NCBI RefSeq assembly: GCF_006345805.1
Contig: NC_043024.1
Coordinates: 5,456,001-5,520,000, forward strand
Direction: 5' to 3'
Source: Octopus sinensis
Lineage: Eukaryota
DNA: 64,000 nucleotides
The translations under genes and the position numbers were made by a program. Within the stretch, counting starts at the first letter, position 1. Each line of letters begins with the position of its first letter. The notes beneath the pieces are model-generated. The model had not been told where the DNA came from. It saw only the letters and a program-made list of their open reading frames with translations, and did not search any database. This document shows positions 1-64,000 of this stretch, one piece after another.

Positions 1-171
1 CTCATCTCCATCAGCAACTCAACACATTTTGAGATCTATTATATTTTGAATTGTGCTTCATAAGGTCATCTCTGGACAATAAAACATGTTTTGAAGTTCT
101 TGTTAGTTTCTATAGGTTCTGCAGTCACAAATTGTTCCAGAATTTTGCACAAACACACAAACACACACACA

Positions 172-310
172 CCATCATCGTCATCGAATGTTCCTTTTCC
201 ATGCTGGCATGGGTAGGAGGGTTTGATAGGAACAGACAAGTCAGAAGACCACACCAAACACTACTGTCTGCTTTGGTTTGGTTTCTATGGCTGGAGGACC
301 TTCCTAACAC
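172..310 (-). mobile_element. Degenerate RTE-type 3' tail fragment (LINE or RTE-tailed SINE)
   Basis: Reverse complement resembles the RTE terminus at 6045-6200 (gttaggaagg...ccagc...acccatgccagcatggaaa...gatgatg). Confidence 0.55.
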
Positions 311-547
311 GAGGTCACCAATTAATTGCGAGACAAAGACCTCTCGACTGGTTGAGGTGGTGAGGTGGGGGAGCTAATATTGCTGGAGAGAAAGGTGTCT
401 TGCATTAGAAGAGGGACATGGCTCCTTCAGATGAAGAAGACAGAGGAGGGAAACACTAGGTTAAAATCTTGTTTGGCCCAAGCAAAGAAAAAAGGAAAAA
501 ATAGTGCAATAGGTGTGAAACAACATGTAGTAAACGAATACTCTTAC

Positions 548-948
548 TCTTTTACTTGTTTCAGTCATTTGATTGCAGCCATGCTGGAGCACCGCCTTTA
601 ATCGAGCAACTCGACCCCGGGACTTATTCTTTGTAAGCCCAGTACTTATTCTATCAGTCTCTTTTGCCGAACCGCTAAGTGACGGGGACATAAACACACC
701 AGCATCGGTTGTCAAGTAATGCAAGGGGGACAAACACAGACACACAAACACACACGCACACACATATATATATATACATATATACGACGAGTTTCTTTCA
801 GTTTCCGTCTACCAAATCCACTCATAAGGCTTTGGTCGGCCCGAGGCTATAGTAGAAGACACTTGCCCAAGGTGCCACGCAGTGGGACTAAACCCGGAAC
901 CATGTGGCTGGTAAGCAAGCTACTTACCACACAGCCACTCCTGCGCCT
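548..948 (-). mobile_element. tRNA-derived SINE with CORE-like centre and CR1/L2-like tail
   Basis: Minus strand has tRNA-like head (ggcgcaggagtggctgtgtggtaag), ggcaccttgggcaagtg core start, internal TA/TG microsatellite and tail ggcggtgctccagcatggc...gactgaaacaagta; near-identical copies at 22152, 35514, 57953. Confidence 0.9.
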
Positions 949-1977
949 ATGGAAAAAAAATATGGCGAACAGGAGGTGGGGAGACGACTCGGAAAATTCA
1001 AATCTCACCACTTCCCCATTCGTCGGCGAATTTTTTGTTCTTTATTTTCATTTTTTACACATTATTTTACACCCGGTACTCTACTTTTGTTCAATTTTTG
1101 TGACGGTGTGGGTGGGTGTGGTGCGGACTCGGATGATTCACACGATCCGGTAACCCCACTCGACAACCGGTCCTAAAAATGAAAACAAGAAGTGTAATAG
1201 GTGTAAAACAACATGTAGTAAACGATGTTAACGTTGAGTTTTTGGACCCTGTGAGATTGATCATGTGAATTTTCCGAGTCGTCTCCACCACCCCTCGTTC
1301 ACCAATGCGTATTTTTTTTTTACATATTCGTTTACTACATTTTATTTTACACCTATTGCACAATTTTTTTTGCTCAAGTCAAACACTGAAGTTTAGCTTA
1401 TACACACACACACACACACATAGATATATATATATATATACACACACACATATATATATATATGTACACACACACATATATAATAAATATGGGTGTGTTT
1501 ATAAATTCATTTATGTGTGTTATATGACCGCCATACTTCCTTGTTGGTCACTGTTTCTTTTGGCGGTAAAAATATGCCTCGTTGCCCTTAACAACAAACT
1601 TTCTCTTGCATAGTCTGTTGCTATGACAACATTACATTTGCAGATGTAGTTTTGCCGCCAATTACGACGTGCTGCTGATGTTTTTTTTTTTTTAGATTGA
1701 TGAGAAATCTGCTATCAGTTAGTTTGGCTATAATTTTCAGACATTCCATCTTTCGCAAAAGGATTACAATATATTTTTCAATGTATACCAAATATGTAGA
1801 TACTAACAACGGTACTTAATCCTTGTTTTGTATTGTACACTCGCTGGGATAAAAATATTTATACTTTATACCCTCACCTATTAATATGTGTATACACACA
1901 CATGTACATATTTGTTTACTGTGTATTAACAATTATACGTATTTCAGTGGCTCACATTTCTCTGTCTGTCTGTCTCT

Positions 1978-2026
1978 CTATATACATACATATATATATA
2001 TATACATATACATACATACAAATATA

Positions 2027-2108
<82 letters not shown>

Positions 2109-2228
2109 TATATATACATACACATATAGACCTATATAAGATTATTGACTTTGACATTTCAAATAGCGATATGAACCGGTGGTATATATATGTGTGTGTG
2201 TGTGTGTGTATATGTATATATATATATA
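1978..2228. repeat. (TA)n/(TG)n microsatellite tract
   Basis: Long TA dinucleotide run with CA/TG interruptions. Confidence 0.95.
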
Positions 2229-2900
2229 GATTCTCACAAAGGCAAAATTGTCTTCTAAAATTACGGATGCAAAAGTAAAAAATGTGGTAGATCGAACTGT
2301 GCAACATGTCCTAACCTATTAGAAGGATCTGAATTCTTCTTTAAAGAGGGACAGAAATTCAAGATCAAATCTAACTTTACTTGTGCCTCTGAAAACATAA
2401 TTTATGTCATTAAATGCTCGGGCTGCCACCAAGACTACGTGGGTTCCACGGGACTATCACTCAGGCGTAGATGCACACTGCATCGACAACAGATTGCATT
2501 CCCAGAATATAGAATGATACCTTTTAGTGAGCACATTGAGAAATGCGCAAAGCAACTACTGCCACAATTTTTAATCTTCCCATTTTACCAATGTGCTTTC
2601 GGATCATCAACACAAATGAGACTGAACAAGGAAACATTCTTCATTGAAAAGTACAAACCCAGACTCAACCATCCAAACATACTGACACAGAGAAATTAAC
2701 AAGGGAAAGGAAAAAAATTTTTAAGAGATTATCTCCCTTACACCGGAAGAAATCACTCACTACCTCCCCTTATTTAGAAATCTCCTGAAAATAAACACAA
2801 CGATAACTCCATGCAATATAAACATAACGTCACAAGAAATTTGAAAAGCTACACGCGAAACCGGTAATTTCTTTAAAAATTTTAAAATTATGTCATTTTA
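2229..2900 (+). mobile_element. Penelope-like retroelement 3' fragment 1 (Cys-rich linker + GIY-YIG endonuclease, ORF remnant 2229-2699)
   Basis: Frame of ORF 2439-2699 extends upstream: CGRSNCATC...FTCASENIIYVIKCSGCHQDYVGSTG..LRRR...H...RLNKETFFIEKYKPRLN; followed by a hammerhead motif. Confidence 0.85.
2834..2873 (+). ncRNA. Minimal type I hammerhead ribozyme (U3-A8 core variant) in Penelope 3' region
   Basis: Stem I aagaaat/atttctt; core UUGAAAA; stem II gc-tacac-gc; GAAA; palindromic stem III ACCGGT; GUA cleavage triplet ending at 2866. Confidence 0.75.
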
Positions 2901-3983
2901 AGGAAAGGAAAAAAATTTTTTCCAATATTCTCCAGACATTTTGACACAAATATATATATTTTTTAACATTTAAGCCTTCTGTCGTTTTTTCACACTTTAC
3001 TATTTTCTTATATATTCACCCACGTGCTTTACCAAACAAACTTTCTTATCTATATATATATATATATACACATACATACATACACATGTCTCCAGGAACT
3101 TAGAACTCACAAATAGAAACTATCCACAGCCCCTAATAGACAGTGCAATCCAAAGGGCACTCAAATTAAGTATAGAAGACCTGAGACAAACAAAACCAAA
3201 AAAGAAAGAACAATTAAAAACCCTTCCCTACATCTCTACACACAACCCACTCAACAATGAGGCCTTCAGCACCATACTACAAAGCACAGCCCTACTAAAG
3301 GGAGACCCAAAGATGAACCGGATCCTCGAAACACACACCATCATTAAAAGTAAACGGCAACCAAAATCCTTGAAAAGGATTTTAACCCAAGCTAAACTGC
3401 ACTCAACATCAACCACAAAACCAGCAGTTAGAAAATGTGGAAGGCCCAACTGCGGAATCTGTGTCATCTTGATAGAAGGTTCAGAATTTATACTAGAACA
3501 AGGCCATCAGTTCACCATTAGAGCAAACTTCACCTGCGCATCAGAAAACTTAATTTACGTCATAACATGCACAGGCTGCAATAGGCAGTATATAGGCCAT
3601 ACATAAAATAGCTTACGTAACAGGATGGCGGTGCATAAATCACAAATTAAAAACCCTGATTACCGCAAAATACCGGTCAGCGGACACATAGATAGATGTG
3701 CTGGAAATGTAAATCCGAAATTTACAACTTACCCGCTTTATAAATTCAGTGACAGCGTAACCTTCACACAACGCCAAAATAAAGAACTGTATTTCATCAA
3801 AAAATTTAGACCAAGTTTGAACACCCTGGGCTAGGAATATTAAAACAAAAGATTGGTCCTCCGAAAAGGAGAAGCGAAATTCCACCACGGCCGCTGCCTT
3901 AAAGAGTCACTCACACTGACAGAAATATGTCTTAGGGAAAAGGAAAAAAATTCATAAAAAGATCTCTACGAGCAGATCTAATC

Positions 3984-4370
3984 CTGATTCGTCGAGAAAC
4001 TGATGACGTATTACCTCAGTGGACAATCTATTGTCACCCTGCTTGGTCGGTTTCCACATACGATACAGCTAAGGGTCAAACCCGATTCTGATTGGTCTAA
4101 ACATTGATGACGTCTCGTTCTGCTGGACTAGCCACCTAACGGGATGATTGGTCAAAACAGTGATGACGTCACGTTCCGCTGGACTAGCCACCTAACAGGA
4201 TACAGACATGGGTCAGAGCTAATACAGCTATAGGTCAGACCCAATTCTGATTGGTCGAAACATTGATGACGTCCCGTTCTGCTGGACTAGCCACCTAATG
4301 AGACGATTGGTCAAAACTTTGATGACGTCCCGTTCCGCTGGACTAGCCACCTAACAGGTGATATAAAACC
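3984..4370 (+). promoter_or_regulatory. Tandem CCAAT + CRE-like repeats followed by TATA (Penelope pLTR promoter-like)
   Basis: Four clear copies of gattggtc....tgatgacgtc.cgtt..gctggactagccacctaa plus a degenerate one, then TATAAAA at about 4362. Confidence 0.55.
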
Positions 4371-4608
4371 CAAACATTTCACAAGATTCACCAGAACTAT
4401 TCGAACAGACACCAACCAACAGTCATCACAGTTGCTCCCATTGGAACACAAGGTAAAACCTAAAATGAATTCCTCGCTTTTTCAACTATGAACTACTACT
4501 GCATACTCTTTAAACATATAGCATGGACTCGCTCCACTATATATGAATTTTTTATTATATATGAATTTTTTATATTTGATAGCATGAACTATCTTTTTTA
4601 TATATAAA

Positions 4609-4652
4609 TTTTTTGATAAGGTTCGTCATTTCAAGAACCGAAACATATTAAA
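4609..4652 (+). ncRNA. Degenerate hammerhead ribozyme motif (U3-A8 variant)
   Basis: UUGAUAA core, stem II ggttc/gaacc, GAAAC; stem III acatat is one change from palindromic acatgt; stem I weak. Confidence 0.45.
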
Positions 4653-4737
4653 TAAATAATGTATATATAAAAATCAAAAATTTGTCTAATATAACAGCAT
4701 TTTCAAACTTCATTTTTTACAAATATATATATATAGA

Positions 4738-6200
4738 CATAGTTTTCGTATGTGGCAGATGCTCAGGAGAAATAAACACTGGAAATGTGCAGAGACCAAC
4801 TGCTACCACGTTCCAGGGAGACAAACTAGAAGTAGTTGATAGCTTCCGCTACCTAGGAGACCAAGTCAGTAGTGGGGGTGGGTGTGCTGAAAGTGTAACT
4901 GCTAGAGTAAGAATAGCCTGGGCAAAGTTTAGAGAGCTCTTACCCCTGCTGGTGACAAAAGGCCCCTCGCTCAGAGTAAAAGGCAGACTTTATGATGCAT
5001 GTGTACGTACAGCCATGCTACATGGTAGTGAAACATGGGCCGTGACTGCTGAGGATATGCGTAAGCTCGCAAGAAATGAAGCCAGTATGCTCTGATGGAT
5101 GTGTAATGTCAGTGTTCATAATCGTCAGAGTGTAAGTACCTTGAGAGAAAAGTTGAACCTAAGAAGCGTCAGTTGTGGTGTGCAAGAGAGACGGCTGCGC
5201 TGGTATGGTCATATGACGAGAATGGCTGAAGATAGTTGTGTGCAAAAGTGCTACACCCTAGCAGTTGAGGGAACCTGTGGAAGAGGTAGACCCAGGAAAA
5301 TCTGGGACGAAGTGGTGAAGCACGACCTACGAACTTTAGGTCTCACCAAGGAAATGACTAGAGACCGAGACCTATGGAAGTATGCTGTGCGTGAGAAGAC
5401 CCGGCAAGACTAGTCAGGCCATAACCCGTGGCCCCTACCTGGGACGTAGTCAGTCCACCTGTGCATACCTTCCTTCTTGTGACACTTGTGAAGACCTGTT
5501 GAGGCAAGTGAAAATCAAACAAAATTAAAATAGATGAACATCAATGGAATTTGTATCTTGTGGTACCAGTGCCGAGAAAACCATCTGAACGTGGCCGTAG
5601 CCAGTACCGCACCGACTGGCCTCCATGCTGTGGGCACGTAACAATCACCATCCAATCGTGGCCGATCGCCAGCCTAATCTGGCACCTGTGTCGGTGGCAC
5701 ATAAATAAAAAAAAACACCATCCGAGCGTGGTCGTCTGCTAGCCTTGTCTGGCACCTGTATCGGTGGCACATAAAAACACCATCCGAGCGTGGCCGTTCG
5801 CCAGCCTCGTCTGGCACCTGTGTCGGTGGCACATAAAAACACCATCCGAGCGTGGTCGTCTGCCAGCCTTGTCTGGCACCTGTGTCGGTGGCACATAAAA
5901 ACACCATCCGAGCGTGGCCGTTCGCCAGCTTCGTCTGGCACCTGTGTCGGTGGCACATAAAAACACCATCCGAGCGTGGCCGTTCGCCAGCCTCGTCTGG
6001 CACCTGTGTCGGTGGCACATAAAATCACCCACTACACTCTCGGAGTGGTTGGCGTTAGGAAGGGCATCCAGCTGTAGAAACACTGCCAGATCTGACTGGC
6101 CTGGTGCAGCCTTCGGGCTCCCCAGACCCCAGTTGAACCGTCCAACCCATGCTAGCATGGAAAGCGGACGTTAAATGATGATGATGATGATGATGATGAT
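4738..6200 (+). mobile_element. 5'-truncated RTE-clade LINE (C-terminal ORF + 3' UTR + (ATG)n tail)
   Basis: VCGRC..GDKLEVVDSFRYLG..LHGSETW..RRLRWYGH..GRGRPRK; homologous to 12930-14172; ends gttaaatgatgatgatg. Confidence 0.93.
5575..6030 (+). repeat. About 59-bp tandem repeat in RTE 3' UTR
   Basis: Unit accatccgagcgtggccgttcgccagcctcgtctggcacctgtgtcggtggcacataaaaac, about 7 copies. Confidence 0.9.
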
Positions 6201-6531
6201 ATATATATAGACATACTTACACAACTGGGACCCCCGACGAATTTGTTTCCTTATAACCTTATAACTTTTAGACAGATGGATATCTTTTAATGAAATTTCT
6301 ATGACAAAAATGCTTCAGATGATGAAGATTCCAATTATATTGGAATTTGTTGTGAAAACAAATTTTCAAACGTTGAGAAGTTGACTTAAATCCTTATAGA
6401 AACTTTCAGAAAAATGGATATTTTGTTTGTGTGAAAATTTCTACAAATCCCTTTCAAATGGATTAGATTAAGATTATATTGGCATTTAACATGAACAAAC
6501 GTTAAATATTTGGTGGATACACAAACATATA

Positions 6532-6631
6532 NNNNNNNNNNNNNNNNNNNNNNNNNNNNNNNNNNNNNNNNNNNNNNNNNNNNNNNNNNNNNNNNNNNNN
6601 NNNNNNNNNNNNNNNNNNNNNNNNNNNNNNN
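6532..6631. other. Assembly gap (100 N)
   Basis: Run of N. Confidence 1.
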
Positions 6632-7419
6632 AAAATATTAATTAACGTTTGATGTAGAAACCTAGAAATTCTCTTGAAGCTGTCGTTGTCCACTCTGACT
6701 CCAGTTCTCACATCTTCCTCCTTCACTCTTTCTCTCCATATCTATTACTATGTAAGTATTTATTTAAACATTTCTATTATATATGTGTCGTATTATGTAC
6801 ATTTATTTGTTTCGATGTGTTGAGAATGTTAAAAGGAAAAAAAATCTCACTAAGACGAAATTATACGAAAGGCTGTAATTTTAATACTTTCATTGTGTTG
6901 TCGTTTTCTTTTAGACATTTCATTGCACTTTTGGTTATTTTCTAAATTATTTGTAAAAACGTCGGATCAATCCCTTGTTTAGATAACATTTATCTTTCTT
7001 TCTAACGTGTAAATTCGACAATTTCGTTAAATGCGGGAAAATTACGATGTAATTAGTAAGAAATGGGGAATGTATAAAAATACGAGTGTGCACTTGAAAT
7101 ACTGAAACGAAAAGCAAATATCGTATCGAGAGGAAATGAAACGGCTTTTATTTGAGACGTAGTAAGTCTTTATTTCTGGTGGTTCTTCTACATCATTAAA
7201 AGTTAGAATTAATATATTTTCTAATTTATTTAATTGTGTGTGTGTGGAGTGCTGCTTTAAGCACCAAATATAATCCCTCGTCACATATTTTTATGGGGGG
7301 ATTTTCAGAAATTTTTGCGTACGAGAATTCGTTCGGTCATGCAACCAAAAAAAGAAAAAGAACAACTGTGATTTATGAGCTATTTAGCTGTTATTTTTCG
7401 CACACCTCACGACCAGTAT

Positions 7420-7570
7420 GGTAATAATTCTCTGCTTAAGTTCCTCTGGGCTTGCAGGAAGAGGGGAGACATAGACTAGGCCCTCCCTGAGAAAGAAATG
7501 GCTCAGGTGAACGTAGCGGCCATTTCAACAGCACATTGCCTTCTTCAGGACGCGCCAAACTCTTTGGAGG
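7420..7570 (-). mobile_element. Tc1/mariner transposase remnant (paralogs near 31550 plus, 42290 minus, 55620 minus)
   Basis: Paralogs translate WPLRSPELTPCHFFL / WPPRSPELKPCRFFL, the WPxxSPDL motif. Confidence 0.6.
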
Positions 7571-7722
7571 AATCTGGCTTTCATTCTCCACATCAACCAA
7601 TAATTTTTCCTACATTAAAATTACCCCACTAAGGATTTTGATGCTGTTAGTGAGACATCAATATTATTTACTGACATTTATTCATCTTTTATGCTCACCA
7701 AAATATTAACGTTGAGCTAACC

Positions 7723-7764
<42 letters not shown>

Positions 7765-7794
7765 TATATGTGTGTGTGTGTATTTGTATATATG

Positions 7795-8085
7795 GCTCCA
7801 ATGCAGGTGGCATGTAAAAAGTACCATTCGAGCATGATTGATGCTAGTGCTGCCTGACCCATGACGGTGGCACATACAAAGCACCATTCAAGCATGGTCG
7901 ATGCCAATGCTACCTGACTGGCTCCGTGGCACATAAAAGGCAACCGCTGCACGCTCAAACAGCATCAAGCTGTAGAAATCTTGCCTCATAAGATTGAAAC
8001 TTTGTTCAGCCTCATGGCTTGCCAGTCCTCAGTCAAACCTCACAACCCATGCCAGCGTGGAAAGCAGATGTTAAACGATGATGAT
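7795..8085 (+). mobile_element. Old RTE 3' UTR fragment (paralogs 42663-42955 plus, 31040-31335 minus)
   Basis: gtggca..taaaa..accatt repeats and tail acccatgccagcgtggaaagcagatgttaaacgatgatgat. Confidence 0.75.
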
Positions 8086-8837
8086 AAAGGTAGAGAAGGA
8101 GCGATGTCTGTTTTAGCAAACAAAGATACAAGACTGCAATGAAAACATCAGAAATCTAGTGTCATTTATATGTATATTAGTGTGTGTGTGTGGAAGTGTG
8201 TCTATGACAGACTTTACATTCCAGGAGTTGTATTATAATAGATGTGTCTACTCTATGATATAAAAATTTTGCTAATGCAGAATTGGATATAAATTTAATA
8301 TTTCAGATAAAGAATTACTTCTACAATTTATGAAAACAGAAATGTCGTAAATTAGCACTTTTGAATATCTGCCTTTTAAACATACTTTATGTCTTATATT
8401 ATTTTTTCTATTCTTTCAGAAAATCACATGAAATTGGCTAAAAAGTATTCTTTACTTTTAAAGAATCATCAATATGTATCATGTTTGAAAGACTGCAAAG
8501 ATATTCTACAAACATATAATCTTTCTTCTATAAAACGTTGCTGAATTACAGTAATATATTTCCTCTGAGACAGAAAGCATTTCTTTACTTCTGAAATGTG
8601 CAAGAGATAATTTTCTCTTTTAAATATACTGTGATAGATTTTGAAACAGTATTTGCGACATTTTTAATATTGGCATTGACCACATTTAGAAATATAAGAG
8701 AAGTGATATTGTTTTTGGAATAAACTATAAAAGTCAAAAGAAGCAAAATATCCATATATTTTGGTGAGAGGAGAAATATTTTTGAAAAGTTGTTGATCTG
8801 TACAACTTGAAGGATTGATTATATTTTTCTTGAAGAG

Positions 8838-9696
<859 letters not shown>

Positions 9697-10206
9697 AAAC
9701 CATACCCCTGTGATATCTATGGTAAGACGTTCTCTGGAAACAGTCACTTAACTATACACAAATGCATTAACACTCAAGTAAAATCAATTCACAGTGATAT
9801 CTGTGGTAAATCATTTACACAAAATCATTTCTGATTTAAACAGGAGTCTTTCCTTATGAAGTGGGTCCATAACACAGTGATATTTGTTGTATAACATTTC
9901 CTCAGAAGGACAAAGGACGTATCTCATAAAGACATCCACAGAATATAGAAACTATATGAATGTGACATCTATGGTAAATCTTTGACATGAAATCATCCAT
10001 TATTGAATCAAAAGAGCATTGACAGAGGAAGGAAAACATATCACTGTGATGTTAAACCTGAATCATTCTTTCAAAATGGTGAATTGTTTGTACACAGTCC
10101 TTTTAATATGAAAGATATAACTGTAATCTAAGCTATTTGTGCTAAATCAATCTATGAAAATGATCAATAATTGAAATGTAAATGCATTGATACAGAAGAG
10201 GAACCA

Positions 10207-10460
10207 CGATGATGATGATCCTCATCAATTAACATTCTCCTATTCATGCTTCTGTGGATCAGATGGAATTCATTGATGCAGATTTTCTAAATCTGGGTCC
10301 CTTTCTTGTGACCAATCTTCACCTGTTTCCAAGCAAGGAAATATCTTCCCTGGTGAGACATATTTTACACAGAGGACTGGAAGTGAACAACTGCACAAGT
10401 ATGACGGTCATGATCTCCCTTTACGAACATCACATAATATCTGGACATGGGTACACACAC
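10207..10460 (-). mobile_element. Old RTE-tailed SINE/LINE remnant in ZNF 3' flank (paralogs 18420, 28380 plus, 45408, 61935)
   Basis: Read on plus at 28530-28636: aagaaagggacccagatgtagaaaatc...gttaaatgatga, matching the RTE terminus. Confidence 0.6.
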
Positions 10461-10840
10461 ATACAGACGCATGTATGTCTGAAGAATTTCTTATAGGAAA
10501 TATCTTACATGTTTTCTACACATCTAAAAGTTTTTGATTCCTATTAGGAAATGAAACACATGTAATGCTGAATAAATAATATCAAACTTTTCTCCGGTCT
10601 CCTTATGTGATTTGTAATTACCTTGCAAAAAATATTATCCAAACCTCCCACAAAAATAATGTACGTGTAATATAATTTTGGAAGGTGGGTGATGTTCTGA
10701 TGGAGAGATTAAAGAAAGGTAGAGAGAGACAGATGATGGTGGTGGTTGTGATGGTGAATACAGAGTGAAAAGTAATGTTTTTTTTTCACTTGAACTGATG
10801 TGTTACATTATATTGTGACCCCTATATTTTACATATAAGG

Positions 10841-13800
10841 AACACTGACGGGGTTGGTGGCGTGGGTATACTTATCGCTGAGAAATGGGTAGATAAAGTA
10901 ATTGAGGTAATCAGAGTATGTGACAATACTTAAGATTAGATTAGTGCTTCATCATGGATTAGCAACCATGATATCGGCCTATGCTCCTCAGCCGGGGTTA
11001 CCTGATGGACAGAAAGACCGATTCTATGACACTCTGTTGCAGACTACCTCGTTGACGAATGACAGACCTTCTCTTTGTGGCTGGTGACTTCAATAGTCAC
11101 ATTGGACGACATGCTGGGGGCTTCCATGGCGTACATGGAGGCTATGGCTATGGTTCCCGCAACGAGGAGGGAACCAGGCTGCTGGAGTTCCGCGATGCAA
11201 ATAATCTTATGATTTGCAATACTAACTTCAGGAAACCTACCAGCCACCTAGTCACCTACCGATCGGGCCAACATACCAGCCAAATTGACTACATCCTTGC
11301 CAGGCAAAGGGAGAGATGGCTACTTATAAATGCCAAAACCTTCCCAGGCGAAGAATGTACCCCACAACATAGACTGGTAGTTAGTGACTTTAGGATCAGG
11401 ACTAAGAGGACGACCAACATGGAGAAGAAGGATCTTGAAGCGTAGAGATCCTACGAATGGACAGAGATTTAGGGACATGCTACTTGAAGCTTTTGACGAA
11501 GTAGAAGGGGATAGAGTCCCCTCTCGTCCCAAAGTAACGTGGTGGTGGAACAGTGTTGTAGACAGGGCTATTAGAGAAAAGAGACAGACTTAGAAGGACT
11601 GGAAGAATGGTGGTAGCAGGGAATTGTATCAGACTGCTAAAAGGGAAGCTAGGAGACAGGTCTATCTAGCCAGAGGGGAAGCAGATAAGAAAAAATTTGC
11701 CAATGTTCTGTGCCGTGACGACCAAGGACTGGAGGTGTTTTGCGTTACAAGACAGTGTGTGAGAGAGAATTGTGATGTGGTAGGAGAGAAGTGTGTTCGC
11801 ATGGTAGATGTTTCACTTGCGCTAAATGAGGATGCAAAGAGAGAGGTTTGGAGACGCCACTATGAAAGATTGCTGAATAAAGAAAATGAATGGGATAAAG
11901 AGAGTCTGCCGAATGTTGACCCAACAGAGGGACCAGCTATCAGAGTTGATAGTTCCTTGGTAGTTAAGGCAATTAGAGGCATGAAGACAGGGAAAGCCCC
12001 AGGCCCATCAGGTATCACTGCAGAGATGCTCAAAATATCTGGTAGTGTCGGCTATAGCCTAGTCACCCATATAGTTAATCAGGTGATACACGAAGGAGTC
12101 ATACCCAATGACTGGTGTAGCAGCATAATAGTCAACTGTTACAAAGGTAAGGGTGACGCCCTAGATACAAATTATTACAGAGGTATCAAGCTGTTGGATC
12201 AGGTGATGAAGGTTACAGAGAGGGTCATAACCCAACTAATTAGAGAGAGAGTTAGTTTAGATGAGATGCAGTTTGGGTTCGTGCCAGGGAAAAGTACCAC
12301 TGATGCTATATTCCTGGTAAGGCAGCTGCAGGAGAAATACCTAGCCAAAGATAAGCCCCTGTACCTGGTTTTCGTTGACATGGAGAAAGCCTTTGACAGG
12401 GTCCCCCGATACCTCATCTGGTGGTCAATGAGGAAACTAGGGATAGATGAATGGTTAGTGAGAGCTGTGCAAGCCATGTACAGGGACGCTGCTAGTAAGG
12501 TGAGGGTTGGCAACGAGTACAGTGAAGAATTCCGGGTAGAGGTAGGGGTCCACCAAGGCTCAGTCCTCAGCCCCCTCCTATTTATCATAGTCCTACAGGC
12601 AATAACGGAGGAATTCAAGACAGGATGCCCCTGGGAGCTCCTCTATGCTGGTGACCTTGCTCTAATTGCTGAGTCACTATCAGAACTGGAGGAGAAGTTT
12701 CAGGTGTGGAAGCAAGGTTTAGAATCGAAGGGCCTTAGAGTCAATCTAGCTAAAACCAAAGTCGTAATAAGTAGGAAGGTAGACAAATCACAAATGCCTT
12801 CAGGTAGATGGCCCTGCTCGATTTGTAGAAAAGGTGTAGGTAGAAACTCTATAAGATGCACCAAGTGTAATTTATGGACACATAGGAGGTGCAGCAATGT
12901 CAAAGGAAGGCTAACTAGGAAGATGGTTTTTGTATGTGGCAGATGCTCGGGAGCATTAACCTCTGAAAATCTGCAGAAAACAACTTCCGTCACTTTTCAG
13001 GGGGAAAAACTAGAAGTAGTTGATAGCTTCCGTTATCTTGGTGACCAAGTCAGTAGTGGGGGTGGGTGGGCTGAAAGTGTAACGGCTAGAGTAAGAATAG
13101 CCTTGGCAAAGATTAGGGAGCTCTTACCTCTGCTGGTGACTAAAGGCCTCTCGCTCAGAGTAAAAGGCAGACTGTATGATGCATGTGTATGAACAGCCAT
13201 GCTACATGGGCCGTGACTGCTGAGGACATGCGTAAGCTCGCAAGAAATGAAGCCAATATGCGCCGATGGATGTGTAATGTCAGTGTGCATGCTCGACAGA
13301 GCGTTAGTACCTTGAGAGAAAAGTTGGACCTAAGAAGCATCAGTTGTGGTGTGCAAGAGAGACGATTGCGCTGGTATGGTCATGTGGCGAGAATGGATGA
13401 AGATAGGTGTGTGAAAAAGTGCCAATCCCTAGCAGTGGAGGGAACCCATGGAAGAGGTAGACCCAGGAAAACTTGAGACAAGGTGGTGAAGCACGACCTT
13501 CGAACTTTAGGCCTCACTGAGGAAATGACCAGCGACCGAGACCTTTGGAAATATGCTGTGCATGAAAAGACCAGGCAGGACAAGTGAGCCCAGCCCACTT
13601 ATGCATGCCTTTCCTCCCTTGGACACACAAAGACCTGTTGAGGCAAGTGAAGTCGATATCGAACCTCATCCGATGACAGGCACCTATGCCAACCCCCCTT
13701 TGCTTGCGAAGACCTGTTGGGGCAAGTGAAATCGAAATTGAACCAATCCTATGATTGGCACCCGGCAGATGCCAGGAACCCTGGACTGGAGATACGTAAA

Positions 13801-14172
13801 AAGCACTACCTGAATCGTGGCCAAAGCCAGTGCCGCCTCGACTGGCTTCCGTGTCAGTGGCACGTAAAAAGCACCATCCGAATCATGGCCGAAGCCAGTG
13901 CCGCCTCGACTGGCTTCCGTGCAGGTGGCACGTAAAATGCACCAATCCGACCATGGCCGATGCCAGCCTCGCCTGGTACCAGTGCAGGTGGCACGTAAAA
14001 AGCACCCACTACACTCATGGAGTGGTTGGCATTAGGAAGGGCATCCAGCTGTAGAAACTTTGCCAGATAAAACCGGAGCCTGGTGCAGCCTTTTGGCTTC
14101 CCAGATCCCCGGTCGAACCATCCAACCCGTGCTAGCATGGATAACGCACGTTAAACGATTATGATGATGATG
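10841..14172 (+). mobile_element. 5'-truncated RTE-clade LINE (partial APE, RT with PHD-like insert), inactive
   Basis: AGDFN, SQIDYIL, GKAPGPSG, DMEKAFD, VHQGSVLSPLLF, YAGD (mutated YADD); stops and frameshifts; (ATG)n tail. Confidence 0.95.
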
Positions 14173-14714
14173 TAATTTTTTTACTATACACTTCTCGTGT
14201 TTTAGATAAGAAATTGTGCCCATGTAAATTTTAAAATGTAATTTTTTTCTGTTTATGAGAAAACTGGAAAAATATAAGCGAATATTTATTTTATGATTGC
14301 TGTGTCTATAAAATTGTGCATAAAGTGTATTAAGTAATTACCGTATTCCAATTTCCTTCAGTTTTCAGTGAGTAGCAGATGAGCGACTATCTTTTGATGC
14401 AGACACAATACAGGCTCCACTTTAGAGTATTTTGGTTTCAGGAATAACCCAATCCATTGCCTCACTAGACACCGAGGCCATGACTAGTGACCAGGAACTT
14501 TTGTTTTTGGAAATGGATAAACAGCTTAAAGATTATATAAATATATATTTATAAAATTAAAGACTTAAATCTGTACAAGATGCAAAGCAAAAGAAAAGAA
14601 TTCAATTAAGAATGCATCTGGTGAAAGAATATTGGTTTAAAAAACATACGACATAAAAATGATAACAATGAATACTATAAGGAATATGAGGGAGATAGGG
14701 TGAATCCTTTCTTT

Positions 14715-15125
14715 TTGACAATGGTCGGGCATTGTCTTGTTGGAAGACTAATGCTTTTCTGTTGGTAATCTCCAGCCGCAGTTCTTTGATATATTTTGGT
14801 TCAAATTAGCCAGTTGACGACAGAACACATCAGAATTAATGGTCTGGTTTTATGGGAGAAGGTCATAATAAACAATGCCTTTATGATCTCACCAAACACA
14901 AAGCACAGGTGTGTTGCCATGGATATTCATCTTTGGTTGCTTGGGGGATATTTCTTCAAACTCTAGAATCAGTTTTGCACAACATTAAGCATGCAATCCA
15001 TTTTTCATCTCCAGTCACAAGTCGTTTCCAAAAAAGGGCATGCTTTCTTTCCATTTCAAAAGCATATCCCAAATGGAATACTGGTCCCAGCAATTCTTTT
15101 CTGAGTGTTTCAAGCACCCATATAT
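14715..15125 (-). mobile_element. mariner transposase remnant
   Basis: Minus strand encodes VTGDEKW and QDNARP motifs; paralog of 26965-27362. Confidence 0.75.
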
Positions 15126-15540
15126 TAGAATAAGATAGAAAGAGGGACAGAGAGAAGTGTACATAATATGTGATAGGGGAAACATATAATATTTATTACA
15201 TCGTTAAAAACGTTAGTTGAAGTTGATGATATAGAGAAGTTAGCAATATAATTTTAGCAGAGTGGTGATGTTCTGATGGTGAGATTTAAGGCACAGAGAT
15301 AGAGAGATGATGGTTGTGGTGGAGGAAATAGTGATGGACAGTGCATAGTTAAAAGTAATTTGTTTTTAATTGAACAAAGTTTTTTATGTCACTTATTTGC
15401 AGAATCGTATGTATTTCTGTGTAAAAAGTACAAAATCACAATAATTTGATTTTTCTCCCCACTTTTTTTACATGAACAAAACGACAGCTTCCAAATATTG
15501 TTTTCTAAATGGGTAAGAAAGATCAAACTTTAAACCACAG

Positions 15541-17968
15541 TGTTACACATTCATATCTATGTGTATACACAGGTATACGTATGTAGAATACATCCGCACT
15601 TTTGGCACTATTTTGTTAGTAACAGTACGAACTGTGTCTAAAGTATATATGTATCACTACGCTGAATGTAGTCCAGTTTGTGTAACATGAAAAAGTAAAT
15701 AAACACGTAAAACAATAACAATGGCTTCATATTGGTTGTCTATCCCATTAGAACGAAATAACACATAACATGGTGGCAGCGGTGGGATAATTAATCGGAA
15801 ACTGTGCCTTTACAACAAAACAGAAACACAACGAACCAGAAATTAACAAACAAAACATCGCTTCGTCTTCGGACACACATACACGAGGATCAAAAATGGC
15901 GACCCCCGTCACCGTACAGATGAATTTACATCCAATCATGAACTGGGACTCCGATGATATCGCGGAAGCGTTTAAGAAATTTAAACAGAAAACTCAACTA
16001 GCTTTCAAAAGTTTCCTGAAAGGCACGACTGAAGATGAAAAGGTAAGCTATATCCTTTTATGGACGGGAGAAAAAGGCATAGACTTATTCAATAGCTGGG
16101 ACATGTCAGAATCGGATTGCAATAACCCAGACACACTTTTAGAGAAATTTGAAAGGCACCTAGAGCCAGATCGAACCATAAAATTCACAGATTCAAATTC
16201 CAGGGCCTAAAACAAGACCAACAAGAAACGATTGACAATTTCCTGTCCAGACTAAAGAATGTTGCTGAAAAATGCAAATTCAAAGATAAGGACAAAAGAA
16301 TTGTTGATCAACTAATATGGGGGTGTGCTCATAAAGAAGTTCAGAAATCCCTCATAGGTAAGGACGCTCTCCAGTTGATAGAAGCAGTAGACACTGCAAG
16401 AACATTCGAAGCCACTACCAAACAAATGGCCTCACTTACCTTACAAACAAGCTCACTAGGCAGCAGTGTAGATATTGCATCTAGGCACAGGACGAAACAT
16501 ACCCGCAAACAAAGAACATGCCAGTACTGTGGTACAGAGCATGAGTTCGACAACCGGAAGAAATGTCCTGCATTCGGTATACACTGCAAAGCATGTGGAA
16601 AACTTAACCACTGCAAAAAAATGTGTAGGTTGACAAAATCCCAGAAAAACAAGCCCCAACTTTCAAAGAGGAGCGGAAATAGAAGAAGAGATATACATGC
16701 CCAACGACAGGAACAAAACACCTCAGAGGAGGAATTCTTGGCAGTCGGCACAATAAATGTGCATGAGATGGGAAATGGCGACAAGAAAAAAAATGAGGCA
16801 TACACAACAATAAGAATACAAAAGAAGTCTGGCAAGAAACGAATAAACATTGACTTAAGGCTGAAGATTGAGACTGGAGCCCAGAGTGATATCTTGCCTG
16901 TCAACCTCCACAAAAAGATGTTCCCAGAACACATGACACAAGAGGATAAAGTCAAAGAAGGAATCCTCACACCAAGTGATGTAATCCTCACTGCGTACGG
17001 AGGTACCAGGATTCCACAACTGGGCAAAACAACAATCACAGGGACACACAAAGGAAAAACAATCAAGTGTTCTTTTTATGTCACAACAACAGAAGGTCCA
17101 GCAATTCTTGGACTCAATACCTGCAAAAAGCTAAATATTGTGTCAATCAATGGTGAAGTGAAGGCAACTCCGAGCAGGATTGACAGAGATATGCCTATCA
17201 AAGACCGACCACCAATCACAAACAAAGAGGAACTGATAAGCATGTACCCTGAATGCTTTGACGATACAGTCGGGTGCTTTGTGAAATGTAGATACCATAT
17301 AACAGTCGACCCCAATATCAAACCAATTGTTCACCCACCTCGCCGCGTCCCTCTAGAACTAAAAGAGAAGCTGAAGACAGAGTTGGACAGAATGGAAAAA
17401 AAAAAATCACCAAAGTGACACGACCAACAGACAGGGTGAATTCAATTGTAATCAAGGAAAAACCCAATGGTAGCCTACGGATATGCCTCGACCCAAGGGA
17501 CCTGAACAAGGCATTAAAAAGAGAGTACCATCCAATTCGAACCCTTGAAGAAATCACACCATCATTGACTGGGTCCAAATTATTCCGCAAACTGGATGCC
17601 AGCAATGGGTACTGGAATGTAAAGATAGACAAAGTCATCCATGCTCACTACCTTCAACACACAATTTTGGCAGATATCGATTCAACCGACTCCCATTTGG
17701 ATTGAAGGTGAGCCAAGATGTTTTCCAGCGCCAAATAGATGAGACCTACCAAGGCTGCAAGGGAGCAATTGGAATAGCAGATGACATCCAAGTGCATGGC
17801 AAGGATGAGACCACACATGACTTCAATTTACATGAAGCTATGGAGAAAACCCGACAAGCAGGCATCAAACTCAATGCGGACAAGTGTGTGATCAAAGCAA
17901 AGGAGTGCAAATTCTTTGGAATTATATACTCTGCAGTGGGAGTGAAACCAGACCCTGCTAAAGTGGAA
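15541..17968 (+). mobile_element. Gypsy LTR retrotransposon, 3'-truncated (LTR 15541-15770, gag, protease, partial RT)
   Basis: TGTTA..TAACA LTR; PBS follows; CCHC knuckles; IETGAQ protease site; LRICLDPRDLN and IADD; breaks at 17968. Confidence 0.93.
15771..15788 (+). other. Primer-binding site complementary to tRNA-Leu 3' end
   Basis: TGGTGGCAGCGGTGGGAT directly after the LTR, complementary to ...ATCCCACCGCTGCCACCA. Confidence 0.8.
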
Positions 17969-18156
17969 CATATCTATCGTAATAACACCTCCTGGACATT
18001 GCGTCTGTCCTAGACACACACCAATATACATGTCAATGACACTAGATATCTGATGGTTTCACCTCAGTCACGTGTCGTATTAACACAGCTTCTTTTGTTA
18101 ACATAGACATCACTCCTCCTCTGCCTCCTTCTGTACATTTGTAAATACACAAGAAA

Positions 18157-18420
18157 GAAACTATATGAATGTGATATCAATGGTAAGCCTTTCATTTAAA
18201 ATGATCCATTAACGAATCAAAAGAGCATTGACAGAGGAAGGAAAACATATCACTGTGATAGCAGTGCTTAATCATTTTATCAAAATGGAGAATTATACAG
18301 TCATATTAATATGAAAGATAAAGCATACCCTAAGACATTTGTGCTAAATCAATCTATGAAAATGATCAATTATTAAAACATAACTGCATTCATACAGAAG
18401 AGGAACCATATCACTACAAT
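18157..18420 (+). pseudogene. Orphan degenerate 3' tail of a C-type ZNF gene
   Basis: Start matches 57656-57710 downstream of gene C; eroded finger motifs. Confidence 0.7.
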
Positions 18421-19675
18421 GATGATAATCATCATCATTTAAAATTCGCTTTTCCATGCATCTGTCTATCTGATGGAATTCATTGATGGAGATTTTCCTG
18501 AGCTGGGTACCCTTTCTTGTCACCAATCCTCACCTGTTTCCAAACAAGGAAATATTTTCCCTGGTGAGACATATTTTACGCAGAGGACTGGAAATGAAGA
18601 ACTGCACAAGTATAACGGTCATGATGGCCATTTACGGACATCACATAATATCTGGACACACACACACACATGTATATATGAAGAATTTCTTATAAGAGAT
18701 ATTTTACATATTTTCTCTTTGTCTAAAAGTTTGTAATTCCTATTAGGAAATGAAACACATGTAATGCTGAATAAATTCTATCAAACTGTTTTCCAGTCTC
18801 CTTATGTGATATGTAATTACTCTGCAAAAAATATTATCCAAACCTCAGACAAAAATAATATTTATGTATATATATAATAACCAGCTGTTATGCTTTCATC
18901 AGATTAGTGGAATAAATGAGGGGTGGGGACAGAAGTGGAGAAAAGGGAGGGAGAAATAGAGTAAGGTGATCTTATAATAATTCTGCTTCTCATTCTGTTA
19001 CTTAGCTCGTCAGTAACACTTTCATGTTATTAGAGAAAAGGGGGGTAGAGAGAGAAAAGATGATAAGACAAAGAGTGAGGCAAATAGAGAAAGAAAGAAA
19101 AGGGAGAGACAAAAATACTAAGAAAGAAGCAAGCATGACATGTGATGGGGGGAATGTAATAGTTATTTTATGTTTAAAAGAGCTAGCTGAAGTTTGTGAT
19201 ATAGAGAATAGTTAGAAATATAATCTTAGCAGAGGGGTGATGTTCTGATGTTGATATTAAAGAAAGGCACAGAAAGAGAGAGATGATGGTGGTTTATAGA
19301 GACCATCACTCAACACTTGCACTTCTGTGCAATTTGTTTATCGTCTTCTCACTTAAGAGATTGATATTTGTTTCTAAGGATTAATTTAGCCTAAACTATG
19401 GATTCACAAGAGACACAGTTGCAAGCTGCCTGAGAAAAGATGCACAGATCTAGAGCATGGAACACTAAAAAGATGTAATAAAAAAGAGGAAAAAGATGGC
19501 ACCGATGGTGTTGTGAGGAATTGGATGTAGACAGATGCCAAGTATATTCAAAGAAAGCTAAAACTATGAATGCTATAAAAATGCAAATCATCCTCTCTTT
19601 CTTAAATAGGTCCTCTTAATTTTTTTCATTCTGTAGAATTTACATGGGTCCCACTAGTAATTAATAAGAAACTAA

Positions 19676-19892
19676 AGTGGCGAACTGGCAGGGTCGTTAG
19701 CACATTGGGGAAAATGTTAGCTGTGGTTCTTCTGGCATGACATTTGCATTTAAATTCTGTCAAGGTGGACTTTGTCTTTCGTCCTTTTGGGGGTTGGTGG
19801 AAGTAATCAACAGTTGAGCATTAGAATCGACATATTCAACTTAACACACACACCCGTGGAATTGCTGGCCTTGTGCCAAAATTTGAAAACAG
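19676..19892 (+). mobile_element. Old Meta-domain-like SINE
   Basis: tggcgaactggcag..tcgttagca head, gactttgtctttcgtccttttgggg core, ggccttgtgccaaaatttgaaa tail; related to 34965-35120. Confidence 0.55.
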
Positions 19893-19984
19893 TATGAACT
19901 TTAATGTCGACTTCTTGCTCTTGCCTGTGATAATGCCAGAAGCACGTTGGTTTGCTTCAGTAGGTTCTATTGAACCTTGGTGTC

Positions 19985-20060
19985 TGGCCAACAGAGGAAT
20001 TCTATCAAAGCCTTTCTCCAGGCCAACAAGTGCCAAGTATAATGGTTTATTCACGACTTA
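19985..20060 (-). mobile_element. Short old RTE RT fragment
   Basis: NKPLYLALVGLEKGFDRIP resembles KPLYLAFVDMEKAFDRVP. Confidence 0.5.
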
Positions 20061-21952
20061 ATACTTGTATTGCAGTTGTAAGTAGGCAGACCTATACACA
20101 CACATATATTACATTAAAAATGAACTTCAATTTTGCTTCCAATGTTACATAGCCAAAATGGCACATAATGGGGAAAATACTAAGAATTAAGACTTTCCTG
20201 AAATGTGAATACAAATGGAATAAAACAAGTTTCGCGTGAATTGGACAACTGGTTCTTGAGATATTAGGAGTTTTGTGGGGTATAAATACCCAAAACAGTG
20301 CATATTGAGAAAATCCACCAAAAATAACTTAACCCTGAAAAGGAAGAATTTCTAGCTTTTCGGTTAGACACATTATGACTAACTTGCCAACAAAAAAAGT
20401 TGTTTTTACAGGAAATGTTTCTACTTTTGCTTTTTTGTATTTATATTTTAGCTTTCTTTAAACAGACAATTTTATTTATTTTTTTATTATTTTCAATTGA
20501 ATACCATTACAAAAATTGTTTTGGCATATTTAAAAAATATTTTAAAGTGAAGATGGCTTTAGAAATACTGTAAATATTTCGTAAAAGACCTGTTCATAAC
20601 CTCACTGAAATAAATTCTTTCCATAGGTTTTTTTCCAGTGCATTCAATGTATCTCATCTCCAAAGATTCGGTTACTATTTCTAGCATGCCTTGTTACCAT
20701 ACAACAGCTATTTACGATAAAGGACTCAAAATAACTGTTACATGGTAGCAGGGCATGCAAGAAATAGTGGCCGAATCTTTCTTTTTCTAAGGAAAGGAGC
20801 CCTTTACGTGTAATTTCAATGTCACATACGTTGAAAGCATGTAAAATAACCCAGAAAAAAAACAAAATACAAAATAAAACTGTTGGTGGGAAACTCCAAG
20901 GTCCCCCCCCTTCTTTTCCAGAAGAATCTGGCGGGTGGTGGGTTTGGACTGAGCATCGTTGAATGCACTCAAAAAAACGTGTGGAAAAAATTATTTCACA
21001 CCAAAGTACAAACGGGTCCTTTATGAAAAAGAAAGGACGGGTCATTTGAAGCTTTCTGTCCCCTGTAAAGAACCAGATCATCCTCGCAATTTCAGCTGAT
21101 TAATCTTGAGATTGCTCCAATCTGGCCAGCCCCAAGGAAATACTAAGCTAAGAGCATCAGATTCCTTGGAAGAAAGCATGGAATGTATACGAAAATAAGG
21201 ACGGAAAAACAGACGATGTTACACAAATATAAATACAAAATACAATAAAAATATTAATAATAATAACAGGACATAACAACAGGTGTCTTTCGACTGGGGA
21301 CGAATTGAATTCAGCTGGTGTGTGTGGAAATGAAGCCTTACGGCAGAGATACAGAGCTTTCACAAACACACGGAAGAATATCAATGTTGCACTGACCGTG
21401 GTCAGACGCAAAAAGAGGGCTAACCATCTGGCCTATCGGTCACATGGGAAAAGAAGAGAGAGAAAAAGAGGAACAAAAGAATTAAGGAGGGGAAAGAGAG
21501 GAGAGAGAGTTGTAGAAGCAGATGAACAGAAGAATTAAGGAGGAGCATATATATATATATATATACACACACATATTGTTATGAAAGTCTTTTCCTTGGG
21601 AAGTAAAATAGCGGATTTCATTTGGGGCATATAGATTTGAACCTGAAAACAGCATTTTCCCACAGAAAAACAGTAGTTGACAACAGTGACACTCCACACA
21701 TACCCTCTGCCAGGCCAATTGATATGTTTTCCTATTTCACCCCTAACCTCTTCTATACCACCAAAAGTCAAAATTAAATGAAGAGTTACCTACATCAGTT
21801 TCCTCATTGTTCTCGGCAATATGCCTCTCTTTCTCGCTATATTGCACTTATAAAATACTAGAATTTCGTAAAGCAAAAGCCAGTTGGTGAAATGAGATGA
21901 CCAGAGACAGCCATGATACATACAACTTTCACCAGCTCATCTTTCTCTAGCA

Positions 21953-22530
21953 AAGGCACAGGAGTGGCTGTGTGGTAAGTAGCTTGCTTACCAACCACAT
22001 GGTTCTGGGTTCAGTCCCACTGCGTGGCACCTTGGGCAAGTGTCTTCTACTATAGCCTTGGGCCAACCAAAGCCTTGTGAGTGGATTTGGTAGACAGAAA
22101 CTGAAAAGAAGCCCATCATATATGTATATTATATATATATATATATATATAGGCACAGGAGTGGCTGTGTGGTAAGTAGCTTGCTTACCAACCACATGGT
22201 TCTGGGTTCAGTCCCACTGCATGACACCTTGAGAAAGTGTCTTCTGCTATAGCCTCGGGCCGACCAAAGCCTTGTGAGTGGATTTGGTAGATGGAAACTG
22301 AAAGAAGCTCGTCGTATATATGTATATATATATATGTGTGTGTTTGTCCCACCAACAATGCCTGACAACCGATGCTGGTGTGTTTGCGTCTCCGTAATTT
22401 AGCGGTTCGGCAAAAGAGACCGATAGAATAAGTACTAGGCTTACAAAGAGTAAGTCCTGGGGTCGATTTGCTCAACTAAAGGTGGTGCTCTAGCATGGCC
22501 GCAGTCAAATGACTGAAACAAGTAAAAAAA
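21953..22530 (+). mobile_element. tRNA/CORE-like SINE with duplicated head (21953-22150 then 22152-22530)
   Basis: aggcacaggagtggctgtgtggtaag head occurs twice; paralog at 57953 has one head. Confidence 0.9.
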
Positions 22531-22574
22531 AAAGCGACAGGCTTTAAAGAAAGCATCGTTCAGTCTTCCTCCTG

Positions 22575-22840
22575 AAGTGATATGGTTTCTCCCCTGTATG
22601 AATTAGTTTGTTTTTAGTTAAGCTATAGTTTTCAGGGAAAGATTTACCATAGATATCACATTGATATGGTTTCTCCCCTGTATGAATATGCTCGTGTGCA
22701 ATCAAGTTTCTTGCAGAAGAGAATGATTTCCCACAGATATCACAGGAATAAAGTTTCTCCACTGTATGAATTCGTTTGTGTTCATTGAATTTACTTTCTT
22801 CTGAGAAGTCATGTGAGGATTGTCCTAATTCTTCTGTCAT
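22575..22840 (-). pseudogene. Truncated C2H2 ZNF gene D
   Basis: [46 protein letters not shown]; first finger internally deleted, array cut at about 22575. Confidence 0.8.
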
Positions 22841-23417
22841 CACTTCAGAAAAAATATAATCAATCGAAGAATATTTCTTCTCTCACCAAAATTTATGGAT
22901 ATTTTTCTTCTTTTTGCTTTTATAGTTTATTCCAAACAAATATCACTTCTCTTATATTTCTTCTAAATGTGATCAATATGTTTTATAGAAGCAGGATTAT
23001 ACGTTTGTAGAATATCTTTGCAGAGTCTTTCAAACATGAGACATATTGATGATTCTTTAAAAGTAAAAAATACTTTTTAGCCAATTTCATGTGATTTTCT
23101 GAAAGAATAGAAAAAAATAATATAAGACATAGAATAGGTTTAAAAGGTAGATATTAAAAAATGCGAATTTATGCCATTTCTGTTTTAATGGATTGTAGAA
23201 GTTAACCTGCATTCAAACTAATAAACTTACCCAAAAGTTAATAAATTACGAGCAGATTCAATAATTATAATTGCAACTCCTGGACATTAAATCTGTGACA
23301 CACACGCTCTTTCTCTCTCTCTCACACACACCAATATAGATGTTAATGGCCTAGATAACCAATGTTTTCACCTCGGAGTTCTATCTTGTCAACACAGCTT
23401 TGTTTAGTAACACAGAT

Positions 23418-23708
23418 GTGGAGGCACATGGCCTAGTGGTTAGAGCAGCCGACTCATAGTCGAGGGATCACAGGTTCAAATCTCAGACCGAGCAATGTGT
23501 GTGTTTATGAGTGAAACACCTAAGCTCCACGCGGCTCCGGCAGAAGGTAATGGCGAACTTCTGCTGACTCTTTCGCCACAACCTTCTCTCACTCTTTCCT
23601 CCTGCATCTTGCAACTCACCTGCGACGGACTGGCGTCCCGTCCAGGTGGGGAACCTATACGCCAAGGAAACTGGCCCTTATGAGCCAGGCATGGCTCGAG
23701 AAGGAACA
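23418..23708 (+). mobile_element. tRNA-derived SINE with 12-bp TSD
   Basis: A-box tggcctagtggtta, B-box ggttcaaatc; TSD agtaacacagat at 23406-23417 and 23709-23720. Confidence 0.88.
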
Positions 23709-23739
23709 AGTAACACAGATATCACACCTGTTTTGCCAC

Positions 23740-23990
23740 CTGAATAGGCAGGTGCATTGTCACTCCCTGGAGGCATCGAATTGTGGCCCTTTCCAATGAA
23801 TAGCATCCCGCAAACATCACAGTAGAACTCCTGGTTTACTATCTGACCAGGTGGAGCATACTCATGATGAACAATCCCCTGGAATTGAAGAAAACGGTCA
23901 ACAGTGTCTTGACATTTGTCAGTCTTGGAGAGGTCGAGGTTTTCAACTTCAAAGACTGAACCTTTAGGGGAAAATTGCTGTTCGCTTGAA
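23740..23990 (-). mobile_element. mariner transposase remnant (second family)
   Basis: GIVHHEYAPPGQIVNQEFY and DNAPAY motifs. Confidence 0.7.
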
Positions 23991-24171
23991 GCATTGCACA
24001 CTGTTCGTAAAAATAATGCATTGAATGGCACAAGAACGGATTATAATAACCTTTGTAATTCAATCATCCATAGTCTGATATAATATTTCAGAATATAAAA
24101 ATCCCTTCTTCAGATATCCCTGGGAATTGATCGAGTCACTGCTATAATCGGTTTTCCAAAACATTCCCTCA

Positions 24172-25530
<1,359 letters not shown>

Positions 25531-25863
25531 AACAGAAGTCTTTCCTTATGAAGTGGGTCCATAACACAGTGATATTTGTTGTACAACATTTCTTCAGAAG
25601 GACAAAGGACGTATCTCATAAAGACATCCACAGAATATAGAAACTATATGAATGTGACATCTATAGTAAATCTTTGACATGAAATCATCCATTATTGAAT
25701 CAAAAGAGCATTGACAGAGGAAGGAAAACATATCACTGTGATGTTAAACCTGAATCATTCTTTCAAAATGGTGAATTGTTTGTACACAGTCCTATTAATA
25801 TGAAAGATATAACTGTAACCTAAGCTATTCGTGCTTAATCAATCTACGAAAATGGATCAATTA

Positions 25864-26546
25864 TCTTGTGGGTCATTTCAGGATCTGGAATTCGAATCTG
25901 TGAATTCTATGGTTCTATCTGGGCTCTAGGTGCCTTTCAAATTTCTCTAAAAGTGTGTCTGGGTTATTGCAATACGATTCTGACATGTCCCAGCTATTGA
26001 ATAAGTCTATGCCTTTTTCTCCCGTCCATAAAAGGATATAGGTTACCTTTTCATCTTCAGTCGTGCCTTTCAGGAAACTTTTGAAAGCTAGTTGAGTTTT
26101 CTGTTTAAATTTCTTAAACGCTTCCGCGATATCATCGGAGTCCCAGTTCATGGTCGGATGTAGATTCATCTGTACGGTGACGGGGGTCGCAATTTTTGAT
26201 TCTCGTGTATGTGTGTCCGAAGACGAAGCGATGTTTTGTTTGTTAATTTCTGGTTCGTTGTGTTTCTGTTTTGTTGTAAAGGCACAGTTTCCGATTAATT
26301 ATTTACCGCTGCCACCATGTTATGTGTTGTATCCTTCTAATGGGATAGACAACTCAATACGAGCCATTGTTATTCTTTTACGTGTTTATTTACTTTTCAT
26401 GTTACACAAACTGGACTACATTCAGCGTAGTGATACATATATACTTTAGACATAGTTCGTACTGTTACTAACAAAATAGTGCCAAAAGTGCGGATGTATT
26501 CTACATACATATACCTGCGTATACACATAGATATGAATGTGTAACA
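25864..26546 (-). mobile_element. Gypsy 5' LTR (26318-26546), PBS and gag start, truncated
   Basis: Reverse complement of 15541-16225; MNWDSDDIAEAFKKFKQK. Confidence 0.9.
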
Positions 26547-26964
26547 CTGGTTTAAAGTTTGATCTTTCTTACCCATTTAGAAAACAATATTTGGAAGCTG
26601 TCGTTTTGTTCATGTAAAAAAAGTGGGGAGAAAAATCAAATTATTGTGATTTTGTACTTTTTACACAGAAATACATACGATTCTGCAAATAAATGACATA
26701 AAAAACTTTGTTCAATTAAAAACAAGTTACTTTTAACTATGCACTGTCCATCACCATTTCCTCCACCACAACCATCATCTCTCTCTCTCTCTCTCTACCT
26801 TAAATCTCACCATCAGAACATCACCACTCTGCTAAAATTATATTGCTAACATCTCCATATCATCAACTTCAACTAACGTTTTTAACGATGTAATAAATAT
26901 TATATGTTGCCCCTACCACATATCATGTACACTTCTCTCTGTCCCTCTTTCTATCTTATTCTAA

Positions 26965-27362
26965 TATATGGGTGCTTGAAACCCTCAGAAAAGAACTGCT
27001 GGGACCAGTATTCCATTTGGGATATGCTTTTGAAATGGAAAGAAAGCATGCCCTTCTTTGGAAACGAATTGTGACTGGAGATGAAAAATGGATTGCATGC
27101 TTAATGTTGTGCAAAACTGATCCTGTAGTTTGAAGAAATATCCCCCAAGCAACCAAAGATGAATATCCATGGCAACACACCTGTGCTTTGTGGGATCATA
27201 AAGGCATTGTTTATTATGACCTTCTCCCATAAAACCAGACCATTAATTCTGATGTGTTCTGTCGTCAACTGGCTAATTTGAACCAAAAAAATCAAAGAAC
27301 TGCGTCTGGAGATTATCAACAGAAAAGCATTAGTCTTCCAAGACAATGCCCGACCATTGTCA
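26965..27362 (+). mobile_element. mariner transposase remnant
   Basis: FWKRIVTGDEKWI and LVFQDNARP. Confidence 0.78.
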
Positions 27363-29223
27363 AAAAGAAAGGATTCACTCTATCTCCCTCATATTCCTTA
27401 TAGTCTTCATTGTTATCATTTTTATGTCGTATGTTTTTTAAACCAATATTCTTTCATCAGATGCATTCTTAATTGAATTCTTTTCTTTTTGCTTTGCATC
27501 TTGTACAGATTTAAGTCTTTAATTTTATAAATATATATTTATATAATCTTTTAGCTGTTTATCCATTATCCAAAAACAAATGGTCCCGGTCACTAGTCAT
27601 GGCCTCGGTGTCTAGTGAGGCAATGTATTGGGTTATTCCTGAAACCAAAACACTCTAAAGTGGAGCCTGTATTGTGTCTGCATCAAAAGATAGTCGCTCA
27701 TCTGCTATTCACTGAAAACTGAAGGAAATTGGAATACGGTAATTACTTAATACACTTTATGCACAATTTTATAGACACAGCACTCATAAAATAAATATTT
27801 GCTTATATTTTTCCAGTTTTCTCATAAATAGAAAAAAATTACATTTTAAAATTTACATGGGCATAATTTCTTATCTAAAACACGAGAAGTGTATACTAAA
27901 ATAAATACCTTATATGTAAAATATAGGGGTCAGAATTTAATGTAACTTTGCTTACTCAGAAAACCACATCAGTGGTAACTTGTAAGCCAAGGTGATGGGT
28001 CAGAGAGCCAATACACATTTCAATTTGTAGGTGTTGTAAAAAAAACTTTGTTCAAGTAAAAAAAACATTACTTTTCACTCTGTATTCACCATCACAACCA
28101 CCACCATCATCTGTCTCTCTCTACCTTTCTTTAATCTCTCCATCAGAACATCACCCACCTTCTAAAATTATATTACACGTACATTATTTTTGTGGGAGGT
28201 TTGGATAATATTTTTTGCAAGGTAATTACAAATCACATAAGGAGACCGGAGAAAAGTTTGATATTATTTATTCAGCATTACATGTGTTTCATTTCCTAAT
28301 AGGAATTACAAACTCTTATATGTGTAGAAAACATGTAAGATATTTCCTATAAGAAATTCTTCAGACATACATGTGTCTGTATGTGTGTGTACCCTTGTCC
28401 AGATATTATGTGATGTTCGTAAAGGGCCATCATGGCCGTCATACTTGTGCAGTTGTTCATTTCCAGTCTTCTGTGTAAAATGTGTCTCACCAGGGAAAAT
28501 ATTTCCTTGCTTGGAAACAGGTGAGGATTGGTCACAAGAAAGGGACCCAGATGTAGAAAATCGCCATCAATGAATTCCATCTGATTCACAGAAGCAAGAA
28601 TAGGAGAATGTTAAATGATGAGGATCATCATCATCGTGGTTCCTCTTCTGTATGAATGCATTTACATTTCAATAATTGATCCAGTTTCATAGATTGATTT
28701 AGCACAAATAGCTAAGGCTACAGTTATATCTTTCATATTAATAGGACTGTGTACAAACAATTCACCATTTTGAAAGAATGATTCAGGTTTAACATCACAG
28801 TGATATGTTTTCCTTCCTCTGTCAATGCTCTTTTGATTCAATAATGGATGATTTCATGTCAAAGATTTACCATAGATGTCACATTCATATAGTTTCTATA
28901 TTCTGTGGATGTCTTTATGAGATACGTCCTTTGTCCTTCTGAGGAAATGTTATACAACAAATATCACTGTGTTATGGACCCACTTCATAAGGAAAGACTC
29001 GTTTAAATCAGGAATGATTTTGTGTAAATGATTTGCCACAGATATCACTGTGAATTAATTTTTCTTGAGTGTGAATGCATTTGTGTATAGTTAAGTGACT
29101 GTTTCGAGAGAACATCTTACCATAGATATCACAGGGGTATGGTTCCTACCCTGTATGAATAGGGTTGTGGTGAGTTAAGCCACTGTTCTGAGAGAAAGAT
29201 TTACCACAGATATTACAAGGTTA

Positions 29224-30340
<1,117 letters not shown>

Positions 30341-32094
30341 CTCTTCAAGAAAAATATAATCAATCCTTCAAGTTCTACAGATCAACAACTTTTCAATAAT
30401 ATTTTTGCTCTCACCAAAATTTATGGATATTTTGCTTCTTTTGGCTTTTATAGTTTATTCCAAACAAATATCACTTCTCTTATATTTCTACTAAATGTGG
30501 TCAATGCCAATATTTAAAAATGTCGCAAATACTGTTTCGAAATCTATCAAAGTATATTTAAAAGAGAAAATTATCTCTTGCACATTTCAGAAGTAAAGAA
30601 ATGCCTCTCGCTCAGAGGAAATATTTTACTGTAATTCAGCAATGTTTTATAGAAGCAGGATTATATGTTTGTAGAATATCTTTGCAGAGTCTTTCAAACA
30701 TGAGACATATTGATGATTCTTTAAAAGTAAAAAATACTTTTTAGCCAACTTCATGTGATTTTCTGAAAGAATAGAAAAAATAATATAAGACATAAAGTAT
30801 GTTTAAAAGGCAGATATTCAAAAGTGCAAATTTACGACATTTCTGTTTTCATAAATTGTAGAAGCATAGAGTAGACACATCTATCATAATACCAACTCCT
30901 GGAATATAAAGTCTGTCATAGACACACTTCCACACACACACACACCAATATACATATAAATGACACTAGATTTCTGATGTTTTCATTGCAGTCTTGTATC
31001 TTTGTTTGCTAAAATAGATATCGCTCTTTCTCTACCTTCATCATCATCGTTTAACATCTGCTTTCCACGCTGGCATGGGTTGTGAGGTTTGACTGAGGAC
31101 TGGCAAGCCATGAGGCTGAACAAGGTTTCAATCTTATCAGGCAAGATTTCTACAGCTGGATGCTGTTTGAGCGTGTAGCGGTTACGTTTTATGTGCCATG
31201 GAGCCAGTCAGGTAGCATTGGCATCGACCATGCTTGAATGGTGCTTTGCATGTGCCACCGGCACGGGTGCAAGTCAGGCAGCACTAGCATCAATCATGCT
31301 TGAATGGTACTTTTTACATGCCACCTGCATGGGAGCCATATATACAAATACACACACACATATATATATATGTATATATATACGGTTAGCTCAACGTTAA
31401 TATTTAGGTGAGCATAAAAGATGAATAAATGTCAGTAAATAATATTGATGTCTCACTAACAGCATCAAAATCCTTAGTGGGGAAATTTTAACGTACGAAA
31501 AATTATTGGTTGATGTGGAGAATGAAAGCCAGATTCCTCCAAAGAGTTTGGCGCGTCCTGAAGAAGGCAACGTGATGTTGAAATGGCCGCTACGTTCACC
31601 TGAGCTGACACCTTGCCATTTCTTTCTCAGGGAGGGCCTAGTCTATATCTCTCCTCTTCCTGCTACAACCATACTGGTCATGAGATGTGCGAAAAATAAC
31701 AGCTAAATAGCTCATAAATCGCAGTTGATTCTTTTCTTTTTTTGGTTGCATGACCGAACGAATTCTCGTTCACAAAAATTTCTGAAAATTCCCCCAAATA
31801 AAAATATGTGACAAGGGATTATATTAGGTGCTTAAAGCAGCACTCCACACACACACACAAAATTAAATAAATTAGAAAAATATATTAATTCTAACTTTTA
31901 ATGATGCAGAAGAACCACCAGAAATAAAGACTTACTACGTCTCAAATAAGAGCCGTTTCATTTCCTCTCGATACGATATTTGCTTTTCGTTTCAGTATTT
32001 CAAGTGCACACTCGTATTTTTATACATTCCCCATTTCTTACTAATTGCATCGTAATTTTCCCACATTTAACGAAATTGTCGAATTTACAACAGT

Positions 32095-33360
32095 TCTTCA
32101 CTTTTTCCAGAATCTCTTCTCTTTATTATTTTTTTTTTTTTGCGAAATATGTACAAAAATACGGAGTTTATGATTCATGTGTGAGTGTGTGTTCTTGATA
32201 CTCGTTTAGAACAAGTAGTTTTACACCAATTACACTATTTTTTCTTAGTTTAAAGGCCGTGGACTGAAGATGTGAAATTTCCGAAGCCTCTCCCCCACCC
32301 CCCTTTCGCGAGCGCGCATTTTTTTCATGATAGTCGTTTAGAGCAAGTTGTTTTACACCTATTACGCTGTTTTTGTTTTTGTTTTTGTGCCCGGTTCAGA
32401 CGCTTTCGGAAATTCCCGATATAAATTTTCCGAGGCCTCTCCCCCACCCCTCTTTCGCGAGAGCGCATTTTTTTTTACACATATTACACTATTTTTTTTT
32501 TGTTTTGGTGCCCGGGTCAGCTCCTCAGACGCTTTCGGAACTTCCCGATGTGAATTTTCCGAGGCCTCTCCCCCACCCCCCTTTCGCGTGCGCGAATTTT
32601 TTTTTTTCATATTCGTTCATAGGAAGTTGTTTTACACCTATTACACACATTTTTTTTTTTATTTTCTGATAATCGTAACGCCCTATATTAACCAATTTCT
32701 GTAGTATTTCAAGATGTTTCTGACACGTATTTTGATTCACATGGCGGAGATCCAACATTTCTTCACTTTTTCCAGAATTTCTTCTCTTTATTATTTTTTT
32801 TGCGAAATACGGAGTTTATGATTCATGTGTGAGTGTGTGTTCTTGATACTCGTTTAGAACAAGTAGTTTTACACCAATTACACTATTTTTTCTTAGTTTA
32901 AAGGCCGTGGACTGAAGATGTGTAATTTCCGAAGCCTCTCCCCCACCCCCCTTTCGCGAGCGCGCATTTTTTTCGTGATAGTCGTTTAGAGCAAGTTGTT
33001 TTACACCTATTACGCTGTTTTTGTTTTTGTGCCCGGTTCAGACGCTTTCGGAAATTCCCGATATAAATATTCCGAGGCCTCTCCCCCACCCCTCTTTCGC
33101 GAGAGCGCATTTTTTTTTGTCATATTCGTTTAGAGCAAGTTGTTTTACACATATTACACTATTTTTTTTTTGTTTTGGTGCCCGGGTCAGCTCCTCAGAC
33201 GCTTTCGGAACTTCCCGATGTAAATTTTCCGAGGCCTCTCCCCCACCCCCCTTTCGCGTGCGCGAATTTTTTTTTTCATATTCGTTCATAGGAAGTTGTT
33301 TTACACCTATTACACACATTTTTTTTTTGATTTTCTGATATTTGTTACGCCCTATATTAA
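32095..33360. repeat. GC/CpG-rich compound repeat: about 660-bp dimer with about 120-bp subunits
   Basis: Six copies of ttccga.gcctctcccccacccc.ctttcgcg..cgc; 32098-32760 repeated from 32761. Confidence 0.9.
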
Positions 33361-34084
33361 CCGAAATGTCTAAAAGAAAACGACAACACAATGAAAGTAT
33401 TAAAATATCAGCCTTTCGTATAATTTTGTCTTAGTGAGATTTTTTTCCTTTTAACTTTCTCAACACATCGAAACAAATAAATGTACATAATACGACACAT
33501 ATATAATAGAAATGTTTAAATAAATACTTACATAGTAATAGATATGGAGAGAAAGAGTGAAGGAGGAAGATGTGAGAACTGGAGTCAGAGTGGACAACGA
33601 CAGCTTCAAGAGATTTCTAGATTTCTACAACAAACGTTATTAATATTTTTCAGGTCCACATAATCGTAAAGCTGTACCTGTTTGTTTAGACAGTTAATTA
33701 CCAATCAATAATTATATATTTGATTGGATTTTCTTAAATATCAGTTGTCAAGTGGAACTGATCAAACAATCAAGGTGCATGAGAAACAAGAACAAGAAAT
33801 ACAATTAATGAGGAAGAGTTTTGGCAATGAACAAAGGGAGTTAACTCCAGTCTTCAAAGAATTGCGGCTCTACTTTAATAGATTTGGTATTTTGTGAAAG
33901 AGATTTCTTCAATATTCGGCTTCGTCACTGTTATTGTTATTATCATCAACCCTTTTCCGATCTTTTCCGTTTTGCTGCTATGTGTGGAAATGTTCGAGTG
34001 TAGTGAAAATTTCAGTATTTCAGGAATCTTATAATTTTCCAGCTGAATTCCACGAGTTCGCTTTGATGCTGCTGTCTAAGATTC

Positions 34085-34400
34085 ATTGCACATGCGCAGA
34101 ATGGAGTTACTTCCGGTTGCGCACCGGAAGTCTTCCTTATGCACATGTGCGGGAAAGTGAACCCTAAAACGCGGTTCGCTCCCTCATCTTTTCTGGCTCT
34201 TGCAGCACCCGGTGATGGACGTGTATTGGCAGTCTCTCTGAGGACTTCTCACCAACCAAGCAGCGAACCCGACAAATCGTTCGACTAACAAACAAGAAAG
34301 CGAGCAACCAGTGCTGCAGATTCGGCTGTCGGTTTCCCGCCACAGAACACGTGCACCAGTTCTACATTACGACCAGAAATAAACAACGTTTTGCTGTGTT
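34085..34400. promoter_or_regulatory. CpG-rich promoter-like island (NRF1-like, inverted ETS pair, E2F-like)
   Basis: gcacatgcgca 34088-34098; ACTTCCGGT-tgcgc-ACCGGAAGT 34109-34131; gcgggaaa 34149-34156; lies between head-to-head ZNF units. Confidence 0.65.
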
Positions 34401-34964
34401 CGTAGATCGCCTGACTTTTCTGTTATTTTAGCTAAAATTGACTGTGACGGGATCAGATCGGACACCCCTCCAGTGATACCGAAACTGATCCTGTTGCAAT
34501 ATACATCCTTGTATGTTGGCATTATTACCCGGGAACGGAATCGAAAAAACAAAATAAATGGAACTGGTGTAAAAAAAAAAAGAGGGTAGGGAACGAATCT
34601 GAGAACAAAAAGGCCCGGAAAGCAACGGGGGTGGGGAGAGACCTTCGGAACATTCACAAGATCCGACGTTTTTTTCACATAACTTTAAAATGGGTTTTTA
34701 TAAATGAAATTTTATATAAATACCTTTCAGACGGTATAGATTAGGATTATAAAGAAATTTGTGGGAAAATCTTTTCCGAGGGGGTGTGGAGAGGACGTCG
34801 GATGATTCCCTCGTAACTTTGAGAAAAATATAATCCTTTTAATGTTATAAAGTAGGATTTTCGTCATGAACTTCGATGCTAAACATCCCTTTGAAGGGTT
34901 CAGGTCTTTACTTCTACCGAGTTTATATATATTATATATATGAAATACTTAGAAGTATTTTGTC

Positions 34965-35120
34965 TATCTTTACGTTTTCAGTTCAAATTCCGCCAAGGTC
35001 GATTTTGCCCTTCATCCTTTCGGGGTCGATAAGTTAAGTACAAGTTGTGTACTGGGGTCAATCTAATTGACTGACCCTTCCTCAAAAACTTCGAGCTTTG
35101 TGCCTGAGAGTTGAAAAGAA
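34965..35120 (+). mobile_element. Meta-domain-like SINE fragment
   Basis: gttcaaattccgcc B-box then gcccttcatcctttcggggtcgataagttaagtac. Confidence 0.65.
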
Positions 35121-35471
35121 TGTTGATACTTTACTAACTTTTCTCCATGTTTCATGCTTAACAAAATATTGATATTAAGCTGCCCGTATCTATGTATTTG
35201 TGTATTTACGAATGTACAGAATGAGGCAGAGGAGGAGTGATGTCTATGTTACCAAACAAAGCTGTGTTGATACGACACATGACTGAGGTGAAACCATCAG
35301 ATATCTAGTGTCATTGACATGTATATTGGTGTGTGTCTAGGACAGACGCAATGTCCAGGAGGTGTTATTACGATAGATATGTCTGTGATATAAACCTCTT
35401 GAAAATAGAGAGATGCGATAAATTTAATACTTCAAATAAAGAATTACTTCTACGATTTATGAAAACTTTTG

Positions 35472-35506
<35 letters not shown>

Positions 35507-35513
35507 TTATGTA

Positions 35514-35870
35514 TAGGAGTGGCTGTGTGGTAAGTAGCTTGCTAACCAACCACATCGTTCCGGGTTAAGTCTCACTGCGTGGCATCTTCGGCAAGTGTCT
35601 TCTGCTATAGCCCTGGGCCGACCAATACCTTATGAGTGGATTTGGTAGACGGAAACTGAAAGAAGCCTTTCGTATATATGTATGTGTGTTTGTCCCCTTA
35701 GCATTGCTTGACAACCGATGCTGGTGTGTTTACGTCCCCGTCACTTAGCGGTTCGGCAAAAAGAACGATAGAATAAGTACTGGGCTTACAAAGAATAAGT
35801 CCCGGTTCGATTTGCTCGACTAAAGGCGGTGCTCCAGCATGGCCGCAGTCAAATGACTGAAACAAGTATA
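35514..35870 (+). mobile_element. tRNA/CORE-like SINE
   Basis: Same family as 548-948. Confidence 0.9.
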
Positions 35871-36189
35871 AGAGAAAGGTAATAATGGCAATAATAATAA
35901 TTTATGAGACAAAATTATCAAAGAAACATCTTTCACAAAATCCCAAATCTATAAAGTAGAGCCGCAATTCTTTAAAGACGGGAGTTAGTTCCCTTGAACT
36001 TTCATCTGCGTTTTGAGAAATTTGCTGCCTTTTGTTGAGAGAGTTCGATCTTTTGCTCATCGTTGTTTGTGTTAGTTGTTGATTGAACAGTGCTCGTTGT
36101 GTAACGGTAGTTTTCGCCCTACGGGGCGGAAGGTTCTGTGTTTGAAGTTGTTGTTGCCTTCGAGGTGGTTTTTGAAGCATTTTTGAGAA

Positions 36190-37535
36190 ATGGATTTCGA
36201 CTTGGCGTCGAAGAGTGATTTTCCCGCGATGGGAACAGGTGAGTTGGGGGACACTGAAGTAACAAAACGGTCTTTTTCGGCCGCGGTGGGCGGAGCCATG
36301 ATGGACGTTGAATTCAGGATCGAGCAACTGTTCGAATTTGGGAACTTGGTGAAGGTGGTGGAGGAGGCGAAGTCGAATTTGTGCCGCCGCAGGCGAAGGT
36401 ACAAGAAGTGGAGGAAAGGACAGTTGTATACAAGGTGTATAGCTGCAAGGAGGGGAAAATTATGGACGTCAGAAGCGAGGTGGTCGAGGGGTGCTTGTCC
36501 CCGGTGTGGGACGGGATTCGCCGTGTCGTTCGAGGTGCTCGCAGCGCTGCCGTTGAAGCACATTTTGACTCGGCTGAGGTGGCAGGAGAGGTGTCATCTG
36601 TGACCCTGGAAAGTGATGATATCGTGTTGCTGCCCTCGTGTATGGGAGGAGGAACGGCTGAGCTGCTAGTGGAGGACGTACCGAGGGGGTGTGATATAAT
36701 GTGGGTGGCAGCGCGGCGGTGTGGAGCGGGAAGTTTCGATTCTGCAGATGGGAGGGAAGGAGGAGGTGCGCTGGAGGGGACGGACGCTAGAGCTCCTCGT
36801 TCAGGCGGAGAACAAGATATTGGAGAACCTGCCCGATAGGATATTTAACGAGGATGGAGCGTCCATGAGAGTGTCAGTGGGGGGACGCGGACCTGGGTGC
36901 TTTAAATGCGGCGAGAGGGGTCGCGTCCGCTCGAGCTGCTTAAAAAAAAAGAAAACCAACGAAGCCCCTCCTCAAAGTGCTTCAAACACTGAAGGGGAGA
37001 AGGCGGAAAAAGAAAACATGACGACGACAAGCAAAGAAACAGAAACGGAGGATTGTATCGAACAAATGGATTACACACAGGTGACACACAAAAGAAAAAA
37101 AAGATAACACCCTGGACTCCCCTCCCCAAACAAGGAAAAAATCAGCAAGCACCGCAGACATACACACAAAGCAAATTCCCCAGCCCTACCCCCATGGCAC
37201 TGTATTCATTGGGAAACAGTTCGCCAAGCCCCTCCCCATAAAACAAGATGTGAAAAAGTCTTTAAAAAAAATGATAAGATCATTGCGTTTGATGAAAAAA
37301 ACGAGAGGGTATATAAATACTTTAAAATTTCCAAATTTAAACTATTTAGCAAGGCTACAGACATAAAAGCAACCACTCGCTTCGCAAAAATAAAGGAAGA
37401 CGAGTGGAAGGAGGAAATACTACAAGAACATCTAAAGAATAGACTGATAAGAGACGTAACAAAGGAAGTACTGGAGGGTAAACTTGTTATAACCCGGCAA
37501 CCACACCTACCCAGAGCCCGGTGGCAACGCCGGTT
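36190..37535 (+). pseudogene. Tx1-like ORF1 (gag-like, degenerate CCHC knuckle), frameshifted
   Basis: MDFDLASKSDFPAM start; CFKCGERGRVRSSC; spread over several frames. Confidence 0.65.
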
Positions 37536-37646
37536 AAGAGCCCTGCAGCTACGACCACAAGGGAGGAAGAAGGGGAAGCGGGCAGATTTAAACTGTCATG
37601 CTCCCTTTCTCAACCGTAAGTTCATTTAATTTTTCTCTCACCGACA

Positions 37647-40600
37647 ATGGCTAAGCTGGGTTGTGTGAATGTACGTGGAATGGGGACGAAATGGAAACAA
37701 ATTTGTTTCCTGAACGACCTCACGACACATGGAGTGGACATAGCTATTGCAACCGAGTCCAAGATGAACGAGGCCCAAGCGTTCTCGCCTCTTCTAAATG
37801 GGTTCGAGAAATTATTTCTCCTAACCGAGGAGGAGGCAGAGGCGTGGCAGTCCTTATCAGGAAGAGCTTGGACTTGCAGGTAAGTACTGTCTTTCTGGAC
37901 CCAGAAGGCAGGCTGGTTGTTCTGGATGTGACCCACGTAAGTAAACAGTCCTTCAGGTTGGTAGCTGTCTACGCTCCGAATGAGTGTAGACAGACGGGTT
38001 TTTTTCGGAACCTGGAGCCCTTTTTAGCGACGTCGAAAACGGTAATCTTAGTAGGGGACTTTAACACTGTCCTTGAAGCGCGGGTCGACAGTGTTGGCTC
38101 AACCAATAGGAAGGGGAACCCTAGCCTCAAGGGTCTACTAGAGAGCTTTGATCTAGTGGACCGTTACCGACTGGATGACCCGAGCGTTCCACAGTGGACG
38201 TGGAGTAACAACGACGGCTCACACAGATCGTATTTAGATAGGATATTTATTAAGAAAAGAGATAAGGATACGTTTAGTTGTCCACAGTTTCACATTGTGC
38301 CTTACACGGATCGCAAATTTGTGACGTGTAGGATGCAATTAGACAAGTGTCATAGACAGGGACACGGGTACTGGAAGCTGAACAAGGCTATTTTGAATTG
38401 TGAAGACTTCCGTACCCGGATTAAGGTGTTAGTACAGAGGGCATTGTGTGGCACCATCATTAACAATAGATGGTGGCACTCCCTCAAAAGAGCCATTCGT
38501 TCAGAGTCCATTAGATTTAGCAATCAGCTAAGGTTAGATAGGTCTAGGATAGAGGACGATTTAGTTAAGAATCTAAACGAGGCAATGGAAGCTAGCTCTG
38601 CATCCGGAGTGATGGCGGCAAGGACGGTATTGTACCGTCACCTTAACTCCAAACACGAAGGTTGCAGAGTCAGAGCTAAGCTACGCGCTGGGAAACGAGA
38701 AGGTATTAACGTTGCCGGATGGGCCCGTCGAGTGGAGAGTCAGAGAGGTAACAAAGCCTCAATCAAGTCTTTAACTGACGAACAGGGACAAAAGATCTAT
38801 GGACAGGAGGAGATGCAAAAGTTTCTTCACCAGCATTTCACCCGCGTGTTCGGGGGTGGTGTGGCGCCGGAGCGGGGGAGGACCTTAAAGGACTTCCTAG
38901 CCGGCGGACCGCGGCTCTCGGGGCGTGAGGTGGAGTGCTGTGAAGAAGCGATCACTCCCGCGGAGATAGAGGGGATACTGGCCGGATGCGCCGGGGAGAA
39001 GTCGCCGGGGTTGGATGGTCTGCCCTACGAGTTTTACCAAAGTATGCCGGACTTGTTCGGGGGAATATTGGCAGGCGTCTACACGAACTGGCAGCAGAAT
39101 GGGAGAATTCCCAGTTCTGTAAGCCGGGGAGTGGTGACGCTAATCCACAAAAGACCCGATCAAAGGGGATAACATTAGTAACTACAGGCCCATAACTCTA
39201 CTTAATGTAGAGTTAAAGATTTTGGCCAAGGTGTTGGCAAAAAGGTTAACGGTTGTCGTGGAGAAACTTGTAGGGAGAGCACAGACATGTGCAATTCCAG
39301 GCAGGTCGATCCAGGACAATCTTCACCTTATACGCTACACCTTAGATAGGGTGGGTAAATTAACCGGCAAGGGCGGGGTAATGGTCCATTTAGACCAAAG
39401 TAAAGCGTTCGATAGGGTAGACCATGAGTACCTGGCGACGGTCCTCGAAGCGGCTGGACTGGGCCCTGAATTTCGCGGGTGGATCTCCGCTATGTATAGC
39501 GGCATCAAGTCCACCGTCCAGATAAACGGTTACCTAACGGAACCGTTTTCGATCGAATGTTCAGTTCGTCAAGGGTGCCCCTTGTCACCACTTTTGTACG
39601 TGTTGGCTCTTGAGCCATTGCTGCGCGAAAGTTGGAGAGGCTGGGAAGTAACTCGGATGAGATCGGAGGTGGGAGGACGGTTACTGCTTATGCGGATGAC
39701 GTCACCCTCATCGTGTCCAATGAGGCCCAGCTACCTTGTGTGGAAGAGGCTATCAGAGGATACGAGGCGGTGGCAGGAGCAAAGGTTAACAAGGACAAGT
39801 CGGTTGGCTTGCGCCTCGGCACCTGGAGGAGCAAGTCGATATTGTCCAGTGTCGTGGGACACTGGACGGATGGCCCTGTTAAGTTGCTAGGAGTTTGGTT
39901 TGGGCCAGACTCCCAAACGGAGAGGAACTGGAGTGAGGTGACGAGCAAGGTGGAGGCCATAGTACGGACCTGGTCCGGAAGGTTTCTGTCCTTGAAAGGA
40001 AGGGTGGAGGTGGTACAGATGTTCATTGCATCTGTAATCACTTACCGCCTGACCGTTGTCCCTTGCCCCGATTCATGGCTTAGCAAGTTGGAGCGAATCC
40101 TTTTCCGCTTTTTGTGGAAGGGAGGAAAGCCACTTGTGAGGCGCTCCGTTTGCTGCCAGGAACCGTTAAAGGGTGGGTTAGGAATGCCTTGGTTGATGAT
40201 GCGCAGACATGCGTTGAGGCTGAAGCATCTCTGGCACCACCTGGAGGGTGATAAGGTGTGGAGTCCGCTGGCAGGGGAATTTTTCCGAGACCGGCCTCCT
40301 TAGTGAATTTTAAACCCGGTCGCATCAAAAGATGGAAACTGACTTTATGGCAAAAGGAGTGCCGACAGGCACTCACGCTGATCCACAAGGCGGGCAAGGC
40401 CGGCTGCGGAAATACCACCTCGGTATTTTATAGAAGGCTGGTAGAGGCAAAGAACGACGACGTCCTAGGAGGGGCTCTGGGGTTTGACGAAGACCAGCTT
40501 ACCAACCTGTTTAAAAAGACTTTCAGGACGGGGTATTTGGATAATTTCCAAAGATCCCTCGCCTGGCAGTGCTATAGGAATGCTTTACCTGTTCGCGAGA

Positions 40601-41037
40601 AGTTATCGCGGCACGGAATTTCAGTGCCACCGACGTGTCCAAGGTGCGAGTTGGACGATGAAACCGTCCAGCACGCTTTTGTACACTGTCGGAAGTTGTC
40701 CGACTTGATAAGTTACGCAGAACACGTGTTATCGCATCTGGGACGAGTACAGCTGTCGGCTGAGTCTATGATTAAGATGATACCGCCAACTGGACTCTCG
40801 AAGGAACGTGAGGCATGTTTTCACTGCACGGTTGCAGTAGTAAAAGAATGCATGTGGCGAACAAGAATGGAAGGAGTCGCGATAGGATCCTTTGTCTCGG
40901 GCCCCGGCTTGCTCACTTACTTCAGATATCATCTGAAGAGCAAAATGGGGCTGGAAAAGAGGATCTTACCACGGGGTGTGTATGAGAAAAGATGGAAGGA
41001 AGTGGAAAAAAAGGTGGGTGTCAGAAACCCAGCTTAA
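37647..41037 (+). pseudogene. Tx1-like ORF2 (APE endonuclease, RT, C-terminal CCHC), several frameshifts
   Basis: CVNVRG, VYAPN, GDFN, SYLDRIF, GYWKLN, KSPGLDGLPYEFY, DQSKAFDRVDH, RQGCPLSP, YADD, GGLG, CPRC..ETVQHAFVHC. Confidence 0.92.
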
Positions 41038-42588
41038 CTATGGAGGGAGGAGAGGAAAGAAAAGCTGCGGGGCCTTATAAATTGCCGGGGTTTAAAACTT
41101 CGGTAAGATCGAAAGTTTATGTAATGTTATAATATTCTATTGGTCATGTAAAGGACAATTTACAGACGAATTTTTATAATGAATAATCCAAATGTTATGG
41201 AAAATTTTTAATCGAACCTCTTAACTGTTTTTTGCATGTATGTCCTGTATTTGTCCTTCTATGTAACGATTGTATAATCATAATAAAGAAATATGGAGTT
41301 AGCTCCCGTTGTTCATTGTCAAAACTCTTCCTCATTAAGTGTATTTCTTGTTCTTGTTTCTCACGCACCTTCATTGTTTGATCAGTTCCACTTGACAACT
41401 GATATTTAAGAGAAAATCCAATCAAATATATACAAATGATTGGTAATTAACTGTCTAAACAAACAGATACAGCATTTACGATTATGTGGACCTGAAAAAT
41501 ATTAATTAACGTTTGATGTAGAAACCTAGAAATTCTCTTGAAGCTGTCGTTGTCCACTCTGACTCCAGTTCTCACATCTTCCTCCTTCACTCTTTCTCTC
41601 CATATCTATTACTATGTAAGTATTTATTTAAACATTTCTATTATATATGTGTCGTATTATGTACATTTATTTGTTTCGATGTGTTGAGAATGTTAAAAGG
41701 AAAAAAATCTCACTAAGACGAAATTATACGAAAGGCTGTAATTTTAATACTTTCATTGTGTTGTCGTTTTCTTTTAGACATTTCATTGCACTTTTGGTTA
41801 TTTCTAAATTATTTGTAAAAACGTCGGATCAATCCCTTGTTTAGATAACATTTTCTTTCTTTCTAACGTGTAAATTCGACAATTTCGTTAAATGCGGGAA
41901 AATTACGATGTAATTAGTAAGAAATGGGGAATGTATAAAAATACGAGTGTGCACTTGAAATACTGAAACGAAAAGCAAATATCGTATCGAGAGGAAATGA
42001 AACGGCTTTTATTTGAGACGTAGTAAGTCTTTATTTCTGGTGGTTCTTCTACATCATTAAAAGTTAGAATTAATATATTTTTCTAATTTATTTAATTTTG
42101 TGTGTGTGTGGAGTGCTGCTTTAAGCACCAAATATAATCCCTCGTCACATATTTTTATTTGGGGGGATTTTCAGAAATTTTTGCGTACGAGAATTCGTTC
42201 GGTCATGCAACCAAAAAAAGAAAAAGAACAACTGTGATTTATGAGCTATTTAGCTGTTATTTTTCGCACACCTCACGACCAGTATGGTAATAATTCTCTG
42301 CTTAAGTTCCTCTGGGCTTGCAGGAAGAGGGGAGACATAGACTAGGCCCTCCCTGAGAAAGAAATGGCTCAGGTGAACGTAGCGGCCATTTCAACAGCAC
42401 ATTGCCTTCTTCAGGACGCGCCAAACTCTTTGGAGGAATCTGGCTTTCATTCTCCACATCAACCAATAATTTTTCCTACATTAAAATTACCCCACTAAGG
42501 ATTTTGATGCTGTTAGTGAGACATCAATATTATTTACTGACATTTATTCATCTTTTATGCTCACCAAAATATTAACGTTGAGCTAACC

Positions 42589-42638
<50 letters not shown>

Positions 42639-43706
42639 GTGTGTGTGTGTATTTGTATATATGGCTCCAATGCAGGTGGCATGTAAAAAGTACCATTCGA
42701 GCATGATTGATGCTAGTGCTGCCTGACCCATGACGGTGGCACATACAAAGCACCATTCAAGCATGGTCGATGCCAATGCTACCTGACTGGCTCCGTGGCA
42801 CATAAAAGGCAACCGCTGCACGCTCAAACAGCATCAAGCTGTAGAAATCTTGCCTCATAAGATTGAAACTTTGTTCAGCCTCATGGCTTGCCAGTCCTCA
42901 GTCAAACCTCACAACCCATGCCAGCGTGGAAAGCAGATGTTAAACGATGATGATAAAGGTAGAGAAGGAGCGATGTCTGTTTTAGCAAACAAAGATACAA
43001 GACTGCAATGAAAACATCAGAAATCTAGTGTCATTTATATGTATATTAGTGTGTGTGTGTGGAAGTGTGTCTATGACAGACTTTACATTCCAGGAGTTGG
43101 TATTATAATAGATGTGTCTACTCTATGATATAAATATTTTGCTAATGCAGAAATTGGATAAATTTAATATTTCAGATAAAGAATTACTTCTACAATTTAT
43201 GAAAACAGAAATGTCGTAAATTAGCACTTTTGAATATCTGCCTTTTAAACATACTTTATGTCTTATATTATTTTTTCTATTCTTTCAGAAAATCACATGA
43301 AATTGGCTAAAAAGTATTCTTTACTTTTAAAGAATCATCAATATGTATCATGTTTGAAAGACTGCAAAGATATTCTACAAACATATAATCTTTCTTCTAT
43401 AAAACGTTGCTGAATTACAGTAATATATTTCCTCTGAGACAGAAAGCATTTCTTTACTTCTGAAATGTGCAAGAGATAATTTTCTCTTTTAAATATACTG
43501 TGATAGATTTTGAAACAGTATTTGCGACATTTTTTAATATTGGCATTGACCACATTTAGAAATATAAGAGAAGTGATATTTGTTTGGAATAAACTATAAA
43601 AGTCAAAAGAAGCAAAATATCCATATATTTTGGTGAGAGGAGAAATATTTTTGAAAAGTTGTTGATCTGTACAACTTGAAGGATTGATTATATTTTTCTT
43701 GAAGAG

Positions 43707-44646
43707 ATGTCGGAAGAATTAAGAAAATCATCATATGACTGTGACATCTGCAAAGAGTCATTCTTAGAAGAAAGTAAATTCAATCAACACAAACAAATTC
43801 ATGCAGGGGAAGCACCATATCGCTGTGATATTTGTGGTAAATCATTGTCTGACAGGAGTAGCTTTGCTCGTCACAAACGTATTCATACAGGAGAAGCCAT
43901 ATCACTGTAGTATCTGTGGTAAATCATTCTCTCATGCTCAAAGCTTAGCTATTCACAAACAAATCCATACAGGGCAGAAACCATATCACTGTGATATCTG
44001 TGGTAAATCATTCTCTGATGGCAGTAACTTAACTCAGCACAAAGGTATTCATACAGGGGAGAAACCATATCGCTGTGATATCTGTGGTAAATCATTCTCT
44101 CGTTATCATAGCTTAGCTATTCACATACGTATTCATACAGTGGACAAAACATATAACTGTGATATCTGTGGTAAATCATTCTATCAAAGTGGTTACTTAA
44201 CTATACATAAACGTATTCATACAGGGGAGAAACCATATACCTGTGATATCTGTGGTAAATCATTCTATCAAAGTGGTAACTTAACTAACCACAAACGTGT
44301 TCATACAGGAGAGAAACCACTTCATTGTGATATCTGTGGGAAATCATTATCTAGGGGCAGTAGCTTATCGAAACACAAACGTATTCATACTGGGGAGAAA
44401 CCATATCACTGTGATGTCTGTGGTAAGTCATTCTCTCAAAGCAGCAGCTTAACCAATCACATACGTATCCATACAGGAGAGAGTCTGTATTCTTGTGATA
44501 TCTGTGGTAAGTCATTCTCTCAGGACAGTGGCTTAACTCAACACAAACGTATCCATACAGGAGAGAAACCATATTCCTGTGATATCTGTGGAAGATCATT
44601 TACTTATAGCGGTAGCTTAACTACTCACAAATGGATTCATACATGA
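43707..44646 (+). pseudogene. C2H2 zinc-finger gene A' (11 fingers), frameshift near 43892
   Basis: Same N-terminus as A; 2-nt loss in the acaggggagaag linker; ORFs 43707-43910 and 43801-44646 (could be a sequencing error). Confidence 0.88.
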
Positions 44647-44832
<186 letters not shown>

Positions 44833-46040
44833 TAATATCTGTGGTAAATCTTTCTCTCAGAACAGTGGCTTAACTCACCACAACCGTATTCATACAGGGT
44901 AGAAACCATACCCTGTGATATCTATGGTAAGATGTTCTCTGGAAACAGTCACTTAACTAAACACAAATGCACACACTCAAGAAATCAATCAAGTGATATC
45001 TGTGGCAAATCATTTACACAAAATCATTTCTGATTTAAACAGAAGTCTTTCCTTATGAAGTGGGTCCATAACACAGTGATATTTGTTGTATAACATTTCC
45101 TCAGAAGGACAAAGGACGTATCTCATAAAGACATCCACAGAATATAGAAACTATATGAATGTGACATCTATGGTAAATCTTTGACATGAAATCATCCATT
45201 ATTGAATCAAAAGAGCATTGACAGAGGAAGGAAAACATATCACTGTGATGTTAAACCTGAATCATTCTTTCAAAATGGTGAATTGTTTGTACACAGTCCT
45301 ATTAATATGAAAGATATAACTGTAACCTAAGCTATTTTTGATAAATCAATCTATGAAACTGGATCAATTATTGAAATGTAAATGCATTCATACAGAAGAG
45401 GAACCACGATGATGATGATCCTCATCATTTAACATTCTCCTATTCATGCTTCTGTGAATCAGATGGAATTCATTGATGGCGATTTTCTACATCTGGGTCC
45501 CTTTCTTGTGACCAATTTTCACCTGTTTCCAAGCAAGGAAATATCTTCCCTGGTGAGACATATTTTACACAGAGGACTGGAAGTGAACAACTGCACAAGT
45601 ATGACGGCCATGATGGCCCTTTACGAACATCACATAATATCTGGACATGGGTACACACACATACAGACACATGTATGTCTGAAGAATTTCTTATAGGAAA
45701 TATCTTACATGTTTTCTACACATATAAGAGTTTGTAATTCCTATTAGGAAATGAAACACATGTAATGCTGAATAAATAATATCAAACTTTTCTCCGGTCT
45801 CCTTATGTGATTTGTAATTACCTTGCAAAAAATATTATCCAAACCTCCCACAAAAATAATGTACGTGTAATATAATTTTAGAAGGTGGGTGATGTTCTGA
45901 TGGAGAGATTAAAGAAAGGTAGAGAGAGACAGATGATGGTGGTGGTTGTGATGGTGAATACAGAGTGAAAAGTAATGTTTTTTTTTCACTTGAACTGATG
46001 TGTTACATTATATTGTGACCCCTATATTTTACATATAAGG

Positions 46041-49000
46041 AACACTGACGGGGTTGGTGGCGTGGGTATACTTATCGCTGAGAAATGGGTAGATAAAGTA
46101 ATTGAGGTAATCAGAGTATGTGACAATACTTAAGATTAGATTAGTGCTTCATCATGGATTAGCAACCATGATATCGGCCTATGCTCCTCAGCCGGGGTTA
46201 CCTGATGGACAGAAAGACCGATTCTATGACACTCTGCTGCAGACTACCTCGTTGACGAACGACAGAGACCTTCTCTTTGTGGCTGGTGACTTCAATAGTC
46301 ACGTTGGACGACATGCTGGGGGCTTACATGGAGGCTATGGCTATGGTTCCTGCAATGAGGAGGGAACCAGGTTGCTGGAGTTCCGCGATGCAAATAATCT
46401 TATGATTTGCAACACTAACTTCAGGAAACCTACCAGCCAAATTGACTACATCCTTGCCAGGCAAAGGGAGAGATGGCTACTTATAAATGCCAAAACCTTC
46501 CCAGGCGAAGAATGTACCCCACAACATAGACTGGTAGTTAGTGACTTTAGGATCAGGACTAAGAGGACAACCAGAAGACGACCAACATGGAGAAGAAGGA
46601 TCTGGAAGCTTAAAGATCCTACGAATGGACAGAGATTTAGGGACATGCTACTTGAAGCTTTTGACGAAGTAGAAGGGGATAGAGTATCACATGGGGTAGA
46701 GGGCAACTGGACGTTTCTAAGAGACAACCTGCTGAAAGCCACTGACCAGATCTGTGGCTGGTGCAAAGTCCCCTCTCGTCCCAAAGTAACGTGGTGGTGG
46801 AACAGTGTTGTAGACATGGCTATTAGAGAAAAGAGACAGACTTGGAAGGACTGGAAGAATGGTGGTAGCAGGGAATTGTATCAGACTGCTAAAAGGGAAG
46901 CTAGGAGACAGGTCTATCTAGCCAGAGGGGAAGCAGATAAGAAAAAATTTGCCAATGTTCTGTGCCGTGAGGACCAAAGACTGGAGGTGTTTTGCGTTAC
47001 AAGACAGTGTGTGAGAGAGAATTGTGTTCGCATGGTAGATGTTTCACTTGCGCTAAATGAGGATGCAAAGAGAGAGGTTTGGAGACACCACTATGAAAGG
47101 TTGCTGAATAAAGAAAATGAATGGGATAAAGAAAGTCTGCCGAATGTTGACCCAACAGAGGGACCAGCTATCAGAGTTGATAGTTCCTTGGTAGTTAAGG
47201 CAATTAGAAGCATGAAGACAGGGAAAGCCCCAGGCCCATCAGGAATTACTGCAGAGATGCTCAAAATATCTGGTAGTGTCGACTATAGCCTAGTCACCCA
47301 TATAGTTAATCAGGTGATACACGAAGGAGTCATACCCAATGACTGGTGTAGCAGCATAATAGTCAACTGCTACAAAGGTAAGGGTGACGCCCTAGATACA
47401 AATAATTACAGAGGTATCAAGCTGTTGGATCAGGTGATGACGGTTACAGAGAGGGTCATAACCCAACTAATTAGAGAGAGAGTTAGTTTAGATGAGATGC
47501 AGTTTGGGTTCGTGCCAGGTAAAAGTACCACTGATGCTATATTCCTGGTAAGGCAGCTGCAGGAGAAATACCTAGCCAAAGATAAGACCCTGTACCTGGC
47601 TTTCGTTGACATGGAGAAAGCCTTTGACAGGGTCCCCCGATCCCTCATCTGGTGGTCAATGAGGAAACTAGGGATAGATGAATGGTTAGTGAGAGCTGTG
47701 CAAGCCATGTACAGGGACGCTGCTAGTAAGGTGAGGGTTGGCAACGAGTACAGTGAAGAATTCCGGGTAGAGGTTGGGGTCCACCAAGGCTCAGTCCTCA
47801 GCCCCCTCTTATTTATCATAGTCCTACAGGCAATAACGGAGGAATTCAAGACAGGATGCCCCTGGGAGCTCCTTTATGCTGATGACCTTGCTCTAATTGC
47901 TGAGTCACTATCAGAACTGGAGGAGAAGTTTCAGGTGTGGAAGCAAGGTTTAGAATCGAAGGGCCTTAGAGTCAATCTAGCTAAAACCAAAGTCGTAATA
48001 AGTAGGAAGGTAGACAAATCACAAACGCCTTCAGGTAGATGGCCCTGCTCGATCTGTAGAAAAGGTGTAGGTAGAAACTCTATAAGATGCACCAAGTGTA
48101 AGCTATGGACACATAGGAGACGCAGCAATGTCAAAGGAAGGCTAACTAGGAAGATGGTTTTTGTATGTGGCAGATGCTCGGGAGCATTAACCTCTGAAAA
48201 TCTGCAGAAAACAACTTCCGTCACTTTTCAGGGGAAAAAACTAGAAGTAGTTGATAGCTTCCGTTACCTTGGTGACCAAGTCAGTAGTGGGGGTGGGTGT
48301 GCTGAAAGTGTAACGGCTAGAGTAAGAATAGCCTGGGCAAAGTTTAGGGAGCTCTTACCTCTGCTGGTGACTAAAGGCCTCTCGCTCAGAGTAAAAGGCA
48401 GACTGTATGATGCATGTGTATGAACAGCCATGCTACATGGGCCGTGACTGCTGAGGACATGCGTAAGCTCGCGAGAAATGAAGCCAGTATGCTCCGATGG
48501 ATGTGTAATGTCAGTGTGCATGCTCGACAGAGCGTTAGCACCTTGAGAGAAAAGTTGGACCTAAGAAGCATTAATTGTGGTGTGCAAGAGAGATGATTGC
48601 GCTGGTATGGTCATGTGGCGAGAATGGATGAAGATAGGTGTGTGAAAAAGTGCCAATCCCTAGCAGTGGAGGAAATCCATGGAAGAGGTAGACCCAGGAA
48701 AATTTGAGACGAGGTGGTGAAGCACGACCTTCGAACTTTAGGCCTCACTGAGGAAATGACCAGCGACCGAGACCTTTGGAAATATGCTGTGCATGAAAAG
48801 ACCAGGCAGGACAAGTGAGCCCAGCCCACTTATGCATGCCTTTCCTCCCTTGGACACACAAAGACCTGTTGAGTCAAGCGAAGTCGATATCGAACCTCAT
48901 CTGACGACAGGCACCCATGGCAACCCCCTTTGCTTGCGAAGACCTGTTGTGGCAAGTGAAATCGAAATTGAACCAATCCTATGACTGGCACCCGGCAGAT

Positions 49001-49402
49001 GCCAGGACCCCTGGACTGGAGATTCGTAAAAAGCACTATCCGAATCGTGGCCGAAGCCAGTGCCGCCTCGACTGGCTCCTGTGTCGGTGGCACGTAAAAA
49101 GCACCATCTGAATCGTGGCCGAAGCCAGTGCCGCCTCGACTGGCTTCCGTGCAGGTGGCACGTAAAATGCACCAATCCGTCCATGGCCAATGCCAGCCTC
49201 GCCTGGCACCAGTGCAGGTGGCACGTAAAAAGCACCCACTACACTCACGGCGTGGGTGGCATTAGGAAGGGCATCCACCTGTAGAAACATTGCCAGATAA
49301 GACTGGAGCCTGGTGCAGCCTTTTGGCCTCCCAGATCCCCGGTCGAACCATCCAACCCGTGCTAGCATGGATAACGCACGTTAAACGATGATGATGATGA
49401 TG
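46041..49402 (+). mobile_element. 5'-truncated RTE-clade LINE, paralog of 10841-14172 (767-aa open stretch 46120-48423)
   Basis: APE C-half, RT with YADD, same 5' junction, same premature TGA and small deletion as copy 1, (ATG)n tail. Confidence 0.95.
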
Positions 49403-49699
49403 TAATTTTTTTAGTATACACTTCTCATGTTTTAGATAAGAAATTGTGCCCATGTAAATTTTAAAATGTAATTTTTTTCTGTTTATGAGAAAACTGGAAA
49501 AATATAAGCGAATATTTATTTTATGATTGCTGTGTCTATAAAATTGTGCATAAAGTGTATTAAGTAATTACAGTATTCCAATTTCCTTCAGTTTTCAGTG
49601 AGTAGCAGATGAGCGACTATCTTTTGATGCAGACACAATACAGGCTCCACTTTAGAGTGTTTTGGTTTCAGGAATAACCCAATAGGGTGAATCCTTTCT

Positions 49700-50110
49700 T
49701 TTTGACAATGGTCGGGCATTGTCTTGTTGGAAGACTAATGCTTTTCTGTTGGTAATCTCCAGCCGCAGTTCTTTGATATATTTTGGCTCAAATTAGCCAG
49801 TTGACGACAGAACACATCAGAATTAATGGTCTGGTTTTATGGGAGAAGGTCATAATAAACAATGCCTTTATGATCTCACCAAACACAAAGCACAGGTGTG
49901 TTGCCATGGATATTCATCTTTGGTTGCTTGGAGGATATTTCTTCAAACTCCAGGATCAGTTTTACACAACATTAAACATGAAATCCGTTTTTCATCTCCA
50001 GTCACAATTCGTTTCCAAAGAAGGGCATGCTTTCTTTCCATTTCAAAAGCATATCCCAAATGGAATACTGGTCCCAGCAATTCTTTTCTGGTTGTTTCAA
50101 GCACCCATAT
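49700..50110 (-). mobile_element. mariner transposase remnant
   Basis: Paralog of 14715-15125. Confidence 0.75.
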
Positions 50111-50521
50111 ATTAGAATAAGATAGAAAGAGGGACAGAGAGAAGCGTACATAATATGTGATAGGGGGAACATAATATTTATTACATCGTTAAAAACGTTA
50201 GTTGAAGTTAATGATATAGAGACGTTAGCAATATAATTTTAGCAGAGTGGTGATGTTCTGATGGTGAGATTTAAGGTAGAGAGAGAGAGAGATGATGGTT
50301 GTGGTGGAGGAAATGGTGATGGACAGTGCATAGTTAAAAGTAACTTGTTTTTAATTGAACAAAGTTTTTTACATCACGTATTGCAGAATCGTATGAATTT
50401 CCGTGTAAAAAGTACAAAATCAATAATTTGATATTTCACACCCATTTTTTACATGAACAAAATGACAGCTTCCAAATATTGTTTTCTAAATGGGTAAGAA
50501 TGATCAAACTTTAAACCACAG

Positions 50522-53500
50522 TGTTACACATTCATATCTATGTGTATACGCAGGTATACGTATGTAGAATACATCCGCACTTTTGGCACTATTTTGTTAG
50601 TAACAGTACGAACTGTGTCTAAAGTATATATGTATCACTACGCTGAATGTAGTCCAGTTTGTGTAACATGAAAAAGTAAATAAACACGTAAAACAATAAC
50701 AATGGCTTCATATTGGTTGTTTATCCCATTAGAACGAAATAACACATAACATGGTGGCAGTGGTGGGATAATTAATCGGAAACTGTGCCTTTACAACAAA
50801 ACAGAAACACAACGAACCAGAAATTAACAAACAAAACATCGCTTCGTCTTCGGACACACATACACGAGAATCAAAAATGGCGACCCCCGTCACCGTACAG
50901 ATGAATTTACATCCAATCATGAACTGGGACTCCGATGATATCGTGGAAGCGTTTAAGAAATTCAAAACACAACTAGCTTTCGAAAGTTTCCTGAAAGGCA
51001 CGACTGAAGATGAAAAGGTAAGCTATATCCTTTTATGGACGGGCAAAAAATGTCTAGACCTATTCAATAGCTGGGACATGTCAGAATCGGATTGCAATAA
51101 CCCAGACACACTTTTAGAGGAATCTGAAAGGCACCTAGAACCCAGATCGAACCATAGAATTCACAGATTCGAATTCCAGGGCCTAAAACAAGACCCACAA
51201 GAAACGATTGACAATTTCCTGTCCAGACTAAAGAACGTTGCTGAAAAATGCAAATTCAAAGATAAGGACAAAAGAATTGTTGATCAATTAATAGGGGTGT
51301 GTGCTCATAAAGAAGTTCAGAAATCCCTCATAGGTATGGACGCTCTCCAGTTGATAGATCAGTAAACACTGCAAGAACATTCAAAGCCACTACCAAACAA
51401 ATGGCCTCACTTAGCTTGCAAACAAGCTCACTAGGCAGCAGTATAGATATTGCATCTAGGCACAAGACGAAACGCACCCGCAAACAAAGAACATGCCAGT
51501 ACTGTGGTACAGAGCATGAGTTCGACAACCAGAAGAAATGTCCTGCATTCGGTACACACTGCAAAGCATATGGAAAACCTAACCACTGGGAAAAAATGTG
51601 TAGGTTGGCAAAATCCCAGAAATACAAGCCCCAATTTTCAAAGAGAAGACAAAGAGATATACATGCACAACTACAGGAACAAAACACCTCAGAGGAGGAA
51701 TTCTTGGCAGTCGGCACAATAAATGTGCATGAGATGGGAAATGACGACCAGAAAAAAAATGAGGCATACACAACAATAGGAATACAAAAGAAGTCTGGCA
51801 AGAAACGAATAAACATTGACTTAAGGCTGAAGATTGACACTGGAGCCCAGAGTGATATCTTGCCTGTCAACCTCTACAAAAAGGTGTTCCCAGAACACAT
51901 GACACGAGAGGATAAAATCAAAGAAGGAGTCCTCACACCAAGTGATGTAATCCTCACTGCGTATGGAGGTACCAGGATTCCACAACTGGGCAAAACAACA
52001 ATCACAGGGACACACAAAGTAAAAACAATCAAGTGTTCTTTTTATGTCACAACAACAGAAGGTCCAGCAATTCTTGGACTCAATACCTGCAAAAAGCTAA
52101 ATATTGTGTCAATCAATGGTGAAGTGAAGGCAACTCCGAGCAGGATTGACAGAGATATGCCTATCAAAGACCGACCACCAATCACAAACAAAGAGGAACT
52201 GATAAGCATGTAACCTGAATGCTTTGACGATACAGTCGGGTGCTTTGTGAAATGTCGATACCATATAACAGTCGACCCCAATATCAAACCAATTGTTCAC
52301 CCACCTCGCCGCGTCCCTCTAGAACTAAAAAAGAAGCTGAAGACAGAGTTGGACAGAATGGAAAAAAAAAGAAATAATCACCAAAGTGACACGACCAACA
52401 GACTGGGTGAATTCAATTGTAATCAAGGAAAAACCCAGTGGTACCCTACGGATATGCCTCGACCCAAGGGACCTGAACAAGGCATTAAAAAGAGAGTACC
52501 ATCCAATTCCAACCCTTGAAGAAATCACACCATCATTGGATGCCAGTAATGGGTACTGGAATGTAAAGATAGACAAAGAGTCATCCATGCTCACTACCTT
52601 CAACACACCATTTGGCAGATATCGATTCAACCGACTCCCATTTGGATTGAAGGTGAGCCAAGATGTTTTCCAGCGCCAAATAGATGAGACCTACCAAGGC
52701 TGCAAAGGAGCAATTGGAATAGCAGATGACATCCAAGTGCATGGCAAGGATGAGACCACACATGACTTCAATTTACATGAAGCTATGGAGAAAACCCGAC
52801 AAGCAGGCATCAAACTCAATGCAGACAAGTGTGTGATAAAAGAAAAGGAGTGCAAACTCTTTGGAATTATATACTCTGCAGAAGGAGTGAAACCAGACCC
52901 CGTTAAAGTGGAAGCCATCAGAGACATTAAAGAACCTAAAGACAAGAAGGAACTCAGGAGCTTCCTGGGACTCATCCACTACATGGGAGCCTTCATACCC
53001 AAGCTGGCCGATCACACTGCAAATCTCCGAGAACTAAACAAAGATGACATAGAGTTTGATTGGTGTGCTTCACACACACAGGATTTCAAAGCAATCAAAA
53101 AGCTCATCAGTAAGGAGACAACTCTGCAATACTATGACAGACGCAAACCAGTAACACTCCAAGTCGATGCTTCTATGAGAGGAGTTGGCCCAGCACTGAT
53201 ACAGGAAGGTAAGCCCATTGCATATGCCTCGAAAGCTCTCTCACCCACAGAGACAAGGTACGCAGATATTGAAAGGGAACTCCTGGCAGTAGTATATGGA
53301 TGTGAAAAGTTCCATACATACCTGTATGGCAGACATTTCAATATTGAAACAGACCATCGCCCACTAGAACAAATACATAGAAAGAACCTGACAAAAGCAT
53401 CAGCCAGACTGCAAAGATTACTGTTAAGGCTTCAAACATACGACTATGATATCAGGTACAAGCCAGGAAAAGACCTGATATTGGCGGATGTTCTTTCCAG

Positions 53501-54194
53501 ACTATCCTCACATGATAAACAGGAGATGGAAGGACTAAGCATAAAGGTCCACCACATTATAAATGTAACAATCACCCATCAGCAGACAACGAGTACAACA
53601 CCTACTGCATCAGTGACAACACCCACAGAATCGTCATCCCAATGGGCACCAACCACCCATCAGCAGCCCAACAACACACCTCAGACACCAGTGCGAAGCC
53701 CAAGATCCACCAGGTGGAGAAAGAACATCCTGCCACCGATTGGATACCGTTAAAGAAAAAATATTTTCTCTTTTTATTCATGATAAAGTTTTTTCAAAAC
53801 AAAAGAAAAAAAATGAAAAGATAAGTAACTAATTCTGCTCGATTACAAAGCAGAGGCAGAATAATCTCACGGTTTCTGCTGCAGGATGGCCACCTCACGC
53901 TGACAATCCATTAGAGTAAGGGAGACTACTATATTTGTCTTCACTGCCAAAAGACCCCTTTTTTTTTTCAAGAAGAAAAGATGTTACACATTCATATATA
54001 TGCGTGTGTGGAATGCGTCCCCGCTTTTGGCACTATTTTATAAGTATTACTACGCCGTGTCTAAAGTTATATCGGTGTCGCTGCGCTGAATGTAGTCCAG
54101 TTCTTGTAACATGAAAAACTAAATAAACACGTAAAAGAATAACTATGCTTCGTATTGAGTTGTCTATCCCATTAGAACGAAACTACACATAACA
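50522..54194 (+). mobile_element. Gypsy LTR retrotransposon with both LTRs (50522-50751, 53982-54194); gag-PR-RT-RNaseH, integrase deleted
   Basis: PBS at 50752; IDTGAQ; IADD; VDAS..ERELLA..TDHRPL; purine tract aagaagaaaaga before the 3' LTR; stops and frameshifts. Confidence 0.93.
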
Positions 54195-54291
54195 GTGATG
54201 AAGCCGAATATTGAAGAAATCTCTTTCACAAAATACCAAATCTATAAAGTAAAGGCGCAATCCTTTAAAGACCGGAGTTAGTTCCCGTTGT

Positions 54292-54644
54292 GGAGGTGCA
54301 ATGGCCCAGTGGTTAGGGCAGCGGACTCGCGGTTTCGATTCCCAGACTGGGCGTTGTGAGTGTTTATTGAGCGAAAACACCTAAAGCTCCACGAGGCACC
54401 GGCAGGGATGGTGGTGATCCCCGCTGTACTCTTTCACCACAACTTTCTCTCACTCTTACTTCCTGTTTCTGTTGTACCTGTATTTCAAAGGGCGGGCCTT
54501 GTCACTCTCTGTGTCACGCTGAATATCCCCGAGAACTGCGTTGTGGAGTGCTCAGCCACTTACACGTTAAATTCACGAGCAGGCTGTTCCGTTGATCGGA
54601 TCAACCGGAACCCTCGTCGTCGTAACCGACGGACTGCTTCCATC
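54292..54644 (+). mobile_element. tRNA-derived SINE with 12-bp TSD
   Basis: tggcccagtggtta A-box, gtttcgattc B-box; TSD agttcccgttgt 54280-54291 / agctcccgttgt 54645-54656. Confidence 0.82.
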
Positions 54645-56711
54645 AGCTCCCGTTGTTCATAGTAAAAACTCTTCCTAATTAAGTGTATTTCTTGTTCTTG
54701 TTCCTCACGCACCTTGATTGTTTGATCAGTTCCACTTGACAACTGATATTTAAGAGAAAATCCAATCAAATATATACAAATGATTGGTAATTAACTGTCT
54801 AAACAAACAGATACAGCATTTACGATTATGTGAACCAGAAAAATATTAATTAACGTTTGTTGTAGAAATCTAGAAATTCTCTTGAAGCTGTCGTTGTCCA
54901 CTCTGACTCCAGTTCTCACATCTTCCTCCTTCACTCTTTCTCTCCATATCTATTACTATGTAAGTATTTATTTAAACATTTCTATTATATATGTGTCGTA
55001 TTATGTACATTTATTTGTTTCGATGTGTTGAGAAAGTTGAAAGAAAAAAAATCTCACTAAGACGAAATTATACGAAAGACTGTAATTTTAATACTTTCAT
55101 TGTGTTGTCGTTTTCTTTTAGATATTTCATTGCACTTTTGGTTATTTTCTGAATTATTTGTAAAAACGTCGGATCAATCCCTTGTTTAGATAACATTTAT
55201 CTTTCTTTCTAACGTGTAAATTCGACAATTTCGTTAAATGCGGGAAAATTAGGATGTAATTAGTATGAAATGGGGAATGTATAAAAATACGAGTGTGCAC
55301 TTGAAATACTGAAACGAAAAGCAAATATCGTATCGAGAGGAAATGGAACGGATTTTATTTGAGACATAGAAAGTCTTTATTTCCGGTGGTTCTTCTGCAT
55401 CATTAAAAGTTAGAATTAATATGGATTTCTAATTTATTTAATTTTTGTGTGTGTGGAGTCCTGCTTTAAGCACCTAATATAATCCCTCGTCACATATTTT
55501 TATTTGGGGGGATTTTCAGAAATTTTTGCGTACGAGAATTCGTTCGGTCATGCAACCAAAAAAAGAAAAAGAACAACTGTGATTTATGAGCTATTTAGCT
55601 GTTATTTTTCGCACATCTCACGACCAGTATGGTAATAATTCTCTGCTTAAGTTCCTCTGGGCTTGCAGGAAGAGGGGAGACATAGACTAGGCCTTCCCTG
55701 AGAAAGAAACGGCAAGGTTTCAGCTCAGGTGAACGTGGCGGCCATTTCAACAGCACATTGCCTTCTTCAGGACGCGCCAAACTGTCGTTGGAGGAATCTG
55801 GGTTTCCAAACTTGTTCTTCTTATGGACTTCTTGGGGCTTCAAAACAGTTTTTGGCAAACCTACCCGACCTTCTCTTCCGATGTTAGTGGTCGTGCAGAT
55901 CTTTGGGCCTTGACATTAAGTTGCCCTTATCTATGTATTTGTGTATTTACAAATGTACAGAAGGAGGCAGAGGAGGAGTGATGTCTATGTTACCAAACAA
56001 AGCTGTGTTAATACGACGCATGACTGAGATGAAACCATCAGATATCTAGTGTCATTGACATGTATATTGGTGTGTGTCTAGGACAGACGCAATGTCCAGG
56101 AGGTGTTATTACGATAGATATGTCTGTGATATAAACCTCTTGAAAATAGAGAGATGGGATAAATTTAATACTTCAGATAAAGAATTACTTCTACAATTTA
56201 TGAAAACAGAAATGTCGTAAATTTGCACTTTTGAATATCTGCCTTTTAAACATACTTTATGTCTTATATTATTTTTTCTATTCTTTCAGAAAATCACATG
56301 AAATTGGCTAAAAAGTATTTTTTACTTTTAAAGAATCATCAATATGTATCATGTTTGAAAGACTCTGCAAAGATATTCTACAAACGTATAATCCTGCTTC
56401 TATAAAACATTGCTGAATTACAGTAAATTATTTCCTCTGAGAGAGAAAGCATTTCTTTACTTCTGTGTCTGAAATGTGCAAGAGATAATTTTCTCTTTTA
56501 AATATACTTTGATGGATTTACAAAAGTATTTGCAACATTTTTAAATATTGGCATTGATCACATTTTGAAGAAATATCAGAGAAGTGATATTTGTTTGGAA
56601 TAAACTATAAAAGCATAAAGAAGAAAAATATATTTTGGTGAGAGGAGAAATATTATTGAAAAATTGTTGATCTGTACAACTTGAAGGATTGATTTTATTT
56701 TTCTTGAAGAG

Positions 56712-57581
56712 ATGTTGGAAGAATTAAGAAAATCATCATATGACTGTGACATCTGCAAAGAGTCATTCTTAGAAGAAAGTAAATTCAATCAACACAAACA
56801 AATTCATGAAGGGGAGAAACCATATCACTGTGATATCTGTGGTAAATCATTGTCTGACAGGAGTAGCTTTGCTCGTCACATACGTATTCATACAGGAGAG
56901 AAACCATATCACTGTGATATCTGTGGTAAATCATTCTCTGATGGCAGTAGCTTAACCAAACACAAGCGTATTCATACAGGGGAGAAACCATATCACTGTG
57001 ATATCTGTGGTAAATCATTCTCTGATGGCAGTAGCTTAACCAAACACAAGCGTATTCATACAGGGGAGAAACTATATCACTGTGATTTCTGTGGTGAATC
57101 ATTCTCTCTTAGCAGTAGCTTAACCAAACACAAGCGTATTCATACAGGGGAGAAACCTTATCACTGTGATATCTGTGGTAAATCATTCTCTCATGGCAGT
57201 ACCTTAATTAAACACAAACATATTCATACAGGAGACAAACCATATCACTGTGATATCTGTGGTAAATCATACTCTGATGGCAGTACCTTAATTAAACACA
57301 AACGTATTCATACAGGTGAGAAACCATATCACTGTGATATCTGTGGTAAATCATTCTCTGTTAGCACTAACTTGACTGCACGCAAACGTGTTCATACAGG
57401 TGAGAAACCATATCACTGTGATATCTGTGGTAAATCATTCTCTGTTAGCACTAACTTGACTGCACACAAACGTGTTCACACAGGTGAGAAACCATATCGC
57501 TGTGACATCTGTGGTAAATCATTCTCACAAAAACATCACTCGATTAAACACAAGTGTATTCGTTATGAAGTTGATCCATAA
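56712..57581 (+). CDS. C2H2 zinc-finger protein C, 289 aa, 10 finger units (last degenerate)
   Basis: Uninterrupted ORF with [16 protein letters not shown] repeats; acceptor-like tttcag near 56289. Confidence 0.88.
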
Positions 57582-57952
57582 CACAGTGACATTGGTTGTA
57601 TAACATTCCTTCAGAAGGACAAGTTTGTATCTCATAAAACCCTCTACACAATATAGAAACTATATGAATGTGATATCAATGGTAAGCCTTTCATTTAAAA
57701 TGATCCATTATATGGCCAATTGATATGTTTTCCTACTTCACCCCTAACCTCTTCTATACCACCAAAAGTCAAAATTAAATGAAGAGCTACCTACATCAGT
57801 TTCCTCATTGTTCTCGGCAATATGCCTCTCTTTCTCGCTATATTGCACTTATAAAATACTAGAATTTCGTAAAGCAAAAGCCATTTGGTGAAATGAGATG
57901 ACCAGAGACAGCCATGATACATACAACTTTCACCAGCTCATCTTTCTCTAGC

Positions 57953-58350
57953 AAAGGCACAGGAGTGGCTGTGTGGTAAGTAGCTTGCTTACCAACCACA
58001 TGGTTTCTGGGTTCAGTCCCACTGCGTGGCACCTTGGGAAGGTGTCTTCTGCTATAGCCTCGGGCCGACCAAAGCCTTGTGAGTGGATTTGGTAGACGGA
58101 AACTGAAAGAAGTTGTCGTATATATGTATATATATATATGTGTGTTTGTGTGTCTGTGTTTGTCCCATCAACATTGCCTGACAACCGATGCTGGTGTGTT
58201 TGCGTCTCCGTAATTTAGTGGTTCGGCATAAGAGACCGATAGAATAAGTACTAGGCTTACAAAGAGTAAGTCCTGGGGTCGATTTGCTCAACTAAAGGTG
58301 GTGCTCTAGCATGGCCGCAGTCAAATGACTGAAACAAGTAAAAAAAAAAT
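57953..58350 (+). mobile_element. tRNA/CORE-like SINE
   Basis: Paralog of 21953-22530. Confidence 0.9.
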
Positions 58351-58659
58351 GACAGACTTTAAGGAAAGCATCGTTCAGTCTTCCTCCTGAACTTGCTGTC
58401 GTTCTCTCTCCCTCTGAGGTAAGAGATTAACATAACATAGTACAACATACAAGAGGGTGAGTAGAGTTACCTCGCCTGTTTGCTTGGATTGGCATGCTGA
58501 GAGTTTGGAATAAACAAAGGAAATCTGTGACTGCGACCTCTGACATTGGACTTTCCGTCAACAAGGACCGACATAATCATTTTGTAACAACTCTGCACTT
58601 TGAACTGAAATATTTTCATAATGGCTCTGTACCTTGCTCTCAAATTCATTATAACAGCT

Positions 58660-59322
<663 letters not shown>

Positions 59323-60040
59323 CACTTCAGAAAAAATATAATCAATCGAAGAATATTTCTTCACTCACCAAAATTTATGGATATTTTTCTTCTTTTCGTT
59401 TTTATAGTTTATTCCAAACAAATATCACTTCTCTTATATTTCTTCTAAACGTGATCAATGCCAATATTTAAAAATGTCGCAAATACTCTTTGAAAATCCA
59501 TCAAAGTATATTTAAAAGAGAAAATTATCTCTTGCACATTTCAGACACAGAAGTAAAGAAATGCTTTCTCTCTCAGAGGAAATATTTTACTGTAATTCAG
59601 CAATGTTTTATAGAAGCAGGATTATACGTTTGTAGAATATCTTTGCAGAGTCTTTCAAACATGATACATATTGATGATTCTTTAAAAGTAAAAAATACTT
59701 TTTAGCCAATTTCATGTAATTTCCTGAAAGAATAGAAAAAAATAATATAAGACATAGAATATGTTTAAAAGGTAGATATTAAAAAATGCGAATTTATGCC
59801 ATTTCTGTTTTAATGGATTGTAGAAGTAAACCTGCATTCAAACTAATAAACTTACCCAAAAGTTAATAAATTACGAGCAGATTCAATAATTATAATAGCA
59901 ACTCCTGGACATTAAATCTGTGACACACACGCTCTTTCTCTCTCACACACACACCAATATAGATGTTAATGGCCTAGATAACCAATGTTTTCACCTCGGA
60001 GTTCTATCTTGTCAACACAGCTTTGTTTAGTAACACAGAT

Positions 60041-60331
60041 GTGGAGGCACATGGCCTAGTGGTTAGAGCAGCGGACTCATGGTCGAGGGATCACAGGTTC
60101 AAATCTCAGACCAAGCAATGTGTGTGTTTATGAGTGAAACACCTAAGCTCCACGCGGCTCCGGCAGAAGGTAATGGTGAACTTCTGCTGACTCTTTCGCC
60201 ACAACCTTCTCTCACTCTTTCCTCCTGCATCTTGCAGCTCACCTTCGACGGACCAGCGTCTTGTCTAGGTGGGGAATCTATACACTAAGGAAACCAGCCC
60301 TTATGAGCCAGGCATGGCTCGAGAAGGAACA
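60041..60331 (+). mobile_element. tRNA-derived SINE (paralog of 23418-23708)
   Basis: Same TSD agtaacacagat. Confidence 0.88.
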
Positions 60332-60359
60332 AGTAACACAGATATCACACCTGTTTTGC

Positions 60360-60610
60360 CACCTGAATAGGCAGGTGCATTGTCACTCCCTGGAGGCATC
60401 GAATTGTGGCCCTTTCCAATGAATAGCATCCCGCAAACGTCACAGTAGAACTCCTGGTTTACTGTCTGACCAGGTGGAGCATACTCATGATGAACAATCC
60501 CCTGGAATCGAAGAAAACGGTCAACAGTGTCTTCACATTCGTCAGTCTTGGAGAGGTCGAGGTTTTCAACTCCAAAGACTGAACCTTTAGGGGAACATTG
60601 CAGTTCGCTT
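60360..60610 (-). mobile_element. mariner transposase remnant (paralog of 23740-23990)
   Basis: GIVHHEYAPPGQTVNQEFY. Confidence 0.7.
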
Positions 60611-60753
60611 GAAGCATTGCGCACTGTTCGTAAAAATAATGCATTGAATGGCACAACAACGGATTATAATAACCTTTGTAATTCAATCATCCATAGTCTG
60701 ATATAATATTTCAGAATATAAAAATCCCTTCTTCAGATATCCCTGGGAATTGA

Positions 60754-61600
<847 letters not shown>

Positions 61601-62737
61601 GCACAGTGACATTTGTTGTATGACATTCCGTCAGAAGGTCAAGCTTGGACCTTATAAAGACATCCACAGAATTTAGAAACTATATGAATGTGACATCTAT
61701 AGTAAATCTTTGACATGAAATCATCCATTATTGAATCAAAAGAGCATTGACAGAGGAAGGAAAACATATGACTGTGATGTTAAACCTGAATCATTCTTTC
61801 AAAATGGTGAATTGTTTGTACACAGTCCTATTAATATGAAAGATATAACTGTAACCTAAGCTATTCGTGCTAAATCAATCTATGAAAATGATCAATTATT
61901 GAAATGTAAATGCATTCATACAGAAGAGGAACCACGATGATGATGATGATCCTCATCATTTAAAATTCTCCTATTCATGCTTCTGTGGATCAGATGGAAT
62001 TCATTGATGGAGATTTTCCTGAGCTGGGTACCCTTTCTTGTGACCAATCTTCACCCGTTTCCAAGCAAGGAAATATTTTCCTTGGTGAGACATATTTTAC
62101 GCAGAGGACTGGAAGTGAACAACTGCACAAGTATGACGGTCATGATGGCCATTTACGAACATCACATAATATCTGGACAAGGGTATACACACACACATGT
62201 ATGTTCAAAGATTTTCTTAAAGGAAATCTTTTACATTTTTTTCTCTACGTGTAAATGTTTGTAATTCCTATTAGGAAATGAAACACATGTAATGCTGAAT
62301 AAATAATATCAAACTCTTCTCCGTTGTCTTTATGTGTTTTTTTCTAAGGTAAAAAGAAAATGGCTTCCATCTCACCCCACCCCGTTTTTTGGACCCGTAA
62401 AAGGGTTTTGTAGCATATTAGGATGTCAGGGTAGTTGATTCCATGCAAAAAATCTAACATTTTAATTTTTTTCTTTGTGAAAATCATGCGGGAGTTAATA
62501 TAGAAATTTACCATAATGTTATTTAGCCTCAAATCAAACCTGATACAGCAAACGTATCATCAAAGTCATTCCAGCCTTCAGCAAACTGTCTTTTGAGGGA
62601 TAATCTAGGACATTACGTACAATGGGCATGTGATTTAGATAGGGAGTTACTTTGGCTGCTATTTTTAGCATGTCGAGCGACCAGGCAGGGGCTCTCTCAT
62701 TGGTTCGGTTGCGTGAAGAGATTTTTTAACACATATA

Positions 62738-63115
62738 GGATCTTTTCGGTTTGAACGGCAGTTTTTTTAACATAATTTCTAGGTAACTAAAAAATTTTTA
62801 ACTTCGTATACGGGTAGAATGTTTTTATAAAAGATCTTTTTCTCTTGGCTTTATTGAGAAAATTCTATACTTTGTAAGATATTTGTTGTTTTTTCTGCAA
62901 TTTTAACCAATCAATGACGTCCATTGAGGTAAAAAAAAAAAATTCTGTGCCGTATGAATATGTCCCTCGTTTAAGAAACAGATTGGGTTTATTTACATTT
63001 GTGAAGAAAAAAAGATACCTTTCCTCCCAACCCGAAACCCTAAAACAGATTGAAATGCAATAGATCGATACTAGGGTCATAATCATGGGTGACAATTTCA
63101 TATGACACCGCTAGA
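62738..63115. mobile_element. Possible non-autonomous DNA transposon/MITE fragment
   Basis: Starts ggatcttttcggtttgaacggcagttttt after a TA; absent from paralogous units; second terminus not seen. Confidence 0.35.
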
Positions 63116-63119
63116 GTAT

Positions 63120-64000
63120 AAAGACAAGACTTAGTTCCCCTTGTTAATTCTTCCTAATTTTGTTGCTCCGTATGCATGTGTATTGCTTGCTCAGTTGCAC
63201 TATACAACTGATATTTAAGAGAAAATCTAATTAAATAGACACATGATTGGTAATTAAGTGTCTAAAGAAACAGATGCAGCATTTTTTTTATTATGTTGAC
63301 CCTTTAAATATTAATATTCGTCGTAAAAATTCTCTTGAAGCTGTCACTGTCCACTCTAACTTTTCACTCATTCAACATATTCTCATATTTTCATCGTTGA
63401 CTCTCTCTGAATATATATTACTATGTAAGTATATTTCTATTGTATATGTATCATATTACGTACGTCTGTTTGTTTCGATGTGTTGAGTAAGTTACAAGAA
63501 AGAATCTCACTAAACAAAGACGAAATAGCGGAGGTAAAGGGCATGGACCGCACCTACCTTTCCCTAATTTTTTGGCGATGGAAACCCACTTTTTCAACTT
63601 CGGTGAGGCTGTTCTTTCAATACTTTCGTTGTGTTCTCCTTTACATTCAGATATTTCATTGCATCTTTCCTTATTTCCTATATTATTTGTTAACGTCAGA
63701 TGGATACCTTGTGTAGATAACTTTTCTCTTTCTTCCTCACATGTAAATTCCGCGGGAAAATTACGATGTAATTTCTAAGACATACGGAATGTATAAAAAT
63801 ACGAGTGTGCACTTGAAATACTGAAACGAAAAGTAAATATTGTATACAGAAGAAATGGAACGGATTTTATTTAAAACCTAGGAAGTCTTTATTTCCGGAG
63901 GTTCTTCTCCATCATTACAACTTACAATTAATATCTATTTTTCAAAGGAATCTTTCTTTAAGCACCCAATGTAACCGCTTATCACATTTTTATTTTGGGG
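63120..64000 (+). repeat. More diverged copy of the ZNF upstream module (cluster likely continues)
   Basis: Similar to 41300-42160, including ttagttcccc site, gattggtaattaa and the ctat/gtaagt donor. Confidence 0.8.

What the first reader, a model, noticed from the sequence alone, without database searches (positions are those of the whole stretch)
2834..2873. Well-formed minimal hammerhead ribozyme with a U3-A8 core in a Penelope tail
Seen: 7-bp stem I (aagaaat/atttctt), core UUGAAAA, 2-bp stem II, GAAA, palindromic ACCGGT stem III and a GUA site. Known: Penelope elements carry minimal type I hammerheads that act as dimers through palindromic stem III, and positions 3 and 8 base-pair. Inference: here C3-G8 is replaced by U3-A8, so standard CUGANGA searches would miss it.
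Basis: partly seen in the sequence, partly recalled or inferred. Interest (0 to 1): 0.75.

Follow-up and report, generated by a model that had tools for sequence, protein, structure and literature searches.

The report
U-A core hammerhead in Penelope tail
A young jumping-gene family carries a tiny hammerhead-shaped RNA, predicted to cut itself only when two copies pair, in which the usual C-G core pair is U-A; that swap is already published, but here it is the common form across related families, with A-U and U-G versions in sister lineages, and cutting is untested.

Summary
The motif sits in the tail (pLTR) of a 5'-truncated copy of a young Neptune-type Penelope-like element, with 782 exact core copies and one motif in each pLTR of a full-length copy. 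U3-A8 is not new: it is published for Schistosoma Penelope elements (PMC4209133) and other natural hammerheads (PMC3088659). What I add: among 30 endonuclease-picked loci, 18 carry U3-A8, 1 A3-U8 and none C3-G8. Stem I is kept with different letters across 14 lineages (41 of 42 pairs). A sister clade uses A3-U8, and a nested clade with U3·G8 still reached 139 copies. Two copies fold best as a double hammerhead, but U3 can pair with A17 over the cut site. No copy ends at the cut site, in a sample biased towards intact motifs, and no raw RNA reads were available. The scan noted A3-U8 Penelope hammerheads before, in other genomes. Verdict: real, new member of a known kind; cleavage likely but slow and untested.

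The parts
2228..3057 (+). 5'-truncated copy of Penelope-like family A (Neptune type), flanked by TA-rich microsatellite
   Evidence: Matches full-length copy L031 at 96-97% over 2228-2969 and 2781-3057; sister copies share nothing with the window beyond about 3090
2259..2699 (+). C-terminal frame: CX4CxxC linker and GIY-YIG endonuclease, ending at the stop
   Evidence: 146-aa frame; Pfam GIY-YIG E 0.0029, under the cut-off; Neptune/Nematis linker as defined in PMC8557442
2834..2840 (+). Hammerhead stem I, 5' arm
   Evidence: Sequence; pairs with 2867-2873
2841..2847 (+). Core 5' strand U3-A9, with U3 and A8
   Evidence: Sequence; 782 exact copies of 2841-2866
2848..2856 (+). Stem II (2 bp) and 5-nt loop; G10.1-C11.1 kept, the second pair is C-G or U-A in sister subfamilies
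2857..2866 (+). G12 A13 A14, palindromic stem III ACCGGU, A17; predicted cut after 2866
   Evidence: Sequence; intermolecular pairing probability 0.93-1.0 in the dimer fold
2867..2873 (+). Hammerhead stem I, 3' arm
   Evidence: Sequence
3015..3057 (+). Optional 40-nt Penelope 'tail' between the two preferred 3' ends of copies
   Evidence: 37 of 81 ends at 3014-3018 and 39 of 81 at 3055-3062, where 3062 is the end of the query; same signature as in PMC11167929
3082..4741 (+). Second 5'-truncated Penelope-like element (family B), directly behind family A
   Evidence: endonuclease about 49% identical to family-A-clan endonucleases
4609..4653 (+). Second U3-A8 minimal hammerhead (family B); this copy has A at 4647 where the family has G, which breaks the stem III palindrome
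   Evidence: 22 of the other 24 loci show the intact palindrome and 2 gave no anchored row

Best explanation
This is a minimal type I hammerhead motif with a U3-A8 core pair in the terminal repeat of a young Neptune-type Penelope-like retrotransposon, which likely cuts RNA after base 2866 only when two copies pair through the palindrome, likely slowly and likely with help from the element's protein. Shown: anatomy, position in both pLTRs, pairing kept across lineages, and a double-hammerhead fold as the best computed dimer. Inferred: in tandem or read-through transcripts, cutting in the upstream repeat would trim the RNA about 208 nt before the first ATG. Cutting does not appear to set the 3' end of the copied template: copies end about 150 or 190 nt downstream of the cut site and contain the intact motif, so they come from uncut or re-joined RNA. 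This lone truncated copy is most likely a passenger that could act only with a second transcript.
For: 782 exact copies against 0 control. Motif in both pLTRs of full-length L031, 3981 nt apart, with RT and endonuclease between and an ATG 208 nt after the upstream cut site. Picked by endonuclease with positions 3 and 8 left free, 19 of 28 Penelope loci have a minimal hammerhead downstream, all Watson-Crick at 3-8 (18 U-A, 1 A-U). Across 14 lineages the first 3 bp of stem I pair in 41 of 42 cells with four different pair types; shuffle mean 21.4, 0 of 5000 reach it. Genome pattern counts, hits / reversed control: U-A 20637/2809, C-G 5543/1166, A-U 4429/2074, mismatched C-A 2503/1341, U-G 2769/1857. 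Dimer MFE is the double hammerhead, -15.5 kcal/mol, against -4.0 for a monomer. PMC3088659 section 8 says ribozymes with covarying 3-8 nucleotides were shown active in vitro and that 2-bp stems II occur. PMC4209133: monomer inactive, dimer weakly active. PMC11167929: an anole Penelope hammerhead cut only with protein added.
Against: No cleavage data. U3 can pair with A17: the closed form is 1.4 kcal/mol better, pair probability 0.71, like the G17-C3 trap (PMC3884650). A clade with U3·G8 and an extra U between stem I and U3 reached 139 exact copies, so a perfect core is not needed to spread. 0 of 81 3' ends and 0 of 28 5' ends lie at 2866/2867, though these loci were chosen for an intact motif. 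In the anole element, hammerhead mutants did not impair insertion in vitro and no RNA reads ended at the cut site. The 14 lineages are related, exclude out-of-register subfamilies, and for six the hit was chosen by best stem I, so the shuffle figure overstates the signal.
Confidence: 0.68

Rival explanations
1. The fold is real and selected, but in this family it rarely or never cuts. It serves as an RNA pairing or protein-binding element in the terminal repeat, or is a hammerhead under relaxed selection.
For: U3·A17 closure predicted at 0.71. U3·G8 subfamilies form one clade nested in U3-A8 (100/99) and amplified to 139 copies. The stem I register changes 3 times on that tree. No copy ends at the cut site. 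Hammerhead dispensable for insertion in vitro (PMC11167929).
Against: Catalytic positions U4 G5 A6 A9 G12 A13 A14 A15.1 U16.1 and a non-G at 17 recur in lineages with endonucleases about 45-65% identical (those positions were part of the scan). A double change to A3-U8 keeps the pair in a whole clade, and that pair is known to form in the active fold (PMC3884650 introduction).
Confidence: 0.25
2. It cuts efficiently as a monomer, with the 2-bp stem III held by tertiary contacts or protein.
For: Stem I is long for the class (7 bp), and the monomer fold forms stems I and II. The anole motif was protein-assisted.
Against: Stem III would need a 2-nt loop. A palindrome is kept with different letters (CCGG 10, CATG 3, GCGC 1 of 14, where the pattern allowed only these three). 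A published minimal monomer did not cut. I found no loop I/II partner.
Confidence: 0.05
3. A chance match in AT-rich repeat DNA, multiplied by transposition.
For: AT-rich stems, folding z-score -0.37, no Rfam hit; copy number reflects the element, not the motif.
Against: 0 of 5000 tail shuffles; same motif at the same place in divergent families with different stem letters.
Confidence: 0.02

Closest known systems
Minimal type I hammerheads of metazoan Penelope-like elements, U3-A8 families of Schistosoma mansoni Cercyon (Cervera and De la Pena 2014, PMC4209133; seen: main text parts 1-2 of 4, supplement file 2 parts 1-2 of 3; file 1 not searchable)
   Same: Type I, in both pLTRs, palindromic stem III, G10.1-C11.1, U3-A8; one listed representative also begins UUGAAAA.
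   Different: Here stem II is 2 bp (7-8 bp for the main Schistosoma families), there is no bulge after A9, stem I is 7 bp (4-5 there), the palindrome is 6 nt and the host is Neptune-type. There U3-A8 is the minority (about 1,300 against 2,000; 2 of 56 listed representatives); here it is 18 of 19 endonuclease-linked motifs.
Natural U3-A8 hammerheads (Perreault et al. 2011, PMC3088659; seen: section 8 and passages)
   Same: U3-A8 covariation in nature; 2-bp stem II and weak stem III reported.
   Different: The section names no Penelope host and no A3-U8 case.
Poseidon_Ac hammerhead of the green anole (Frangieh et al. 2024, PMC11167929; seen: parts 1-2 of 4)
   Same: pLTR hammerhead; two-ended 30-40 nt tail from internal RT starts; no ends at the cut site.
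   Different: C3-G8 core, Poseidon clade, and the ORF starts inside the ribozyme; here the first ATG is 208 nt after the cut site.
Small dimer-cleaving hammerheads of Penelope elements (Lunse, Weinberg, Breaker, RNA Biol 14:1499; not held; known only through the review PMC6765202, passages)
   Same: Short palindromic stem III; dimer cleavage.
   Different: Could not check whether it already lists U3-A8, A3-U8 or cephalopod examples.

Membership tests
Minimal type I hammerhead (Penelope type) | Core U4 G5 A6 N7 . A9 and G12 A13 A14 A15.1, U16.1 H17 | tested here: met
   Window 2841-2866; recurs in 19 of 28 endonuclease-picked Penelope loci
Minimal type I hammerhead (Penelope type) | Watson-Crick pair between positions 3 and 8 | tested here: met
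   U3-A8; 11 U-A and 3 A-U among 14 lineages; mismatched classes only 1.5-1.9 times control against 7.3 for U-A
Minimal type I hammerhead (Penelope type) | Open stem I closing the motif, with covariation | tested here: met
   7 bp; 41 of 42 cells paired across lineages; several sister subfamilies are one base out of register
Minimal type I hammerhead (Penelope type) | Stem II starting with G10.1-C11.1 | tested here: met
   2 bp; G-C in 10 of 14 lineages, second position a standard pair in 13 of 14
Minimal type I hammerhead (Penelope type) | Palindromic stem III allowing a double hammerhead | tested here: met
   Dimer MFE is the double hammerhead; computed, not measured
Minimal type I hammerhead (Penelope type) | Self-cleavage at N17 as a dimer | not testable with these tools
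   No raw RNA reads offered; bench assay needed
Canonical tertiary-stabilised hammerhead (Rfam models) | Match to a curated covariance model | tested here: not met
   No hammerhead family at E <= 10 in 2200-4800, nor at E <= 1 in 7 related loci, two of them C3-G8
EN+ Penelope-like element | RT followed by C-terminal GIY-YIG; pLTRs; tandem or inverted insertions; 30-40 nt tail | tested here: met
   L031 has an inverted piece plus two direct repeats
Neptune clade | CX2-5CxxC linker before the endonuclease; microsatellite targets | tested here: met
   CX4CxxC in the frame; TA-rich flanks; definition from PMC8557442; the linker is shared with Nematis
Neptune clade | Placement by RT phylogeny with named reference elements | not tested
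   No reference Penelope proteins were fetched; trees used this genome only

The most novel reading that the evidence does not exclude
A whole Neptune-type branch in this genome left the canonical C3-G8 pair long ago and runs on U3-A8 in some 18,000 motifs. One sister clade of roughly 1,600 copies flipped it again to A3-U8, a natural core I could not find in print, and another spread with a U·G wobble. In the window's family, U3 pairing with A17 works as a latch that keeps the RNA uncut until a partner or the element's protein opens it. Together these are a natural mutational series for asking whether Penelope hammerheads must cut.
Probability: 0.3. Interest if true: 0.6.

Novelty: new member of a known kind. 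Interest (0 to 1): 0.36.

Why it matters
What Penelope hammerheads do is still open: low activity in vitro, and dispensable for insertion in the one reconstituted system. This genome offers close relatives with U-A, A-U and U·G at the 3-8 pair and with in- or out-of-register stem I, all of which amplified, so activity can be compared with copy number. In practice, CUGANGA-only descriptors and Rfam miss the dominant form in these elements, so such ribozyme counts are too low. The U3-A8 swap itself is ten-year-old knowledge.

Tried and rejected
Rfam: no hammerhead hit. Monomer folding z-score uninformative. RNA evidence: no RNA holder on record was listed and only contigs were offered; contigs cannot show ends. 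In one search, four runs coded as four organisms hold the stretch; variants listed at >=2% were in loop II (2851, 2852), at 2840 in one run and a deletion at 2866, none at catalytic positions; weak, as related contigs drop rare variants. Within-family conservation (5 of 1323 against 198 of 9550 differences) is not used: loci were picked with the motif in the query. The idea that U3·G8 subfamilies are intermediates from C3-G8 was rejected: they nest inside U3-A8, and U3·G8 is already in the 2014 alignment (Saccoglossus). The shared start at 2228 is only this copy's truncation. MAFFT misaligned the A3-U8 family by one column, so pairs were counted on a structural alignment. C3-G8 pattern hits could hardly be tied to Penelope coding sequence (1 of 30, and 0 of 30 with 3.5 kb upstream; no RT or GIY-YIG among 63 frames from 40 loci); they look older or non-coding, and my queries favour Neptune types. 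A repeated C3·A8 hit is a different repeat with no evident stem I (4 of 5 loci gave a row). One search used a mistyped pattern (4 hits) and was redone. G3-C8 cores and the commoner 2-nt stem III class were not counted genome-wide, so the 4:1 ratio holds only for the C-NN-G stem III class. Przybilski and Hammann 2007 and Lunse et al. were not held.

Full report
Observation. With a descriptor that allows C-G or U-A at positions 3 and 8, this is the only hit in the window with stem I of 6 bp or more; shuffles give 0.01 per 64 kb, and 0 of 5000 shuffles of the tail give any hit. The descriptor was written after seeing the motif. Folding energy does not mark it out (z -0.37) and Rfam has no matching model.

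The host element. The motif lies about 140 nt behind the stop of a GIY-YIG frame with a CX4CxxC linker, the mark of Neptune and Nematis elements (PMC8557442, passages). The 40 best-scoring copies are 97-100% identical, and the 26-base core occurs 782 times against 0 for the control. Of 14 longer loci, L031 is full length: an inverted piece, a direct repeat with the motif, an ATG 208 nt after the cut site, RT and endonuclease frames, and a second repeat with the motif 3981 nt on. The window copy is cut short at 2228 and ends near 3057. Copies end at two places, 37 of 81 near 3015 and 39 of 81 at 3055-3062. That is the optional Penelope tail, which in the anole element reflects two internal starts of reverse transcription (PMC11167929). 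A second Penelope family follows directly (3082-4741) with its own U3-A8 motif at 4609-4653, damaged in this copy. The 2.7-Gb genome with zinc-finger arrays looks like an octopus's; that is my inference from recall, and no call names it.

Is the pairing selected? Copies of one young family cannot say, so I compared families. I took the 30 best GIY-YIG loci of the genome and scanned downstream with positions 3 and 8 free: 18 U3-A8 (15 from the family B clan, 3 from divergent families), 1 A3-U8, 0 C3-G8, 9 with none, and 2 that look like a host SLX1-type gene (label recalled). In 14 endonuclease-linked lineages, the first 3 bp of stem I pair in 41 of 42 cells with U-A, A-U, C-G and G-C (shuffle mean 21.4, 0 of 5000), and 3-8 is U-A in 11 and A-U in 3. 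I chose these rows, left out the out-of-register subfamilies, and picked six hits by best stem I, so the shuffle overstates the signal. Genome-wide pattern counts, hits against reversed control, were U-A 20637/2809, C-G 5543/1166, A-U 4429/2074, C-A 2503/1341 and U-G 2769/1857. These count copies, not events, cover only the C-NN-G stem III class, and include non-hammerhead repeats: all three stems were present in 11, 4 and 7 of the first 30 U-A, C-G and A-U hits. Penelope coding sequence lay near 9, 1 and 8 of those 30.

History of the core. On an endonuclease tree (42 of 64 thinned rows, from 102; near-duplicates, truncated and mislabelled rows dropped), U3-A8 runs through the whole Neptune-like branch. 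The A3-U8 loci form one clade (99/91), sister to the clade holding the window's family (96/93), joined at 92/88 (L286 there is mislabelled and is A3-U8). The A3-U8 family made up 15 of the first 30 pattern hits and about 36 of the 100 listed by my eye count, roughly 1,600 copies. Among the closest relatives (2323 matches), a tree from upstream DNA only (29 of 94 segments plus 2 outgroups) puts the U3·G8 subfamilies in one clade (100/99) inside U3-A8: a derived change, not a step from C-G, which still reached 139 exact copies. These and several U3-A8 sisters also lack the first base of the 3' arm of stem I, leaving an extra U before U3; the register changes 3 times on the tree. So the pair is kept over long times but can lapse without stopping spread.

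How it likely works. Two copies of the 40-mer fold best as the classic double hammerhead, stems I swapped and the palindrome paired between strands (-15.5 kcal/mol against -4.0 for a monomer). With longer flanks the computed dimer instead uses a 12-nt AT palindrome just downstream, so context matters. In both folds U3 pairs with A17 and covers the cut site (probability 0.71 in the dimer, 1.4 kcal/mol better than the open core), like the G17-C3 trap, which lowers but does not abolish activity in tertiary-stabilised ribozymes (PMC3884650, passages). Published minimal Penelope hammerheads are dead as monomers and weak as dimers (PMC4209133), and the anole one needs its protein. I therefore infer slow, dimer-dependent, probably protein-assisted cutting that trims tandem transcripts ahead of the ATG. 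Genomic copies contain the intact motif and none of 81 3' ends or 28 5' ends falls on the cut site, so templates are uncut or re-joined; the sample is biased because loci were chosen for the motif. No raw reads were offered, so RNA ends could not be checked.

Comparison with what is known. PMC4209133 reports U3-A8 in Cercyon Penelope elements of Schistosoma (about 1,300 hits against 2,000). Its 56-row alignment has 2 U3-A8, 1 U3·G8 and no A3-U8 rows (supplement file 1 was not searchable). PMC3088659 section 8 reports natural U3-A8 and prior in vitro activity. I found no natural A3-U8 in print and no cephalopod report, but could not read Lunse et al. or Przybilski and Hammann 2007. Also seen: PMC6765202 and PMC6155905 (passages) and bioRxiv 10.64898/2026.07.22.740005 (part 1 of 5); they added no core variants. 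The scan's notes record A3-U8 Penelope hammerheads in other genomes (looked up after my own result).

Verdict. Real, well formed, and a new member of a known kind. The added value is the clade-wide switch and the natural series of cores. Interest 0.36.

Noticed in passing
L271:2066-2102 (+); L283, L306, L323, L327: Penelope clade with an A3-U8 minimal hammerhead, 2-bp stem II and C17, roughly 1,600 copies by extrapolation.
   Followed up: yes
L233, L234, L134, L236 (G000 C1, C2, C5, C9): Subfamilies with a U3·G8 wobble and an extra U before U3 amplified to 139 exact copies.
   Followed up: yes
window 4609-4653 (+): Second U3-A8 hammerhead, in Penelope family B; palindrome broken by one change in this copy.
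   Followed up: yes
window 4063-4358 (+): Tandem repeats of about 55-160 nt in the tail of family B, which vary in length between copies.
   Followed up: no
window minus strand, C3 at 24113 and 60736: C3-G8 hammerhead-like match (5-bp stem I, short palindrome) on the antisense strand just before two zinc-finger arrays that lie in a duplication 97% identical over the 1 kb tested; one event, may be chance.
   Followed up: partly
window 2877-2888: 12-nt AT palindrome right behind the hammerhead; it takes over dimer pairing in longer folds but is not kept in sister subfamilies.
   Followed up: partly
window 2277-2282: The window copy has a frameshift in an A run just before the zinc linker; the frames do not join.
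   Followed up: no
L083-L086, L193-L198: Abundant C3-G8 motif family with a 6-bp stem II but a non-palindromic stem III and no stem I; Penelope homology near only one of these loci.
   Followed up: partly
window 4740-5413, 11056-13192; 8811-9916, 24051-25608, 43814 onward: RT-bearing LINE fragments (RTE-type by recall) and several C2H2 zinc-finger arrays with 84-nt period.
   Followed up: no
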